From a virus: a DNA stretch of 64,000 nt. Shown piece after piece: positions 1 to 64,000 of the stretch. Below the pieces are notes generated by a model. It searched no databases. It saw only the letters and a list, made by a program, of their open reading frames with translations, and had not been told where the DNA came from. How positions within the stretch are numbered: the first letter of the stretch is position 1; each line of letters opens with the position of its first letter. Location of the stretch: IMG/VR virus record IMGVR_UViG_3300045999_008055. One strand, 5' to 3'. Both the position numbers and the translations under genes were made by a program.

Positions 1-31
1 GTGGGGTCTTAACCAGTTAGACGACCCTCGC
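1..31 (-). tRNA. partial tRNA (5' half; anticodon outside window)
   Basis: Reverse complement reads GCGAGGG-TC-GTCT-AACTGGTTA-AGAC-C-CCAC: acceptor 5' strand, D-arm with GG, start of anticodon stem. Confidence 0.75.
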
Positions 32-67
32 ATCACCTAGCCCGTAGCTAGTGTCAGCCTCCGATCT

Positions 68-238
68 TTAGGCTTTCTTTTCCGAGCCAATCTTTTTGAT
101 TACGACCTTCGTGCCATCAGGCCATGCACGAATAACCTTCCGCCAAAATTCAGCTTCTGCTTCAGCTTCCTTTAGGTCAGAGTGCATATCCTCGCTAACA
201 CGAATACCATCACGCAGAACGATATATCTTAAATTCAT
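68..238 (-). CDS. small hypothetical protein (56 aa, MNLRYIVLRDGIRVSED...)
   Basis: Read manually; ATGA-type overlap with the upstream gene stop. Confidence 0.65.
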   Translation of the reverse strand: MNLRYIVLRDGIRVSEDMHSDLKEAEAEAEFWRKVIRAWPDGTKVVIKKIGSEKKA

Positions 239-465
239 TCTTCTACCTCCACGGCGATTTCATTATCAAATAGTGAGCCACCATCAACCTTGTCGCAGAT
301 AACGATGTCATTACTGCCATCATCACCAGCATACACGGCACGAAGTTTCTTTACTTGACTATACTCTTTTTTAGTCCATTGACTCTCTGGAACGCCGAGG
401 ACTTGCAGAGCCTCAACTCTCTCTGGAGGGATCGCCTCTCCACTTACTGCACAATGATAGGTCAT
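235..465 (-). CDS. degenerate TraR/DksA zinc-finger-like protein
   Basis: CAVSGEAIPPERVEAL resembles CxxCGExIPxxRLxA; start at ATG 465 placed by upstream TTGACA/TACAAT promoter. Confidence 0.5.
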   Translation of the reverse strand: MTYHCAVSGEAIPPERVEALQVLGVPESQWTKKEYSQVKKLRAVYAGDDGSNDIVICDKVDGGSLFDNEIAVEVEE

Positions 466-496
466 AGTTGTGATTGTAATATGTTTTTTTATTCTG

Positions 497-856
497 TCAA
501 GCGATTTTGCGAGGACGACCACGACCACGCTTTTCACCGCTAGGCAGAATTGATGTTGCATTATAGTTTGTTAGTTTCTCCTGCAATTCACCGAAACGCT
601 TGTTGGCATCTTCGATGCTAGTGCAAGTGAAAGCCCAATCGCCCCATTGACTATCGCTAGGATACATTTCAGCGGGAGGCATCTTTACGCCAGCGATCTC
701 ATAACCATTGTGACGCTTGATTGCGATAACTTCATAATGATAGTTTTCACATTCGGGGTCATCGAGTTGTTTTTTGTAGATAGCGATGTCGCCATCACGC
801 TTTACCTGCTGAAGTTTGAATCCTTTAGAAGTAAAAGATTCTTCAAGAATTTTCAA
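497..856 (-). CDS. hypothetical protein with C-terminal AT-hook (KRGRGRPRK)
   Basis: ORF track; TTG start at 856 preferred because 843-998 is a separate ORF. Confidence 0.6.
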   Translation of the reverse strand: MKILEESFTSKGFKLQQVKRDGDIAIYKKQLDDPECENYHYEVIAIKRHNGYEIAGVKMPPAEMYPSDSQWGDWAFTCTSIEDANKRFGELQEKLTNYNATSILPSGEKRGRGRPRKIA

Positions 857-998
857 TTTTAGTTCCCGCTGGAAGCCAGTTTTTAGGGTCAAGGTTTTCC
901 CCAATATAACCAACTTGGGTTTCGGTTTTAGTTTTAGGGTCAGTAGCGTAAATAGCATAGCCACCTTCAGCCAGCTTCTTTACTTTAGTGATGTTCAT
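843..998 (-). CDS. small hypothetical protein (51 aa, MNITKVKKLAEGGY...)
   Basis: Read manually; leaderless-type promoter upstream. Confidence 0.55.
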   Translation of the reverse strand: MNITKVKKLAEGGYAIYATDPKTKTETQVGYIGENLDPKNWLPAGTKIENS

Positions 999-1023
999 AT
1001 GATAATTATAGTATACTTTTAGA

Positions 1024-1362
1024 TTAATTCAAGACAAAAATTTCACGACCAATAACGCCAGCCCATTTAGCTTTATATACAGGACGCTTGGTGTCAGCAT
1101 AAACAAAACTATGATACTTATAGGGATTATAGGTTACTTGCCGCTCTCCATGAATAGGCCAACCTTCGTCTGGTGTGCCACACACAAAAGCGTGGACATT
1201 CTTACGCTTTTCTTTTAAGACTCGGTTTCTGCCAGCTTGACTCACACGAAACTCAACATCTTTCAAAAAGAACTCTGAGCTATGTTGGAGGACTTTGCCT
1301 TTAAGCATAATACTCAAACAATGTTTATGTAAGTTATAATAGACTTTGTGTTTTGCTTTCAC
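1024..1362 (-). CDS. conserved phage hypothetical protein (VYYNLHK...KNVHAFV)
   Basis: Recognisable widespread phage family motifs; TTGACA at 1392-1397. Confidence 0.7.
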   Translation of the reverse strand: MKAKHKVYYNLHKHCLSIMLKGKVLQHSSEFFLKDVEFRVSQAGRNRVLKEKRKNVHAFVCGTPDEGWPIHGERQVTYNPYKYHSFVYADTKRPVYKAKWAGVIGREIFVLN

Positions 1363-1403
1363 TCCCTTAACTATAAGATAAATTCTATAAATGTCAAGGT
1401 TTA

Positions 1404-1476
1404 TAAGTGCTTGATAGTCAACGACTTACAACGGCGGGGTCCCGCGCACCGTAAATCCTTGATAGTCAACAACTTA
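1404..1476. repeat. double-palindrome element, copy 1
   Basis: TAAGTGC-TTGATAGTCAA-CGACTTA (1404-1428) and TAAATCC-TTGATAGTCAA-CAACTTA (1452-1476), 48-bp period, 23-bp GC-rich spacer. Confidence 0.85.
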
Positions 1477-1495
1477 CAACTCATCGAATTTAGAC

Positions 1496-1523
1496 AAAAA
1501 GAAGCGGGGGATTTACCCCCGCC
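1496..1523 (-). terminator. intrinsic terminator after DUF932 gene
   Basis: GCGGGGG/CCCCGC hairpin followed on the minus strand by TTCTTTTT. Confidence 0.75.
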
Positions 1524-1546
1524 TCGGTTAAGGTTTTGGTTTTAGT

Positions 1547-2404
1547 TTAGGCGACCAGTTTCAAGAGGTCTTCGTCACGGGTCTTGCCGCTGAAGACTTT
1601 GAGCAGGTCACGGTTGACACGCTCGCTGTACTCGTAGCGCTCTTGCGAGACATTGCGAGTCAGGAACTGAGTTGCCGCATTATAAAGGTTATACAGATTG
1701 CGATCCGTATCCTCCTCATAAGCGGGATTGCGCCAAACAGCCTCGATCCCCTCACGCACCTTGCCGGAGATAATGTCTTTCTCTTCCAGCTTGGTGAGCA
1801 GGTTCAAGCCCTGTTCGTTAGTGAGAGCCTTCTGCGCCAGTTTATTGAAAACTTGCGCCGAAGATTCTACGCTGTCACAAGCATGAGCCAATGCATCACC
1901 AACGAAGTCGAGATTGACAGCAAGCGTGTGGCGCTTCGTCATGCTGAACTCCTTGGTAAGCGAGGTCATACCGTTCTCGCAGATGAGACGAAGGAAGCCG
2001 AGAGACAACGAAACACGAGTTGAGCGGTCATAACTGTTGTTAACGACCAGCCGCAACCCAAGAATGTCACCCTTGGCTCGCTTGCCCACGGGCTTCAATT
2101 CCGTTTTGAAATCGGTGAAGTCGTAGGAAGCGTAGAAACGAGCGCCGTCACGCACGACGAACTTCTTCGAGGTAAAATTCGAGAGTTTGTCATGATTGGC
2201 GAGGTTGGTTTCCACCATCTCGATGAGGTCTGCATTTTTCACCACACCATACTGCTCGGTGCAAACTCCGAGTGTAATGGGTTCGGCGGTGTCACGGCGC
2301 ACCATGCCGAAGTATCCTGTCCTCTTGCCGTCAGTTGTGAGGAGTGGCTCTTGGTGTACATCGAAATCGTATACACTTTGAGCGGGTTTGGTTTGTCTTG
2401 CCAT
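1547..2404 (-). CDS. DUF932-family phage/plasmid protein
   Basis: Motifs YxVVxN, NSYDRS, LGFLRLICENGM, KRHT, LYNLYNAAT typical of DUF932; visibly GC-richer than neighbours. Confidence 0.8.
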   Translation of the reverse strand: MARQTKPAQSVYDFDVHQEPLLTTDGKRTGYFGMVRRDTAEPITLGVCTEQYGVVKNADLIEMVETNLANHDKLSNFTSKKFVVRDGARFYASYDFTDFKTELKPVGKRAKGDILGLRLVVNNSYDRSTRVSLSLGFLRLICENGMTSLTKEFSMTKRHTLAVNLDFVGDALAHACDSVESSAQVFNKLAQKALTNEQGLNLLTKLEEKDIISGKVREGIEAVWRNPAYEEDTDRNLYNLYNAATQFLTRNVSQERYEYSERVNRDLLKVFSGKTRDEDLLKLVA

Positions 2405-2512
2405 AAAATAATCATACCATACTTTTAACTTGTGACAAGAACTTTTTTCATCTCATAAGATACTGCTAGCCAGCGGGTTGCCTATCCTGTTAAAAATAAA
2501 TACTATCATACG

Positions 2513-2585
2513 TAACACCTTGATTATCAACGACTTGCGCGCGCGGGGAGCCCGCCGCCCTAACTATATAATAATCAACAACTTA
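2513..2585. repeat. double-palindrome element, copy 2 (spacer inverted relative to copy 1)
   Basis: TAACACC-TTGATTATCAA-CGACTTG (2513-2537) and TAACTAT-ATAATAATCAA-CAACTTA (2561-2585), same 48-bp period. Confidence 0.8.
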
Positions 2586-3035
2586 TGTCAATTGAAATTT
2601 AATATTACTCTTTCTATACTCTCTTACTTTCCTTATAGCATATAATGTAGCATCTACTTCACTTAATTTAGCTTTAGTTCCCATGTTGTATTTTCTTATC
2701 TTTTTAATACCATGATAAAATTTATTCTTTTTATATTGCCATAGGTGTCTTACTTCATGGGCTATAATATCAACCAAAGACTCTTCCCAATTATATGTTT
2801 TAAGAGGTAAATATCCCCTCTCGCCTCCACTAATATATGGTTTAACATACTTAGAATAAGCTGGAACTCCAATATGCACACGACCACTATACCAAGCCCT
2901 ACCATGCCAACCTAATTTAGTATTACCAAAATCTATTTTTCTAATATCTTTAAGGTGCAATCCTTGAGGGAGACACCATTTAATAATTTCTTTTAGTTTA
3001 TCAGAGCAATATGAGGTAGTATTAATGAGCTTCAT
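2583..3035 (-). CDS. zincin/SprT-like metalloprotease-fold protein
   Basis: IIAHEVRHLWQ (HExxH). Confidence 0.6.
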   Translation of the reverse strand: MKLINTTSYCSDKLKEIIKWCLPQGLHLKDIRKIDFGNTKLGWHGRAWYSGRVHIGVPAYSKYVKPYISGGERGYLPLKTYNWEESLVDIIAHEVRHLWQYKKNKFYHGIKKIRKYNMGTKAKLSEVDATLYAIRKVREYRKSNIKFQLT

Positions 3036-3066
3036 AAACTCAATAATAATACAAATTAATTTAGTG

Positions 3067-3243
3067 TCAATTAAATTCTACTTGATTATCTGTTATCCAG
3101 CATAGTAAATCTTTGAGATCTTCTTTAACTTGAACCGCTTTAGGATTGTTGAACTTATCTAATGATATTATACGAGCCTTAAGCTCTTGAACAATTAAAT
3201 ATGTGTCCTTCCAGTGTGTTTTGTAAAATGTGTTTATGGTCAT
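3067..3243 (-). CDS. hypothetical protein
   Basis: ORF track; start refined to ATG 3243 by TTGACA-16-TATAGT promoter. Confidence 0.55.
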   Translation of the reverse strand: MTINTFYKTHWKDTYLIVQELKARIISLDKFNNPKAVQVKEDLKDLLCWITDNQVEFN

Positions 3244-3482
3244 AGGATAACTATAATACAAATTAATTCTATGTCAAGGGGCTTTTATTGCAATAATAAG
3301 TCCAATAATAATAGGTATTAGTATTTCCATATCATCTATTTATTATTTAGTCAATAGTTATTTCCAATCTAAATTCATATTATATTTAAGATAATCAGCT
3401 TTCTCTTTTGCTTCCTCTAATGTTTCTGCTTCTACTTCAAGAGTCGCAGAGCAAGATTTGGTGACTTGTATAATGTATTTCA

Positions 3483-3686
3483 TTATTTAACCCTAGTATA
3501 AGTAGCTTTTATTTTATTTAACCAAGCTTTGCATTCTTTTAATTTAGGGAAATATAGTGTTTCTATGGGATGACATCCATCATATTTAGCCATGTAGACT
3601 GGCTTGCCAAGATACTCCCCACGCTCGTAACCGCCGCCAAATAAATAAGGGTTTCTATTTATGACTTTTTGAATAGTGTAGTGCAT
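3483..3686 (-). CDS. hypothetical protein
   Basis: ORF with TTGACA 34 nt upstream. Confidence 0.6.
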   Translation of the reverse strand: MHYTIQKVINRNPYLFGGGYERGEYLGKPVYMAKYDGCHPIETLYFPKLKECKAWLNKIKATYTRVK

Positions 3687-4110
3687 CTATTTAGCTTATA
3701 TTAAATTCTATTTTTGTCAATAATGATTAAGATAAATATAAATAGCCGTGAAAGTTATGATAAGAAAGGCAACTATTGTGTCTCCTGTGATCATACAAAC
3801 GGCAATATTAATCCTACAATAACAAAGCCAAATGCAATTAACATAAGAATATCAGTAATAATTTTAATCATTTGCCCACTCCTCGGAAGTCCATAGACTA
3901 CCCTCTCTAGGCTCGTTGCCTTCAATCCAATCTATAATATCTTCTAATTCGTTAACTACTGCTTCTAATTCTTTTGGCTCTTCCTGCTTTTCGTTTTCGC
4001 CCAAAGGAATTCCAAGTAACATCTTGGTTTGCCATGCTGACTTCTTATCAATTTCTTGTGTGCATCTACCAATTCTATCATAGATTTTATTGATAATATC
4101 TTCGGTAGTT

Positions 4111-4323
4111 CTAGCTGTTTTCATCTTCTTCGTCCTCATCGGTTTCAATGTGAATAATATCAAAGTTATAATCCACTTCCTCGAAGTTAGCATCACAATC
4201 TTCTGCCCTGTTAAGGGCCATCTCTTCTGCTTCTCCTTGGCTCTCTGCCTCGACTTCGATTTCAGCCTCGGCAATTTGGTTTCGTTGAATTGTTATGGTA
4301 TATTTTTTTAAGGTGTCGCTCAT
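4111..4323 (-). CDS. acidic hypothetical protein (EIEVEAES..EAEE type)
   Basis: ORF; TTGACT-16-TATAGT promoter. Confidence 0.6.
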   Translation of the reverse strand: MSDTLKKYTITIQRNQIAEAEIEVEAESQGEAEEMALNRAEDCDANFEEVDYNFDIIHIETDEDEEDENS

Positions 4324-4353
4324 AGGTCTACTATAATGTATTTTTTAATATAG

Positions 4354-4620
4354 TCAAATACTATTTTTAATTAATTCTACTTTCCAGTTCTTGTTAATCC
4401 AGCTAGTAATCATATCAGTATAATAAGTAGTAGTAATCTGCCAAAGGTCACGCTCAATCCTAATCCTATCAAAGCTATAATAGATATATTGATTAACCAA
4501 TTTGCCTGTGCCGTAATTGCTATCAAGCACATCTATTTTAATAGTAGTTAAGGTTTTAGGAATAGATACCTTGATCTTTCCTCCAACAGCATACTCGCCA
4601 ATCTTGAATGTTTTAGTCAT
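4354..4620 (-). CDS. hypothetical protein
   Basis: ORF; TTGACA-16-TATATT promoter. Confidence 0.65.
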   Translation of the reverse strand: MTKTFKIGEYAVGGKIKVSIPKTLTTIKIDVLDSNYGTGKLVNQYIYYSFDRIRIERDLWQITTTYYTDMITSWINKNWKVELIKNSI

Positions 4621-4912
4621 TCAATTAATATATGGTAAATTTATATTTTGTCAATCTCTATGATCTGTTCCAGGATAACGACTTATCAATGATGCTTTGA
4701 AGCTTTCACATTCGAATCCTGTGACATCTTTTATTGCTTGACCACCCCTACAATTCAAATTGCCAAAGCCTTTGTCCGCTTGATATTTACTTAAATCAAC
4801 ATAAATAGTATTTGGTAAAACACCATTAATAATACCATTTGGTTGCTTGTAGATTATGTCGTATAATTTATATCTCAAAATAAAAAAATATGGTTTCGGC
4901 GACACCAAAAAA

Positions 4913-5258
4913 CGCTCACAGGATATATGGCTGTAGCAGGGTTCCGCTTTGCAACAACATCCAATCTGTGATCTAATGCGGAAAACTTTCCACTAGGATT
5001 TCAGCGTCCTAACACGCATCGAGCCCCGAAAGGATTAGACTCGCCATAGTGATTCGGTTAGTTCAACCATTTTCTCTTGAGGGACAATCCACGGCTCGCC
5101 AATTACGAGGCGATGTTATTCCTTGGTTTGGGTTGGATAACCCTTTAATTAAGCCCCCATTGATATCAAAGAACATACAGGGAACGAAAGACCATCAAGA
5201 GATCAACCTCAACATATCTTTCATTACATCCTCTCGCACCCGAGAGTTTGCCCTGTAT
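4913..5258 (-). ncRNA. candidate large structured ncRNA A (two domains)
   Basis: No credible ORF; own TTGACA-17-TAATAT promoter (5288-5293); many nested helices with G-U pairs and a UUCG loop; ends in a stem plus U6. Confidence 0.6.
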
Positions 5259-5475
5259 CTATATATATTATTATTTTTTTAGAGACTTGTCAACTATCTT
5301 TTTAGTTTCTATAATAGTATTTTCTACTCCCTCGCACACGCCCTCCAAAAGATTACCGAAAAAACAGAAAATATTATTGCAATCGCCATAGTTTAAGTTC
5401 TCCTCGAATTGTTTTTTGCTCATACAACCTATTATACATCAAATACAATATTTTGTAGAACAAATATTTTTTATT

Positions 5476-5547
5476 CTGCCTAAATAGGACTCGAACCTAT
5501 AACCATACCGTTAACAGCGGTACGCTCTACCATTGAGCTATTAGGCA
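5476..5547 (-). tRNA. tRNA-Asn(GTT)
   Basis: TGCCTAA acceptor, TACCG-CTGTTAA-CGGTA anticodon arm, GGTTCGAGTCC T-arm; CCA not encoded. Confidence 0.95.
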
Positions 5548-5548
5548 A

Positions 5549-5620
5549 AAACGGCGAGGGTTTACGATACCCCCAAACGATTCGCTTATTACGGAAGCGA
5601 CCACCGATGACCTCACCATC
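5549..5620 (-). ncRNA. degenerate tRNA-like element (GTA in loop)
   Basis: Cloverleaf-like fold with 6-bp TCGCTT/AAGCGA stem, loop CCGTAAT, T-like arm GGGT-ATCGTAA-ACCC, reduced D-arm. Confidence 0.4.
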
Positions 5621-5647
5621 ACCTCACACAACAAATCTTTGTCTACT

Positions 5648-5998
5648 TTAGACCAATTCTAGTTCGATGTCAAGTTTCTTGGTTTTGCCCATCCAACTTT
5701 CGGGCATAATATGTTTGAACCAGTCTTGCATCGAAGGAATACGACCCAAATCTTCAATAACGTGCTGTTCGCCAATCCAGCGAGTAGGAATCTTTTTGCC
5801 GTTGGATAATGTGATCGTGTGACCAAATATCCTCTCACACATAAAGATGCCCTCGGCGTGATGACGCAACGCACGATGTCTAAAGTCTGCCATCATCATC
5901 TTTGATTCATCGAACCAATCGTGAATCTTCTGATAATCTTCGGGCGTTCCTCCCCATTTCTTTGCTGAAGATACAGAATGATGGTAAGGATTAGCCAT
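5648..5998 (-). CDS. DUF6915-like protein
   Basis: ANPYHHSVSSAKKWGG..DY..IHDWFD..RHRALRHH..EQHVIED pattern. Confidence 0.7.
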   Translation of the reverse strand: MANPYHHSVSSAKKWGGTPEDYQKIHDWFDESKMMMADFRHRALRHHAEGIFMCERIFGHTITLSNGKKIPTRWIGEQHVIEDLGRIPSMQDWFKHIMPESWMGKTKKLDIELELV

Positions 5999-6498
5999 TA
6001 GAATGTTTCCTCGGTAGTATTCACGCTTTCGATACGCTCATTAAACTCAAGACTAATCTTGCGATTAAGAACATCAAAGCTGAATGTGCCGTAGGAACCT
6101 TCGTTGATCTCCCAACCCATATGCTTTGAACCTAACTTATCATAGCATATCTCGTGAACAAGCTCTTCAACACAACCTTGGCGAGGAGGCATTTCTTCCA
6201 TCTTCTTCTTCTTATCGTTCCACTGGTATCCAGCTTCTAGTCGTGAATTAGGAACTTCGCCAACTGGAGTAGTCATATCTTTGCCCCTATGGTCAAGATA
6301 CTCTACATTATTGATCTGTCCACTATCGCCACAACCATCAAATGTTGCATTGATAGTAGATATTCTTGATTCTTGCAAGAAATCAAATAATGCTTTTGCA
6401 TTACGCTTGACTGCTTCGCCTTTAGTTAAACGCTCTTCTGCGATCTTTTGATAGATGTCGTCCATCTTTGGTAATTTAATTTTTTTGGATTTGCTCAT
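5998..6498 (-). CDS. DUF6878-like protein
   Basis: FDGCGDSGQI and GWEINEGSYG motifs; start at ATG 6498 by promoter; abuts the DUF6915-like gene. Confidence 0.65.
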   Translation of the reverse strand: MSKSKKIKLPKMDDIYQKIAEERLTKGEAVKRNAKALFDFLQESRISTINATFDGCGDSGQINNVEYLDHRGKDMTTPVGEVPNSRLEAGYQWNDKKKKMEEMPPRQGCVEELVHEICYDKLGSKHMGWEINEGSYGTFSFDVLNRKISLEFNERIESVNTTEETF

Positions 6499-7422
6499 AA
6501 GAAGAGCATACCACAAACTAAAACCTAGTCAAGACCTACGGCGACTTTTCTTTTTCTTCTTAAAGATATTAAAGATATCACACTTATAATCAAACAACTT
6601 ACCGCATACCCAATAAGTGCTATACATCGATATCCAAAGTACCAAAGCTAATCCTAAGACTCTTATTTCAGAGCTTTCAATTAATTTTTCAGTTATAATA
6701 GATATCATATATTTAAACCCTTGGTGTTAATCCTTTCACACGAATCTTATCTAGAACAATTTCCAATTGATCAACCACATCTTCGTAACTAAAGTTGTCT
6801 CTGGCTCTAAGAGTAAAAATCTTGTCTACAATACAATCTTGAATTAATCTCCAATCTTCTAACGATAGGTTATTTTGGTTCATAAGATTAGTTTATTTTA
6901 CTTATTTAGTTTAGTCAATTAAATATTATTTAGATCTGAAGCTTCTCTTTGTTTTCTTATAGTTTTTCTAAGTTCTATAAATGATAATGCTTCTTGAATT
7001 TCTTTCTTCTTATTTTCATTAGACTCATTAGCTTCTGCGGTTTTTAATATTTGTTCTATAGAATTTAATTTTTCTAAAAAATTGATTCTTGGATCTTCGA
7101 GGTGTCTATTTGAATAAGGCTCAGAGATAGTTGATTCGTTATTGCTTTGATTTATGTTTTCCATAATATATTATTACACTTTCTTAAATAGTTGAATTTA
7201 TTATAAGATCCTACTCTATTAATCTTATTTACAGACAAATACTTCTTATTTCGCTTCTTAAAAGTCTTATATCTTTTCTTTATTTTTTGTTTCTTATTTA
7301 GCCAATAGTGAATAGGCTTTGTATCAATATAATAATATTTAGACCTAATATAACCAATAATAGGAATAGCCGCCGAGACTATCAAAGTAAACAAAAACAA
7401 ATAAGCATATAGTTGGTTCATA

Positions 7423-7935
7423 TTATTTTGCTCCAAAGTATTCTTTTAGTTTATTTGGATTATTTAATTTGTCAAATGGAATTGTCCATCTCTGACCATA
7501 TCCAAAATCCTTGGGTTCTGCTTTATTTAAGAATTCCTCTTTAGTAATCCAGCCTCGGATAATAGTTTCTGTGATAGATATAACCGAAGCAAAAACCGCT
7601 AAGTCTGCTTTAAATAAACTTTTATCATTAAATAGCAAATGCTTATTTTGTTCTTTGATGCTAGTTTTTACTTGAATTGTTTTATTATCTTTTACTAAGT
7701 CTTTTATTTTATCATCGCCACTAAGTGAAATGTTTTTATCTAATTTGATATTAAGAAATCTAGCAACAGCCGCTTCGCCCATTACTCCATTAATATGAGT
7801 TAAAAAATCAGTTTGATTCTTATCATATCTTTGGCTTTTTACGCCATATACTTGTTTAATAATATTTCGTCTTTCAGCAATACCTAATATGCTTAAAAGA
7901 TCAAAATAATCAAAATTAACTTTTATATCAGACAT
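7423..7935 (-). CDS. putative PD-(D/E)XK-fold nuclease
   Basis: GEAAVA...D..DL......IQVKT pattern. Confidence 0.5.
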   Translation of the reverse strand: MSDIKVNFDYFDLLSILGIAERRNIIKQVYGVKSQRYDKNQTDFLTHINGVMGEAAVARFLNIKLDKNISLSGDDKIKDLVKDNKTIQVKTSIKEQNKHLLFNDKSLFKADLAVFASVISITETIIRGWITKEEFLNKAEPKDFGYGQRWTIPFDKLNNPNKLKEYFGAK

Positions 7936-8297
7936 ATTCTTCTAGTTTATTTAGTATATCCATAATAATGTTTTTATTTTCGTCTGTCAAGTTGGAACTA
8001 TATTTATTTAAAAGATATTGAATACTATTATTTTTAAAGGTTTTCATAATATTTAGGTTCATAGGATAGCCCATATTTAAACTATTCCATTCAGTATCTA
8101 AACAATAATAAAGATAAGCTAATTCATTTTCTGTCATAGCTTTTATTTGGTTGGTTGTTATCATTATTTAAAGAGGTGGTTTTCGCAATCTGGAAGGGGT
8201 CTAAAAGATTACAGGTTCACCACTAACCTTGGGTTTCACGGCTTATTCTATTATAATCTAAATATCTTATTATGCAAACAAAATGTCGCAAATAGGG

Positions 8298-8723
8298 TTA
8301 AATATCTTCAATTTCTTCTAAATTTTTAATAGCTTTGCGGGTTATCTTCCAGCCTAGAATCTTACATATATATTTAATATCTGGCACTTCGCCTGTATTA
8401 TTTTCAATATTATGAACACTATTCTTATTTATCATAACAAGAGTTATATTTTTAGTTAGATCATATTCTCTTTCACATATATTTACCGCAAGAAAATTAC
8501 TATTATATTTTAATAGGATATATTCCTTTTTAGATTCTGCTACTACATATCTTTCTTTTCTTTTAGTTAGTTCGTTTTCGCCGTGATATAGAGTTAAGCT
8601 ATTTATAGTTATATTATCTTTATATTTGTAGTAGAAATACTCATCTACAACAACCCAATCATCTATTTTTAGTTTATTTTTGTTGATTTTATAGGTATCA
8701 TATATCTTATCCATATCATCCAT
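8298..8723 (-). CDS. hypothetical protein
   Basis: 141-aa ORF, same strand as neighbours. Confidence 0.55.
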   Translation of the reverse strand: MDDMDKIYDTYKINKNKLKIDDWVVVDEYFYYKYKDNITINSLTLYHGENELTKRKERYVVAESKKEYILLKYNSNFLAVNICEREYDLTKNITLVMINKNSVHNIENNTGEVPDIKYICKILGWKITRKAIKNLEEIEDI

Positions 8724-10159
8724 AACACTATTATAGTAGATAAGAGAAAAAAAGAAAATATATTATTAATTTTTCTCTTGACTTATTTGTATAAAGAAAA
8801 TATAGTCAAACCCCTTTAACACCCTTATATTTAACTAATTTATTACCTTTCTTTATCTCTCCCCAACTATTTAACAGAGTATATTTAAATTTATAATAAG
8901 CTAAAGATAATCCAATAGGAATTACCATTAATAAGAACAATAATACTCCAATTAACAATAGAAAAGGCTTAAATTCCCTCTTACCTAATGCCATTTCTAT
9001 ACCTAACAAAGATCGTATTTGATTTTTCATACCCCTTTTTAATATATCCTTTCTATTTATCTCCTCTACGCTTAATATACCTCTTTATCTTATTTAAAAC
9101 AACAAGAATATATGCAGATAGCCCCAAAATACCCACTATTAGTGCAGTAAGGGCGATGGATACCACTAACAGGATAATTGTTCCTTCTATGCTAGAACCA
9201 AAGTAAATATACATATTAGTCCTTAAACTCTATAAGAAAAGATATAATAAACATAACCGCAAAGGCTTCTATTATAAATTGAATAGTATTCATTTATTTA
9301 GGTAGTTAAAAGCTAATACCGAAGAAAGACCAAGAGCCAAACTAATAATGGTAGTTAGTTCATTCATATCTTCTTTAGAATATCCTTAATATCCTTTTTT
9401 GAAAAGCCAAATTTAAGAATATTACCCAAGACCGCAAAGAGATAATGCTTTTCTGATTTACTCAATTTATTGGTTTTCTTTTTAAATTTAGCCATTTTTA
9501 GCCTCGCCCAAGCCTAATATCTAATCCTGTTCGCCTTCGTGCAAGGTTTCAGCTTCTTCTGCTACCTCACGCCTATAATCTTCAATTTCTGTGATAGTAT
9601 CATCTGCTGGCATATATTCAAATAGCAAATCTACTAGATCGCTAACAGAGCTATGATAGTATAAGCTATAAATATACTCTTGCTCATCTTCGTTAAGAGT
9701 TTGCATATATTCTTTTAGATTTTTGAATTTTTTAGTTTTGGTCATTGGTTTATCTCCTCGTTATAGGGTATAGTATCTAGCAATTTTATTACTTGGTCAA
9801 TCTCTTTTGCAAAACTTTCTGATGGGTGATGATGGTAATAGTCTTTTAATGCTCTAAAAACTATATTAAATTGTTCTTCGTTAAGAGTTAAAGTTTTTGT
9901 TTTCAACTATGCTAATAGATATTTTCTACAAAATGTATAGCTTCTTCTCTAATATACCAATCCCAATTCTCTCCTACGACAACACAATAATGTTCAGAGT
10001 TTGGAACACCCGCAATCTTACCATAGAATTGAGTGTCTTGAAGCTGAAACATAACTTCCTTGCCGATATTTCTTTCCATTATCTCAATCTTTGCCTCATC
10101 ATTGGTATGAGTATCAGCGGTTTGAGGGTATTTCGCATCATAGTCTAAAGGGTTTGCGT

Positions 10160-10495
10160 TCATCGGTTATCTCCACTTCCTTTTATTTTATCTCTTTTTA
10201 ATCGGTCTGCAAGTTTATTTATATTAGAAATCGCAACATCTTCAAGATTAACACCAAGTTCATCTGCCATAGTTGCACAATACCATAGAACATCTCCAAG
10301 TTCAGCATAGAGGTCTGCTTTATGGATTTCCTCTAACTTCCCTCCGTTATCTCTCATTATTTTCTTGACTTTGTTAGCAACTTCGCCAGCTTCACCAGCA
10401 AGTCCTAGTGCTGTATAATAAAGTCCTTGATTTGGAAATACTCTTGGGTAGAAAGCAGTTCTACTAGCATTAGTCTGATAGTTATTGAAGGTCAT
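10160..10495 (-). CDS. MazG-like nucleotide pyrophosphohydrolase
   Basis: LGLAGEAGEVANKVKK...ELGDVLWY...N..KL..R. Confidence 0.9.
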   Translation of the reverse strand: MTFNNYQTNASRTAFYPRVFPNQGLYYTALGLAGEAGEVANKVKKIMRDNGGKLEEIHKADLYAELGDVLWYCATMADELGVNLEDVAISNINKLADRLKRDKIKGSGDNR

Positions 10496-11274
10496 TTCTT
10501 CTTCTTTTTCTTGTTCTTTTCAGCGATTTCTTCTGCAAGTTCTAATCCTTTAATTAGTGCATAATTAAATCCAATATTAATAAACTGGTCATCGGTAATA
10601 ACTTGCTTTCCGAGATCAAGAAAGTAAGCTCTATTATGTTCGCTCATATCCACATCAACATCATAAACATTTTTCTTCTTAAACTTACCGATTTTAAGAT
10701 AGTTAGAGTCTTTAATTTTTGTTTTCATAGTTTTCCTCCTCTGTAAATGCTTCTACTCTATCTAAATGAAAACCGCATCCACGAAGAAAGTCTGTAAATC
10801 TCTCACAAATATCTTCAAGAACAAAGTCATTAGTTTCAAGAGTATTATTGATCTCTTTACCATTTGCATCTTTAAATGTATGCGAAAATGTAAATTTTTG
10901 GTTCACACTTTTATCTTCCTCTGTTTTCCATCTTTTGTCAATAGTAATTTGCTACGCATCTTTTCAAATTTTTTAATTATGATAGGATTGTCTACATTTC
11001 TTAATGCCATATCAATAGCATAAATCAATGATATTTTATCATCAGAACCTAACTGATGAAGTTCTGGGGTAATTCGCCAATTACTCATTCAGAATTACCT
11101 TTAGTCTTAAAAGAAAAGATTTTGCTAGTCCAATCAAAGTTTTTGGCTGGATAACCTTTGATATTTAATTTTGGAAGTGGCTTTTGCATCAAAGCGAGAG
11201 TTTGATCGAGTTTATCCTCGATACGCTTTAGTGCTTCATTTATTTCAATTAATTCTTGTTTTGATAGTGCCATA

Positions 11275-11511
11275 TTAAAATTCCTTTCTAAAAACTTTTA
11301 CATTAGCATTAGGGTCGTCTTGACCATTATCCATCATATTATATTTACTATTATAAAAACTTTGGTTATCTTCTTCCATACCAACAGGAAACCAACCTTC
11401 TTTTTCTTGGACTTTATCTACGCTCGCACATCCAATAAAAAAGAATGTAAGAAGAATCCAAGCAATTACCACCATAACAAAAGCAACTGCTCTACGAAGA
11501 TTAAACATCAT
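11275..11511 (-). CDS. putative lipoprotein
   Basis: Hydrophobic N-terminus ending in a FIGC lipobox. Confidence 0.5.
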   Translation of the reverse strand: MMFNLRRAVAFVMVVIAWILLTFFFIGCASVDKVQEKEGWFPVGMEEDNQSFYNSKYNMMDNGQDDPNANVKVFRKEF

Positions 11512-11697
11512 CTCTTAATCCAATCGTTTGACGAATTACTTTGTTCTCTTTTGCTTCGATAATTTCTGCAACACTTAACCTTGCTTCTTGACAAGGAGAA
11601 AAATTACAAAACCAAGCTATGAAGAATATATCTATTGGCGACCACATATTTTTATTTTATATTAGTTTTATACTTGTTGCAAGTCTTTTGAAAAAAT

Positions 11698-11732
11698 AAA
11701 TAGGGCATCGGGGATTAGCCCAATGCCCTATT
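11698..11732 (-). terminator. intrinsic terminator
   Basis: AATAGGGCAT...ATGCCCTATT hairpin with a T-rich tail on the minus strand. Confidence 0.75.
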
Positions 11733-11737
11733 ATTAA

Positions 11738-11899
11738 TTACTTGGTCGAGACAGAAACTACTTGACCACCAGTTTTGTTAGCGAAACGCTTACTGGCGAT
11801 CTTTGCACCACGAAGGGTAGGGTAGCTCTTTGGAGCCACAACTACTTGTCCGTTGGTAGCTTTTACTGACCAAGTGTATTGGTTTTGAGTTGTATTCAT
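11738..11899 (-). CDS. YegP/DUF1508-like small protein (53 aa)
   Basis: Read manually: YTWSVKATNGQVVVAPKSYPTLRGA; own promoter and terminator. Confidence 0.55.
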   Translation of the reverse strand: MNTTQNQYTWSVKATNGQVVVAPKSYPTLRGAKIASKRFANKTGGQVVSVSTK

Positions 11900-13081
11900 A
11901 TTGTTATATTAATATATATTTGAGATAATGTCAATATATATTATTGATTTTTCTTAAATTTTTCCATATCGCCTTGGTCATCAGCATCTTCTCTGTTGAA
12001 GATAGGCTTTTTGGATTTAAATTTAATTTTTTTAGTATTTCCCCAAGGATTCATACCGCTATTTTTAATAGTAGATGCAATCTTGCGGACTTCTTTTAGT
12101 TCTTCTTTTGATAGTGCCATAGTTAGTATATACTAACTGAATTTAAAATTTAGATCAAGTTATTTTTACAATTACAAGCAGAACAGCCACAACCTAATTT
12201 AATACCCAACAACCACTTAAACGCTTTTTTTAGCCTTTTTAGCACTTTTCTTTTTGGCTTTCTTTTTCTTTGGTTTAACTTCAATTTCTTCTACTTCTTC
12301 TATGTTATCCCATTGAGCATCAATCTCTTTTAATTCTTTTGATAGTTTAATCTTATCTTGGATTGCCCAAACTGCATCTTCAATTTTCCACTTAACTGAA
12401 TCAAAAATATTTAATAGCCAGTTCATACGAACCTAACTCCAAAAATACTACCGAGGATAAAACAAGCGGAAATAATTAAAAGTTCCATATATTCTTACTT
12501 TTTATTACACCTAATTTTTAACCTTTTCCTTGGATTTTTTATTATACTCTAGAACATCATCTAGATATTTGTTAATCATATTTTTAATAGTGCGTTCTTT
12601 TTCGTGATCTTTATGAAAATAAGTTTTATCTAATTTTAATAGCTCATCTCGCCAATGATTTAAACTAGCGATATGCTCTGAAAGGAATTGGATTTTAATT
12701 TTCTTTGGTGGCATTTTTTACCTCTCTTTTCCATATCTTAACAATATTTTCTGTATCTGCAACATCATAATATTTATTACTTCTTAAAAGATAAAATGTT
12801 TTTTCTGAGGATTCTATCTTATCAGATATTTTCCTAAATCCTTTCTTTAATTCTTCTTTATCTCTGTAATAATAACTCTGCATATAAGGATTTTTGCTTT
12901 TATCGGTCATTATACTTTGAGTTAAAAGATAGCCATTATGTTCATCTTTTTGACATAAAAGAACATTTTTATATTTTTCTTTAGAGTAAATATCAGAAAA
13001 TTCTTTTGATAAATTTAAATGAAAAACACAATTATGATAATATACGCCAAAGAAACTGACGCTATCATCAATAATCATATA

Positions 13082-13561
13082 CTATATTCTATCAAAAACT
13101 TTTACTTTTACAATCTTTGGATGAGTATTTGCGAACCTTATAGCATCTTTTTTATTCAAAAAGAAAATATCAATAACAGGATATTTACCACCACTAGCCT
13201 TCTTATTAATAACTGCTGTTCCAGTATCGTGAGCATATCTAAATCCAAGATTAGGTATATAAACTCTACTAAAATAAGGTATAACTTTTGGGTCTACGGC
13301 AACTGAAATATTAGGTTTAAGTCTAACACCAGTAGAGCTTTGGCGTTTTGCACTCCAACTATCAGTATCGCCACCTTTTGCCCAATAAGCTGTTAATCGA
13401 ACCTTAATCTCTTTTTTAGGAATATTAGCCTTTACAAAGCGTTCAGTCTTAACGCATCTTTGAATTACTTGATCGCCAGAAAAAGATGGAGCCTTAATTT
13501 CGTTGCGGAATAATCCCAACGAAACAACGCTAATCAGTATTAATCTGCATAGTATTTGCAT
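13082..13561 (-). CDS. 3D-domain (MltA-like) peptidoglycan-active protein with N-terminal signal/anchor
   Basis: LTAY...VAVDPKVIP...AHDTG..IDIF; AGGAGG SD upstream. Confidence 0.85.
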   Translation of the reverse strand: MQILCRLILISVVSLGLFRNEIKAPSFSGDQVIQRCVKTERFVKANIPKKEIKVRLTAYWAKGGDTDSWSAKRQSSTGVRLKPNISVAVDPKVIPYFSRVYIPNLGFRYAHDTGTAVINKKASGGKYPVIDIFFLNKKDAIRFANTHPKIVKVKVFDRI

Positions 13562-13730
13562 AACTTGTCCTCCTAGAATTAAATTTAATTTAAATTGGGA
13601 AAAATGTCAAGCCAGATTAACTTCTTCTGGCGACTACGAAACTCCTATTATAATTATTAGACTTCATAACAAAATAGATTACACCCATAACTCGGTATTT
13701 CTACCAAATTAAGGGTGAATCGTATGATAC

Positions 13731-13907
13731 TTATTTCGTGACGAGGACTGAATTACGGAGCTTGCTGGTCAATCTACGCTTATCGAATGATCTCCAATGA
13801 CGAGCGTGTTGATTAACCTTGTCAAGAACCTTTGTCTCGCTGATGGTAAATGTGCCATCAGTATTATCAGTCATCTTAACGAAGTATGTTTTGGGTCTAA
13901 TTGCCAT
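13731..13907 (-). CDS. small hypothetical protein (58 aa, MAIRPKTYFVKM...)
   Basis: Read manually; TTGACA upstream. Confidence 0.55.
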   Translation of the reverse strand: MAIRPKTYFVKMTDNTDGTFTISETKVLDKVNQHARHWRSFDKRRLTSKLRNSVLVTK

Positions 13908-13929
13908 AATTATTAATATTAATTGATAT

Positions 13930-14343
13930 TTAACTATTTGTCAAATTTAATTTATCGAATTTGCCTTGAACATTACTAAAATATACATTCTTGAAATTTA
14001 ATTGCTTAATCATATCACAGCATCCATTACAAGGAGCAGAAAAATCTAGCATATTATTTCTATTAATCCTTGTATTTACGAGAGTTAATTTAGAGCAATC
14101 TTCTTCGCCAAGTCTAATAACTGCACTTAATTCACTATGAGTTCCAACAATATTTGAAATCTTTTCGTTATTTTTATTAACATAATTGTATTTAAGATTA
14201 AGAGGATGAGTTTTCGGGGAGTTTAATCCAATACTTATAATACGATTTCTGTCCAGAATAAAACTAAAATGTCTACAACGAAGATCAGCGTTATGCTTAT
14301 TGATTAGAGCATAACTAACCTCAATAATTTTGTTAAAGTTCAC
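13930..14343 (-). CDS. Zn-dependent nucleoside/nucleotide deaminase-family protein
   Basis: HSE...PCNGC motif. Confidence 0.8.
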   Translation of the reverse strand: MNFNKIIEVSYALINKHNADLRCRHFSFILDRNRIISIGLNSPKTHPLNLKYNYVNKNNEKISNIVGTHSELSAVIRLGEEDCSKLTLVNTRINRNNMLDFSAPCNGCCDMIKQLNFKNVYFSNVQGKFDKLNLTNS

Positions 14344-14480
14344 GATCTAAATTTAATTTAAATTTAAAATTTACGCAAGTCTAAATAAAATAAATAACAA
14401 ATTCCAGCTATAATTGTATTAATTATAATACCTAAAGTCACACCTATAACAATATCTACCATTCATATATACTATATGAA

Positions 14481-14807
14481 TTAATCTTTTTTATCTAAAT
14501 CTTTATATTGATTTTCTACTTCGTTTGCTTCTTTATCTAGTTGATCTTGAAAGTCTTTTAAATAATCATCAATTTTATCTAAATCTGGATTCTTTGGGGT
14601 ATAGATATTACTTATATAATTATTATTACTATTCCCAAAAAGTATGCGAATAATAGTATAGCCACCAAGGATTTGAAGGAACGAAAAACGCAAATCATAA
14701 AATGGAGCAAAAAGAAAATTCCAAATAAGCCAAATAACACCACTATAAACAAATCCAAAGAAAAGATAGGTGGTAGCTAAATTAAACCAGTCTACTTTAT
14801 ATTTCAT
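14481..14807 (-). CDS. membrane protein
   Basis: Two hydrophobic segments. Confidence 0.55.
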   Translation of the reverse strand: MKYKVDWFNLATTYLFFGFVYSGVIWLIWNFLFAPFYDLRFSFLQILGGYTIIRILFGNSNNNYISNIYTPKNPDLDKIDDYLKDFQDQLDKEANEVENQYKDLDKKD

Positions 14808-15146
14808 TTAAAGTGTATGGATGAACATTGGGGTAAATTCGCCAACATAAGAGCCACGAACATTAAACTCAAAGTAATCAATAGCATCAGTTTCGGGGTC
14901 ATCTTGATCGCTGAATTGTTCTGCGAGAATATCCAAGCATTTCTCAATAGAATATACTGCAACAGGATTACCATTTTCATTTTCGCCAACGCCGATAAAA
15001 GCCTCATCAAATCCATCCGCAAGAAGAATCTTGTCAGTATAATCGGGGAAAGATGTTTCAATAAAGTCTGTGATATTTTTCTTATGTTTGCTTAATTTCA
15101 TAATTGCTAATGTATATGGTGTCCTCTTAACCTTATTTATACTCAC
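14808..15146 (-). CDS. conserved phage hypothetical protein
   Basis: LADGFDEAFIG...AVYS...YFEFNV.GSYVGE.TP family motif. Confidence 0.7.
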   Translation of the reverse strand: MSINKVKRTPYTLAIMKLSKHKKNITDFIETSFPDYTDKILLADGFDEAFIGVGENENGNPVAVYSIEKCLDILAEQFSDQDDPETDAIDYFEFNVRGSYVGEFTPMFIHTL

Positions 15147-15172
15147 ATTTTAATTTACACGCAAGCATTTTT

Positions 15173-15817
15173 TTAAAAACTATAATTAAAATCATTTAAA
15201 TAATATTCAAAGTGTTTTTCTACTAATTTTTTAGTTTTTTTATTATAGCACAATCTATAATCAAAATTTTTTGGTCTATTGCTACTTTTATATTTTTGTA
15301 ATTTTCTAGTTGATTCTGGTAAATTTATTTTTTTCCTTATCCTTTCTAAATCATTTATTAAATTTTCAAATCTAATAAAATCATTTAGAATTATTTGATT
15401 ATTAATATATAAAATATCTTTTGTTTTTTTAGCAAAAACATCTATCATTGTTTCAATATATTCTTCAAAATAATCTCTTTTTCTATTTGAATAGAAATTA
15501 TAACTCCAGAAATATGAACTTACGACCATATCAAATGGATTTCTTACTACGGAAAACTTAAAATAATCATCAAATTTTTTTCCTATATTTTCTTTTAAAC
15601 TATAAGCTGGAATATGATCGTAAAATGTCGGGAGTTGAACTGGTTGTATAGATTCTCTCCTAAATCCTATAATGTAGTCTTTAGCTACTATTTCTTTTGA
15701 AAAATGAGTTTCTTTTAAAGAAGGCTTACAATATTGTTCAAAAAATATTTCTACGGAGGTTCCAGCGGTTTTATAAGATTTTAAAAAAATAAACTTATAT
15801 TTATCCGTTAATAACAT
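15173..15817 (-). CDS. sulfotransferase family 2 protein
   Basis: KTAGTS 5'-PSB and VRNPFD..VS.Y 3'-PB motifs. Confidence 0.85.
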   Translation of the reverse strand: MLLTDKYKFIFLKSYKTAGTSVEIFFEQYCKPSLKETHFSKEIVAKDYIIGFRRESIQPVQLPTFYDHIPAYSLKENIGKKFDDYFKFSVVRNPFDMVVSSYFWSYNFYSNRKRDYFEEYIETMIDVFAKKTKDILYINNQIILNDFIRFENLINDLERIRKKINLPESTRKLQKYKSSNRPKNFDYRLCYNKKTKKLVEKHFEYYLNDFNYSF

Positions 15818-17833
15818 ACAGCAATCCTTTTAATTAATCCAAATTCTATTGACGATCTCCTCTGATTTTTTATTCGATACTTTTGACAGACAAAATAGAA
15901 ACTTACTGATATTCAAGCAAATAGAACCAAAAGCCGATAAGAATATATAATAAAAAAAAAGTAAAATAAGCGAAACATCTGCTAAAACCTCTGCGGTCAA
16001 AGGTTTTGCAAAGTTAAATAAACCTTTAATACTTTTCAATAGTTCTGATGCAACATAACTAAATGTCATCAACCCTACAAAAATAAACCCAAAAAAGGTA
16101 TTAATAAAATCTGAAATGAATCTCATCTTTTAAAATGCTTTTTGAGTTTTTTTACAAGTCCTTCTACTTTATCTAGTTCTTTCCAATTTACGCCAGCAAT
16201 ATGCTTGTGATTTTCTTCGTGCCATTTGATTAAACCTTTTATATCATCTTCGAGTTCAACCAAATCTTTATTTAAGTGTGATACTAATGTCTTTGCGTTT
16301 TCCATAAATTTATCCTAAAAACTTTTTTAAATATTCAACCATTTCTTCTTCTTGTTCTACAATATATTTAAATTTAACATAAAATTCGTGAAGTTTATTT
16401 GTTGGCATTTCTTCTCTAGATTCATACCAAGCTATAAATTCCTTCATAGTGCGAAGTGCCTTGACTCGTTCTTCCATACAATAGATAATATAAGAAGTTT
16501 ATTTTTTCTTCAACTTTAATTTTGCGTGATCTGCGAATAACTTTGGGTCGTCTTTATAAAGTTTTTCAAGACAATCTTTTGTAAATTCTCTTAAAGATTT
16601 TTCGTCCTTTATAGCATCAACAATCTTTTTAGACATAACAGAAAAAGTCTTTTCTTCTTTTTCTATTTCTTTTACTATTCTTGGTTTTTCTACTTTTTTC
16701 CTTGCCATACTTCTAATTACACATTAGAAATTAAATTCAAACTGCTCTGCGATATATTTTGAATTAGTCTCATACTTTTCAGCGTATCTTTGACATAGTT
16801 CATAATCCGAAAGATGAACATAAAATTCCATAACACGATCTACAAGAGTCTTGTTATCTTCTTGGAGATATGCTTTCTTTAGGTTTGCAAGAATCATATC
16901 TCTGGGATTGGTATGTTTAATTACTCCATTAATCATTTTCTTTCTCCAATAAAAATTCTGGAATCATATCTTCCTTTGCGTTCTTGTCCTCGATGACATC
17001 AATCCAATTACCGATATTACCATACTTAACGCCTTGCATCAAATCTTCATATAGACATTCGTAGGCTCTTTCAACCATTTCTTGATTGTCCATATCTACA
17101 ATATAATTTAAATCCAAACAAACTCGCCCTAGTTTCATTAGATATGAACCTCCTTAATCCAAAAATTAGATAAATCTTTATCTTGGTTGATTGCTTCTTT
17201 CAACTGCTCAAGAGCTTCCTCTTTAGAATCTGCTTGATATTGTTTGCTATATGTGACAATATAAGTTTTCATTTTTGGTTTCTATACTCCTTTATAAACT
17301 CACTTGCTTCTTCAAGAGCGTTCATAAAATGAATCGTCCTACAATCGTGAGGACAATCTTCGTCAGCTTGATCTACAAGCTCTGCGAGTAGCTTAATTGC
17401 TTTTTCCATATCTTTATTTTGCATCTTTTTCATTTGTTGGCAAGCCAAATCCTAGTTTTGGTCTTTCATTTTCTTTAAACAATTCTATAATACGAATGTT
17501 ATCAATCAAGTGCCAATCAGAATTAATTTTAATACATTTTTTAGCGGGAGAAATCTCTGACACTTTTCCCTCTTGAATTGCGTATTTATTAATAGGATAA
17601 TTAATAAAAAGAATCTTGCGATCAATTAAATCTTCTAGTTTCATTATTCTAAATCCTCAATTTTCATATCATTAAAATAAACATCTATCTTTTCTACCAA
17701 TTTATAATACTTATCAGTAGCATCGTGAGATATTGAAACTTCATCTAGAAATTCTTTATTGGTCAATAGATCACCAAGAATACCCATAGCTAGTTCAATC
17801 TCTCCATCTGTAAAATAAGATGATGCTTTCATA

Positions 17834-18511
17834 TTAAAATGGCTTGAGAACATATCCCCAATAATCACTATCGGGCTGTTTCTGAATCTCATCCCACATA
17901 ATACAACGAGCGATATAGGAAGGAACATTCAATTTCTGACAATTTTCCATCCAATGTTGTTCCATCGCTTTATACTTTGCAACACCTACTTTTGATTTTG
18001 TATATTTTAAATCTTGCATACCATAGAAGCGAAGATGATGGACATCACCGCATAAAACTCTAGCAAAGAGAGGGTCAATCATCTCAAAGCTAAAACTGAC
18101 CTTGGCATAACTAAGTCCACGAATACGCTCCACAAGATTATCACGAACAGAAACATATCGGTTTCTCTTTTGTGGGCAAGAGAAGTCTTTAGGATTCTGC
18201 CAGAAATCTTTTGCAAAATCCCAAATGTAATCGGTGCGTTCTTTCTGACAACCAACGCCAGAACGAGTAAGACGCTTTAGAAGTTCTTTGCGATTGTGCT
18301 TCCAATAAACAAAGTCACGAATCGCAAGATAACCATTGATATTACCTTTCCAAGTCGTATGAACAGAGCAGAAGGCAAAAAGCCAACGCCTAAAAATATC
18401 CTCATCGGTTTTGGGTCTGACGCTCTCCCAATACTGCTTATAAGGTTCGACCTTGTGACGATGAAGTTCGTCAAAGGTGGCAAAGAATTGATCTGGTTTA
18501 GTTGTATCCAT
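17834..18511 (-). CDS. HhH-superfamily DNA glycosylase-like protein
   Basis: IRGLSYAKVSF...CGDVHHLR resembles the HhH motif and catalytic Asp of Ogg-type enzymes. Confidence 0.6.
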   Translation of the reverse strand: MDTTKPDQFFATFDELHRHKVEPYKQYWESVRPKTDEDIFRRWLFAFCSVHTTWKGNINGYLAIRDFVYWKHNRKELLKRLTRSGVGCQKERTDYIWDFAKDFWQNPKDFSCPQKRNRYVSVRDNLVERIRGLSYAKVSFSFEMIDPLFARVLCGDVHHLRFYGMQDLKYTKSKVGVAKYKAMEQHWMENCQKLNVPSYIARCIMWDEIQKQPDSDYWGYVLKPF

Positions 18512-20061
18512 AGATCAAATATAATTTAAATTTAATTTAAGTCAAAGAAAATTATTGAATAATCCAAACAATTTCGTCAAAGCGTTGGCTATCAAAGTCT
18601 AATACTTCTTGATGACTGCCGTAATACCATTCAGAATTTTTATCTTTAAGAATTTTTGCTTTTCTTAATAGAGAAACATAGTCCAAGCCATCCTCGTATC
18701 CTTTGATACATATACGAGTATCTGGCGATAAGGTGTTAAGATGGTCAATTAATTCTTTTGCCGTCATATTCCATCCAATTTCTTGCGTGATGGGGACTAG
18801 GAAAAGTTTTTACTATTTTTGCGTCTTTAAATACCCAATGTCCTTTAGCAGTAATTTGTTCTTCGTAAACAGCCCATTTATCAAGAGGCTTACCAAACTC
18901 ATCTTCAAGCTCTTTGATATAACGAATTACTTTATTCATTGACACCAAGCAACTTATCTAAGTATTTCTGTGCGTCTTTTACGGATTCAAATTGCTTCAA
19001 TATTTTAACATTCATCTTTGGCTTTTCACCAATACTTTCTAGGGTAATTGTTTTTTCATAAACTCCCCAAGAAACAAGAAGGTTTCCGTATTGATCTTTG
19101 ATCTGATCTATGTAATGATAGGTTGTTTTCATTTATACTATGATATTAATTTTAGCATTAAGTTTATAAACTAAATTGCCTCTTTGTTCATCGGGGTCGC
19201 TAATTGTGATACGCTTTTTATCAGCAAAGTTAAATACTCTACCATCGTCAAGATTGACGATATTATTTGAACCATTCTTAATTTTCATAAAAATAGAATG
19301 ATTGCCTCTTTGGACTGATTCGGGGTCAAAGAAAGAAAAAACTTCTCCTTCTTTAATAGAATCAAAGTCTACCATAGCTTCTTTATCTCTTGATGTTATT
19401 GTGTATTTCATAAATTTAAAATGGTCTAAAGTTATACATCCTTTCTGCTATCTTACTGAAAGTATCAGCGTTTGTAAAGCTGAATTTATACTTTTTCTTA
19501 AATTTTTCTAGTTTCTTTTTATTGATATTCTTTTTGCCAAAATCAGCTATTTTAGATTCATCAGAAATTAAAACTTCATCATAATCGTAAGAAAATAAAT
19601 CCAATAACTCAGCTACTTGGTCTTTATACTTCTCAACAATGGTAGTATCGGCAAACTCTATAATTTGCCCATCGTATGAAATTAATTTTCCTTTATCGAA
19701 ATCGTATCTAGGTTTCAATTATTTACTCCATTGAAACTCAAAAATCCATCCTAACCAATTAAACCCACACTCAATATAATATTTGTTTTTCATACAAAAG
19801 AATTTTGGAAATGATTTAAATTTATATGAATTTAAAATATATAGCCCAAAATCTTTAACTCTGATACGATAATGAACCTTGCTTAAAAAAATACCATTTT
19901 CATTAGCCCAATTCTCGTATTGTTCACTTGTCATTTTCTTGATTTTCTTTTATAATTTGTTTTGTTAATCTATCAAAATTTTCAGCAAGACTATATAATG
20001 ATTGATCTATACCCTGCAAAACTCCTTTAATCTGTAATAGTATTTTTGTGTTGTCCATAAA

Positions 20062-20736
20062 TTAATCCCATAAATCTCTAAAGTAAAGTCCGAGCAGAAG
20101 AAAACCATTTCTTTGACGCTCAAAGGCTTTGTTTAATTTAGAGTAATCTGCTTGAATATTATCTTTTGTTTCTATTTCAACCGAGTAATTACCATCTTCT
20201 TGTTTTGTTAATAGCATTTTACGATCACGAACAGGGTCGAAACCTAATGGATAAACTTCATATAGTTTATCAATCTGTGCGTTAGGGTCATCTTCAAGCA
20301 AAAGAAATTCAAGAGCAAAAATAATCTCATCCAAAACATTTTCATATTCTTCTTTAGAAAGAGAATTAGTTTTATTAATTGATTTATCAATGTAATCGCC
20401 TTGTTCTTGACTATATTCTAGATTCTTTTCATCTGGAACATAAGGAATAACCTTACCATCTACAACAAGATGATGGCGATTGGAAAGACTATTAAAGTTT
20501 TTGCGAAGATGTTTAATTCTTGGTAAAATAAATCTCGCAGTAGATTGAGGAAGATTCCAGCAATCGCTATCAGAATAACCACGAAAGATTGATTGCAATT
20601 TATTCTTTAAATTCCACTTTACATTAAAGTAAGTGTGAGAGTAATAATTAACCTCACTATAAATCCAATTTAAAATAGGATTCTTGTGAAACCTAAAAGA
20701 CCGCATCAGTTCTTCTAAAGTTTGCCTGTCGCTCAT
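20062..20736 (-). CDS. conserved phage hypothetical protein
   Basis: RGYSDSDCWNL...LDEII.A...G..L.G.YF.DLWD family motif. Confidence 0.65.
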   Translation of the reverse strand: MSDRQTLEELMRSFRFHKNPILNWIYSEVNYYSHTYFNVKWNLKNKLQSIFRGYSDSDCWNLPQSTARFILPRIKHLRKNFNSLSNRHHLVVDGKVIPYVPDEKNLEYSQEQGDYIDKSINKTNSLSKEEYENVLDEIIFALEFLLLEDDPNAQIDKLYEVYPLGFDPVRDRKMLLTKQEDGNYSVEIETKDNIQADYSKLNKAFERQRNGFLLLGLYFRDLWD

Positions 20737-21110
20737 AGTTTATTTAAAATCTCCTTACAATATGATATTGCATCAGCTACATCTTGTAAAGAGTATGTTT
20801 CTGAAAGACCACCATTAAAAACAAATTCATCTTTACCTTTATAAAAGGAAACCATTAGCTTACAATCTGCATAGTCATAATTATAATTACCAGAGAAACT
20901 ATTTCCTCCAGTATATGTTTTTAACTTACCATAAAAATATGCAGTTCCACTTACATTTTGTTTGCTAGTATTATGCAATCTAATAGTGATCTTGCCAGCG
21001 GGAAACTTCTCGGTTGAAGTCTTTTGAATAATTTTAGTTGGATTAATCAAAGTAGAGTTTTTGACTCTTGAATTATTTTCCCAAACAATGTTATCTATAA
21101 CTTGACTCAT
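20733..21110 (-). CDS. hypothetical protein
   Basis: ORF with coupled overlaps. Confidence 0.55.
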   Translation of the reverse strand: MSQVIDNIVWENNSRVKNSTLINPTKIIQKTSTEKFPAGKITIRLHNTSKQNVSGTAYFYGKLKTYTGGNSFSGNYNYDYADCKLMVSFYKGKDEFVFNGGLSETYSLQDVADAISYCKEILNKL

Positions 21111-21439
21111 AAACCTTCCTCCTTACATTTATCCTCGTATGCTTTTACTTCGTTAAATTCTTCCCAACGACCAGCGTTAGCAAGAACATTACTTGTTAAA
21201 AGGACTCGGTGTTCATCTTCATTTTTAATATTCTTTTCATCCCAAGTCAAGAGGATAACTCCTAAACCAAAATTATCATAGTCATCAATCTTTAATTCAA
21301 CCCCTTCTTTTTCTTCTTGATCTAAAACGCTTTCAACTGCTCTTGTGCAAGCCTCGCTATACCAATCTGCTTTATCAAGTTTCTTGGTATCAATTTCTAC
21401 CTTCGCAGACCAATTATGTCCTGTCACATAAATATTCAT
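21107..21439 (-). CDS. hypothetical protein
   Basis: ORF with coupled overlaps. Confidence 0.55.
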   Translation of the reverse strand: MNIYVTGHNWSAKVEIDTKKLDKADWYSEACTRAVESVLDQEEKEGVELKIDDYDNFGLGVILLTWDEKNIKNEDEHRVLLTSNVLANAGRWEEFNEVKAYEDKCKEEGL

Positions 21440-22063
21440 TAAAATGGTAGATCATTTCCTTCATCTTCGCTCTCATCAATAAAATCTAAAACTCTTTCAT
21501 TTTCTTCGTGAGAACGAAACCACAAAATTGTATTGTCGCCAACCTTTTGAGCGTCTTGATATTCCAAAGGGCATTTAGCCAAACGCTCTTTGACAATATC
21601 TACAAAGCGATTTGAAAGACGAATAAACAAACTCTCATCGCTCTCAATCCACTCATAGGATTCAGCAAACTCATCACAAATCATTTTTACTTTAGGATGT
21701 AGCTTCATAGATTATTTAGATCAACCTTATCTGGTTCATCTTCTTGACAGAGTAATTGACCTTTAAGGTGTGTCAAAGTTTCAACAGCAGAATCTAAATC
21801 GTATTCTGATGTATCACTTGTGTCAAAATTAACAGACTCTTGAAGATCAAGAATATCTTGAATAATTAAATCAATCTTATCAATTTGTTTCTTTTTCATT
21901 AGTCATCTCCTGTTTAAGAGTATCTAGCCTTTTTGCGTCAATGTCAAGAGCAGAAGGATGAATACTCAAAGTCATATCTAGGTGAGGAATAAAGCAATAG
22001 AATAGTTTTGAAACTGAATCGTATGATACGATTTCCATTGGAGTTCCACGATTGCTTTTTACT

Positions 22064-22999
22064 TTAATTCTTTTCAAGATGTTCCTTGTGATAATCGTGT
22101 CCTTTTTTAGTCAAAGCACGACCAGTAGGTTTAATCTCAATAAGATGATTTCTCATTAAATATAGCTCAACATTTTTCTGCAACATATCTTTGGTAAGAT
22201 TTGTTTTTGCGGAAAGATTGGTAAGTCTCAATTCACCATATTCCTTGAGCAATTTAATTACATTAAGTTCGATTTCTGTAAGGCCAAGAGGGTAGATAGA
22301 CAATCTATCTTTAATCTCTAGCCAACCAGTTTTATCTAGTTCTTTGGAATTTTTAGATGCCAAATAAGACGAAACTTGATTTGCCATAGACTGAGCTTGT
22401 CTGGCATTACCACGACATACGCTTGCAACCTCATTCAAAATATCTTCTTTAATCTTTTGATTTTTAATTTCAAGATTCTTTGAGATAATCCTACCAAGAT
22501 CAATGTAAGAATAATCTTCAAGATCAACTCTATAAAGACGATCAAGAAGTGCGTGAAAAATCTTTTGAGCTTCGGTAGTGCAGAAAATAAAACTATTTTT
22601 ATTAAATCTAAATGTATAAGTTCCATCGTCAAAAGTAAAATCGTTGGAATTATTCTGATTGGGATTAAGGATGGTTAGAAGTGCCATCGTGACATCTCTA
22701 GGAAGTTCGCTCGCCTCATCAAATATAATTGTCGTATCCTTATCATAAACATAAGGCAACATAATCTGATTAAAGAAACTCTTTACATTTTTAATCGTAG
22801 AACAATTAACAATAATGCTTCTCTCACGATTCATTATATTTGCTGTCTCTTGAGCGATAAGAGTTTTGCCACATCCTCTTGGAGCAACAAAAAGAAGATG
22901 AGGAATGATTTTCGTTTTAGAATAGCCATCTAAAAGAAAGTTTAGCTTCTTCTTTACTTTATCTTGACCTACGATTTTAGAATAATTTTCTTGTGACAT
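22064..22999 (-). CDS. ruvB: RuvB-like AAA+ ATPase
   Basis: VGQ..VK, APRGCGKT Walker A, FDEA Walker B, RGNAR, C-terminal winged helix E.YL...LI...PTGR. Confidence 0.75.
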   Translation of the reverse strand: MSQENYSKIVGQDKVKKKLNFLLDGYSKTKIIPHLLFVAPRGCGKTLIAQETANIMNRERSIIVNCSTIKNVKSFFNQIMLPYVYDKDTTIIFDEASELPRDVTMALLTILNPNQNNSNDFTFDDGTYTFRFNKNSFIFCTTEAQKIFHALLDRLYRVDLEDYSYIDLGRIISKNLEIKNQKIKEDILNEVASVCRGNARQAQSMANQVSSYLASKNSKELDKTGWLEIKDRLSIYPLGLTEIELNVIKLLKEYGELRLTNLSAKTNLTKDMLQKNVELYLMRNHLIEIKPTGRALTKKGHDYHKEHLEKN

Positions 23000-23693
23000 A
23001 GTGTGTTTATATACTGGTTTAAAAGTAAGATCAAGTTTAATTTACTTGAAACTCAATTTGTTCTTCTAAACTCTGATATGTTTTAGTATTGACTTCTTTC
23101 TCTATTCCTCTTATGTTTAAATTGTCGAGGAATTTCTTTGATACGATAACAACAGCATCTTGCTTCAATACTTTGTTAAGTTCACTTAACGGAACCATTG
23201 AAAAACAAAACGAACCTTTTTTTCTACCACGATTAGATTTCATCTTCTTCATCCTCCTTTGCGAGAGTTTGCATAGCGTTTAATAAATCAAACTTCAAAG
23301 ATTCTAATACGCCAATAACTTGATAAGCGGTCATATCGCTTTCGTGAGCATATCTTACAATATCCTTGTATAAGATTTGCCTCAACTGATTGCCAGCTTG
23401 ACAATTAAAATTTTCTTCGCTCATTTGATTTTTATATTATACCTAGATATTCTAAATCCGCAACCTAAAATGCAGAATGTAAATATCTTTCCATATTCGT
23501 ATAATTCAAATGAAATGTCGCTAGTCAATTTCAATTTAAATCCAAACCATTTACTATCAACATCATTGTATATAGAATCATTCGGAGTATGATAACCGAA
23601 ACTGATGGCTGGTAAGAGGATGGCGATTGACCAATCTTTGCTCTTACCAAACCACCAATCACGATTCAGATTAACTTGTAATCCGAATTTCAT

Positions 23694-24608
23694 TTAGCCT
23701 TTAATGAATCTCCCTGTCTTTGGGTCACGCTTGCTGTGATAATTAACATAGGATTGTAAAGTGCCATCATTGGCATAATCATTATCATCTTCATCATCCT
23801 CGTAATCATCTTCGTCATCATATCCAAACATTTCATTCATAGCCTCTTGAGCTTCTGGACGATAAGGGTGAATATAATTGTCATAGACCTTATCATAAAG
23901 TTCTTTGTCTAGAGCTTTACGATACAAAGCTACTACCTCTAAACGATATGCACGAAGTTTCTGACATTCACAATCTGTTGGAACAGATACAACATCAGCA
24001 GGGTTAATCTTAACTATCACAAGATTACCACCACCATTAAAACTCTTTGCATATTCTTCTGAACCAGCGTGAAAGCCAGCAGAACAACCAACATCTGCAT
24101 TATCGCAAACTTGATTACGAGCCATCTCACGAATTTGTCCGATTGAGAAATCGTGCTGACCACTATACCAATCGGTAAAGTTTGCTTGAACACTCTTGTA
24201 TGCAAGGAAATCTCCATCGGGAGTAAGAGGCATCTTCTTATGCTCCAAGAATTTATACAATTCATTTACTGCCCTGCGAGAAGGATTTTGCATTAGCTTA
24301 TCAAGAAACTTAACAAGAGGCTCATAAGGCAAACCATTCTTAATAAAGTTTAAGATGCGATCTACAACGATATTATGAATTTCCTCGCCAGCATAGGTCA
24401 CAAGACCATCACGCACTTCAATGTTGCCGTGAGAAAATCGTGCGATAGCTTTACTCTTGTCGAGAATATCTGGAAGTTCGCTAAACCTTCCTTCTCGGAT
24501 TGCGGAAATAGCGTCATTCCAAACTGGATTTTCGCTAGTAATAGTCTTTGGCTCATCGTTAAGAACGATGGTAAGACTACGATCAGTTAATATATATGGT
24601 ATCTTCAT
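23694..24608 (-). CDS. rIIB: rIIB-like protein
   Basis: NPS...ELY.FL....P.T.DG.FLAYK...CS.G.H....KINPADVVSVP.D; downstream of rIIA-like. Confidence 0.85.
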   Translation of the reverse strand: MKIPYILTDRSLTIVLNDEPKTITSENPVWNDAISAIREGRFSELPDILDKSKAIARFSHGNIEVRDGLVTYAGEEIHNIVVDRILNFIKNGLPYEPLVKFLDKLMQNPSRRAVNELYKFLEHKKMPLTPDGDFLAYKSVQANFTDWYSGQHDFSIGQIREMARNQVCDNADVGCSAGFHAGSEEYAKSFNGGGNLVIVKINPADVVSVPTDCECQKLRAYRLEVVALYRKALDKELYDKVYDNYIHPYRPEAQEAMNEMFGYDDEDDYEDDEDDNDYANDGTLQSYVNYHSKRDPKTGRFIKG

Positions 24609-24629
24609 ATTTATAGTTTTACTCCTTTT

Positions 24630-26828
24630 TTAGTTTTTGTCAATAAGATTTATGTAATTTAAAATCTTTGTTAGTTGTTGCTTGCTGTTGTAATGCCACC
24701 CATAAGTATGAGGGACAAATACATCTAGCAATTCATATCTGCCTTGAATATTCTTTAATAGAGTATCCAAATTATAACTTGGATTGACCATATCGAATTT
24801 AATTTCAATTTCGGCCAATTTTAAAAACTCAAGAGCTTCACCAACCTTCTTGAAGTTCGATTTTGCATAGAACATAACCGCACTTAAGTATTGAGCAAAC
24901 TCTGAATTTGTATTTTCAATAAGTTCGTGCAAACTTTTCTTGTGCATCTCTTGGACAAGATCAGCAAAGTTATTATCTTCTTTATTATGCTTATCCCAAT
25001 GATTCTTGTCTGTGATTTGCTGTGATAGTTTAGAATACTCCTTGCGGATTCCATCTTCAAGATGTTTCCAGAGGCTTGTAAGATTTTTATTTTTATTAAT
25101 AATCTTTTTCTTGGATTCAAAAGTTTTAGTTTTGATTCCATAAACTTCTGGAAGTTTCTCGCCAGTAAGTTCTTCATACTTCTCAAGAATATCTTTTAAA
25201 GTTCCATTTCTAAATTCGTGTTCTTTGCCTTGGGCTTGGAAGTTATTGATCTCTACATAGATAGCAGTATCATTAGCAAGATCAATAGTCATAGTCTCCC
25301 AATTAGCGGATTTTGTTCCCCAATTAGTAGCATCATTACGATTAAACTTAAAGATTTGAGAAGAATGTTTTGGATTCTTATTAACTACAACGCTAGTTCC
25401 AGAATTGATCTTCTGAATTGTAATCTTTTCGTAATCAGATAGATTCAAATAATTCTCATCAACAAGACCAAGTTCCTTGTTAAAGTCATCTTTAGTTGCT
25501 TGATCTGCGAATGTAAATACATAAGCACCATCAATCTTGTCTCCTAGTTCATTCCAGAGAGTAGCAAGACGATGAGTTACTCCCATCGCTGAACCAGTAT
25601 CATTGATTAGAATCTTGTGCGTCTTTTCGCAAAGAATCCTTTTAGCTTCATTCTCTGAATTTAATTTTGTGCTTCTGCGAGACTTCTGATAAAACTTTGA
25701 AGTCAATTTACCATTCTCGATCATCTTACCAATCTTATCATTGAAATCAATATGATTATCAGTAATAGTCTTGCTTTTCCAAGTTACCTTGTTGCTCAAA
25801 GCACTACGAACAATATAACCCAAACTACCATAAGTTCCAAAGACTTCATTATAAAGAGCTTTGGCATCATAGATGTTTGTTGAATCTTTAAATTGTTGAG
25901 AGATGCACTCTGCCATCTCTTTCTTAATCTTGCGAAACTTTTCTCTGATAGCTTTCCTAGTCTTTTCAGTATATTCTAGATTCTCACGGCTTGCAGTAAT
26001 ATCAAGTTCTCCAAGATCAAACTCAACTTCAAATCCTTGAGAGCAAATACCTTGCTCATCAGAATCTTCTTTGAATTGCACATCGCTAGTATCAATAGGA
26101 TAACCAACTCCCATAATAGCAACAGATTCTCTACCATAGCTAGAGGTATTATAATAAGCCCAACCATTACCTTTAAATACTGGTGTGCGATCATAGATTT
26201 CAGACAAATCTTCTTTTCTTGCACCTTTGATAACTGGTTTGTTCTTGAAATACTTAAACAAGTTTTTAGCAGTATATAAGAAAGTTTCAGTATCTTCTTC
26301 TTTGATTGGAACAGAAATTAATACACCAGTAGGCTCGGAAGATTTTTCTTCCTTGAGCTTTACAATCTTACCGATTTTAGTTTCATCAATAAAAGCATTG
26401 TAAGTAGTTTTCTTGCCATCGTGATAAGAAATTAAAACAAAGTTATCACCATAACTGAATGGTGCGAATTTACCAATTCCATAATATCCAATAGCAGAAT
26501 TACTATTGCGTTTCGTAGATTCACCATAATAGCAATAAAGATTCTTAATATCATCAGCAGAAAGACCATTACCAAAATCTCTGATAGTTAAAGTAGGGTC
26601 TAATTTTGTAGGAAGTTTAATCTCAATAGGACGCTTGCTCTTTGCTTCGATATTAGCGTCTTGTGCATTACAAGCGATCTCACGCAAAACTGCAAGAGGC
26701 TTATTGGAATACAACTGATTGCGAAGGATGTTAAAGATATAAGGAAGTCCAGATTGCTTGATTCCGAAACTTACGGACTCAAAACTATCGGACTCGACTA
26801 CATTGATGGGTTTTTCGATTAATTTCAT
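24630..26828 (-). CDS. rIIA: rIIA-like protein (N-terminal GHKL ATPase)
   Basis: LY.NK..AVLREI.CNA.DA, IRDFGNG, STKRNSN..IG.YGIG, LDITASRE.L.Y. Confidence 0.88.
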   Translation of the reverse strand: MKLIEKPINVVESDSFESVSFGIKQSGLPYIFNILRNQLYSNKPLAVLREIACNAQDANIEAKSKRPIEIKLPTKLDPTLTIRDFGNGLSADDIKNLYCYYGESTKRNSNSAIGYYGIGKFAPFSYGDNFVLISYHDGKKTTYNAFIDETKIGKIVKLKEEKSSEPTGVLISVPIKEEDTETFLYTAKNLFKYFKNKPVIKGARKEDLSEIYDRTPVFKGNGWAYYNTSSYGRESVAIMGVGYPIDTSDVQFKEDSDEQGICSQGFEVEFDLGELDITASRENLEYTEKTRKAIREKFRKIKKEMAECISQQFKDSTNIYDAKALYNEVFGTYGSLGYIVRSALSNKVTWKSKTITDNHIDFNDKIGKMIENGKLTSKFYQKSRRSTKLNSENEAKRILCEKTHKILINDTGSAMGVTHRLATLWNELGDKIDGAYVFTFADQATKDDFNKELGLVDENYLNLSDYEKITIQKINSGTSVVVNKNPKHSSQIFKFNRNDATNWGTKSANWETMTIDLANDTAIYVEINNFQAQGKEHEFRNGTLKDILEKYEELTGEKLPEVYGIKTKTFESKKKIINKNKNLTSLWKHLEDGIRKEYSKLSQQITDKNHWDKHNKEDNNFADLVQEMHKKSLHELIENTNSEFAQYLSAVMFYAKSNFKKVGEALEFLKLAEIEIKFDMVNPSYNLDTLLKNIQGRYELLDVFVPHTYGWHYNSKQQLTKILNYINLIDKN

Positions 26829-26965
26829 ATATTGAATTTAAATGAGTTTTAAATTAGCGTCAAGGTATTTCTACCAATGATGTATCGCATTTATAATCAG
26901 CACTATATTAGCGATTACGCCAAGAATAATTACAAAATATTCAAAGAATTTTTGGTTCATAAAAT

Positions 26966-28084
26966 TTATTCGTAGCTTTCTCTATCAATCGCTATTACAT
27001 AACCAAATCTAGGCACATCATCTGGTGTGTAATTGAAAAACTTTATGGTAGCTTTCTTGCCTACAAGTTTATTCTTATCTTTAAGTAGTTGAGCTAGATA
27101 AGTAAAATCGCCTTTAATATTGCTTTTAAAAGGTCTGCCGTGTTTATTTTTAAACACCATATAACCCGCAGTTCCTTTTCTATTACCTTCACCTTCAACG
27201 ACTTCTTGAATTATAAATTCCTCATCCATAAAATCTTTTCTTTTAAGAAGATTTTTGCTACGCTTATTTTCATAAGCAAGATTTAATCTAACCATTTGAC
27301 CTTCATAGCCTTGTTCCATATACATTTCATATGCTTCGTCAAGTTCTTGTTGTTTGCTAATTTTTAAAGTAGTCACAACTTTGATCTTTTTATACTGATT
27401 ACTCTTTTTAAGAGCGTCTAATACAAGTTCGTATCTTTCATAGAAAGAATCGTTTGCGGAAATCATACCAATTTTAGGTGCATCATAAACCCAATACTCG
27501 ATAGTTTCTGCACTTTCTTCCAGTTCTTCCTCGGTAGGCTTTGTCCTTTTTACAAGTGAGCAAATCTTATTAAAATCATTTGCTAATTTATCACAATATA
27601 ATTCACCATCAAGAATAGCGTTAGGATATTTCTTAAAAAATCCTTCTAGATTTTCTCGGATATGAGGAGCAGAGATAATCTTTTTACCATTACGAGAGAA
27701 CATACCATCTTTAGTTGTGATGCAACGAATACCATCTAATTTGGGTTGAGAATATACAGGAAAATTAATATCATAATCCTCATACTTATGAGCCAACATT
27801 GGTTCAAAGTATTGAGTTTTATTAATATCTTTAATAGATTCAAAATAACCAGATTCCAATTTCTTTTTACGCTTCGCTTCTGCTTCTTTAATTGCTTGTT
27901 CTTCTGGAGTAGTAGCGTTTGCTCTACCAGCATTTTTTACATCACAATCTGTCCACTCATTAACTATTTTATTATCACTATCTGTATGACCAGAAATCGT
28001 GCGGTATTGATTTCCTTTGACTTCGATAGTCCACTCTTGGACTTTACCAGTCTTTGTCTTTTTATAAATTGTAGGTAGCTTCAT
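26966..28084 (-). CDS. ATP-dependent DNA ligase
   Basis: PMLA, QPKLDGIRC, LDGELY, GYEGQMVR, LLKRK. Confidence 0.93.
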   Translation of the reverse strand: MKLPTIYKKTKTGKVQEWTIEVKGNQYRTISGHTDSDNKIVNEWTDCDVKNAGRANATTPEEQAIKEAEAKRKKKLESGYFESIKDINKTQYFEPMLAHKYEDYDINFPVYSQPKLDGIRCITTKDGMFSRNGKKIISAPHIRENLEGFFKKYPNAILDGELYCDKLANDFNKICSLVKRTKPTEEELEESAETIEYWVYDAPKIGMISANDSFYERYELVLDALKKSNQYKKIKVVTTLKISKQQELDEAYEMYMEQGYEGQMVRLNLAYENKRSKNLLKRKDFMDEEFIIQEVVEGEGNRKGTAGYMVFKNKHGRPFKSNIKGDFTYLAQLLKDKNKLVGKKATIKFFNYTPDDVPRFGYVIAIDRESYE

Positions 28085-28115
28085 AGTCTCAGTTTATACT
28101 GGACTAGCCAACTTG

Positions 28116-28304
28116 TCAAATTTTGTTTTTTTTTGATTTAGAAGGAGTTGCAACTTTGAGCAAACTCCAAGTGCCATCTTTATTATCGTGCCAATCAATC
28201 GTATCACCGATTTTCCATCCCATCTTTTTTAAAAGAGAATTTGGTAGTTCAATATATTGATAACCATTCTCCTCTTTTATTTCAAGAGTATGAGAGTTTT
28301 TCAT
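28116..28304 (-). CDS. AbrB/MazE-like DNA-binding protein
   Basis: YIELP..LL..MGW..GD.I.W. Confidence 0.65.
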   Translation of the reverse strand: MKNSHTLEIKEENGYQYIELPNSLLKKMGWKIGDTIDWHDNKDGTWSLLKVATPSKSKKNKI

Positions 28305-28969
28305 CTAGGAGTTAATACTTTAACAATGAATCTAATACCACGCCAGTTAAGCCAATTAAGAGCATTGATTAATTTCGTGCAAAGTCTCGTTAGTCTCCAT
28401 CCAAGATTTTCTACAACACGCACATAATAATTAAAATAAAATTTATAAACTGGACAACGCATTTTCTTTTCGTGAAGCATAGTCTCTGCTTCCCACTTTA
28501 ATTGATTTTCAATTCTATCTTTACTAGAATATTTGTTATATTCTGGAAGAATTGTAAGAGTTTTTACCACGCCATCAACTACAACAGCTTTCCAATCTGG
28601 AAAGAAATCGGTGGCATCAATATTATCACCATTCACAACACACCCAAAAACAAAACTGCCAGTATAATCCTCACGAAACTTCTCATATTTTTTATCAACT
28701 ACCCACTTTTGATTATGAAGTGAAGGAAGTCTAATCCATCCGTTATATTTTTTATTATCTTCCTGTATTTCTTCTTTGGTCTTATCCTCGTAATGACCTT
28801 CGATTACTTCTTCATATAATTTATTATCTCTTAAAATATAAGTAGAAAGACAATTTTCTTCTATCTCTTTTGTCTGAAATTCCTCATCTCGCCAATTACG
28901 ATTTAGCGTCTTTAATGTAGCATCAAGAGGAAGTTCTTGCTCTACTCGGATATAATTAAATAGTCCCAT
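28301..28969 (-). CDS. conserved phage hypothetical protein
   Basis: MGLFNYI...FQTK motif. Confidence 0.6.
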   Translation of the reverse strand: MGLFNYIRVEQELPLDATLKTLNRNWRDEEFQTKEIEENCLSTYILRDNKLYEEVIEGHYEDKTKEEIQEDNKKYNGWIRLPSLHNQKWVVDKKYEKFREDYTGSFVFGCVVNGDNIDATDFFPDWKAVVVDGVVKTLTILPEYNKYSSKDRIENQLKWEAETMLHEKKMRCPVYKFYFNYYVRVVENLGWRLTRLCTKLINALNWLNWRGIRFIVKVLTPR

Positions 28970-28983
28970 ATTGGTATTATATT

Positions 28984-29643
28984 CTAAATTTTTATTAAGT
29001 CAATATTATTTTTATTGTCTATTATAACAAAAGAAGCCCTTTCCTCGCAAAAACTACCAGTATTAATATATTTATCAGAGTATTCGGATATATGTGAATG
29101 ACCGCAAATTACTTTGTCATAGTTATTATTTTCTATATATTTCAAAGCATTTCTTTTCATATCAGAGCTTTTCTCTATAAAATTATTTGTCCTATTTTTA
29201 AATAAACGGAAGAAATCATCGGCAAATGGAGTATAATGTCGGAATATGTAATATAATTTTACAATAAAATTTGTTATATATTTAAACTTACTAAAGTAAA
29301 TATCAAAAATATCGCCGTGAACAACAAGAATCTTTTGATCTTTTAATTCCAAGATATATTCATCTTTACAATCAAATCCAAGAAGAATACTCATAAACTC
29401 TGCTTTAAGAAAACAATGATTACCAATAAGGTAGATAACCTTTTGTTTTTTAGATAGTTTCCTTAATTTAGATAACACTTTCCAATGATTACCTTTTAAA
29501 CGATTTAAGTTGTAATGGTCAAAAAGATCGCCAGCTATAATAATTGTTTTTGCTTTATGTTTCTTTAAAACTTTTAATAGGATTTCGGCTTTACAATCTT
29601 TATCTCCAAGATGAATGTCAGAGATTATGAGATATTTATTCAT
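28984..29643 (-). CDS. calcineurin-like metallophosphoesterase (LpxH-like)
   Basis: SDIHLG, GDLFD, GNH, HGD, GHSH, NTGS. Confidence 0.9.
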   Translation of the reverse strand: MNKYLIISDIHLGDKDCKAEILLKVLKKHKAKTIIIAGDLFDHYNLNRLKGNHWKVLSKLRKLSKKQKVIYLIGNHCFLKAEFMSILLGFDCKDEYILELKDQKILVVHGDIFDIYFSKFKYITNFIVKLYYIFRHYTPFADDFFRLFKNRTNNFIEKSSDMKRNALKYIENNNYDKVICGHSHISEYSDKYINTGSFCEERASFVIIDNKNNIDLIKI

Positions 29644-30536
29644 AGACTAGCGAAAGATTTTTCTTTCATTTTTAATTCAAAATCTACATCTACATTTAAT
29701 CCGTATGAATCTGGTATGCGAGTTGCATAGTCAGCGTGTTTGCGTGGATTCTTATGTCCTTCAATGCTTTCTGAATAATGAAACAATGGAGTAGTATTCC
29801 AAGTAGAATAAGCTAACTCAAACGCTTGCTTCTCGGTTAATCCATCTGGATGACACTTGTGATGAAGATAATCAAAAGTAATTGGTATAGCTGTGACAGA
29901 ATGAAAATGTCTCATAAGTTTCTTGATAGACCAGCAGGAATCTTTGTCATCGTTTTCTATAACTAATCTGGTCTTAACATCCTCTGATAGCTTATCAAAG
30001 TTGCTCATAAATTTCTTGACTATGCTATTTAGATCACCCTTGGAATTATGTATGTGCATATTCATAGGCGAGTTATAGTTTAGTGGACAACCAATTTGCG
30101 TCATAAACCAACCATAGAAATTTAATTCTTTGATTGTTTTATCTACGGCATTTTGATTGTCACTAGCGAGAACATTAAATTCAGAGGGATGACAAGAAAC
30201 TCTTACATTGGTAGATTGAATTAGAGATTTGATATTATTGAATTGATCTAGTATTAGATTATAGTCTGGTAAATCTTGTAATGATACATTCGCCTTGTCA
30301 TAAGTAATAAGAGGAAATAAATCAGAAGATAATCTATATGTATGTTTGTTGTCTGCACAATATTTGATAGCGTGATATGTGACATCCATATTGTTAAGAA
30401 TACGAGAGGATAACTCTTTCAATGCTTCTTCTCTAGGAAGTTGAGAGAATCTTTTATATGTCATCGTCTTAAACTTCTTTGGAACATCTTGTTCCTCTAG
30501 AGCTAAGACAATACAGCATACTCCTTTTCGATTCAT
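29640..30536 (-). CDS. uvsE: UV damage endonuclease (UvdE/UvsE)
   Basis: YRLSSDLFP, HP..F..L.S, L.IENDD, FDYLHH, HYSE, HAD, ELK.K. Confidence 0.92.
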   Translation of the reverse strand: MNRKGVCCIVLALEEQDVPKKFKTMTYKRFSQLPREEALKELSSRILNNMDVTYHAIKYCADNKHTYRLSSDLFPLITYDKANVSLQDLPDYNLILDQFNNIKSLIQSTNVRVSCHPSEFNVLASDNQNAVDKTIKELNFYGWFMTQIGCPLNYNSPMNMHIHNSKGDLNSIVKKFMSNFDKLSEDVKTRLVIENDDKDSCWSIKKLMRHFHSVTAIPITFDYLHHKCHPDGLTEKQAFELAYSTWNTTPLFHYSESIEGHKNPRKHADYATRIPDSYGLNVDVDFELKMKEKSFASL

Positions 30537-30582
30537 ACTCTGATATTACTCTACCCTATGAATATAGTCAAGAGAGTAAAAA

Positions 30583-30759
30583 TTATCTGTAAATATATGT
30601 AGATGAGCCGTTTTGTTTTTTTAATTCTTTTTTAATCAACGACTTTTGATTATCTTCTGACCATTTTATACTATCATAGTTATTTTTAAACCTATTAGAG
30701 AAACAATTTCTTGGCTTGTCGCCTTTTCCAGCTCCATTATTTGCAGTTTTTTCGTTCAT
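30583..30759 (-). CDS. small conserved phage protein (GKGDKPR motif, 58 aa)
   Basis: Read manually: NGAGKGDKPRNCFSNRFKNNYDSIKW. Confidence 0.6.
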   Translation of the reverse strand: MNEKTANNGAGKGDKPRNCFSNRFKNNYDSIKWSEDNQKSLIKKELKKQNGSSTYIYR

Positions 30760-31122
30760 ATTTGGCGTTTTTTAGTTCGTAAATCGAATATTTTTATTAT
30801 ACATCAAAATTAACTTATTTGCAAAAATTTTATTCGTATTTGGCATTTTTTAGTTAGCAAATCTAATCTTCGACTGGTATAAAATTAACTAATGCATCAT
30901 TTCCATATACTTTGAATGATTTTAACTTATATCTTTTTCTTTCAAGCATATTTTTTAATTCATTAATATATTCACTTTTCATATAAACTACAACTGTTTC
31001 GCCATCGTCTATATCTACTCCGTATTCATCTGCAAACTCCGAACAAATAGCTAATGCCTCATTTTGATTGTCCATAATATGGATTACACCTTATATATTT
31101 GGCATTTTCTTATTAGTAAATT
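30759..31122. repeat. three copies of a 27-bp quasi-palindromic motif
   Basis: TATTTGGCGTTTTTTAGTTCGTAAATC (30759), TATTTGGCATTTTTTAGTTAGCAAATC (30837), TATTTGGCATTTTCTTATTAGTAAATT (31096). Confidence 0.65.
30863..31075 (-). CDS. hypothetical protein
   Basis: ORF; GTGTAA 14 nt upstream. Confidence 0.6.
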   Translation of the reverse strand: MDNQNEALAICSEFADEYGVDIDDGETVVVYMKSEYINELKNMLERKRYKLKSFKVYGNDALVNFIPVED

Positions 31123-31129
31123 GAAAATT

Positions 31130-31217
31130 TGGAACGAGTAGGATTCGAACCTACGGATGATATTGAACCATCGGAAGTTTAGTAAACTTCTGCTTTAGAC
31201 CACTCAGCCATCGTTCC
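31130..31217 (-). tRNA. tRNA-Ser(ACT), class II long variable arm
   Basis: GGAACGA/TCGTTCC acceptor, GAAGT-TTACTAA-ACTTC anticodon arm, long variable arm, GTAGGTTCGAATCCTAC T-arm. Confidence 0.9.
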
Positions 31218-31219
31218 TA

Positions 31220-31834
31220 TTATTTTAACCATACAGATGTAGGATTATAAGTTTCTGTATCAAGATAATCCCACACTTTCCAATCTTTATTTCCCTTACA
31301 ATATTCTATAATATTCCAAAGAAATGCGTGAAGATCTTCAATATGCCAAACATCATCAAGCAACTTCTTTCCTAGATATCTTGATTGATGAGCCACATGA
31401 TCTGCGTAACTATATGCAAAAGCAGAGAAAGGTGGTAATACGCATCCCATAGAGCAAAGTACTCCTTGCATACGAGATGCAACTTCTTTGCCTCCAACAG
31501 AATGCATCGTAACTATAACTCCCGCTGGTTTGCCTAGAAGATGTTTTTTTCCTTCAATCTCTGTCATCTTTTCGAAAAGTTGTTGCATATTTGAACCCCA
31601 ACTATCCCAATATGTTCCCGTACAAAAAATTAAGGCATCGCTTTCTTTAATGATATGTCGTACTTTAGGCCAGTAGAAATCTTTATGGAGATGAACTATT
31701 TTTATTTTTATATTTGAATCAATACGATTAATTTTTTTCCTTATTTTCTTAATAAGAGAGCCAGTATTACCATTCTTACCACCAATAGCTCCGTTAATTA
31801 TGGTGAGAGTTTTTTTCTTTTCTGGCGAGTTCAT
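31220..31834 (-). CDS. flavodoxin-fold / NADPH-dependent FMN reductase-like protein
   Basis: INGA..G.NGNT, DALIF.TGTYW, LLGKPAGVIVT...GG. Confidence 0.75.
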   Translation of the reverse strand: MNSPEKKKTLTIINGAIGGKNGNTGSLIKKIRKKINRIDSNIKIKIVHLHKDFYWPKVRHIIKESDALIFCTGTYWDSWGSNMQQLFEKMTEIEGKKHLLGKPAGVIVTMHSVGGKEVASRMQGVLCSMGCVLPPFSAFAYSYADHVAHQSRYLGKKLLDDVWHIEDLHAFLWNIIEYCKGNKDWKVWDYLDTETYNPTSVWLK

Positions 31835-32978
31835 CTATATAGTCCTTTATTATATTATATAATCTAGACTCCTCTGGATTTGCTTCTCTTTCTACCTCAT
31901 CAAAATTATAGAATACATATTCTTTTAATTGATGGTGTTTGAATCGATGTATTCCTTTTTTGTCATCTCCATAAACATATATATATCTAAATGGTAGAGG
32001 TTCATTTTTTATTTTATATAAATTTCCATATTTGGGATAAAGTTGTTCGCTTTTATCTAAAAAATTTAATATCTTTTTAAAAATCATAGGATGCCAAAAA
32101 CCTTAAGTAATACCAAAGAAGATACTGTCGCACCAATTAGACTACTGCAAGTTCTAATTATTTCTAGTTTATGATTATGATGATCTACCCAAATTTCAAA
32201 AGGATCTCTTAGTTTGCCTTTGGCCAAAAGTTTTTTTCTTTGTTTTTTACTAAGTTTTAGATTTGATATATCTTTTAATGTTATCATTTTCTTCTTTTTC
32301 TATTTTTGACAGGTTTCCATATTTTATGTTCAACATCTAAATTAACGCTTAAATTCATTACCTTTTGATATATGCTATAACCAAGTCCATTAAACCATTG
32401 CATTGTTGTTCTGCTAATAATATCTCCAATAAAGTATAATAAATAAGATAAAATAAACTTCATTATTTTATTTCCATTTTATTTTCTCATAGTTTTCTTG
32501 GTATTTTTTTAAAGAAATACTCTTTGGAGGACTTTCTTTTAAATATGTACCAGGAATTTTAGTTGATAATGTCACATCTATAAGATCAGGATTTTCCTTA
32601 TTTCGTTTTTCTATTTGTTTAGTTTTATATTTCATTTTATCTTAATATATAAGTTTTTATTTTTTAATTTTTCATTTATATATTTTTGAGCATTAGATTT
32701 GCCTTCTTTTGTAAAAGGAAAGACTCCATATAGAAAATTATCATTTTTAGAATATATTCCGTAAAATTTTTTTTTATTCTTCATTTTCTGTTATTAGATC
32801 TTTTAAAAGTTTTAAATGATGAGTATTCCAATCTAAACCCGTTTCTTCCTTCTCTTTATTTAATTGATCTTTCAAATAATTATATTCAATTATTTGATTT
32901 AGTAGGGTAATGACAGTTTTATAATTCTTCATCTATAATATATTATATAATATCTAGTGTGTAATATATAATATATTT

Positions 32979-33593
32979 ATGGCTAATTATTTTGCTGCAG
33001 GATGTACATATACATTTAATATATTTTATACAAGAGCACCTTCAATAAATTGGAAGCCTGCATATAAACAATTTTTTAGCGATCCAGCTAGAACTTGCAG
33101 TAATATTTTTACATGTAGGGATTATTATGGAACAATTACAAATAGCGAACTTTGTACTATTGGGGCTACTAATAATCTTAATCCATCTACTCCAACATTT
33201 CGAACCTTTAATACAACAAACCGAACCCTTTCAAATGGATTTATAGTAAATGCTGGATTTTATATTATGGTTAGCTTTAGTAGAGCAAATCTTCTATCTT
33301 CATCTGCCATTGTAAATGGTGCATTTAGATATACTGGGGCTAGGATAAGAAATGAGGTTACTGGAACAGATTTAATTTTAAGTGCATCGATAATATCTCC
33401 TGTAGAAATAGGTGGATATCCACAAAGGGGATTTAATTTAGGAACTGGTCCTAGCGCTTCATATAATGAGTATGGAGACTTATGTTATATATATGATGTA
33501 ATTTTATCTAATTCTTATATAACAAATGGAAATGGATTTTTTCCAAGTAATTTAAGAGAAATTTTAACTTACGGTTGTCAGCCATGTCTTTAA
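32979..33593 (+). CDS. hypothetical beta-rich protein (possible virion protein)
   Basis: 204-aa ORF rich in T/S/N/G; GTGTAA motif upstream. Confidence 0.55.
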   Translation: MANYFAAGCTYTFNIFYTRAPSINWKPAYKQFFSDPARTCSNIFTCRDYYGTITNSELCTIGATNNLNPSTPTFRTFNTTNRTLSNGFIVNAGFYIMVSFSRANLLSSSAIVNGAFRYTGARIRNEVTGTDLILSASIISPVEIGGYPQRGFNLGTGPSASYNEYGDLCYIYDVILSNSYITNGNGFFPSNLREILTYGCQPCL

Positions 33594-33630
33594 TTTTAGA
33601 AATAAGGTTTATATAAAAGTATTATCCAAT

Positions 33631-34077
33631 ATGAGATCTATAGTACGCAAATATTACGAACTTCTTTGTTACGATGATATAATCTACAATAAATTAAAAA
33701 ATAAATATCCAGAACTAAAAGATCATCTTGATGATATAAGAAAAAATATTATTTCTGAAAAAAAAGAAAATATTATAAATTATTTAGAAATCAAAATAAA
33801 TTTAGAGAAAGATAATGAATATATAGAAAATATGTTTCTAGACGAAAGACTAACCGAAACCAGAAAACGTATAGATCATAATTGGGAAATCGCCGACAAA
33901 GAAGAAATAAAGAATGAAACAATGTCTTTTGAGATACTAGATTCCAATAAAGTTTATAAGATAAAAAAAGGAGATAAATATTGGTCTGAGTTTAAGCAAA
34001 ATATTGCGTCAAAAATATTTTTTCAAAATTTTTCAATTTTAGAAAAGAAAAATCATTTAGAAGTTTATTTTATTTAA
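33631..34077 (+). CDS. hypothetical protein
   Basis: 148-aa ORF. Confidence 0.55.
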   Translation: MRSIVRKYYELLCYDDIIYNKLKNKYPELKDHLDDIRKNIISEKKENIINYLEIKINLEKDNEYIENMFLDERLTETRKRIDHNWEIADKEEIKNETMSFEILDSNKVYKIKKGDKYWSEFKQNIASKIFFQNFSILEKKNHLEVYFI

Positions 34078-35066
34078 ATTAAATTTTTGTTTCCAGAGAA
34101 AGTTATCTCAATAAATTCATCTAAAGTATGATTTAATTGAGACTTAATGAAGGATTGCATAGCCTGTAAAGTATTGAATTTATAAAGATTATTATTTTGA
34201 AATATCTTATAGATATGTATCTTTTCAAGAATATCACATTTATTTATAATAAGTTTATTAACTCCAGAAATCTTAATTGAGTCAATTAGTTTATTTAGAT
34301 TCAACCAATTAACAATTCTTTTTCTTCCAGTTGTAGAACCATACTCTTGACCAGCTTCTATAAGCATATTTAATTCTGGATCTTCCCAAAGACTTTCTGG
34401 AAATAATGGGTCTACTCCACTCTTGGTGTCGTAAATCTTTGCAACTCCAATGATATCTCTAATTTTTTTAGGAGAAAAACCTAAAGAACAAGCTGAATAA
34501 GGTAAAGTTTCGCTACTTGTAACATATGGATAATCTCCATAATTTATATCAAGCCAAAAACTCTGTGCGCCTTCGCAGAGGATATTGCCATAAAGTTCAC
34601 TATCCCAAAGATATTTTTTGTCAATATAATCTCTAGCTAGTTTACCTACTCTCAACATTTTATCTCCATATGCAGGAGCAATGCCTTGACCAGTTGTTCC
34701 AAGTTTAGGTTTTAAAAATTGAAGATCATATTTAATATGTCTTTCAGTAATTATATGAGCTTTTGGACTAATTTTAATTAAAGATGTATCAAATCCTTCT
34801 TTCTGCAAATATTCTATTTCATCAAAAAATTTATCAACATTGACAACGCAGTTTGGGCCAATGACGCTAAGTTTATTTTGGAAAATTCCGCAAGGAATAA
34901 TATGGGTTTTATATTTTTTATCATTAAGGTAAACTGTATGACCAGCATTTGGACCACCATTCCAGCGACAGACTATGTCGTAATTTTTAGCTATAGCATT
35001 ACTGATCTTACCTTTGCCTTCATCTCCCCAAGCTAAACCAAATATTATATCAACTGCTTTTATCAT
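34074..35066 (-). CDS. purA: adenylosuccinate synthetase (short type)
   Basis: WGDEGKGK, GGPNAGHT, GTTGQGI.PAY, EGAQ, YPYVTSS, TTGRKR. Confidence 0.9.
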   Translation of the reverse strand: MIKAVDIIFGLAWGDEGKGKISNAIAKNYDIVCRWNGGPNAGHTVYLNDKKYKTHIIPCGIFQNKLSVIGPNCVVNVDKFFDEIEYLQKEGFDTSLIKISPKAHIITERHIKYDLQFLKPKLGTTGQGIAPAYGDKMLRVGKLARDYIDKKYLWDSELYGNILCEGAQSFWLDINYGDYPYVTSSETLPYSACSLGFSPKKIRDIIGVAKIYDTKSGVDPLFPESLWEDPELNMLIEAGQEYGSTTGRKRIVNWLNLNKLIDSIKISGVNKLIINKCDILEKIHIYKIFQNNNLYKFNTLQAMQSFIKSQLNHTLDEFIEITFSGNKNLI

Positions 35067-35289
35067 CTGGTTTTTGTCTTAATTCATTAATATAATTTTC
35101 TAAATTCTCTTTTGCTTTTGTGCAGAAATCTTGTCCAGAAGCGCCACAGCAATTTTTAAATTTTTTATTTGTCAATGGACACAATGCATTTCTGGAAATC
35201 TTTGGCAAAACTCTAACCACTGGAGAGAATGGGGTAGCTCTTGCGTATGGATTATTATTTAATGTTATTTTTTCTATTTGATCACTCAT
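35050..35289 (-). CDS. SEC-C motif-like small protein
   Basis: KISRNALCPLTNKKFKNCCG. Confidence 0.6.
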   Translation of the reverse strand: MSDQIEKITLNNNPYARATPFSPVVRVLPKISRNALCPLTNKKFKNCCGASGQDFCTKAKENLENYINELRQKPDDKSS

Positions 35290-35683
35290 TATTTTTTAAT
35301 GTTGGTTTAAGTGCATTATAATTTGCATTGTATCTATTTACATCTCCTATTTTATTAGCATCCATAAGCATGAAGGCTTTTTGATTTAATCTAAAATTTT
35401 CAGATTGTTTTGCGGAAATTACTCCCTGTATTCTTGATCTTGATATTGATTCATCTTTTCTTAAGACTGAGTAATTGCTTTTTTCTGAGTTTAGCATTTT
35501 AATCATCTTTCTATTAGATTCTATTTGAGATTTTGCGATATGATATTCTGCGCCTCTGGTAACATTATCATATTTCTGATATGTCGTTTGACCATGAGAG
35601 CAACTAATCAATATATATATAAATATAATTGATAGTAGAATCTGCTTAATATAATTTTTATTTTCCATGAGCAAATCCCTCAT
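35282..35683 (-). CDS. putative secreted/lipoprotein
   Basis: Hydrophobic N-terminus with LISC. Confidence 0.45.
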   Translation of the reverse strand: MRDLLMENKNYIKQILLSIIFIYILISCSHGQTTYQKYDNVTRGAEYHIAKSQIESNRKMIKMLNSEKSNYSVLRKDESISRSRIQGVISAKQSENFRLNQKAFMLMDANKIGDVNRYNANYNALKPTLKNNE

Positions 35684-36758
35684 ATAAAGAATTACTTGTT
35701 ACTTTAATTGCTTTTATCTTGTCTGTCCATAAGCCGCCTCTCATATCTTCCATTGATCTAAACCCAAGATAACTCATAGCACTTCTTAAACCATTAGCAA
35801 AATCATAAACTACATCTTCGATAGTTTTATCTTCAATAAGAGGTATCAAAGTATTATCTCCTTCTACGAATAAATTTCTCTTCGTTCCATCGGATAGTTC
35901 ATATTCTTCAACAACATCCTTACTAGCCATTCCTCTATATCTTGCATATCTTTTACCATTATTTTCTACAATGTTTTCTTCATCAACTACGTCAGCTAAC
36001 CCAGCGAATATCCTGCCGCAAATTACTGCGTCTGCACCGCTCGCAATAGCCTTTACTAAATCTTTTGGATATCTAATACCGCCATCTGCTAGTATACTAG
36101 GACGATTCTCTTCTTTAGGATTTTCATGTCTAAAATAATCTAGATTTGCTAATTGAAAATTTCTAACAGCTTTCCAAGCATAATATAAACCTGTAACGCT
36201 TGGGCATCCTATACCTGTTTTCATTTGAGTTAAGCACATACTTCCAGGACCAATCAGATGTCTAAATCCATCTGCCTTAAGATTAGCAAGTCTATATACA
36301 CTTTGCTTTGTAAGCGTATTTCCTACGATAATATCCTGTTTATAATTTGACTGCTTGTAATCAATAAGAAAATTCTCGACTTGTATAGATAAACCATTTG
36401 CAGTATCTAGAAAAAATATGTCAGTATATGGAGACAATTCTTTTATTCTGTCTTTGGAATCTTTAAGGCCAATGGCATTTATAGAAAAATTACTTTCATC
36501 TTTAATTTTTTTACTTTTTGCTACCTGTTCTTCTATTGACATAAATCTATGCAAAACTCCAGCTGCGCCAATTTTATTTATCTTAATACAGGATTTAACA
36601 GAAGAAACTGTATCCATTGGAGAAAGTATAATTGGAATCTCTACATATTTATTCTTAGAGATCTTAGTTCTAGTAGAAATCTCTTTTCTAGAGACAATAT
36701 CAGAAAAATTTGGTAGTAAAGTTATGTCATCATAACTTAAACTTTCTTTGAATTCCAT
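35658..36758 (-). CDS. IMP dehydrogenase / GMP reductase family protein (no CBS domains)
   Basis: SPMDTV, GVLHRF, IGPGSMCLT, ADGGI...D..KA...GAD, YRGMAS, GLRSAMSY.G. Confidence 0.9.
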   Translation of the reverse strand: MEFKESLSYDDITLLPNFSDIVSRKEISTRTKISKNKYVEIPIILSPMDTVSSVKSCIKINKIGAAGVLHRFMSIEEQVAKSKKIKDESNFSINAIGLKDSKDRIKELSPYTDIFFLDTANGLSIQVENFLIDYKQSNYKQDIIVGNTLTKQSVYRLANLKADGFRHLIGPGSMCLTQMKTGIGCPSVTGLYYAWKAVRNFQLANLDYFRHENPKEENRPSILADGGIRYPKDLVKAIASGADAVICGRIFAGLADVVDEENIVENNGKRYARYRGMASKDVVEEYELSDGTKRNLFVEGDNTLIPLIEDKTIEDVVYDFANGLRSAMSYLGFRSMEDMRGGLWTDKIKAIKVTSNSLYEGFAHGK

Positions 36759-36793
36759 ATTTAAAATATACTACAAATTATTATCTATGTCAA

Positions 36794-37087
36794 TCAAACT
36801 TCTAAAAAAATATTTCCGTCTAATGATCTAAAATAGATTTTATTTACATTTAATATAACTTTAAGTCTTTCAAAATCTTCTTTTGGTTGATTCATTATCT
36901 TTGCTACAAAATAATTTTGAGCGTTGACTTCCCTGTTTTTCTTCGAACAATTACATCCACCAATGGTACTGTTGTACATTGTGACTACATCTCTCCAAAT
37001 ATCTAAGTCCTTATTCTTGTTATTATTTAAAAGTTCGGCGAATGAACTTAACTCTAAATTTATACTATTCATTATATCTTTTTCCAA
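36794..37087 (-). CDS. hypothetical protein (GGCNC motif)
   Basis: ORF. Confidence 0.55.
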   Translation of the reverse strand: MEKDIMNSINLELSSFAELLNNNKNKDLDIWRDVVTMYNSTIGGCNCSKKNREVNAQNYFVAKIMNQPKEDFERLKVILNVNKIYFRSLDGNIFLEV

Positions 37088-37418
37088 AATAAATTAATAC
37101 ATAATATATTACAATAGAAAGCACATAATTTACAAAAAAGAAATATTTATTAATTAGCAAGCAGACAGTAGTTAAATTAATCCAAAATAGTGAACAATAT
37201 ATACAAGACACCAATCTTGTTAAAAAATTATTATAATATACTTGAAGATATACTGGGTATGTTAAATTGCCACCTTTAAACTGATAATCCTTAAATTCTT
37301 TAATCTTTAATAGATTTCTTACCTTTGGTATATACTTAAAATACTCTATAAATGCTTCTGTATTAAACCAGATAAATAACCAAAATACATTATAAAAACT
37401 AAAAATAATATCTATCAT
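37065..37418 (-). CDS. membrane protein with CxxCxxxW motif
   Basis: LVSCIYCSLFW among hydrophobic segments. Confidence 0.55.
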   Translation of the reverse strand: MIDIIFSFYNVFWLFIWFNTEAFIEYFKYIPKVRNLLKIKEFKDYQFKGGNLTYPVYLQVYYNNFLTRLVSCIYCSLFWINLTTVCLLINKYFFFVNYVLSIVIYYVLIYFGKRYNE

Positions 37419-37831
37419 TTGACAGTATATTTTATCAAATTTATATTATAAAAATCAAATATTTCTTTAGCTAATTCATCTTTAGCGTACTCTTCAACAT
37501 AAATAACTTCTTTTATTCCATGAGAAGCTATATTTATTGCACAACTTGAGCAAGGAAGTAGGGTGGAAGCTAATATGTAAGGACTTTCATATCTTGTAAT
37601 ACAGGATAAGGCATTTGTTTCTGCGTGAATTACGTATTTTCTTCTTTCATCTCTATCTTCCCAAAAATTATCATTTACCTTATGCTTTGGAGATAGTCCG
37701 TTGTATCCTATGCTTAGAACTCTACCTTCGCTATTCAATATGCAACATCCAACTTTCTTATGAGGATCTTCTGATCTCAAAGAAGCATCTAACGCAAATC
37801 TTATCGCCATTTCATTAAAAGAAATTCTCAT
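37415..37831 (-). CDS. dCMP deaminase
   Basis: RSEDP..KVGC, GYNG, HAETNA, PCSSCA. Confidence 0.9.
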   Translation of the reverse strand: MRISFNEMAIRFALDASLRSEDPHKKVGCCILNSEGRVLSIGYNGLSPKHKVNDNFWEDRDERRKYVIHAETNALSCITRYESPYILASTLLPCSSCAINIASHGIKEVIYVEEYAKDELAKEIFDFYNINLIKYTVK

Positions 37832-37910
37832 AGCTATATGATATATATATTTTAAAAAAAAGTCAAATTGATACTTTACTTTTAATTAAACTTGTAATAT
37901 AATACCTTTT

Positions 37911-38492
37911 ATGATTGGCATAACTGGTGTCGCAAGATCTGGAAAAGATACTTTCTATTCTATATTAAATAAATATCTAAAAGAGAAAAATCTAGAATCA
38001 CAGAGAATAGCTTTAGCAGATGAGTTAAAGAAAGAGCTTGGTGATTTTGTAGAAAAGAAATTTAAAATAGATTTAAATAAATGTGATGGTTCTGATAAAG
38101 AATTAATTAGACCTCTTATGGTCGCTTATGGAAAATGTAGAAGAGTACAGACTCAAGGAAAATATTGGACATCTATTGTAGATCAAAAAGTTAAAGAACT
38201 AAAGAAGGACAATATTGTTCCGATAATAACTGATATTAGATATATAGAATACAAAGAAGATGAGTATGCGTGGTTGAAATCGTATAATGGTATTTTAATT
38301 CATTTATCTAGAAAATTAGACGATGGATCTTTTGTTCCTCCCGCTAATATGGAAGAAAAATCAAATGACAATAAATTGAAAGCAGTAGCAGATTTCTCAA
38401 TATGCTGGGAAACTTGTCAAGATACAAATTTTCTATATGAGTTAATGCAAAAGAATTTAAGGAATATATATGACAGACTTACAATTAATTAA
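37911..38492 (+). CDS. deoxynucleoside monophosphate kinase-like protein
   Basis: IGITGVARSGKDT, LADELK, IITDIRY..E. Confidence 0.75.
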   Translation: MIGITGVARSGKDTFYSILNKYLKEKNLESQRIALADELKKELGDFVEKKFKIDLNKCDGSDKELIRPLMVAYGKCRRVQTQGKYWTSIVDQKVKELKKDNIVPIITDIRYIEYKEDEYAWLKSYNGILIHLSRKLDDGSFVPPANMEEKSNDNKLKAVADFSICWETCQDTNFLYELMQKNLRNIYDRLTIN

Positions 38493-39060
38493 TAACATTA
38501 AAAAACATGATTGCGAAAAAAGTTTATTAGAACTCGCTGAAAAACATACTGGAATCTGTAATAAAATGATACAGAAATATTGCAGAGTGTGTTCTGATAT
38601 AGGAGTTTCTATAGATAATTTAAATACAGATAAATTATTGGTAGTATATAGATCTGCTAAAAATTTTAATCCAGATAAGAAAATAAAGTTTTCTACATGG
38701 CTTGGTAATCAAATGAGATATCATTGCTTAAATACTTTAAATAAAACAAGTAAAGATGTATCTATGGAGAATGAAAGCATAAAATTTATTGCTGAAAAAA
38801 ATCAAAGTCTTTTTCTTGATAAAGAAAATTCTACGCAAGATAAGATTGATTTTATTAATGATATATTGAATCAAATGGGTGATTCTAGAATTAAAAAGAT
38901 CTTTAACCTAAGATATTTTTCCGATTCTAAGATTAATTCTTGGTATAAAATAGGCAAGAAAATGAAGATAAGCACTCAGACAGCTATAAATATACATAAT
39001 AAAGCGATTAGTTTTTTGAATAAAAAGATGTCTAGTAATTTTTTATTTGACAAAATATAA
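38470..39060 (+). CDS. phage sigma-70-family sigma factor-like protein
   Basis: Region 2-like FNPDKKIKFSTW...RY; region 4-like IFNLRYF....W.KIGK.M.IS. Confidence 0.7.
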   Translation: MTDLQLINNIKKHDCEKSLLELAEKHTGICNKMIQKYCRVCSDIGVSIDNLNTDKLLVVYRSAKNFNPDKKIKFSTWLGNQMRYHCLNTLNKTSKDVSMENESIKFIAEKNQSLFLDKENSTQDKIDFINDILNQMGDSRIKKIFNLRYFSDSKINSWYKIGKKMKISTQTAINIHNKAISFLNKKMSSNFLFDKI

Positions 39061-39083
39061 TATATATTATATAATTTTAAAAT

Positions 39084-39374
39084 ATGAATACAAAATCTAA
39101 CAATAATAATAACAAAAATCAAAATGAGCTGGGCGCTCTTTGGAAAAAGAAAAGTAAAACTGGTCTGTCATTTCTATCTGGTTACATTAATGATCATGAT
39201 GGTCAAAGAATTGATGTAGTAGTTTTTGCTAATAGCAATAAGAAGAATGAGAAAGCTCCAGATTATAGACTATATGTTTCCAAGCCTTTAGAAAATAAGG
39301 ATACACCAAAGGTTGAACCCAAAAAGGTAGTAAAGAAAACTGAGGTAGTTGATTCAGAAGAAGAATTATTCTAA
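39084..39374 (+). CDS. DUF736-like putative ssDNA-binding protein
   Basis: LGALWKK.SK.G..FLSG...N..K..EKAPDY; acidic C-tail ending EEELF. Confidence 0.6.
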   Translation: MNTKSNNNNNKNQNELGALWKKKSKTGLSFLSGYINDHDGQRIDVVVFANSNKKNEKAPDYRLYVSKPLENKDTPKVEPKKVVKKTEVVDSEEELF

Positions 39375-39395
39375 TTCTCAATCTATTTAATATAG

Positions 39396-40484
39396 ATGAG
39401 TTTTATTTTAAATGTTCCAGTAAATAGTGTTAGTTTTGGTCAAGTATCAACTCTAATCGTAAGAGAACTATTTAAATTAAATAAAGAATTCATTCTTTAC
39501 CCTATCGGGAATAACGCTGATTTATCATCTCAGGATATAGATGAAAATTTCTATAATTACATAAAAAATTCTTCTGATAATTACCTATCAAGATCTAAGA
39601 GAGAATTTCCAGCGTTTAAACTTTGGCATTTAAATGGTTCTATAGAATCTATTTCTAACAAAAGATTCTTATTATCATTCTACGAACTAGATAATCCAAC
39701 AAAAGAAGAAATTAATATAGTAAAAAATCAAGATAAGGTTTATTTCTCATCTAACTATACAGTTGATCTATTTAAAAGTTTTGGCTGTAATAATGTTGAA
39801 TATCTGCCTCTAGCTTTTGATAAATACAATTTTAATACATTAAATAAGAAATATTTTAATGATGATAGAGTTGTATTTAATCTAGTTGGTAAACTAGAGA
39901 AAAGAAAGCATCACAAGAAAGTAATACAATCTTGGATTAAAAAGTACGGAAATAAGCATGGATATCATTTACAATGTGCTATCTATAATCCTTTCCTTAA
40001 AGAAGAAGATAATAAAGCTTTGCTAAATTCTATACTAGAAGGTAAAAATTATTTTAATATTTCATTTTTGGGTCAAATGCAGAAAAATTCATTGTACAAT
40101 GATTTCTTGAATAGCGGAGATATTATAATTGGTATGAGTGGCGGAGAAGGATGGGGTTTACCAGAGTTTCAATCGGTCTCAATAGGAAAACACGCTATTA
40201 TTCTGAATGCTCATGCATATAAAGAGTGGGCTAATGAAGAAAATTCTGTTCTAGTTGAACCAAATGGCAAGATAGAAGCTTATGATGGAATGTTTTTCCA
40301 AAAAGGTTCTCAATATAATCAAGGAAATATTTTCGATTTTAATCAAGACGATTTCTTAAGCGCATGTGATAAAGCTGTAGATAGAGTAAAATTAAATAGA
40401 TCAAATGCTAAAGGTCTAGAATTACAAGCTAAGTTTAGCTCAGAAAAATTGGCGCAAAACGTACTAAACATAATCAATAAATAA
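39396..40484 (+). CDS. glycosyltransferase (GT-B, family 4-like)
   Basis: GKLEKRK, S.GEGWGLP..Q. Confidence 0.8.
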   Translation: MSFILNVPVNSVSFGQVSTLIVRELFKLNKEFILYPIGNNADLSSQDIDENFYNYIKNSSDNYLSRSKREFPAFKLWHLNGSIESISNKRFLLSFYELDNPTKEEINIVKNQDKVYFSSNYTVDLFKSFGCNNVEYLPLAFDKYNFNTLNKKYFNDDRVVFNLVGKLEKRKHHKKVIQSWIKKYGNKHGYHLQCAIYNPFLKEEDNKALLNSILEGKNYFNISFLGQMQKNSLYNDFLNSGDIIIGMSGGEGWGLPEFQSVSIGKHAIILNAHAYKEWANEENSVLVEPNGKIEAYDGMFFQKGSQYNQGNIFDFNQDDFLSACDKAVDRVKLNRSNAKGLELQAKFSSEKLAQNVLNIINK

Positions 40485-40485
40485 T

Positions 40486-40836
40486 ATGCCAATATATCTC
40501 TATCAACATCCAAAGACAAAACAAATAAAAGAGATCATACAAAGTGTTCATGATAAACATGAATATATTGAAAATGGAGTTAAATGGGATAGAATTTTTA
40601 CTGCTCCAGAATTAAATACTCATGATAAACTTGGCGCAGAATCATCTTCGCAAAAGTTTGCAGAATTAACTGGTAAACAAAAAGGTACAATGGGAGATCT
40701 TTGGGATCGTAGCAAAGAACTTTCTGAGAAAAGAAAGAAGCTCTATGGTGGAGAAGATCCTGTAAAAAAGAATTATTATAAAGACTGGTCTAAGAAACGA
40801 AAAGGAAAAGTACACCCAAAAAGTCAATCCGAGTAA
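40486..40836 (+). CDS. FmdB-like small protein
   Basis: MPIY.Y N-terminus (lacks the Zn cysteines). Confidence 0.5.
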   Translation: MPIYLYQHPKTKQIKEIIQSVHDKHEYIENGVKWDRIFTAPELNTHDKLGAESSSQKFAELTGKQKGTMGDLWDRSKELSEKRKKLYGGEDPVKKNYYKDWSKKRKGKVHPKSQSE

Positions 40837-40903
40837 ATTGTTAGTAAGTTTTTTGTTTTTTCTTTTCTTAACCTTAAAATCAATGTAATATAAGATTCAC
40901 AGC

Positions 40904-43168
40904 TTGAGTCTTATGAATATAAAAGTAAAAAAAAGAAATGGCGTTACAGAAAAATTTGATATAGAAAAAATTCATAAAGTAATAAGTTGGGCTATAAAAG
41001 ATTTAGCTGGTGTTAGTTTGACTGATGTAGAGATTAATGCTAAAATAAATATACATGAAGGTATTTCTACAAAAGAAATACATAAACTTTTAATTGAATC
41101 TGCGGCAAACATGATTAGTGTTGAGAAACCAAACTATCAATATGTAGCTGGAAGATTATTAAATTATCAACTAAGAAAAGATGTTTGGAAAGGTAAGCAT
41201 GCTCCAAGATTATTAGAATTCTTAAATCAAGGATTAAAAAATAAAATCTATGATCCAATTATATTGCAAAAATATGATGAAGATGAGTTGAATAAAATGG
41301 GAGAGTTTATTGATCATGAAAGAGATTATAATTTTACTTATGCAGGAGTAAAACAACTGTGCGATAAATACCTAATAAAAGATCGGGTTACAGGAAAAAT
41401 ATATGAAACTCCTCAATTTGCTTATTTATTGATATCTGCATATGCTTTTATAAATTACCCTAAAGAAACACGATTAAATTATGTTAGAAAATTTTATGAT
41501 GCTATAAGTAAACATAAGATTAACTTACCAACTCCAGTAATGGCTGGAGTAAGAACTCCAAGTAAAAATTATGCAAGTTGTTGCTTAATTGGTGTTGATG
41601 ATAGCAAGGATAGTATTACTGCTAGTGCAACTGCCGTAAGTATGGCTACAGCTAGTAGATGCGGAATAGGTATAGATGTATCAAAGATAAGAGCTATTGG
41701 ATCACCTATTAAAAATGGAGAAGTAGTTCATACTGGACTAATTCCATTTCTTAAGATTTACGAAAGTAGTGTTAAGGCATGGCAACAAAATGGTCTTCGT
41801 GGTGGAAGCGCTACTTGCAATATTCAATGGTGGCATTACGAAATCGAAGATATTGTAGTATTAAAAAATAATGCAGGAACAGACGACAATCGTGTTCGTA
41901 AATTAGATTATACAGTTGGTATGAGCAAATTATTCTACGATAGAGTCTTAAAAGATGAAGAGATTACTTTATTTAACACCGCTGAAGTTCCAGAGTTATA
42001 TGAAGCTTGGGGAACGAAAGATTTTGATAAGGTCTATAAAGAATGCGAAGCTAAAAAACTAAAAATAAAAAAGAAAGTATCTGCTCGTAAATTATTCTCT
42101 CTAATCATTAAAGAAAGAGTTGAAACTGGTAGAATCTATATCCTTAATGTAGATCACGCTAATAATCATGGAGCTTGGTTAGATAAAGTTACGATGAGTA
42201 ATCTTTGTACAGAAGTTATCCACCCTACTATCCCATTGAATGATTATCATGATAAAAATGGTGAAATTGGTATGTGTATTCTTTCGGCAGTAAATATGCT
42301 AGAAATAAAAAACTGGCAAGATCTTGAAAAGACTTGCGATCTTATCGTAAGATTTCTTGATGAAATCATTGAAATTCAAGATTACTTTAATATTGCTGCT
42401 GAAAATTTTGCAAAAAAACGCCGTAGTCTTGGAATAGGAATAACTAATTTAGCAGCATATTTTGCTAAAAATGAATTAAAATATACATCTGATAAAACAA
42501 TTCCAGTTCTTGATGAATGGATGGAGCATTTCCAATACTATCTCCTTAAATCAAGTTTAGAACTTGCTAAAGAAAAAGGAAAATGTGAAAAGTTTGATAG
42601 AACAAAATACTCTAAAGGAATTCTTCCTATTGATACTTACAAAGATAAGATCGATGAATTTTGTAAAAGAAAGCTATCTCTTGATTGGGAAAAATTAAGA
42701 AAAGAGATTAAAGAATTTGGATTAAGACATTCTACATTATCATCTTGTATGCCATGTGAAAGTAGTTCTGTAATTCAATCATCAACAAATGGCGTAGAAC
42801 CTATTCGCAGTTTAATTACTTATAAGATGAGTAAAATGGGTAAATTACCAGTACTAGTTCCTGGGGTTGGCAAATATGATGATAACTATGAACTAGCATA
42901 TGACTTCAAGGATAATTCTGGTTTACTAAAAATAAATGCCGTTATTCAAAAATACATTGACATGGCAATATCAACTAATGTATACTACAATTATTCTCAT
43001 TATGAAAATAATGTTCTTCCAGACGCTAAGGTAATGAAAGAGATCATGCAAGCGTACTCTCTAGGTTTAATTAGTCTTTATTATAATAATACAGACGATG
43101 GAGATAAGGAGCAGCTAATGAATCAGAAAGAAGATCGTGATTGTTCCTCTGGAGCGTGTAAATTATAA
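40904..43168 (+). CDS. nrdA: ribonucleotide reductase class Ia alpha subunit with ATP cone
   Basis: VKKRNG cone, PTP.MAG.RT, SCCL, NLCTE, MPCESSS, C-terminal CSSGACKL. Confidence 0.97.
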   Translation: MSLMNIKVKKRNGVTEKFDIEKIHKVISWAIKDLAGVSLTDVEINAKINIHEGISTKEIHKLLIESAANMISVEKPNYQYVAGRLLNYQLRKDVWKGKHAPRLLEFLNQGLKNKIYDPIILQKYDEDELNKMGEFIDHERDYNFTYAGVKQLCDKYLIKDRVTGKIYETPQFAYLLISAYAFINYPKETRLNYVRKFYDAISKHKINLPTPVMAGVRTPSKNYASCCLIGVDDSKDSITASATAVSMATASRCGIGIDVSKIRAIGSPIKNGEVVHTGLIPFLKIYESSVKAWQQNGLRGGSATCNIQWWHYEIEDIVVLKNNAGTDDNRVRKLDYTVGMSKLFYDRVLKDEEITLFNTAEVPELYEAWGTKDFDKVYKECEAKKLKIKKKVSARKLFSLIIKERVETGRIYILNVDHANNHGAWLDKVTMSNLCTEVIHPTIPLNDYHDKNGEIGMCILSAVNMLEIKNWQDLEKTCDLIVRFLDEIIEIQDYFNIAAENFAKKRRSLGIGITNLAAYFAKNELKYTSDKTIPVLDEWMEHFQYYLLKSSLELAKEKGKCEKFDRTKYSKGILPIDTYKDKIDEFCKRKLSLDWEKLRKEIKEFGLRHSTLSSCMPCESSSVIQSSTNGVEPIRSLITYKMSKMGKLPVLVPGVGKYDDNYELAYDFKDNSGLLKINAVIQKYIDMAISTNVYYNYSHYENNVLPDAKVMKEIMQAYSLGLISLYYNNTDDGDKEQLMNQKEDRDCSSGACKL

Positions 43169-43171
43169 TCT

Positions 43172-44236
43172 ATGAAAAGTGTTTTAAATTTAAAAAATAT
43201 AGATCATACAAAACAACCATTGTTTTTTGGAGAAGATCTTAATCTTCAAAGATATGATCGTTTTAAATATCCTATATTCTTTGAATTATTTAAAAAACAA
43301 GAAGAGTTCTTTTGGTGGCCACATGAAATAGCATTAAATAAAGATCGTAGCGATTATAAAGATCTAGCTGGACAGGAAAGGTTCGTATTTGATACTAACT
43401 TAAAATTTCAAACTCTTGGAGACAGTATGCTTTCAAGAAGTATTCATTCTTTAAAAGATTATGTAAGTAATCCAGAGCTTGAAATATGCATGAATACTTG
43501 GCAAAGATTTGAAGGTATTCATAGTTATTCTTATTCATATCTTCTTAATAATGTTCATCCAGATGCAAGTAAATTTTTTGATAGCATTATGGAAGATAAA
43601 GAAATCGTATCTCGCGCAGAGCTTATTAGAAATAATTTTGATAAAATCCTTGGTGATGATGATAAGAAAGACTTAAAACAAAAAATATTTGATTGTATCC
43701 TTTCTGTTAATGTAATGGAAGGTCTTGTATTCTATGTTTCGTTTGCTTGTTCTTTTTATTTTGGATATCGTGGTAAAATGGAAGGTAATGCTAAGATTAT
43801 TAAATTTATTCAAAGAGATGAAGCTTTACATTTTGCTACAACTCAAAACTTAATCAAGATTCTTAAAGAAGAAGATAAAGAAGGTTTTACTTCTATTGTA
43901 AAGAAGAGTGAAGATAAAGTTTATGCCTTCTATGAACAAGCTGCAAAAAATGAAATTGAATGGGCAGAGTACCTTTTTAGTAAAGGTTCTTTATTGGGTT
44001 TAAATGCAGAAGTTCTAGCTGGTTATTCTAAATGGCTTTGTGATGCTCGTTTACGATCATTAGGATATAAGAAAATTTTTAATCAAAAAGACAATCCTAT
44101 TGCTGGCTGGTTAGATAGTTATCTTGACAGTAGTAAGGTGCAAGTAGCTCCACAAGAAACAGAAATATCTACTTATAAGATTGGTGCAAGAAAAACTGAT
44201 ATATCTGATGATGATTTTGGAGATATGAAGCTATAA
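43172..44236 (+). CDS. nrdB: ribonucleotide reductase class Ia beta subunit
   Basis: FWWP.E, E.IHS.SY, EG..FY.SF, RDEALH, VAPQE.EI..Y. Confidence 0.97.
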   Translation: MKSVLNLKNIDHTKQPLFFGEDLNLQRYDRFKYPIFFELFKKQEEFFWWPHEIALNKDRSDYKDLAGQERFVFDTNLKFQTLGDSMLSRSIHSLKDYVSNPELEICMNTWQRFEGIHSYSYSYLLNNVHPDASKFFDSIMEDKEIVSRAELIRNNFDKILGDDDKKDLKQKIFDCILSVNVMEGLVFYVSFACSFYFGYRGKMEGNAKIIKFIQRDEALHFATTQNLIKILKEEDKEGFTSIVKKSEDKVYAFYEQAAKNEIEWAEYLFSKGSLLGLNAEVLAGYSKWLCDARLRSLGYKKIFNQKDNPIAGWLDSYLDSSKVQVAPQETEISTYKIGARKTDISDDDFGDMKL

Positions 44237-44503
44237 TATAATACAAAAGTGTATTATATAGTGTGAGCGAAATTAAAAAGAAAAAGAAAGTAAATCAACT
44301 TACAATTAAAGAGTGCGAAGCTATCCTAAATAGACTAGCTGGACAAATAGAATGTAAGTATTATCAGCATGTTTTAAATCACTATAGAAAGCTATTACCT
44401 TCTCATGGTGCAGCTATTGAACTATCTAATGTCCCAAGCGATAATAATGCTACTTTGCCTTAATTTTAATTAAAAATAATCATCCTTAAGTGTAAATATA
44501 TGT

Positions 44504-44836
44504 GTGAATTTAGATATCACAACAGTATTTAATCTTGTTATAGGAGCCTTATCATTTCTTGGTGGATGGCTATTTACTAGAGTATTTTCTATATCTGATC
44601 GTCAAGAGAAATTAATTAAAGATTTAAATGACAAAACATTTAGTGACTTCATAGCTTTAAGAAAAGAAGTAGAAATAGAAAGTAGAAAACATCAACAAGA
44701 AATAGCAGACTTAGCTTTAAAGGTTAGTACTACTTATGTTACGAAAGAATCCTTTGAAGCTTATTTTGATAGAATAGAAGCTAAACTTGATCGTAATTTC
44801 GAGACAATTCAACAATATTTGATGAACAAAAAATAA
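44504..44836 (+). CDS. single-TM coiled-coil protein (holin-like?)
   Basis: N-terminal TM followed by coiled coil. Confidence 0.45.
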   Translation: MNLDITTVFNLVIGALSFLGGWLFTRVFSISDRQEKLIKDLNDKTFSDFIALRKEVEIESRKHQQEIADLALKVSTTYVTKESFEAYFDRIEAKLDRNFETIQQYLMNKK

Positions 44837-44857
44837 AAATTAACTGTAATAGTTAAT

Positions 44858-45373
44858 GTGACTCTTTCGGAAAGAGATATTGATTTTTTTGCAAAGAAAT
44901 TAAGTTTATCGCCAGAAAAGACTTTTCTACTCTTGCAAGATCCAGATTGTTTGCCAGAAATTCTAAATAAAGTAGCAGAAGATAATATAGATGGAATTGT
45001 AGATATTAGTTTTCCTGTTTTTGCAGAGCTAACGATTATAAAATATAGTAAAGATTTAAACTATTCTTTTGAAGAAAAAGAGTATGTGTCAGAAACAGTT
45101 GGAACAAAATTTTATGATCTAATAGAATATCCGCTACAAAATAAATACTTTTTTACATTAGAGCAAAATGAAGATACTGCTAAATCTGTATTAGTATTTC
45201 TAGGATTCTTTTATAAAAGTTTACAGAAAACTAGAAGATGTTATCCATCAGAAAATGTTTATTATAATATAGCAAAAAATGGTTTTGAAAATTCAGAAAA
45301 ACAAGAAATATCTTATCATCTTAAAGATTGGATTAAAGTACTAAGAATCATACATAATGAAGTTTGGTATTAA
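44858..45373 (+). CDS. hypothetical protein
   Basis: 171-aa ORF. Confidence 0.6.
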   Translation: MTLSERDIDFFAKKLSLSPEKTFLLLQDPDCLPEILNKVAEDNIDGIVDISFPVFAELTIIKYSKDLNYSFEEKEYVSETVGTKFYDLIEYPLQNKYFFTLEQNEDTAKSVLVFLGFFYKSLQKTRRCYPSENVYYNIAKNGFENSEKQEISYHLKDWIKVLRIIHNEVWY

Positions 45374-45399
45374 TACGATATCCTTAATTATTTAACTTT

Positions 45400-45703
45400 T
45401 CTTTGATATCCAAAAGGGCTTTACCTCCAAATTTTATATATCTGAAGTTAAGTATTATCAATCCAACTTTTCTTTTGACTCCAAATTTATCACGATCTCA
45501 GCGATAAACGGGCCATCGCACTTATGGGTCAGAGGTAGCTTCGACCACTACATTCTGCGATGCCTATAGCTACATTCCCTTCAAAAGCCATATTATGTAC
45601 AAAAGAAGGTTTTAATAGTTGTCAGCCCTTTAGACATTGCTATCTCAAGGATTGATAGTTGATTTTTTGACATCAACAAACTGCTCTAATTGGAAGCTAT
45701 GTT
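45400..45703 (-). ncRNA. candidate large structured ncRNA B
   Basis: About 385-nt ORF-free gap; own TTGACA (45732-45737); local stems plus two 8-9 bp long-range complementarities; GCAA tetraloop. Confidence 0.6.
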
Positions 45704-45759
45704 AAATTATATTAGAATAGATTTGTCTTTTTGTCAAAGTTTTTTTATAATATATAAAA

Positions 45760-45969
45760 ATGGAAATAATCAAAAATAAGGCTAAATGGTCAGTTTACTC
45801 TCAAAAATGCATTAAGCATTATAATATAGATAATGATAATATTTATGATGAACCTAGCGAATATCCTTGTATTGCAATACCACAATTAATTTCGGACATA
45901 AATGGCGCAAGAGTTAAATTTAATTTTGTTTATAAAAAAGATTGCCAAAAACTTTTAAAAGCTTTATAA
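45760..45969 (+). CDS. hypothetical protein
   Basis: ORF with TATAAT just upstream. Confidence 0.55.
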   Translation: MEIIKNKAKWSVYSQKCIKHYNIDNDNIYDEPSEYPCIAIPQLISDINGARVKFNFVYKKDCQKLLKAL

Positions 45970-45999
45970 TGTGTAAAATAATATAAGTTCTTTCTCATT

Positions 46000-46386
46000 G
46001 GGCCAGATTTGGTTTCGATTTTAGGAATCGGAATTAGAATGCAAGTAGAGGTTTAGGTGGGTCTCTTTAAAAAGCCTTAAAAGTATTAACTGCCAAAACA
46101 GCTAAATACAAAGGTCATATCTCTGCTAGAGTTTCTCTAGTCGAGGAGACCGCTTCTGTAGCTTAAGTTCTACAGCGTGATTACCATGACACATCTAATG
46201 GATAATTGCGTATTTAGATGTCTTTATTTATAAAGTTTTTTTATTCTTTATAGGTTTAGTATTCAAAATAAAATCGCTGAGTATGTTTGTTTTTTCTCTA
46301 TACAAAGCTAAAAACAAAAAGAACTAAACTTGTAGTATTTTAATTTAAATTCACTAAAAGAAGCGGTTCGACTCCGCACTGGTCCA
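46000..46386 (+). ncRNA. ssrA: tmRNA
   Basis: 5' GGGCCAG..GGTTTCGA pairs with 3' CTGGTCC-A (G3-U70); T-arm GCGGTTCGACTCCGC; tag ORF 46092-46166 AKTAKYKGHISARVSLVEETASVA*. Confidence 0.93.
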
Positions 46387-46432
46387 AGTTTATTATTGAG
46401 AATATTTATAATTATATTATACTTAAATATTA

Positions 46433-46984
46433 ATGATTAAAAAAACAAAGATAATTTGTGCCACTTGCAATAAAGAGCATGAAATAAGACTAAGTGATTA
46501 TAAGAGAAAAATTAAAAATGGACAGGATAAATTTTACTGTAGTTTAAAATGTTCTGGAAAAGCTGATTATAAAAATAATCCTCAAAAACTTGAAAAAAAT
46601 AAAGGCAACATATCTTTATTAAAAGGATATGAGGCAAATAGATTAGATGAATATAGTCCATTCAAATATTCATTAAATAAAGCTAAATCCAGAAGTAAAG
46701 AAAGAGGAGAGGAGACAGATTTAACTTTAGAATATTTAAAAGAAATTTATGATAAACAAAAAGGTTTATGTGCATATACTAATATAAAGATGGAAATTCC
46801 TAGATCTTCTCAAGATGAAGATATTAAAAAAAGCCCAACAAAATTAAGCTTAGATAGAATTCATTCTCATACTGGTTATTTTAAAGGAAATGTAGAATTT
46901 GTGTGTTATTGTATTAATGTTATGAAAAATGATTTTACAAAAGAAGAGATGATAAAATTTATAAATCAAATAAAGTGTAAATAA
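46433..46984 (+). CDS. HNH-like (His-Me) endonuclease with N-terminal Zn ribbon
   Basis: CATC..FYCSLKC; CAYT...SLDRI....GY..GNV.FVC...N.MKN. Confidence 0.8.
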   Translation: MIKKTKIICATCNKEHEIRLSDYKRKIKNGQDKFYCSLKCSGKADYKNNPQKLEKNKGNISLLKGYEANRLDEYSPFKYSLNKAKSRSKERGEETDLTLEYLKEIYDKQKGLCAYTNIKMEIPRSSQDEDIKKSPTKLSLDRIHSHTGYFKGNVEFVCYCINVMKNDFTKEEMIKFINQIKCK

Positions 46985-47069
46985 AATAAATGAAAGATGG
47001 CGCAGAATATATTTATACTTTAATTATTGGGCTTATTATATTTGGTTTAGCCAAATTCTTATTAAGCCT

Positions 47070-47267
47070 ATGAGCAATCCTAGATACAAGGTTGGCGACA
47101 AAGTAAAATATAAATGTGTTTATAACAATGAAATAGTAGTTGGCGAAATACTTAGCATAAGACAAGCAAATTTAAATTGGGATTATAGTATTAGATATGA
47201 AGTATTTGTTAATTTAGTTTATGTTCAATGGGTCAAAGAACAAGATATACTTGAGAGAGTAAAATAA
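47070..47267 (+). CDS. small SH3/KOW-like protein
   Basis: YKVGDKV motif. Confidence 0.5.
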   Translation: MSNPRYKVGDKVKYKCVYNNEIVVGEILSIRQANLNWDYSIRYEVFVNLVYVQWVKEQDILERVK

Positions 47268-47270
47268 TAA

Positions 47271-47672
47271 TTATCTTACTTCTTTTCTTCCCTTACCTTT
47301 ATTTAAATTTCTATGAGAATCAGTTAGTGAGTGGCAATTTGGACATAAAACTTCTAAATTGTTTATATTATTATTTTTAAAATCTCCATCTTTATGATGA
47401 ATTTCTAATGTGCTTTTGCCTGTTGTTGAATTTCTTTTATTCCAACCGCAGATTTCGCATGAGTAGTTCTTTTTGTTTATTAAATAATTTCTAATAAAAG
47501 GTCTAATTTGCCCATTTGTTGTATACCCTCTATTGTTTCCATTTAACCAGTTTTGTATTTTAACATTGTTTTGATATTTAAACTGGCATGTATTATTACA
47601 ATAATATTTTATAGGTTTATCACATTCTTTGTTACAATTTTTGCATTTTCTTCTTGGCTTTCTAATATTCAT
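47271..47672 (-). CDS. HNH endonuclease
   Basis: CEICGW...LEIHHKDG...N...NL.VLCPNCH; start set at ATG 47672, 14 nt after GTGTAA. Confidence 0.88.
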   Translation of the reverse strand: MNIRKPRRKCKNCNKECDKPIKYYCNNTCQFKYQNNVKIQNWLNGNNRGYTTNGQIRPFIRNYLINKKNYSCEICGWNKRNSTTGKSTLEIHHKDGDFKNNNINNLEVLCPNCHSLTDSHRNLNKGKGRKEVR

Positions 47673-47764
47673 ATAAAATATTACACTCAAAAATAGACCA
47701 TTTAATAAATAATATTAGGTCTAATATAATAATTTTGTATATTATTTAGTGTAATTAATCCGCA

Positions 47765-49126
47765 ATGGCCGATAATTTTTTTACATCTCCAGATCATTCC
47801 GAAAAAAGAATCGGGTTAGTTTACAATAGCGATAGTGGTTATTATCAACCAATAGATTTTAGTAAAATAGATGATATTGAATCTCTTTTAAGGAATTCTT
47901 CAAGTCCAACTAATATTGATGCATTTGGTCGCCAAAGAATATCAAATCCATTTACTCTTGCAGATTATTCTCACGTTTACGGAGAAGAAACAGAATTATT
48001 AACTAAAACTAGTGGTACAAATTCTAATACAACATTTAATATTAATCAAGCAAAAGCAGTGCTCCAAGTTGGAACTGGAGCTAATGATTTTACAATTCAC
48101 CAAAGCAGAATGTATCATCACTACATGCCAGGAAAAAGTCAATTGACTTTTCAAAGTTTTAATTTTACAGGATATAGAGCTGGCACAAATAAAAGAATTG
48201 GTCTTTTTGATGATTATAATGGTATATTTTTTGAACAAAGTGGAGATGGAACACTAGCTCTTGTTTTAAGAAACGATGTTTCAGGATTTGTATCAGAAGA
48301 AAGAATAACCCAAAACAATTGGAATATAGATAAATGTAATGGAAGTGGAATTTCTCAATTTAATATAGATATAACAAAAACACAATTATTCACTGCAGAT
48401 TTTCAATGGTTAGGAGTAGGAAGACTACGAGCTGGATTTGTACATGATGGTCAATCAATAATTGCTCATGAATTTTATAATAGCAATAACAAACTAACCG
48501 TTTATTGGAGTAACCCAAATCTTCCAGTTAGATGTGAAATTAGAAATTACGCTGTAGCAGTTGGAACAGATACTATGGATCAAATTTGCGCTACAGTAAT
48601 GAGTGAAGGTGGATACAGTGAAGCAGGAGTAGATTTTGCAGCAAGAAATCTTACAGCAAGATCAGTAGCCACAACTAGCCAACTTCCACTAATCGCAATA
48701 GCACTAAAGACTGGATATTATGGTAAACCAAACCGAAGCGTTGTTAGACCAAACATGGCTAATATTTATACAGCTGTAGATGCAGTAACTTATGAACTTT
48801 GGAGAATTCCAAGTACTGGTCAAATAGTTGGCGGAACTTGGGTAAGCGTAAACGATGAAAGCGTTGTTCAATATAATACTAGTGCAACAAGTGTTAATTT
48901 TGCCAGTGGTATGTTAATAGATGCTGGATATTGTATTGCTGGAGGTCAGGGAGCAGGAAAATTTAGTTCTCAATCTCAAATACAAACTTTATCAAGCGCA
49001 AAAAGAGGTTATATTAGTCAAAATATTGATAGCACAAATAGTAATGTTTTTGTTATAGTTGGATCTGGAATTGGCGCTGCATCAAGCAATACTTTTGCAA
49101 GCTTACAATGGCGAGAAACTAGATAA
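47765..49126 (+). CDS. putative virion structural protein (DAFGR..S.P.TL family)
   Basis: DAFGRQRISNPFTL, Y.PGKSQ, FQWLGVGRLRAGF, NLPVR.EI. Confidence 0.65.
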   Translation: MADNFFTSPDHSEKRIGLVYNSDSGYYQPIDFSKIDDIESLLRNSSSPTNIDAFGRQRISNPFTLADYSHVYGEETELLTKTSGTNSNTTFNINQAKAVLQVGTGANDFTIHQSRMYHHYMPGKSQLTFQSFNFTGYRAGTNKRIGLFDDYNGIFFEQSGDGTLALVLRNDVSGFVSEERITQNNWNIDKCNGSGISQFNIDITKTQLFTADFQWLGVGRLRAGFVHDGQSIIAHEFYNSNNKLTVYWSNPNLPVRCEIRNYAVAVGTDTMDQICATVMSEGGYSEAGVDFAARNLTARSVATTSQLPLIAIALKTGYYGKPNRSVVRPNMANIYTAVDAVTYELWRIPSTGQIVGGTWVSVNDESVVQYNTSATSVNFASGMLIDAGYCIAGGQGAGKFSSQSQIQTLSSAKRGYISQNIDSTNSNVFVIVGSGIGAASSNTFASLQWRETR

Positions 49127-49170
49127 TTTATAATATCAATTTTTATATTTAATGTGTAATATAAAATACT

Positions 49171-49668
49171 ATGGCAAATTTTACAACAAAAGATCCATCC
49201 GAAAAACGCATTTCTTTAGTATATAATAGTGATATCACAGGATACCAACCAATTGATTTCAGTAAAATTGATGGAATCGAAGGTTTACTATCTAATATTT
49301 TTGTAACAGGAGCAAATATTCCTTCTGGAATAACAGTTTATCAAGCTAATTTAGATAAAAATCTTGATAATGTTTCAACTTCTCCTATTCAAAGTTCTTC
49401 AGTATCTAACGCTACCGCAAGTGGATCAAATGGTACAATTTTAGCCGCTAATGAAAATCGCTTAGAATTGTTTGTTCAAAATCTTGCAACTGGTCAATTA
49501 TATGTAAAATACGGAACTTCTGCTGCTTCTAATTCATTTAATTTTGTTTTAGCTGGTAATAGTTTTGCTAATGCTGGTGATGGCGGAAGTCTTTCTGACC
49601 AAGCTTATACTGGCGTAGTTAGTGTTTCTGGCGCAACCCCAAACTATATTAGCTGGGAAAGAAGTTAA
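49171..49668 (+). CDS. putative virion protein sharing an N-terminal module with the upstream gene
   Basis: SEKRI.LVYNSD...YQPIDFSKID.IE.LL in both proteins. Confidence 0.6.
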   Translation: MANFTTKDPSEKRISLVYNSDITGYQPIDFSKIDGIEGLLSNIFVTGANIPSGITVYQANLDKNLDNVSTSPIQSSSVSNATASGSNGTILAANENRLELFVQNLATGQLYVKYGTSAASNSFNFVLAGNSFANAGDGGSLSDQAYTGVVSVSGATPNYISWERS

Positions 49669-49680
49669 TGGAGCCAGAAC

Positions 49681-52119
49681 ATGGCTCGCGCTAGTAAAAG
49701 ATCGTTTGTTAGTAGAATAGTTTCAAAAGTAACTGAAATTAAAAATATTCTTGCGGAAGTTGCTGCTTTAACAGCAGAAAAAACTAATTTACAATCAGAC
49801 CCAGTAACTAACGCTCAAGTCATAACAGAAAAAACGCAGAGAATAGAATTAAAAACAAAAAAAATAGAAAATAAAGTTAAAAGATCAGAAGAAAAAGTAA
49901 ATGTTATTGTTGTAAAAAAAATTGAAGAAAAAATTACAGCTTCTTTAATTGCGCCTTCAGATGAAGATTATGAACCAGTAAGTTCATTAGACAATAAACA
50001 AATTTCTTTTAATAATTCAATATATTATAATTTTGATGAGAATATAGATAGTATGTCTTACTTTTTTGGTCCTAATGTTGTTAATAGTTATTTTAATAAT
50101 AGATTTATAATTTTCAAAGGACAAAATGCTATAGATTATTTAAGAATCTCAAGTCAATTAGAAAATACCACAGATTCAAGAGGATATTATAAAACCTATA
50201 CTTCTAATGGAATTACAATTGGTGGAGAATATAGAAAAAATTATATTAAATATAAAAGAAATGATATTTGGATTTTATATGATAATCTTAATGATATAGT
50301 CTATTACAATAATTATACTGGTAATAATTTCCCAACAAAAAAATGGTATCGTCCAGATATTTTATATAAGACATCAATAGAATTAAAAGTAAAAACAATT
50401 GAAAACAGTGGCGGTTCTGGCGGTTCTGGCGATAGTGGAGGTTCTGGAAGCGTATCTAATAGCAGTTCTAGAAGTGGTTCTGGAAGTGGTTCTGGTAGCG
50501 GTTCTGGAAGTGGTACTTTAGCAGTAGGAATGGGATCACTAAATAATGCTATTGATGCAACAAGAAGAGTTGCTGTTTCTTATAATAATGATGCTGGCTT
50601 AGGATCATTATTAGAAATGATTTATGGCGATTATACAAGAAACGCAAGTAAACGAGCAATAGATATTGGTCATTTATTTGTTACCAGAAATAATGATGTA
50701 GTAGCAATTAACAGCAAACCAAGATCATTAGGCGGCGGAATCGGTTATGCTGGCGCTATATCTTTTTATAAAAATAACGACGGACTAGTTCCTGCCGCGG
50801 CGATATCTTATTCTCTTGAGCAAGCTTCTCTTTTTGCTAATATATCAGTTGCAAGCATTACAAATAATTATGGTGCAGGAGCAGGTTATGATATTTATCT
50901 TGTTAAAAATTCGCAACAGGTTTTGACTTCTCGTGGGCCTTCAATAGGTAGAAATTCATTAAAAATCTTAAATGATAATACATCTACACAAACTAATGCT
51001 TTTTTTGAAGTATTTAGTAATGGTAAGGTTTTTAGATCAAAGATAACTAATTCAGATGATTATGGATGGCACTATGGAAATTCTGATATTGATATCACAC
51101 ATGAGACAAGAAGGGTTTTGTATGCTGAAAATGTTCATAATGGTTTATTTTTCGCAGAAGGTCCAATAGCTTGTTATGTAGAAAATGTAAACGATTTACC
51201 AGTTATAAATGTTATAGATCCTTCTAGACTATCTTTAAAGAAAATTACAATGCCAGCAGACCTTCTTATATATATAACAATAAATAATATTAAAAAAATT
51301 ATTATTAAAAATTTAGATGGCGGGATATATGATATAGCCGTATCTATTGCACAAGAAGAAGGACAACCAAATCTATTTTATGGAAGGTTAGATTTAAATT
51401 CTAATGGCGAGCAACAAACAATAGCTTTTACTAGTTATAGTGTAACTGCTGCAAATGATATAACATATAATTTTTCTGCAAATAATATTTACGCAGTTAC
51501 AAAAAATTATCAAGTTTTCGCTGTTCGAGTAAATATTGGCCAACAACCAGTTGCATCAAATGTGAAATTGATTGCAAATAGTATAGGTATTAAATACATA
51601 CCAAGCGAAGACAGCTCTGGATCAGGCTCTGGATCAGGCTCTGGATCATATGGAATCTCTATTGGAGAAAGTTTATTAGATGAATTTTTATTAGGACCAT
51701 TATTTGGACCTCTAGATATTACAAATTCAATCAAAAGTGTTCAAACAGTGAATGAAAATATAATACTATACGTTAACCAAGGACATGGAGCACCAATCTT
51801 ACTAATTAATAAAACCTTAGAAAAATATATAATTGATCCACAATTTAATAGCATTCAATCTGCGGGAGAAAATGTTTATACCAAACAAATCGATTATAAT
51901 AGTTATAATTTACCAATAACTGGATGGCTTGATGCTCAAAATAATCCTGTAGAATTTTTACTAACAGCAACTCCAGTAGAAGAATGGATAGTTATGTTTG
52001 GCACAGCTAATGGTTGGTATAATAATGCTTATTGGATAACTAATATTAAAACAACATTAGATCAAAATGGTAATGGAAGTTGGAATGGAAATAATTATAG
52101 TAATGGATTAATTGTATAA
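49681..52119 (+). CDS. large modular protein with Gly-Ser linkers (possible fibre/surface protein)
   Basis: N-terminal coiled coil; GS repeats near 50407-50513 and 51614-51648; beta-rich domains. Confidence 0.55.
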   Translation: MARASKRSFVSRIVSKVTEIKNILAEVAALTAEKTNLQSDPVTNAQVITEKTQRIELKTKKIENKVKRSEEKVNVIVVKKIEEKITASLIAPSDEDYEPVSSLDNKQISFNNSIYYNFDENIDSMSYFFGPNVVNSYFNNRFIIFKGQNAIDYLRISSQLENTTDSRGYYKTYTSNGITIGGEYRKNYIKYKRNDIWILYDNLNDIVYYNNYTGNNFPTKKWYRPDILYKTSIELKVKTIENSGGSGGSGDSGGSGSVSNSSSRSGSGSGSGSGSGSGTLAVGMGSLNNAIDATRRVAVSYNNDAGLGSLLEMIYGDYTRNASKRAIDIGHLFVTRNNDVVAINSKPRSLGGGIGYAGAISFYKNNDGLVPAAAISYSLEQASLFANISVASITNNYGAGAGYDIYLVKNSQQVLTSRGPSIGRNSLKILNDNTSTQTNAFFEVFSNGKVFRSKITNSDDYGWHYGNSDIDITHETRRVLYAENVHNGLFFAEGPIACYVENVNDLPVINVIDPSRLSLKKITMPADLLIYITINNIKKIIIKNLDGGIYDIAVSIAQEEGQPNLFYGRLDLNSNGEQQTIAFTSYSVTAANDITYNFSANNIYAVTKNYQVFAVRVNIGQQPVASNVKLIANSIGIKYIPSEDSSGSGSGSGSGSYGISIGESLLDEFLLGPLFGPLDITNSIKSVQTVNENIILYVNQGHGAPILLINKTLEKYIIDPQFNSIQSAGENVYTKQIDYNSYNLPITGWLDAQNNPVEFLLTATPVEEWIVMFGTANGWYNNAYWITNIKTTLDQNGNGSWNGNNYSNGLIV

Positions 52120-52127
52120 CAATTAAA

Positions 52128-52907
52128 ATGAAACCCTACATGAGTTATTGGTCTGGTGGATATAGAAAAATCCCAGATCAATTTACAATAAATCTTCATA
52201 AACTATCTGCATATTATCTTAAAAAAAATTTTGGTGAAGTACATTTAATAACAGATAAAAATGGCGCAGTTTCATTAAAAGATATTCCATGGGACTCTGT
52301 TTCTTTAGATTTACAAAATTTAGATACAAATTATTCTTCAATTTGGTCTGTTAGTAAATTATTAGCATATAAAGTTATTTCGGAAAAAAAAGATCCATTT
52401 ATACACGTAGATTATGATTGCATTTTATGGGAAGGGATAGAAGAACGATTAAAAAAATCTCCTATATTTGCTCAAAATTCAGAAAAAGATTCTCATATAT
52501 GGTACAGAACAAATGAGATTAAATCTTTTTTAAAAGAAGACGATTTTTTCTCTAAAATCCCAAAAAATTTAGACGCAATTAATGTAGGAGTTTTTGGCGG
52601 AAATAATTTAAAAGCAATTAATGATTATGCAAATGGCGCTTTAGATTTTGTTTTTAATAAAAAATATAGTTTTTTTTGGAATAATTTTATCTTCGAAGAG
52701 TTTAATTCGCATAGAGCTTGCATAGCTGAACAATTGTATCTGTCTGCGTTTGCTTTTAATAATAATTTAAAAATAGAATTTATTTTTGATGGTTTTCCTT
52801 CCGAAGACATAGCCAGAGAAAAAAAATATACTCATTTAATGACTGGTAAAAATAAAGAAGAAAATCGCATACGCGTGGAAAAACTAGTAAAAAAATTAAA
52901 TTTATGA
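52128..52907 (+). CDS. GT-A-like (DUF6734-like) protein
   Basis: LITD, WS..K..AY, PFIHVDYD (DxD). Confidence 0.6.
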   Translation: MKPYMSYWSGGYRKIPDQFTINLHKLSAYYLKKNFGEVHLITDKNGAVSLKDIPWDSVSLDLQNLDTNYSSIWSVSKLLAYKVISEKKDPFIHVDYDCILWEGIEERLKKSPIFAQNSEKDSHIWYRTNEIKSFLKEDDFFSKIPKNLDAINVGVFGGNNLKAINDYANGALDFVFNKKYSFFWNNFIFEEFNSHRACIAEQLYLSAFAFNNNLKIEFIFDGFPSEDIAREKKYTHLMTGKNKEENRIRVEKLVKKLNL

Positions 52908-53464
52908 AAAAAATAAAAATATTTGGCCTTCCAAGATCTGGAACAAGTCTTACTCAAATACTAGTGCCTTTAAATTTTAAAATCTCTACATGCTTAAAGA
53001 AAGATTTCAATGACTACCTTGGATGGAAGCATGGAAAGCCTCATTCAATAGAAAATTATAATAAAATATCTGAAATAACAAAAGAAGAATTTTTATTTTT
53101 ATTTTGCGTAAGAGAAAAAGAAAATTGGAAAAAAGCATATTTAAATAAACATAAAGGATCTTTTGAGATGCCTTGGGAATGGTCAGATCAAAAAGATTGT
53201 TTTATATTTAATACTCCGCATGGGCCAGAAATTTATAAAAATATAGATGAATTTTATAATGATAGAGTAAATTCTTATAAAAGCTTTACAGATATAAATC
53301 CAGAGAAATCTTATATTGTCCGATATGAGGACTTATTCAATGATCAGATTGGCGTTCTAAAAATAATAAAAGATAAATTTAAATTAGAACTAGCGCAAGA
53401 AAATTTTATAAAAATAAATAAAAAAATAAATTGGCATGGAGAAATTGCAGGAGATCTTATATAA
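52904..53464 (+). CDS. sulfotransferase-like P-loop protein
   Basis: GLPRSGTS, GWKHG, VRYEDL. Confidence 0.65.
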   Translation: MKKIKIFGLPRSGTSLTQILVPLNFKISTCLKKDFNDYLGWKHGKPHSIENYNKISEITKEEFLFLFCVREKENWKKAYLNKHKGSFEMPWEWSDQKDCFIFNTPHGPEIYKNIDEFYNDRVNSYKSFTDINPEKSYIVRYEDLFNDQIGVLKIIKDKFKLELAQENFIKINKKINWHGEIAGDLI

Positions 53465-54310
53465 ATGCAAAAATTATCAGTAGGAGCAATTTTTTATAAT
53501 GAAGCGCCATATTTGAAAGAATGGTTAGATCATTATATTAATCGTAATGTAGATCATTTTTATCTTATAAATGATAATAGTAATGATAACTTTGAAGAAA
53601 TAATAGAGCCATATATACAAAAAAAGTATATAACATTATTTAATATTTCTAACGAATTTAAGTATGAATACGGAAGACAAGAAAAAATTTATAATCATTT
53701 CTTTCTTGGCTTAAAAAAAGAAACAGATTGGTTGCTGATCTGTGACATTGACGAATATGTTTGGTCACCAAAAGATATAAATTTTAAAAATTTATTAAAT
53801 CTAATGGAAGAAGAAAATGTATTTTATTATTCAATTCCAATGATCCTTTTTGGTAGCAACGGACACAGAAAACAACCAGAAGGTATAGTAAAATCTTTTA
53901 CTAAAAGACAACTAATAGATGATAAATACATTAAGTTTAAAAATAAATATGCTCAAAATAAAATTCTTTCAAAGATAGAAAAAATTAAAAAATTTTACGT
54001 TCATTCTCATGAATCAGATTATAAACAATTTAATCCCTTTTTTGTAGATCCAAATGAATGCCTGTTTAGACTTAACCATTATCGTCTTCAATCCGAGGAG
54101 AAATGGAAAAAAAATCTGGAAAAAAGAGATGTAAATAATTATAAACCAAAATATCCTATGAATTTTTCTCCAAATCTTAAAATAAAAAAATATCAAAGCA
54201 TTCACGATAGAAATTACCGAAGTATGAATATTTTTTACGATGCAGATAGCGAGCAAAATTTAATAGAAGATTTAGGATTAGTAAATCAAAATATAAAATA
54301 TAATTTATGA
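53465..54310 (+). CDS. glycosyltransferase (family 2/92-like)
   Basis: F.NEAPYL.EW..HY, NDNS.D, CDIDEY, LNHY. Confidence 0.8.
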   Translation: MQKLSVGAIFYNEAPYLKEWLDHYINRNVDHFYLINDNSNDNFEEIIEPYIQKKYITLFNISNEFKYEYGRQEKIYNHFFLGLKKETDWLLICDIDEYVWSPKDINFKNLLNLMEEENVFYYSIPMILFGSNGHRKQPEGIVKSFTKRQLIDDKYIKFKNKYAQNKILSKIEKIKKFYVHSHESDYKQFNPFFVDPNECLFRLNHYRLQSEEKWKKNLEKRDVNNYKPKYPMNFSPNLKIKKYQSIHDRNYRSMNIFYDADSEQNLIEDLGLVNQNIKYNL

Positions 54311-55098
54311 AACCTTATTTATCTTTTTGGAACTATGGCTACTACGAAGATAATGACCCTTTAGTTTTTGATATGTATCATCTTTCAGCGTTTTTACTTA
54401 AGAATATTTATGGCGAAGTACATTTAATAACAGATTTAAAAGGAAAAGAAAAATTAAGCAAGATAAAATCATTTTCATCAATTGATACTTCACTAGAAAT
54501 ATTACCAAAAGATTTAAGAATAGTATGGTCTTTAGGAAAAATTTACTCATATAAATTAATAGCAGAAAAAGACGAGCCTTTTATTCATATAGATAATGAT
54601 GTTTTTTTATTTAAAGAACTACCAGACGATATTATATTAAATGATTTAATCGTTCAGCATTCAGAAGAAGATGCTTATGATTTTTATGAAGTTGAAGATT
54701 TTACAAAAAGAATACCTAATCCATTTTATCTAGAAAAACATAAGATTCATTACGGAGCAAATATGTCTATTTTTGGTGGATATAATATAGAATTTATTAA
54801 ATTTTACGCGGAGGAAGCTTTAAAATTAGCTGTAGATAAAGATAATCAAGAATTTCTTAAGAACTCTTTCTTTAATAAAAATTTCATACCTGCTTGTATA
54901 GTAGAACAATATTACATGAGTTTATTAGCAAATATACATGATGTAGAGGTAAAATATATGTTTAATGGCTGGGAAGATTTTGGAGACAAAGCTGAACGCC
55001 TTGGCTTTTGCCATCTCTGGGGAGCGAAAAACAAACAAAGAGAAGAGATTCACAATAAAATAAAGTATTTGAAATATCAATACAATTTAGGTTTTTAA
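54307..55098 (+). CDS. GT-A-like (DUF6734-like) protein, paralogue of 52128-52907
   Basis: GEVHLITD, WSLGK..Y, PFIHIDND. Confidence 0.6.
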   Translation: MKPYLSFWNYGYYEDNDPLVFDMYHLSAFLLKNIYGEVHLITDLKGKEKLSKIKSFSSIDTSLEILPKDLRIVWSLGKIYSYKLIAEKDEPFIHIDNDVFLFKELPDDIILNDLIVQHSEEDAYDFYEVEDFTKRIPNPFYLEKHKIHYGANMSIFGGYNIEFIKFYAEEALKLAVDKDNQEFLKNSFFNKNFIPACIVEQYYMSLLANIHDVEVKYMFNGWEDFGDKAERLGFCHLWGAKNKQREEIHNKIKYLKYQYNLGF

Positions 55099-55170
55099 TA
55101 TTTAAATTAATTTAAAATATGAATGCATATGAATAACAAAAGTCAAATAATAGATTTTAAGGTGTAATAT

Positions 55171-56550
55171 ATGGCAAATATGGAAATAGACTTTACAGAG
55201 CAATTAAAAGCAGCCAAAAAAGGCAAAGCCCCACTTAACAAACCATTCCGCCTTCCCAAAGGAAGCAAAAAGAAGTTTGGCGTTTATGTAAAAAATGATA
55301 AGGGTAATATAGTAATGGTCAAATTTGGTGATCCAAATATGGAGATTCGACGCGATGATCCTGCAAGACGTAAAGCTTATAGGTCAAGACATGGATGTGA
55401 TACTTCCCGCAAGGGTCCAAAATGGAAAGCAAATTTTTGGTCATGTAAAATGTGGAGTGCAAAACCAGTTAGTAACATTACTGGAAGTGAAGAAGAGATT
55501 ACTTTAGAAGCAGAGATCCAAGCGAAAGGAAAGGGACTTTGGTATAATATTCAACAAAAGAAAAAAAGAATGGGCAAAAACTATCGTCCAGCACCAGAAG
55601 GCTCTAAAGATCGTCCAACTCAAGAAGCTCTTAAAAAAGCTCAAGCTAGTGATTATTTAAACGAAGAATACGAATGGGATGGCGAAACAGAATTTGATCA
55701 AATTATATTTCTAGAAGATAAAACATTGGCCCAAGTCGAGGAAGTAGAAGATGTTGAAGATGAATTCGAAGATTATAAAGAAGATTTTTATGGAATGATA
55801 GTTGGTTCAATTAATTCTATATACCAACATTCAAAAAATGTAATAGAAAAACTAAATGACCCAATGGTTAAAGAGAATCTTACCGAACCATTCTTACAAC
55901 AAATGGCAATTCTCGCAGAAGATTATATGGTTACAATTCATAATTTTGTAATGTTTAATAAAGAGAACGAGATGGAAACAGAGGCTCAAATGCACGGGCC
56001 AATTGGTGATTATGTCTCAAAAGATTCTGGATTCTCTGGACCAATTAATGAATATGAAAATGCGAATACAATTTTTAAAGTAGGTGACAAAGTTAAAAAT
56101 ATTAACGCACAATGCAAGCATTATGGTAGCGAAGGAATCGTAAAAGAAATTCGCGAACTTCCAGAAGATATGGGGTATGCAGTTATTTATGAAGCCACAA
56201 ATGATGGCGCTACTTGGAAAAAAGGCGACATGATAGGTAAAACAGAAATTCAATTAGAGAAGATTGAAGCAAAATGGAGTATGAAGTATAAAAGAAGCAT
56301 AGATTGTAATAATCCAAAAGGTTTCAGTCAAAAACAACATTGTAAAAGTAAAGCATCTGAAGATGAAATGGAAGACGAAGAAGAGGATAAAGAAGAATAT
56401 GACATGGAAGAAGATGAAGAATATAAAAATATGATGGTAACAGAAGGTCAAAAATTTAATGAGTTTCTAAAGCAATGTATTCCAACAAAGCAAGGTGACG
56501 ATAAAAGTAAGTTTAAATCTTGCCTTCAGGATTATAGAAATAAAAAATAA
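55171..56550 (+). CDS. multi-module protein (probable head-internal polyprotein)
   Basis: Concatenated small phage modules (FGDPNM..RH.C..W.C..W; GLW.NI..K; KVGDKV; WS.KYK.SIDC.NPKGFSQ..HC) separated by acidic linkers. Confidence 0.55.
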   Translation: MANMEIDFTEQLKAAKKGKAPLNKPFRLPKGSKKKFGVYVKNDKGNIVMVKFGDPNMEIRRDDPARRKAYRSRHGCDTSRKGPKWKANFWSCKMWSAKPVSNITGSEEEITLEAEIQAKGKGLWYNIQQKKKRMGKNYRPAPEGSKDRPTQEALKKAQASDYLNEEYEWDGETEFDQIIFLEDKTLAQVEEVEDVEDEFEDYKEDFYGMIVGSINSIYQHSKNVIEKLNDPMVKENLTEPFLQQMAILAEDYMVTIHNFVMFNKENEMETEAQMHGPIGDYVSKDSGFSGPINEYENANTIFKVGDKVKNINAQCKHYGSEGIVKEIRELPEDMGYAVIYEATNDGATWKKGDMIGKTEIQLEKIEAKWSMKYKRSIDCNNPKGFSQKQHCKSKASEDEMEDEEEDKEEYDMEEDEEYKNMMVTEGQKFNEFLKQCIPTKQGDDKSKFKSCLQDYRNKK

Positions 56551-56588
56551 ATTGAACAATATCTCCTAGGTGTAATCTATAGGAGAAG

Positions 56589-57119
56589 GTGAATATTAAA
56601 AGATTCTTCGCTTGGTTTGGATGGAAAAGTAAACTAACATTAGTACTTTTAATAAATGGGGCGATAGCTTATTACTCTCTTAATATAGGATTTAACTTAG
56701 CAAAAAATCATAGCATATCAAAATTGCCTAATTCTTGTTTTGTTGATTCTGTGGTCTTTGCTTCTAACGCTAACTATCTATTATCTCAAGAAAATACATG
56801 GGCGCAGATTTTTGCTTTTCAATTTCATTATACAGATGAATTAAATAATGTTTCAGTTATTTTTGATAAGACTTTAATAGAGTATAAAGTATCTATACCT
56901 CAGCATAGAGGACATGCAATTTGCGTTTTTGAACATAAAGGTATGCTTTGGGTTTATGATAGTAATTATGGCACAATGCCAGTTGGTCTTGCTGGTAATA
57001 GAGCAGAGTATCAAATAAGAATCACCAAATGGATAGAAGAAAAATATAAAGCTATAGTTTTCAATAGCATATTAATAGATGATGATGCAGAAAGAACTAA
57101 AGCATGGATAAGAGAGTAA
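56589..57119 (+). CDS. membrane-anchored papain/transglutaminase-like protein
   Basis: N-terminal TM; NSC...GHA..V......VYD as a putative Cys-His-Asp triad. Confidence 0.5.
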   Translation: MNIKRFFAWFGWKSKLTLVLLINGAIAYYSLNIGFNLAKNHSISKLPNSCFVDSVVFASNANYLLSQENTWAQIFAFQFHYTDELNNVSVIFDKTLIEYKVSIPQHRGHAICVFEHKGMLWVYDSNYGTMPVGLAGNRAEYQIRITKWIEEKYKAIVFNSILIDDDAERTKAWIRE

Positions 57120-57264
57120 ATAAATTAATAAGAGATGTCAAATTAATAGCGCCATCTTGTAATAATACTGAACAATTTATAGCTGAATTTTGGAAGTACC
57201 ATAAAAGACAAAATAAGAAAAGAAATATCTTCTGGTTTTCGGTTCTTGCTGTAATCTTCTTTGT

Positions 57265-57540
57265 ATGTTGGATACTATCAAAAAATTAAAGGATTGGTGG
57301 AAAGATCTTGAGCATTACGAGAAGTTCTTTTTTATTGTTTTTATTCCAGCTATTTTGTTTACAATTTACGGACTCAGCGATCTTTACCTTAATCATTTTG
57401 ATCTTCTTACTAAAGAGCACCATTTGGGATTTTTTCTTAGGATCTTTTTTCCGATCTCTTTAGCTCTTTATGTTACCGCTTTAGAGCGCAGAAAAAGAAG
57501 ACAATTAATAAAAGACATTAAAGATTATCTTGATAAATAA
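57265..57540 (+). CDS. two-TM membrane protein
   Basis: Hydrophobic segments. Confidence 0.5.
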   Translation: MLDTIKKLKDWWKDLEHYEKFFFIVFIPAILFTIYGLSDLYLNHFDLLTKEHHLGFFLRIFFPISLALYVTALERRKRRQLIKDIKDYLDK

Positions 57541-57556
57541 GGTGTAAATATTCTAT

Positions 57557-58018
57557 ATGGCAACATGTAATCAAACTACTGTTATAGTAGCTGGAGCAGG
57601 ACTCGCCAGTGCGAATGGTACATATGTGTCTGCTGGTACTGAAACAGTAAATGGCGTGCTATTTACAAGATTTACCAAAGATGGAAATATGAATTCCCAG
57701 CCCTATATAGGCGTGGCAAACAACTATAATCCTCCGGGTATTGCTGCGGCTTGGGTAATAGTAGATAACATACCTTTTTTTGGTATACAACAAATATATC
57801 AAACAGATATTACAGCTACAAGTTCACTACCAGATTGCCCTATTGGATTAATTTTCTCTACGGTAAATGGCCCTTGGGGTGGTTCTACTTATTTACCTGC
57901 GCCAACTGTATCATCTGGAGGATCACCAACTCCTAGTATATCTCCACAGCAACGCAGGATTATTAATCTAAGAAAACAATTAAAACTTGGCGATAGAAAA
58001 AATATTACCTTAAAATAA
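57557..58018 (+). CDS. hypothetical (possible virion) protein
   Basis: V.GAG....NGTY motif; GTGTAA 15 nt upstream. Confidence 0.55.
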   Translation: MATCNQTTVIVAGAGLASANGTYVSAGTETVNGVLFTRFTKDGNMNSQPYIGVANNYNPPGIAAAWVIVDNIPFFGIQQIYQTDITATSSLPDCPIGLIFSTVNGPWGGSTYLPAPTVSSGGSPTPSISPQQRRIINLRKQLKLGDRKNITLK

Positions 58019-58110
58019 TTTCTATTTAATTCTCTCTTTTAAATAAAGAATATAAATTAAAACCGCACCACAGATTAACCAAGAAGCAATACTCATATAA
58101 AAGTATTACA

Positions 58111-58141
58111 CTTAGCGCCAAGGATTGAACTTGACGCTAAG
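58111..58141 (-). terminator. hairpin downstream of hsp20
   Basis: CTTAGCG.CAAG / CTTG.CGCTAAG inverted repeat; weak U tract. Confidence 0.5.
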
Positions 58142-58148
58142 ATTATTA

Positions 58149-58505
58149 TTAGTCTATTTTGATTTTATTTTGTAGTTTTTTATTTTCTTTGCCAAAGGTA
58201 ATTGAGAGCAAACCATCTTCATGTTTTGCCTTTACTTCGGAAAGATCTACTTTTCTTGGCAAGTAAAAAGACTTTTCATATTTTACTTTGCCCTCTTTTC
58301 TTGTAGCCCTAACTGTTAGATATTCTTGATTTGTAGTAACATCAATATTTTCTTTCTTAAATCCTGCAAGAGGAACTTCAAGAGAATACTGATCATTTTC
58401 TAAAGCAAAGTCAGAATATTCTTTATCATAATTAAATATAGAATCATTGAATATATTTTCAAATATATCTAATGGTCTATGTCCATTTCTTAGTGTTAAT
58501 AGCAT
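58149..58505 (-). CDS. small heat shock protein (Hsp20/alpha-crystallin)
   Basis: LAGFKKENI.V....L.V, F.LP..VD...V.A...DGLL.I. Confidence 0.92.
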   Translation of the reverse strand: MLLTLRNGHRPLDIFENIFNDSIFNYDKEYSDFALENDQYSLEVPLAGFKKENIDVTTNQEYLTVRATRKEGKVKYEKSFYLPRKVDLSEVKAKHEDGLLSITFGKENKKLQNKIKID

Positions 58506-58534
58506 AGTTTTATGCCTCCTTTGTACTATTTATA

Positions 58535-58551
58535 TGCAAGATCTATGCCAA
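58535..58551 (-). promoter_or_regulatory. sigma54 (-24/-12) promoter of hsp20
   Basis: TTGGCAT-AGATC-TTGCA with exact consensus spacing; AGGAGG SD at 58515-58520. Confidence 0.7.
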
Positions 58552-58667
58552 CTTTCTACAGAGATAAAAATATTAAATAGAGACAAAATGACATAATATT
58601 ATCATTTATAGCATTGACAAGATGGCTCACTTCTACTTATAAATATTTTATGTGTATATTATTATAT

Positions 58668-59372
58668 ATGCCTATCCCAAACCCTAAGAAGGATGAGAAA
58701 CAAAACGATTACATGGGTCGTTGTATGGAGTTTATGAAAGATGAAAAATACCCACAAAAACAAAAGGTTGCAATTTGTTTAAATACTTATAATGGGCCTC
58801 AAAAAAAAGCTAAAGCAGAAATAGAGATAGATTTTTCACAAGATATTAAAAATATGAATAAAAAAGAAGAAATTAAAACAGAAGAAGCTCCAAAAATTGA
58901 AGCTAAAGTTGAGGAACCAAGAAATACAGCAGTAACCGCCCCAGCAACAGAAGTCAAAGCAGAAGAAATCGTAAAAACAGAAACTAATGCAGAAGTAAAT
59001 GGTAAGGGTGAAATGATTCAAACAACAATGCTTCAAATGCAAAACCAATATAAAATTTTCCATTGGCAAACAATGTCATATTCACAACATAATTCATTTG
59101 GTGGAGTTTATGATTCTTTATCAGATAAAATTGATGAATTTATTGAAACCTATATGGGTAAGTATGGCAGAGTAATTTCCGCAAATACATTTAATCTTTC
59201 ACTTTCAAATTATGCAAGCACAGATTTTGTAAAAGTAACAGATAGTTATATTGAATTTCTTATTGGTTTAAGCAGTCAATTAGACAGTTCCAAGGATTCG
59301 GATCTTTTAAATATTAGAGATGAAATCCTTGGTAGTTTAAATAAATTAAAATATCTTTTAACATTGGTTTAA
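58668..59372 (+). CDS. ferritin/Dps-like (DUF5856-like) domain protein with N-terminal MPIP..C module
   Basis: HWQT.SY..H..F...YD.L....D.F.E.Y.G...L.N..DE......K..YLL.L; start moved to ATG 58668. Confidence 0.75.
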   Translation: MPIPNPKKDEKQNDYMGRCMEFMKDEKYPQKQKVAICLNTYNGPQKKAKAEIEIDFSQDIKNMNKKEEIKTEEAPKIEAKVEEPRNTAVTAPATEVKAEEIVKTETNAEVNGKGEMIQTTMLQMQNQYKIFHWQTMSYSQHNSFGGVYDSLSDKIDEFIETYMGKYGRVISANTFNLSLSNYASTDFVKVTDSYIEFLIGLSSQLDSSKDSDLLNIRDEILGSLNKLKYLLTLV

Positions 59373-59376
59373 AATT

Positions 59377-59670
59377 ATGAGAAAAAAATTAGTTCTGGAA
59401 TTAGATATTACAGAAACAGACGCTTATCAAAAAATATATAAGGGCAAAAAAAGAAGCGAATTAAAAGATAGCGATTTCCTTTTTCCAGAAGATAGATCTT
59501 TTCCTATAACCACGACTCAAGACGTAAGAGACGCAATCAATAACTTTGGCCGTATGAAAAAAGCCATGAGTTATGAAACATTTATTAAAAAACTTTGGAA
59601 TAAAGCTAAATCTAAAGGTTTGCAAGCTGGGATTCCAAAAAGCACAGTAGAAAAATATAATCTTTCTTAA
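59377..59670 (+). CDS. conserved phage hypothetical protein
   Basis: RSELKDSDF.FPE.R.FPI....V..A...GR. Confidence 0.65.
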   Translation: MRKKLVLELDITETDAYQKIYKGKKRSELKDSDFLFPEDRSFPITTTQDVRDAINNFGRMKKAMSYETFIKKLWNKAKSKGLQAGIPKSTVEKYNLS

Positions 59671-59705
59671 TTGACATTATTATAATAATCCATTAACATA
59701 TACAT

Positions 59706-60614
59706 GTGGATTATAATCTTTTAAATATTGGTGGACATGGTTTAGGTGACTGTATTTTATCTTTACAAATATCTTATCTTTTAAATCAGCAACACATTAA
59801 ACATAAGACTTTAATTTCAACAAGAAATGAAGTCTATAAACCTTTATGGTATATATTTGGAAATGTTTTAGATGTTGAACAGATTAACGAAAATATTGCC
59901 CACGAAAACAGAATTATTACAGATAAAAGTCTTCAAAGCGAATTAAAGTCTAAATATAACGCTTTAAATATTACATATAATGTACCAGATCTTCTTTTTA
60001 GAAGCCCCTTGGCTCTGGACTATAAACAATATGGTTTAAATCCTCAATTAATTAAAAAAACAAGAATACTTAATGGACATTTTGCTAAAAAAGAAAAGAT
60101 TATATATTGCGGATTAACAACCACGACAAAAGGATATACTTATGAGAATATCCCAATTCTTCTCAGATCTTTAGCCGAACATTTGCCCGATTATACTATA
60201 TACTTTCCAAAAGTTAAAAGATGGGACAAAGAAATTAATTATGATAATTTTAATATATCTTTTCCTAAAAATGTTTTTATTCACGATGATCCAACTTTTG
60301 AAGAATCATTAGATTGGTTAGTTAAAAGTGAATATGGTATATTCACATGTAATGGTCCAAGCCATATTGCTTATCAATTAGGAATTCCAAGATTAATTCT
60401 TGATCCTCAATTTAATAGAATACCTTGGATGAGTAGATGGAAAGAAGACTACGAAGAGTGCGTTCCAATTAATACAAACTATAGTGATGTAGTCAAATTA
60501 GTAGATGCAAATATAAAATACCCACAAACGACTTTGATAGATAGAAAATATTTACTTAATCTAATTCAAAATAATCAAACTACTTGGAAAGATATATTTT
60601 TCTTTAAATATTAA
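59706..60614 (+). CDS. GT9 (heptosyltransferase)-like glycosyltransferase
   Basis: GLGD.IL N-terminus; CNGPSHIA..LGIP. Confidence 0.65.
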   Translation: MDYNLLNIGGHGLGDCILSLQISYLLNQQHIKHKTLISTRNEVYKPLWYIFGNVLDVEQINENIAHENRIITDKSLQSELKSKYNALNITYNVPDLLFRSPLALDYKQYGLNPQLIKKTRILNGHFAKKEKIIYCGLTTTTKGYTYENIPILLRSLAEHLPDYTIYFPKVKRWDKEINYDNFNISFPKNVFIHDDPTFEESLDWLVKSEYGIFTCNGPSHIAYQLGIPRLILDPQFNRIPWMSRWKEDYEECVPINTNYSDVVKLVDANIKYPQTTLIDRKYLLNLIQNNQTTWKDIFFFKY

Positions 60615-60615
60615 A

Positions 60616-61623
60616 ATGAGAGTTTCAGATTATATTGCCAAAAGATTAGTTGAATTAGGAGTAAAGTATGTTTATGGAATAATGGGCGGTGGAGCAGGTG
60701 GTCTTAATGATGGTTTTATAAAAAATAATGATATACAATATATTTGTTTTCATCATGAGCAAGGCGCGGGTCATGCAGCCATAGGAGAAAGTAAAGTAAC
60801 AAAAAAATTATCTGTAGTTAACCCAACTACTGGATGCGGAGGAACAAATTGTTTGACCTCTCTTCTAGATGCATGGCAAGATAGTATTCCTATATTATTT
60901 ATATCTGGAAATGTTAAATTAAATCAAACTAGTTTTTTTATCAATAAGAATAAAAATATATCTATAAGAAAATATGGTGTTCAAGAACATGACATAATCT
61001 CTACAGTTAAATCTATGACAAAATATGCAAAAATTATAGAGTCAGTAGATGAAGTTGCTTATGAATTAGATTGTGCTATTAATGAAGCTTTATCTGGCAG
61101 AATGGGACCAGTTTGGCTTGATATACCAAGTGATATTCAACATGCTCAAATGCCAGAGAATTATAAAGAATTTGAATCTAAAAATATTAATATAAAAAAT
61201 AATGAACTCTCGAATGTTTTAAATATAATCAAACAGTACAATCGTCCTTTAGTTTTAGGTGGTTATGGAGTAGTTTTAAGTAAAACAAATAAAGATTTTA
61301 AAAATTTTATAGAACAAAATAATTTGCCATTTGTCACAACATATTTAGGCATAGAAATCTTAGGATACGAGCATCCTCTTAACATAGGAACAATTGGCAT
61401 CAAGGGAAGTAGATCTGGAAATTTTGCTATTCAAAATTGTGATCTATTACTGATATTAGGCTGTTCTTTAAATTGTTCTCATACAGGATATGATGAAAAC
61501 TTATTTTCACCTAAATCTTATAAAATTATGGTAGATATAGATAAGAATGAATATAATAAATTTAACGATAATAAAATAGATAAATTTATTCAAATGGACT
61601 TGAAGGATTTTTTTAATGAATAA
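60616..61623 (+). CDS. ThDP-dependent enzyme, acetolactate-synthase family, N-terminal/central part
   Basis: HHEQGAG.AA, TTG.G.TN, D.IP.L.ISG, GPVWLDIP. Confidence 0.9.
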   Translation: MRVSDYIAKRLVELGVKYVYGIMGGGAGGLNDGFIKNNDIQYICFHHEQGAGHAAIGESKVTKKLSVVNPTTGCGGTNCLTSLLDAWQDSIPILFISGNVKLNQTSFFINKNKNISIRKYGVQEHDIISTVKSMTKYAKIIESVDEVAYELDCAINEALSGRMGPVWLDIPSDIQHAQMPENYKEFESKNINIKNNELSNVLNIIKQYNRPLVLGGYGVVLSKTNKDFKNFIEQNNLPFVTTYLGIEILGYEHPLNIGTIGIKGSRSGNFAIQNCDLLLILGCSLNCSHTGYDENLFSPKSYKIMVDIDKNEYNKFNDNKIDKFIQMDLKDFFNE

Positions 61624-62368
61624 AGAAGAATGGATAGAAAAATGTAAATATTGGAAAAATAAATGGCCAATATTTATAGATGAGTTTAAAAATGATGAGA
61701 ATGGCGTTAATCTATATTCTTTTATAGAGATTCTTAATAAAAATATGACAGAAAAAGAGATCATAGTTTGCGATGCAGGTTCGGCAATCTATGTTCCATG
61801 TCAAAACCTTAAATTAAAATTAAACCAAATATTTGTTTTGTCTGGCGCGCAAGCAGATATGGGCTTTGCTTTACCAGCTGGTATAGGAGCCTATTTTGGA
61901 GATTCAACCAAGAATATCTTGGTAATTACAGGGGATGGAAGCTTTAATTCTAATCTACAAGAATTAGCAACAATAAAAAATTTTAATATACCAATCAAGA
62001 TTTTTATATGGAACAATAAAGGCTATTTAAGTATTAAAAATACACAAAATAAATTCTATGAAAAAAGAGTCTACGGAACTAGCGCAGGAAAAGGATTGTG
62101 GTTTCCAGACCTAAAAAAAGTAGCAGAAACATATGAATTAGATTATATTAAAATATCTAGTAACCAAGGATTAGAAGATAATATTAAAGAAATTATCAAT
62201 CAAAAGAAACCAATTTTATGCGAAGTCTCTTGTAAAGAAGATCAAGAGGTTATTCCAACTGTTTCTTTTAAAAAAGATCAAAGTACAGGTAAAAATATTC
62301 AATGTGGACTAGATGATATGTATCCATTCTTAGACGACCAAGAAAGAGAAAGGGAGATGATAAAATGA
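61616..62368 (+). CDS. ThDP-dependent enzyme, C-terminal ThDP-binding part
   Basis: MGFALPAGIGA, GDGSF..N.QEL......N.GY. Confidence 0.9.
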   Translation: MNKEEWIEKCKYWKNKWPIFIDEFKNDENGVNLYSFIEILNKNMTEKEIIVCDAGSAIYVPCQNLKLKLNQIFVLSGAQADMGFALPAGIGAYFGDSTKNILVITGDGSFNSNLQELATIKNFNIPIKIFIWNNKGYLSIKNTQNKFYEKRVYGTSAGKGLWFPDLKKVAETYELDYIKISSNQGLEDNIKEIINQKKPILCEVSCKEDQEVIPTVSFKKDQSTGKNIQCGLDDMYPFLDDQEREREMIK

Positions 62369-63294
62369 AAAAAAATATTGTTACTTTCAATAAAATGAAA
62401 GATCTAAATGAAAAAATCACTTGGATAACTGCTTATAATTATCCAATCGCATTTGCAGCAGAAAAAGCTGGAATTGATATGATTTTAGTTGGAGACTCTG
62501 GAGGAATGGTTGAATTAGGATATGAAACTACAAATCCCGTGACGATGGATGAAATGATAAGTTTTGCTAAAGCCGCAAGAAGAGGAGCACCAAATACATT
62601 TATAGTTGGTGATATGCCTCAAGGATCATATGAAGTATCCGAGGAAGAAGCTGTAAAAAATGCTCTTAGATTTGTTAAAGAAGCAGGATGTGATGCTATT
62701 AAGTTGGAAGGCGGTAAAAGAGTCGAAGATAAAATCAAAGCAATTGTTAATGCTGGTATTTTAGTCGTTGGACATCTCGGATTAACTCCTCAAAGTGCTG
62801 TTAGTTTTGGAGGATATAGAGTGCAAGGGAAAACTCAGGAAAGTTTTGAAGAAATGCTTGACGATGCAAAAGCAATAGAATACGCGGGATGTTCTATGAT
62901 CCTATTAGAAGCAGTACCCGCGAAAGTTGCGGAACAGATATCTATACAATTAAAAATTCCAATTATGGGAATTGGAGCAGGAGATTTAGTAGATGGACAA
63001 TTGATAATTGCCCATGATCTTTTGGGCTTACATCCAAATTTTAGACCTTGGTTTGCAAAATGTTATATTTCAGAAATTGTAGATAATTATTCAGATACTA
63101 TTAAATCTCAAGAGAATATTAAAAAATACGGAATTGATACAAGACAAGATGGAATATTAAATATAACAACACTAGCAATTAGAAAATATATAGAAGAAGT
63201 AAAACAAAATAAATATCCATGCAAAGATTATATCTACCCAATTAAAGAAGAAGAGCTACAGAATGTGATGAATTCTAAAAGTTGGAAATCTTAA
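62365..63294 (+). CDS. panB: ketopantoate hydroxymethyltransferase-like protein
   Basis: TAY, LVGDS, DMP.GSY, KLEGG, GHLGLTPQ, LEAVP, GIGAG. Confidence 0.88.
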   Translation: MKKNIVTFNKMKDLNEKITWITAYNYPIAFAAEKAGIDMILVGDSGGMVELGYETTNPVTMDEMISFAKAARRGAPNTFIVGDMPQGSYEVSEEEAVKNALRFVKEAGCDAIKLEGGKRVEDKIKAIVNAGILVVGHLGLTPQSAVSFGGYRVQGKTQESFEEMLDDAKAIEYAGCSMILLEAVPAKVAEQISIQLKIPIMGIGAGDLVDGQLIIAHDLLGLHPNFRPWFAKCYISEIVDNYSDTIKSQENIKKYGIDTRQDGILNITTLAIRKYIEEVKQNKYPCKDYIYPIKEEELQNVMNSKSWKS

Positions 63295-63295
63295 A

Positions 63296-64000
63296 ATGTT
63301 AAAGATATTAATCACAGGAGGAAATGGATATATAGGAAGATCTTTATATTCTGTATTTAATAGAAAATATAATTGTAAATCTATTTCGATTTTAGATTTC
63401 GATCTTTCAAATCCACATCAAACAAAAAGATGGTTTGAAGAAAATGAATACTATGATATAGTTATTCATACAGCAATTAAAGGCGGTATGAGACTAGTTA
63501 AAGATACTGCAAATGTCATGGATGTAAACCTTAAAATGTATTACAATTTACTTGAAAATAAAGATCATTTTAATAAACTCATATCCTTCGGTTCAGGCGC
63601 AGAGATATTCCAACCAGAAACACCATACGGTTTAAGTAAAAAAATAATAGCAGAATCAATCAAAGAAATTGATAATTTTTATAATATAAGAATTTTTGCA
63701 GTTTTTGACAAGAATGAATTAAACACAAGATTTATTAAATGTAATTTATTTAAATACATAAACAAAGAGCCGATTGATATATTTACTAATAAAGTTATGG
63801 ATTTTTTCTATATGCAAGATTTGATTAATCTTGTTGATTATTATATTTTAAATGATAAACTAGATAAAGAAATTAATTGTTCTTATAAACAAAAACATAC
63901 ATTAGAAGACATAAGCGAATTCATTAATAATCTAGGAGAACATAAAGTAAAAGTCAATCTACAAAATAATAAAGATTTGCAATTCTATTGTGGACAAAGC
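63296..64000 (+). CDS. NAD-dependent epimerase/dehydratase (partial, runs off window)
   Basis: ILITGGNGYIG, GSGAE, YGLSK. Confidence 0.9.
   Translation, partial: MLKILITGGNGYIGRSLYSVFNRKYNCKSISILDFDLSNPHQTKRWFEENEYYDIVIHTAIKGGMRLVKDTANVMDVNLKMYYNLLENKDHFNKLISFGSGAEIFQPETPYGLSKKIIAESIKEIDNFYNIRIFAVFDKNELNTRFIKCNLFKYINKEPIDIFTNKVMDFFYMQDLINLVDYYILNDKLDKEINCSYKQKHTLEDISEFINNLGEHKVKVNLQNNKDLQFYCGQS

Follow-up and report, generated by a model that had tools for sequence, protein, structure and literature searches.

A segment of about 250 nt starting at position 5158, which an earlier note had singled out as a structured RNA, is predicted to be the middle and 3′ part of a longer non-coding RNA of ~355-370 nt that is conserved, structured and modular. 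This RNA occurs in uncultured freshwater phages, within the phage tRNA (stable-RNA) island. Its predicted transcript starts at ~5258 and includes an 84-nt junction at its 5′ end, upstream of the segment first proposed (coordinates without a locus identifier refer to the window, the whole 64,000-nt stretch of DNA that was analyzed). The evidence comprises a promoter consensus, the lack of a conserved ORF, the swapping of domains between relatives, its place in a tRNA island, the fact that no promoter precedes the tRNA that can follow, and covariation in its helices. We consider a stand-alone, modular and structured stable RNA of the tRNA island to be the probable explanation for these features, and by its sequence and predicted structure it belongs to a class that has not been described.

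A predicted promoter-driven transcript without conserved ORFs

Every gene in the neighborhood of the RNA lies on the minus strand, and a tRNA-Asn gene (5548-5475, minus strand) is found just upstream. The RNA follows a sigma-70-type promoter, already recognized in the earlier note, in which TTGACA and TAATAT are separated by 17 nt (5293-5265, minus strand; predicted start ~5258). In relatives, an identical promoter arrangement is present immediately 5′ of the RNA. From the predicted start, an ORF-free transcript would extend on the minus strand to ~4906, or to 4888 if an invariant tail is counted, for a length of ~355-370 nt. The G+C content of this ~370-nt stretch is 0.46-0.48, compared with ~0.30 in the flanks and background, as expected from its first description as a GC-richer segment. 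The motif GGGGGC, said to come shortly after GTTCTTTGA, is present there in the RNA, and the proposed adjacency to tRNA genes extends to both sides, with tRNA-Asn upstream and, in relatives, tRNA-Asp downstream.

The segment had been described as lacking ORFs, with conservation of a 77-aa plus-strand ORF as the observation that would speak for a protein. We found no conserved ORF in the region, as neither the frame nor the position of open stretches is consistent among relatives. Within the 77-aa ORF, variable columns are distributed over the three codon positions as 10/9/8, with neither bias nor a third-position excess, and close relatives carry 1-2-nt indels. Searches of Pfam and PHROGs with the ORFs of the region (77 aa on the plus strand and 37 aa on the minus strand) returned no match.

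Folding of the window sequence alone was no better than that of shuffled sequences (z = -0.57), and the structural support presented below is therefore comparative rather than thermodynamic. Two further features lie close to the RNA. A 50-aa ORF (5271-5423, minus strand) sits between tRNA-Asn and the RNA promoter, which its 3′ end overlaps; a related ORF in locus L004 has an NLxYGD motif in common with it. Between the neighboring DUF6915 gene and tRNA-Asn is a canonical short GC-rich terminator (5555-5575, minus strand), indicating that ordinary terminators of this phage look quite unlike the 3′ hairpin of the RNA.

Relatives occur in long, short and alternative forms

Neither the region nor the first 20 kb has a DNA relative among GenBank phages, and a search with an 812-aa protein of the window found nothing. 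The neighboring DUF6915 protein led to 57 viral-contig loci, 4 of which contain full-length homologs of the RNA (72-93% identity). Another 5 of the 57 contain a short form, with hardly any sequence between the 5′ junction and the 3′ hairpin. Metagenome contigs, scanned with a two-anchor pattern, yielded 24 additional long-form loci. Pooling DUF6915-linked and pattern-scan loci gave a long-form alignment of 25 distinct full-length sequences; for 20 extra long forms, the retrieval pattern itself required part of the boxA-like tract described below. A scan of viral contigs with a 15-nt pattern yielded only chance matches, none of them confirmed by BLAST, and two more viral-contig scans, with the 3′ module and with a divergent subgroup of the 5′ junction, produced no new forms. 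One of two matches in a genome collection (L218) proved to be a chance match within GC-rich coding sequence.

The short form lacks 5174-4991, that is, the boxA-like tract through the third junction, and its flanks are similar to those of the long form. Among close relatives, the middle is cleanly present or absent. A third form is found on contig JBMOHW010000241.1 (3132 bp; L219:219-439, minus strand). It has a promoter and carries GGUUCUUUC in its 5′ end; its middle is unrelated, and its 3′ module is the same, with a covarying stem base. It lies within a run of four tRNAs. Binning placed this contig, which contains sigma-70-type promoters, in a Terrimicrobiaceae MAG; its DNA probably belongs to a phage rather than to the bacterial chromosome. 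Domains are also swapped between long forms: in L001 and L002 the neighboring protein is 96-97% identical, yet the middle domains are of another subtype. The middle-domain subtype thus does not track neighboring-protein similarity, which suggests that modules are exchanged between phages.

A three-way junction begins the RNA

The first 84 nt of the RNA are predicted to form a three-way junction (3WJ-1; 5258-5175, minus strand), based on RNAalifold applied to 10 sequences and on a covariance model. It is composed of P1 (5258-5252/5181-5175), P2 (5251-5226), which contains an A.G/A.A internal loop, and P3 (5222-5186), all on the minus strand, and the J3/1 sequence GUUC is conserved. In the RNAalifold structure (n = 10), both sides changed in 11 of 23 pairs. 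From these 10 sequences we built a covariance model, R1, which recovered more members, including a divergent subgroup across the DUF6915 gene. In a 19-sequence alignment, which had itself been fitted to the R1 model, 94.8% of cells are paired and 15 pairs changed on both sides, a number reached in 0 of 500 shuffles; slid controls were 40-57% paired. The P2 loop has 4-6 nt and ends in UGC (GGGUGC, GGUUGC or AUUUGC) in 18 of the 19 R1 matches, and the weakest of the aligned matches lacks P2. When five phage records were searched, R1 matched three, with one copy per matching record.

In all cases 3WJ-1 begins at the predicted +1 of a strong promoter. Members of the divergent subgroup (L025:1565-1651, L023:1547-1633, L035:2052-2126 and L024:1271-1346, all minus strand) consist of the junction alone after the promoter, with a U-run and the start codon of a small ORF within 6-10 nt downstream. 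The divergent junction is followed by a small ORF that is rich in lysine and has the pattern CxxC...CxCxxC, directly in three of the four loci and with one other small ORF in between in L024. From its sequence pattern, this ORF looks like a zinc ribbon.

A conserved single-stranded tract resembles boxA

Downstream of 3WJ-1 in the long form is a 15-nt tract, GUUCUUUGAUAUCAA (5174-5160, minus strand), that is unpaired in the consensus. We take this tract to resemble the boxA of bacterial rrn operons. A boxA is a NusB/NusE-binding antitermination signal with a length of about 8-12 nt, and the tract has one of its characteristics, namely that it is a conserved, single-stranded, U-rich stretch close to the start of a long untranslated transcript. 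All 5 relatives retrieved independently via the neighboring protein agree at 14 of its 15 nt. Its invariance among the 20 extra long forms is uninformative, as these were retrieved with part of the tract. A related tract, GGUUCUUUC, opens the distant L219 form.

The tract is a candidate boxA. It shows no sequence identity to the boxA of E. coli or lambda that could be tested against the host, and a cross-phylum boxA consensus was not found in the literature. The earlier note had also drawn attention to a boxA-like 7-mer that precedes the tmRNA. The 7-mer is indeed common to the tmRNA leader, but it occurs 26 times in the window against 19 expected, which is not an enrichment, and its sharing is therefore not evidence. 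In two loci (L189:1857-2123 and L192:46-312, both minus strand), an extra 6-bp hairpin lies between the 5′ junction and the boxA-like tract, an order of hairpin and then boxA that recalls rrn leaders.

Covariation supports two further junctions

For the segment originally flagged, we counted pairs in the 25-sequence alignment and compared them with 500 shuffles and with slid controls. In this alignment, 96.8% of cells are paired, whereas shuffles reach 88.5% and slid controls 34-46% (about 40%). Of 43 pairs, 18 changed on both sides, which 0 of 500 shuffles reached. Independent minimum free energy folds agreed on one architecture for most of the 25 relatives, and most of the divergent sequences yielded the same junction. 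The covarying pairs for which the earlier note had called are thus present across the 25 full-length relatives, in an arrangement that departs in part from the one it had drawn.

The second three-way junction (5159-5078, minus strand) is closed by the helix 5159-5154/5083-5078. It contains a hairpin (5143-5130) and an arm (5126-5121/5094-5089), which in turn carries the hairpin 5113-5096 (all minus strand), a helix proposed before as TCGCC/GGCGA. The arm helix (CCAAGG/CCGUGG) was misaligned by MAFFT and was assessed separately. It occurs in five different complementary versions, and complementarity is 5.5 of 6 for matched strands versus 4.5 for swapped partners. This covarying helix displaces the previously suggested GCCGTG-GATT/AATC-TATGGC pairing, which uses the 3′ strand of the arm. 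A possible end-to-end pseudoknot had been suggested between AACCCT in the terminal loop and AGGGTT near the 5′ end of the segment. Both sequences exist, but their pairing is contradicted, as AGGGTT covaries with its local partner at 5134-5130 (GGGUU/AACCC to AGGUU/AACCU) and the loop is invariant.

A linker joins the second junction to the third (5077-5052, minus strand). It is A-rich and includes an invariant 13-nt block, ACUAACCGAAUCA, that extends to 5050 and so shares 2 nt with the next helix. The loop of the hairpin 5017-5004 is a candidate pairing partner for the block, in a pairing of which one side never varies. The third junction (5051-4991, minus strand) is closed by 5051-5047,5045-5044/4997-4991 with one bulged U. 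Within it are an optional, variable hairpin (5042-5021, minus strand), which relatives either lack or have exchanged for another, and a 4-bp hairpin (5017-5004, minus strand) that is 100% paired, with 3 of 4 pairs changed on both sides. The former corresponds to the GAGTC/GGCTC hairpin of the earlier note, retained here as a dispensable stem. Two other pairings drawn in this region are incompatible with covarying helices: ATGCG/CGCAT uses the 5′ strand of the 4-bp hairpin, and TAGGA/TCCTA, which is broken in most relatives, has its 3′ half in the closing helix 5051-5044/4997-4991. Overall, roughly half of the pairings first proposed are wrong. We also dropped a pseudoknot between the loop of the hairpin 5017-5004 and CUAG, since the closing helix explains CUAG better, as well as one between that loop and the invariant block, which shows no variation.

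An invariant 3′ module can be followed by a tRNA

The third junction is followed by a small hairpin, GAAAGUUUUC, and a conserved CCGCA (4990-4976 in all, hairpin 4990-4981, minus strand), which are kept in the long, short and L219 forms; this hairpin shows no covariation in the 25-sequence pair counts. A long hairpin follows (4971-4916, minus strand), with a 6-bp base, bulges, a 7-bp apical stem and an invariant 13-nt loop (4950-4938). It contains the terminal TCACAG/CTGTGA stem that had been proposed together with a U6 run. Six of the 7 pairs of the apical stem changed on both sides, and the base covaries in L189 and L219. Three nucleotides separate the stem from the U6 run (4912-4907), after which comes a 19-nt tail (4912-4888 with the U6, minus strand). 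The tail, which has ACCA inside and AUAU at its end, is invariant at all but one position in all long and short forms.

Stem and U6 are separated by the 3-nt gap, and a scan for consensus terminators does not report the site. A tRNA-Asp starts 6-25 nt past the tail in L004, L007 and four long-form loci. The only promoter-like sites in L004 are that of the RNA itself and one beyond tRNA-Asp. A downstream tRNA-Asp without its own promoter suggests that the hairpin-U6 signal is leaky or conditional, in which case the RNA would be released by processing. The gene downstream of the RNA differs by locus, being a conserved 85-aa ORF, tRNA-Asp or tRNA-Thr, which argues against a dedicated leader.

We considered and dropped a switch involving P1 and the arms of the 3′ hairpin, as this pairing is inconsistent across forms. 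The 3′ tail, the hairpin loop and the U6/A-rich linker are all invariant, and candidate pairings of the tail with the loop or with the U6/A-rich linker were likewise dropped. In L004, just past tRNA-Asp and a small ORF, another GC-richer, ORF-poor stretch follows a TTGACA promoter (L004:4095-4300, plus strand) and could represent an additional structured RNA of this island.

A model for a stand-alone RNA

These observations can be combined in a model in which host RNA polymerase would start at the sigma-70-type promoter, producing an RNA that begins with the conserved three-way junction. The next 15 nt, predicted to be single-stranded, would probably serve as a boxA-like guard of the long untranslated transcript against premature (Rho-type) termination, and two further junction domains would fold independently. 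The 3′ end would be formed or protected by the long hairpin with its invariant loop, the U6 and the invariant tail. We expect this 3′ signal to be leaky, such that polymerase would run on into the next gene (tRNA-Asp in several relatives) and the RNA would then be freed by processing, as in phage tRNA clusters. The presumably stable product would most likely act in trans, as an RNA or as an RNA-protein scaffold.

Large structured phage RNAs found by tRNA islands, such as GOLLD, ROOL and T4 rnaC/rnaD, still have unknown roles decades on. To these, the predicted RNA adds a compact and well-supported case of ~355-370 nt whose modularity is unusually clear. Its 5′ junction is also found alone, a boxA-like tract and an exchangeable middle come next, and its invariant 3′ module can be joined to a tRNA. 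The natural short, long and alternative forms in close phages provide a ready-made deletion series for the function of the modules and of the tRNA island.

A possible leader acting in cis

The main alternative is a cis-acting leader or attenuator, which we regard as a serious but clearly less probable possibility. Here, 3WJ-1 would bind a small molecule, a protein or the polymerase and would gate read-through of the hairpin-U6 signal, either as a riboswitch or in the manner of put/nut-like processive antitermination, with a tRNA or early genes downstream. Such a role would fit the location of 3WJ-1 at +1 of a strong promoter, its conserved junction nucleotides, and the position of the hairpin-U6 signal between that promoter and a promoter-less tRNA-Asp. 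The spacing of 6-10 nt at which the divergent junctions abut a U-run and start codon is also like that of a 5′ UTR. In the long form the boxA-like tract comes after 3WJ-1, and the hairpin of L189 also precedes the tract.

This layout has parallels in known antitermination systems. Like the rrn and lambda nut elements (boxB, then boxA) and HK022 put, 3WJ-1 is a structured element right after an early promoter. The long form resembles rrn and nut further in that a conserved single-stranded U-rich tract comes next, and then a hairpin-U tract and further genes. HK022 put consists of two stem-loops downstream of an early promoter, after which polymerase reads through terminators. The position of 3WJ-1 fits that of put and, by analogy, P2 and P3 could be compared with the two stem-loops, but they are closed by P1. 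Unlike in rrn, nut and put, the upstream element is a closed three-way junction and not one or two simple hairpins, and it is present in a single copy in each phage record that R1 matched.

Several observations weigh against control in cis. The 3′ module is found without 3WJ-1 in L219, and 3WJ-1 without the 3′ module in the divergent subgroup, suggesting separable units and arguing against a pair of sensor and expression platform. In the long form, ~220 nt of independently folded, covarying domains lie between the two. Furthermore, P1 and the hairpin arms do not covary, P1 being identical in L011 and L010, whose apical stems differ, and the downstream gene is not constant.

A combination of both roles would be unlikely, though less so than the alternatives that follow. 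The 5′ junction would then be a new polymerase-, protein- or ligand-binding element for passing the hairpin-U6, and the middle domains would be trans-acting payloads, possibly self-assembling like ROOL and GOLLD. If true, an RNA switch would gate expression of the tRNA island and of early genes, as a case of put- or riboswitch-like antitermination in a non-enterobacterial phage.

Improbable alternatives: an inserted middle or a diverged known family

A different possibility, which we hold to be improbable, is that the middle (5174 to ~4991) is an inserted passenger, an intron-like or mobile module in an older short RNA gene. Its clean presence or absence between similar flanks would be expected of a passenger, as would a subtype independent of neighboring-protein similarity in L001 and L002 (96-97%). 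However, there is no group I or group II match and no flanking repeat, and the middle consists of nested junctions without a pseudoknotted intron core. The boxA-like tract at its 5′ edge also recurs at the start of the unrelated L219 form.

We consider it slightly less probable again that the RNA is a diverged member of a described family, such as c-di-GMP-I (GEMM), GOLLD, ROOL, raiA, a group I intron or a tRNA-like element. A match to Rfam had been named in the earlier note as grounds for giving up an undescribed class. An Rfam 15 scan of the whole window at gathering thresholds returned only the tmRNA and two tRNAs. At E ≤ 10, only a tRNA and one chance match overlapping it were found in 4600-5700 (1.1 kb), and nothing was found in 5165-5265 (101 nt) or in L011 3615-3815 (201 nt). 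Thus, the RNA matches no Rfam 15 covariance model, including those of GOLLD, ROOL, raiA, OLE and HEARO, and the scans gave no match to group I or group II introns. ARAGORN called only the flanking tRNAs and no tRNA-like domain in the RNA.

The closest local likeness is to the c-di-GMP-I riboswitch (RF01051). Like this riboswitch, 3WJ-1 is a three-helix junction of ~85 nt at a transcript 5′ end, with the same three-helix layout and a resemblance around P2, where GGCAAAC, a stem-loop and GGAYGYAA follow one another. In c-di-GMP-I, a GNRA tetraloop on P2 docks into a receptor in P3. The P2 loop of 3WJ-1 is not GNRA, there is no fixed downstream gene, and RF01051 gives no match at E ≤ 10; a search of three whole phage records with this model (gathering threshold 35 bits) did not match the element. 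We therefore rejected an identity of 3WJ-1 with c-di-GMP-I.

Phages and prophages encode ROOL and GOLLD, RNAs whose function is unknown and which often lie near tRNA islands, and GOLLD combines a conserved 3′ region with a variable 5′ region (bioRxiv 10.1101/2024.12.08.627333). The phage tRNA-island setting of the present RNA matches theirs (bioRxiv 10.1101/2024.12.08.627333). As with GOLLD and ROOL, the RNA is phage-encoded, ORF-free, multi-junction, extensively covarying and next to tRNA genes; its 3′ module is the most conserved part, its 5′ and middle parts are swappable, and a tRNA can follow directly. Unlike them, it matches neither model, is ~355-370 nt long as opposed to ~580 and 800 or more, and is predicted to consist of nested junctions with no pseudoknot demonstrated.

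The stable RNAs of T4, rnaC and rnaD (species 1 and 2), are small and of unknown function (PMC9697503). In the T4 record they adjoin phage tRNA genes, in a tRNA cluster. rnaD ends in ACCA, and the present RNA has ACCA near the end of its invariant tail. Kinship was considered on account of short motifs in common with a published probe and was rejected, with R1 scoring ≤6.9 bits on the T4 locus. The T4 RNAs are also shorter (119-139 nt), with a tRNA-like T arm in rnaC, and the present RNA has a promoter of its own. GOLLD, ROOL and T4 rnaC/rnaD are thus analogs in context only, not relatives.

Least probable of all is that the region is no RNA gene but a small protein gene or a DNA-level site, as might be supposed from its 77-aa plus-strand and 37-aa minus-strand ORFs and from a 19-nt tail after U6 that is more invariant than any helix, since those ORFs are not kept, have frame-breaking 1-2-nt indels and no codon periodicity, are without match in Pfam and PHROGs, and compensatory changes in 18 pairs are unexpected for coding sequence or DNA sites.

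Other stable RNAs and ORF-free segments of the phage

Elsewhere in the window, both ARAGORN and Rfam called a class II tRNA-Ser with the anticodon ACU (31130-31217, minus strand). An A at position 34 is unusual in a bacterial-type tRNA-Ser reading AGY. For the phage tmRNA (46000-46387, plus strand), the score is 90.5 bits and a tag of 24 residues is predicted; a TTGCCA-17-TATAAT promoter of its own ends ~30 nt upstream. Two other ORF-free segments of the phage are reported to be driven by promoters, one at 45400-45703 (minus strand) and the other ~2.2 kb before the window start. One of these two reportedly has the 5′ end AGUUCUUUCC, which is similar to the boxA-like tract.

What the first reader, a model, noticed from the sequence alone, without database searches (positions are those of the whole stretch)
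45400..45703. Unrecognised ~300-nt multi-pseudoknot RNA transcribed divergently from the tmRNA locus
Seen: this is a ~385-nt ORF-free gap in an otherwise tightly packed genome. It has its own minus-strand TTGACA-17-TAATAT promoter (TTGACA at 45732-45737), like those of the protein genes. Local helices on the minus strand include ATAGCT/AGCTAT (closing domain 1), GTTGAT/ATCAAC, GATA-GCAA-TGTC (GNRA loop), CCTTC/GAAGG, CATCGCA/TGCGATG (enclosing a CAGA/TCTG-GTAG/CTAC arm) and TTTATCGC/GTGATAAA. Two perfect long-range complements join the 5' domain to the 3' tail: TATCAATCC/GGATTGATA (45649-57 with 45456-64) and AAAGGGCT/AGCCCTTT (45624-31 with 45413-20). AAATTTGGAG occurs twice. G-U pairs and the GNRA loop favour the minus strand. 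Inference: a phage-encoded large structured ncRNA (ribozyme, scaffold or protein decoy) that I cannot assign to RNase P, 6S, SRP or intron classes.
Basis: partly seen in the sequence, partly recalled or inferred. Interest (0 to 1): 0.85.

Follow-up and report, generated by a model that had tools for sequence, protein, structure and literature searches.

The report
New knotted RNA gene of lake phages
This ORF-free gap in an uncultured freshwater phage is a separately transcribed gene for a roughly 310-base, intricately folded non-coding RNA that matches no catalogued RNA family, and it carries two single-stranded purine-rich tracts that evolution keeps letter-for-letter identical to each other; its job is still unknown.

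Summary
Window 45395-45703 (minus strand) is a real structured RNA gene. It is more conserved than the flanking coding DNA. A TTGACA-17-TAnnAT promoter sits at a fixed distance in all of roughly 100 distinct homologues from freshwater viral and metagenome contigs. Twelve collinear helices, including two pseudoknots, are supported by compensatory changes across four subtypes. G-U pairs outnumber A-C pairs, which points to the minus strand. No Rfam 15 family matches any subtype. GenBank phages gave no match, and a tail-motif pattern scan of GTDB species genomes gave only chance hits.

New here: two single-stranded tracts, 45485-45466 and the 3' tail 45413-45395, always share the same core sequence. 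There are eight haplotypes, at least eight independent switches on trees, and no discordant copy. No complementary third element was found. They therefore most likely touch each other or one symmetric partner.

The RNA is not a cis-regulator: its gene neighbours differ between subtypes. The large contigs that could be searched hold no reverse transcriptase and no SmpB. Function is unknown. My best guess is a trans-acting scaffold, decoy or ribozyme made early in infection.

This scan has found the same family on other genomes, and other agents reached the same general verdict.

The parts
45709..45737 (-). Sigma-70-type promoter: TTGACA (45737-45732), 17-nt spacer, TAATAT (45714-45709). The inferred transcription start is near 45703.
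   Evidence: 10 of 12 consensus matches. TTGACA and TAnnAT are kept at a fixed distance from the conserved 5' CAUAG in all subtypes, while the spacer sequence varies.
45395..45703 (-). The conserved RNA, about 309 nt.
   Evidence: Column identity is 0.88-0.97 here against 0.67-0.87 in the flanking genes. Conservation begins at CAUAG and stops right after AAAGAAAAGU.
45683..45697 (-). P1 hairpin GCUU/GAGC. Its loop is CCAAUUA, and loop CCAA lies at 45693-45690.
   Evidence: 100% paired with 3 covarying pairs. In the D type it becomes GUGC/GCAC, UCGC/GCGA or CCGC/GCGG. Loop CCAA covaries with UUGG of both tracts.
45658..45677 (-). P2 hairpin GUUGA/UCAAC.
   Evidence: Present with different sequences in all four subtypes. 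MAFFT misaligns it between subtypes.
45649..45657 (-). P3 5' strand UAUCAAUCC. It pairs with 45464-45456.
   Evidence: 8 of 9 pairs covary. 93% paired with 7 of 7 pairs covarying across four subtypes.
45614..45644 (-). P4a (GAUAG/CUAUU) and P4b (UGUC/GACA) hairpin. Its loop carries the P5 5' strand AAGGGCU (45630-45624).
   Evidence: P4a is 96.5% paired and P4b 95.6%, both with covariation. L048 and L019 show A..C..G, which favours P4b over the GNRA hairpin.
45578..45609 (-). P6 hairpin CCUUC/GAAGG with a 22-nt loop. The loop contains UGUACA.
   Evidence: 4 covarying pairs. In most D types the loop shrinks to a tetraloop (GAAA in several).
45568..45573 (-). P7 5' strand GUAGCU. It forms a pseudoknot with 45540-45535, inside the loop of P9.
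   Evidence: 98% paired, with C-G to G-C and A-U to G-C double changes. 90% paired across four subtypes.
45514..45562 (-). P8 (CAUCGCA/UGCGAUG) encloses P9 (GGUC/GACC). The loop of P9 holds the P7 3' strand AGCUAC (45540-45535).
   Evidence: P8 is 97% paired with 3 covarying pairs, and P9 is 98.5% paired with 3 covarying pairs.
45486..45508 (-). P10 hairpin UUUAUCGC/GUGAUAAA.
   Evidence: 6 covarying pairs. It is capped by a GNRA loop (GCAA or GAAA) in the C and D types.
45466..45485 (-). Tract m1 (J10/3): UUUGGAGUCAAAAGAAAAGU, single-stranded.
   Evidence: Invariant within the A-C types. Its core is always identical to that of m2.
45456..45464 (-). P3 3' strand GGAUUGAUA.
45425..45447 (-). 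P11 hairpin CUUCAGAU/AUUUGGAG.
   Evidence: Present in all subtypes with different sequences. It is partly misaligned by MAFFT.
45414..45420 (-). P5 3' strand AGCCCUU. It forms a pseudoknot with the P4b loop.
   Evidence: 99.4% paired with 4 covarying pairs. 98% paired with 5 covarying pairs.
45395..45413 (-). Tract m2 (3' tail): UUGGAUAUCAAAGAAAAGU. Conservation ends at 45395 and no terminator follows.
   Evidence: 0 terminator-like sites. Concordance with m1 is shown.

Best explanation
This is a stand-alone gene for a trans-acting structured RNA of about 310 nt. The RNA belongs to a previously uncatalogued family confined, as far as could be searched, to a lineage of uncultured AT-rich freshwater phages of about 120-170 kb.

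What is shown:
- Host-type sigma-70 RNA polymerase would start near 45703 and read the minus strand.
- The RNA folds into twelve helices. P3 closes a large domain.
- There are two H-type pseudoknots. In P5 the loop of the P4 hairpin pairs with the 3' region. In P7 an upstream strand pairs with the loop of P9.
- The fold holds out two single-stranded purine-rich tracts: the P10-P3 linker and the 3' tail. Their core sequences are kept identical to each other through at least eight independent evolutionary switches.

What is inferred:
- This identity coupling means the two tracts either pair with each other base-for-base (like with like, which needs parallel strands) or are read by one two-fold-symmetric partner.
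- Together they would form the working surface of the RNA.
- The structured core is the scaffold that positions them.
- The RNA is made early in infection and acts on a host or phage component of RNA metabolism or translation, by sequestering, recruiting or processing it. It is not a regulator of a neighbouring gene.
- The 3' end is probably made by processing just after the second tract, because no terminator exists.
For: Conservation exceeds that of the flanking genes. The promoter is conserved in position in all subtypes.

On structure-blind MAFFT alignments:
- 92.9% of cells are paired against 29-49% when partners are slid. 41 of 72 pairs show double-sided change, and 0 of 500 shuffles reach this (51 sequences).
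- 81% are paired against 36-49%, with 50 of 72 pairs double-sided (four subtypes).

All twelve helices are found collinear, with different sequences, in six representatives. G-U cells (202) outnumber A-C cells (63). There is no codon periodicity and no conserved ORF.

Tract identity:
- 57 C/C and 19 U/U sequences, none mixed.
- At least 3 switches on the tree.
- D types show 6 haplotypes with 0 discordant copies among 22 unique sequences, and at least 5 changes.
- All 79 sequences of the first set are concordant.

The RNA is independent of its neighbours. It is convergent with a 171-aa gene in types A and C, but lies upstream of nrdA in types B and D. One relative lacks the RNA and the tmRNA together.
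Against: No transcript data could be obtained, so expression, ends and strand are inferred from the sequence only. Single-sequence folding energy is unremarkable (z about -2.3 on both strands).

Nothing shows what the tracts bind. Parallel like-with-like pairing has little precedent in natural RNAs. A symmetric protein partner, or shared recognition by an active site, would also give concordance. The tracts differ by conserved one-nucleotide offsets, so they are not strictly equivalent.

The counts rest on related sequences, so the shuffle controls overstate significance. The slid controls and the tree counts are the safer guides.
Confidence: 0.85

Rival explanations
1. Decoy or sponge for a dimeric or multi-site RNA-binding protein or ribonuclease. 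The two identical single-stranded tracts would act as pseudo-substrates. The analogy is the single-stranded tails of type III antitoxin RNAs, which occupy ToxN grooves. Cleavage at the tract ends would create the 3' end.
For: There are two identical single-stranded tracts, each next to a helix. No terminator is present and conservation ends sharply after AAGU. The early-type promoter is strong. From general knowledge, type III toxins cleave A-rich sites.
Against: Close relatives differ by single letters in both tracts at once. That would need a protein to change specificity repeatedly over short evolutionary distances. The RNA is a single 310-nt unit, not a tandem array of 34-45-nt repeats. 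No partner gene was identified. The adjacent 171-aa protein has no family and folded poorly.
Confidence: 0.22
2. Self-processing ribozyme. The folded core would recognise the same motif twice and cleave after each AAGU. That would define the 3' end and split the RNA into two pieces held together by P3 and P5. The P1 loop would act as a guide.
For: P1-loop CCAA is complementary to UUGG of both tracts, with three-way covariation (A, U, U against U, A, G). There is no terminator. From general knowledge, large, highly conserved, pseudoknotted RNAs are often catalytic.
Against: The tract changes in L198 and L211 are not compensated in the P1 loop or anywhere else in the RNA. Several D types lack any loop-tract complementarity. 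No known self-cleaving class matches. No cleavage data exist.
Confidence: 0.15
3. An RNA-only homo-oligomer of the kind shown for ROOL, GOLLD and OLE. One loop and two matching receptors per molecule, plus palindromic stretches, would link the copies.
For: One CCAA loop faces two UUGG sites. Self-complementary hexamers are kept with different sequences at two places: GAUAUC, GAUAUU or GAGCUC in the second tract, and UGUACA, UGUGCA or AAGCUU in the P6 loop. The RNA is phage-borne and lies near a tRNA-like gene, as ROOL and GOLLD often do (10.1101/2024.12.08.627333, abstract seen).
Against: Short palindromes are fairly likely by chance in loops of this size. P6 in most D types has only a four-base loop (GAAA in several). 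There is no sequence or model similarity to ROOL or GOLLD. Nothing tests assembly.
Confidence: 0.13
4. A cis-acting leader, riboswitch or antisense regulator of a neighbouring gene (nrdA or the 171-aa gene).
For: In types B and D the RNA lies about 130 nt upstream of nrdA and is co-oriented with it. In types A and C, read-through would be antisense to the 171-aa gene.
Against: The same RNA keeps its sequence and fold whichever gene lies downstream. In types A and C no gene lies downstream on its own strand. No riboswitch family matches.
Confidence: 0.04
5. Replication-origin primer RNA, analogous to ColE1 RNA II or the T4 origin transcripts. The purine-rich tracts would form stable RNA-DNA hybrids.
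For: It has a strong promoter and no terminator, and it ends in purine-rich runs. In types B and D it sits at a divergence point between gene blocks.
Against: The cumulative GC-skew minimum in the window is near 38 kb, not 45.5 kb. Nothing in this model requires the two tracts to stay identical. The orientation flips relative to the neighbouring genes.
Confidence: 0.05
6. A very divergent or rearranged member of a known family (group I intron, RNase P RNA, tmRNA relative) that Rfam models miss.
For: GAGG(U/G)AAAG(C/U)C followed by a long-range helix resembles RNase P CR-I and P4. This resemblance is recalled from memory and is only a lead. The P3/P5 pseudoknot with a hairpin between the 3' strands loosely recalls P3-P8-P7 of group I introns.
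Against: No hit better than E=5 was found for four subtypes. The helix order cannot be mapped onto RNase P even after circular permutation: P2 and P4 are nested there, whereas P3 and P5 cross here. It lies in no host gene, so there are no exons. It has no T-arm.
Confidence: 0.03

Closest known systems
ROOL and GOLLD RNAs (large ornate phage and prophage ncRNAs in Rfam)
   Same: Both are large, heavily structured, phage-borne and separately transcribed. Both lie near tRNA-like genes, have no known function, and were found by comparative analysis.
   Different: There is no model match. This RNA is about 310 nt, against about 580 and 800 nt. The helix plan is different. Multimer formation is untested here. 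Identical paired single-stranded tracts are not a described feature of ROOL or GOLLD, as far as I know.
tmRNA (RF00023), the neighbouring gene at 46000-46386
   Same: Both are multi-pseudoknot RNAs of similar size. In types A and C they are encoded side by side from a shared divergent promoter region, and they are gained or lost together in one relative.
   Different: This RNA has no tRNA-like domain, no T-arm and no tag reading frame. No intermolecular helix with covariation was found between it and the tmRNA. In types B and D the two genes are 10-16 kb apart.
Type III antitoxin RNAs (ToxI and relatives)
   Same: Both have a pseudoknotted core that presents single-stranded A-rich tails. Both have ends that might be made by cleavage at a repeated motif. 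Both have a phage-host conflict setting.
   Different: Those are tandem arrays of 34-45-nt units encoded next to a toxin gene. This is one 310-nt unit with no toxin gene nearby.
Template RNAs with terminal repeats (retroviral R, DRT2 ncRNA)
   Same: Two short direct repeats within one RNA are kept identical.
   Different: No reverse transcriptase was found in five contigs of up to 87% completeness. The segment between the repeats is locked into long-range helices.

Membership tests
Any Rfam 15 family | A covariance-model score at or above the gathering threshold. | tested here: not met
   In the window, only the tmRNA and two tRNAs pass. The best match in 45300-45800 is Termite-leu at 13.6 bits, E=5. 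Nothing matches the B, C or D subtype elements.
Bacterial RNase P RNA | P1-P2-P3 followed by CR-I/P4, nested with CR-V/P4'-P2'-P1'. A model match is expected. | tested here: not met
   No RNase P model hit at E up to 10. The long-range helices P3 and P5 cross rather than nest.
Group I intron | The intron interrupts a gene, has a P1 with a U-G wobble at the 5' splice site, and has the P3-P9 core. A match to the Intron_gpI model is expected. | tested here: not met
   It lies between genes and has its own promoter. The P1 wobble position is not conserved. There is no model hit.
tmRNA, one-piece or two-piece | A tRNA-like acceptor and T-arm, plus a tag reading frame. | tested here: not met
   ARAGORN and Rfam find only the neighbouring tmRNA.
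Riboswitch or cis-regulatory leader | A constant position upstream of the regulated gene. | tested here: not met
   In types A and C there is no gene downstream on its strand. In types B and D the downstream gene is nrdA.
Reverse-transcriptase template RNA (retron, DRT, DGR) | An associated reverse transcriptase gene. | tested here: not met
   PF00078 is absent from five phage contigs that are 54-87% complete.
Type III toxin-antitoxin antitoxin RNA | A tandem array of short repeats next to a ToxN, AbiQ or CptN-type toxin gene. | tested here: not met
   There are only two copies of a 13-17-nt motif inside a unique 310-nt fold. The neighbouring proteins match no such family.
ROOL/GOLLD-type self-assembling RNA | Homo-oligomeric assembly. 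| not testable with these tools
   The only hints are one loop with two complementary sites and conserved palindromes.

The most novel reading that the evidence does not exclude
The two purine-rich tracts (the P10-P3 linker and the 3' tail) pair with each other like with like (A with A, G with G, U with U, C with C) as a parallel-stranded duplex. The pseudoknotted core would clamp this duplex in place. 'Identity covariation' would then be its evolutionary signature. This would be a structural element with almost no precedent in natural RNAs, sitting at the heart of a new phage RNA class.
Probability: 0.25. Interest if true: 0.92.

Novelty: categorically new. Interest (0 to 1): 0.8.

Why it matters
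New classes of large RNA with complex folds are rare. Historically they have turned out to be ribozymes, ribonucleoprotein scaffolds or, recently, self-assembling RNA cages.

This one is abundant in lake viromes. Roughly 100 distinct sequences in four subtypes were collected here, which is enough diversity for structure determination and design of mutants.

It also shows an unusual signal: two strands that must stay identical rather than complementary. That points either to an unfamiliar kind of RNA-RNA contact or to a symmetric partner.

Because it is often encoded back-to-back with a phage tmRNA that carries an odd 24-residue tag, it may also open a way into how these phages manipulate host translation or RNA turnover.

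Tried and rejected
- **Rfam:** searched at gathering and at permissive thresholds on four subtypes; nothing found.
- **GenBank phages:** BLASTN with A-, B- and D-type elements, the tmRNA, and a neighbouring 812-aa ORF (49681-52119, weak PHROG 'attachment protein' match) gave no match. A virion structural protein has only distant cyanophage relatives.
- **GTDB species genomes:** a pattern scan gave three hits, all chance.
- **Pairing with the phage tmRNA:** a first duplex screen suggested the tmRNA 3' end. A paired-alignment search over 58 phages found no intermolecular helix with real covariation.
- **A third strand complementary to the tracts:** none inside the RNA, none in the flanking loci, and none for the tract's terminal 10-mer (AAAGAAAAGT) in the 64-kb window.
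- **Reverse-transcriptase template idea:** no RT found.
- **Phage SmpB:** none found.
- **The 171-aa neighbour as partner:** no Pfam or PHROG family. Atlas hits carry no common Pfam family (all labelled hypothetical protein). AlphaFold confidence was too low to use, at pLDDT 51.
- **Origin reading:** the GC-skew minimum lies elsewhere.
- **Tract as a mimic of this phage's ribosome-binding sites:** gene leaders are A/U-rich without a shared motif.
- **D-type tract pattern scan:** gave mostly coding false positives. A core-motif pattern then worked.
- **Full-length covariance model:** not built, because calibration time limits rule out about 320 positions. MAFFT alignments were used instead, which understates pairing in P2, P10 and P11.

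Full report
**Setting.** The window is part of a large AT-rich phage genome. It carries the ribonucleotide reductase genes nrdA and nrdB at 40904-44236, virion proteins, HNH endonucleases, two tRNAs and a tmRNA at 46000-46386. No cultured phage in GenBank resembles it at the DNA level. One virion protein has only distant cyanophage relatives. The finding lies in the gap 45374-45759. On one side is a 171-aa gene of unknown function that ends at 45373 on the plus strand. On the other is a 69-aa ORF that starts at 45760.

**Is it real?** I used the two flanking proteins as handles, and then conserved motifs of the element itself. With these I collected homologous loci from IMG/VR and JGI metagenome contigs, all from freshwater samples.
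- The stretch 45395-45705 is more conserved than the coding DNA around it: column identity is 0.88-0.97 against 0.67-0.87.
- Conservation starts at CAUAG, 6-8 nt after a -10 box, and stops abruptly after AAAGAAAAGU.
- In every homologue a TTGACA box and a TAnnAT box keep their spacing while the spacer sequence drifts. This is what a working sigma-70-type promoter on the minus strand looks like.
- No terminator follows.
- Variable columns show no three-base periodicity (43/43/38). Indels are mostly of one or two bases. No reading frame is conserved.
- Rfam 15 gives nothing for this element in any subtype.
- A tail-motif pattern scan of one genome per prokaryotic species gave only three chance hits.

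**Four subtypes.**
- Type A is the window's own type.
- Type C is about 62-70% identical to type A by the two measures used and sits in the same place. There the tmRNA is directly divergent, without the 69-aa ORF.
- Type B is about 67% identical.
- Type D is more divergent still, and was first recognised by eye.
- Types B and D lie upstream of nrdA and are co-oriented with it, with the tmRNA 10-16 kb away.
- The simplest reading is that the nrdA-to-171-aa block is inverted between the two arrangements, while the RNA gene stays where it is.
- One relative (L159) has the 171-aa gene followed directly by the structural gene, with neither the RNA nor the tmRNA. In that region, therefore, the two RNA genes behave as one accessory cassette.
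- The neighbour downstream of the RNA changes while the RNA does not. A cis-regulatory role is therefore unlikely.

**Fold.** Reading the alignments gave twelve helices (window coordinates).
- P1 and P2 are 5' hairpins.
- P3 (45657-45649 with 45464-45456) closes a large domain.
- Inside that domain, the P4a/P4b hairpin presents a nine-base loop. Seven bases of the loop pair with 45420-45414 beyond P3. This is pseudoknot P5.
- P6 is a hairpin of variable size.
- P7 (45573-45568) pairs with the loop of hairpin P9 (45540-45535), which is nested in P8. This is the second pseudoknot.
- P10 and P11 are hairpins, one on each side of the P3 3' strand.

I counted pairs on a MAFFT alignment of 51 distinct sequences that was not fitted to any structure. 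92.9% of cells form standard pairs, against 29-49% when partners are slid by one to three columns. 41 of 72 pairs show changes on both sides. No shuffle out of 500 reaches the observed values. With all four subtypes (29 sequences), 81% are paired against 36-49%, and 50 of 72 pairs have double-sided changes. P5 is 98% paired with five covarying pairs, and all seven pairs of the main P3 segment covary.

The remaining unpaired cells sit in P2, P10 and P11. These helices exist in every subtype with different sequences and lengths, and MAFFT misregisters them. A direct check on six representatives found all twelve helices collinear and fully complementary. G-U cells outnumber A-C cells 202 to 63, which selects the minus strand.

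These were right: the gap, the promoter, the strand, both long-range complements, P2, P6, P8, P10 and the duplicated AAAUUUGGAG. Four local helices are not favoured.
- The 'GNRA' hairpin has 22 A-C cells, and its strand pairs downstream instead.
- CAGA/UCUG and GUAG/CUAC lack compensation and are replaced by P7 and P9.
- AUAGCU/AGCUAU is 96% paired in types A-C. But it shares bases with P1 and P7, which are better compensated in types B and D. It may be an alternative pairing.

**The new observation.** Two stretches are single-stranded in this fold: the linker from P10 to P3 (m1, 45485-45466) and the 3' tail after P5 (m2, 45413-45395). In types A-C they read UUUGGAGUCAAAAGAAAAGU and UUGGAUAUCAAAGAAAAGU. 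Whenever one copy changes, the other carries the same change.
- Among 76 distinct A-C sequences, 57 have UC in both and 19 have UU in both. None is mixed.
- A tree built without these columns needs at least three switches.
- In type D the shared core is rewritten to A(A)UUGGGAAGU in both copies.
- Within 22 distinct D sequences there are six core haplotypes...GGGAAGU...GGGAAAU...GGGAAAA...GGGAAGA...GGAAAGU and ACUGGGAAGU. There is no discordant copy, and the tree needs at least five independent changes.
- Conserved one-base offsets between the copies persist across subtypes, so the two are related but not interchangeable.

Complementary partners were looked for and not found:
- nothing inside the RNA compensates the L198 or L211 changes;
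- nothing in the tmRNA;
- nothing in the flanking loci;
- nothing matching the tract's terminal 10-mer in the window.

The only internal complement is the P1 loop CCAA. It can pair with the UUGG at the head of either tract, and it covaries three ways in types A-C: loop A, U, U against tract U, A, G in both copies, with one exception in 51. That contact is absent in several D lineages.

**Reading the coupling.** A fixed host target would not allow eight haplotypes. A protein partner, or a third guide strand, would need three coordinated changes each time, repeatedly, between close relatives. Gene conversion between 13-17-base repeats is unlikely.

The most economical explanation is a direct contact in which each base faces its twin. 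That implies parallel strands, and it is chemically most plausible for purine-rich strands such as these. This is an inference, not a result. I give it about one chance in four. The alternatives are a symmetric protein (decoy or scaffold), a shared active site (self-processing) and multimer contacts. They are listed with their odds as rivals. All of them agree that the tracts are the working part and the knotted core is their frame.

**Other tests.**
- No reverse transcriptase and no SmpB are encoded in five contigs that are up to 87% complete. Four of the five carry the tmRNA, and in the fifth the RNA lies about 5 kb from the end of a 61%-complete contig.
- The GC-skew minimum is at about 38 kb, not at this gene.
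- The adjacent 171-aa protein gave no family and an unusable model.
- Expression could not be checked.

**Prior knowledge.**
- The large survey of structured RNAs in IMG/VR (PMC10690425) reports candidates of 29-151 bases. It cannot have described this RNA whole, although fragments might be in its tables. I could not check that.
- The paper on phage Melnitz (PMC9004378) describes two-piece phage tmRNAs with a glutamine riboswitch, which is a different arrangement.
- Notes from this scan show that the same family was flagged on at least three other genomes, and that two follow-up agents also called it a new RNA class of unknown function. My tests were independent of theirs and agree. The tract coupling and the subtype D series are additions.

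**Verdict.** This is a real, separately transcribed, multi-pseudoknot RNA gene of a family that is in no catalogue. It has an unusual identity constraint between two single-stranded tracts. Its function is unknown.

Noticed in passing
window 46000-46386 (+), and L075, L013, L147, L152: The phage tmRNA encodes a 24-residue tag, AKTAKYKGHISARVSLVEETASVA. The tag is nearly invariant in type A, B and D phages. Type C phages carry a different 24-residue tag ending in LIAA. No phage SmpB was found.
   Followed up: partly
L159:9735-11424: A close relative has the 171-aa gene followed after 26 nt by the virion structural gene. Neither the structured RNA nor the tmRNA is present, so the two RNA genes look like one accessory cassette.
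   Followed up: partly
window 40904-45373 compared with L086:1258-5064 and L010:2555-8390: The nrdA-nrdB-171-aa block appears inverted relative to the RNA gene between phage subtypes. The block of 193, 196, 362 and 116-aa genes changes side accordingly.
   Followed up: partly
window 46433-46984 (+) and 47271-47690 (-): Two HNH-type endonuclease genes lie just beyond the tmRNA. L008 has a 1.3-kb insertion between the 171-aa gene and the RNA. Homing endonucleases may move this cassette.
   Followed up: no
window, gene starts throughout: Most genes lack a Shine-Dalgarno sequence. Many have a TATAAT-like box only 8-12 nt before the ATG, which suggests very short or absent leaders and late promoters of the T4 kind.
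   Followed up: no
window 45586-45600 (-), P6 loop: The P6 loop keeps a self-complementary hexamer with different sequences: UGUACA or UGUGCA in types A and C, and AAGCUU in type B. The second tract likewise keeps GAUAUC, GAUAUU or GAGCUC. These are possible kissing or dimerisation sites.
   Followed up: partly
window 45760-45969 (+): The 69-aa ORF between the RNA and the tmRNA is conserved in type A phages (70-94% identity) but absent in type C. It has no family match.
   Followed up: partly
window 31130-31217 (-): A class II tRNA-Ser has anticodon ACU, which is unusual for bacteria and phages.
   Followed up: no
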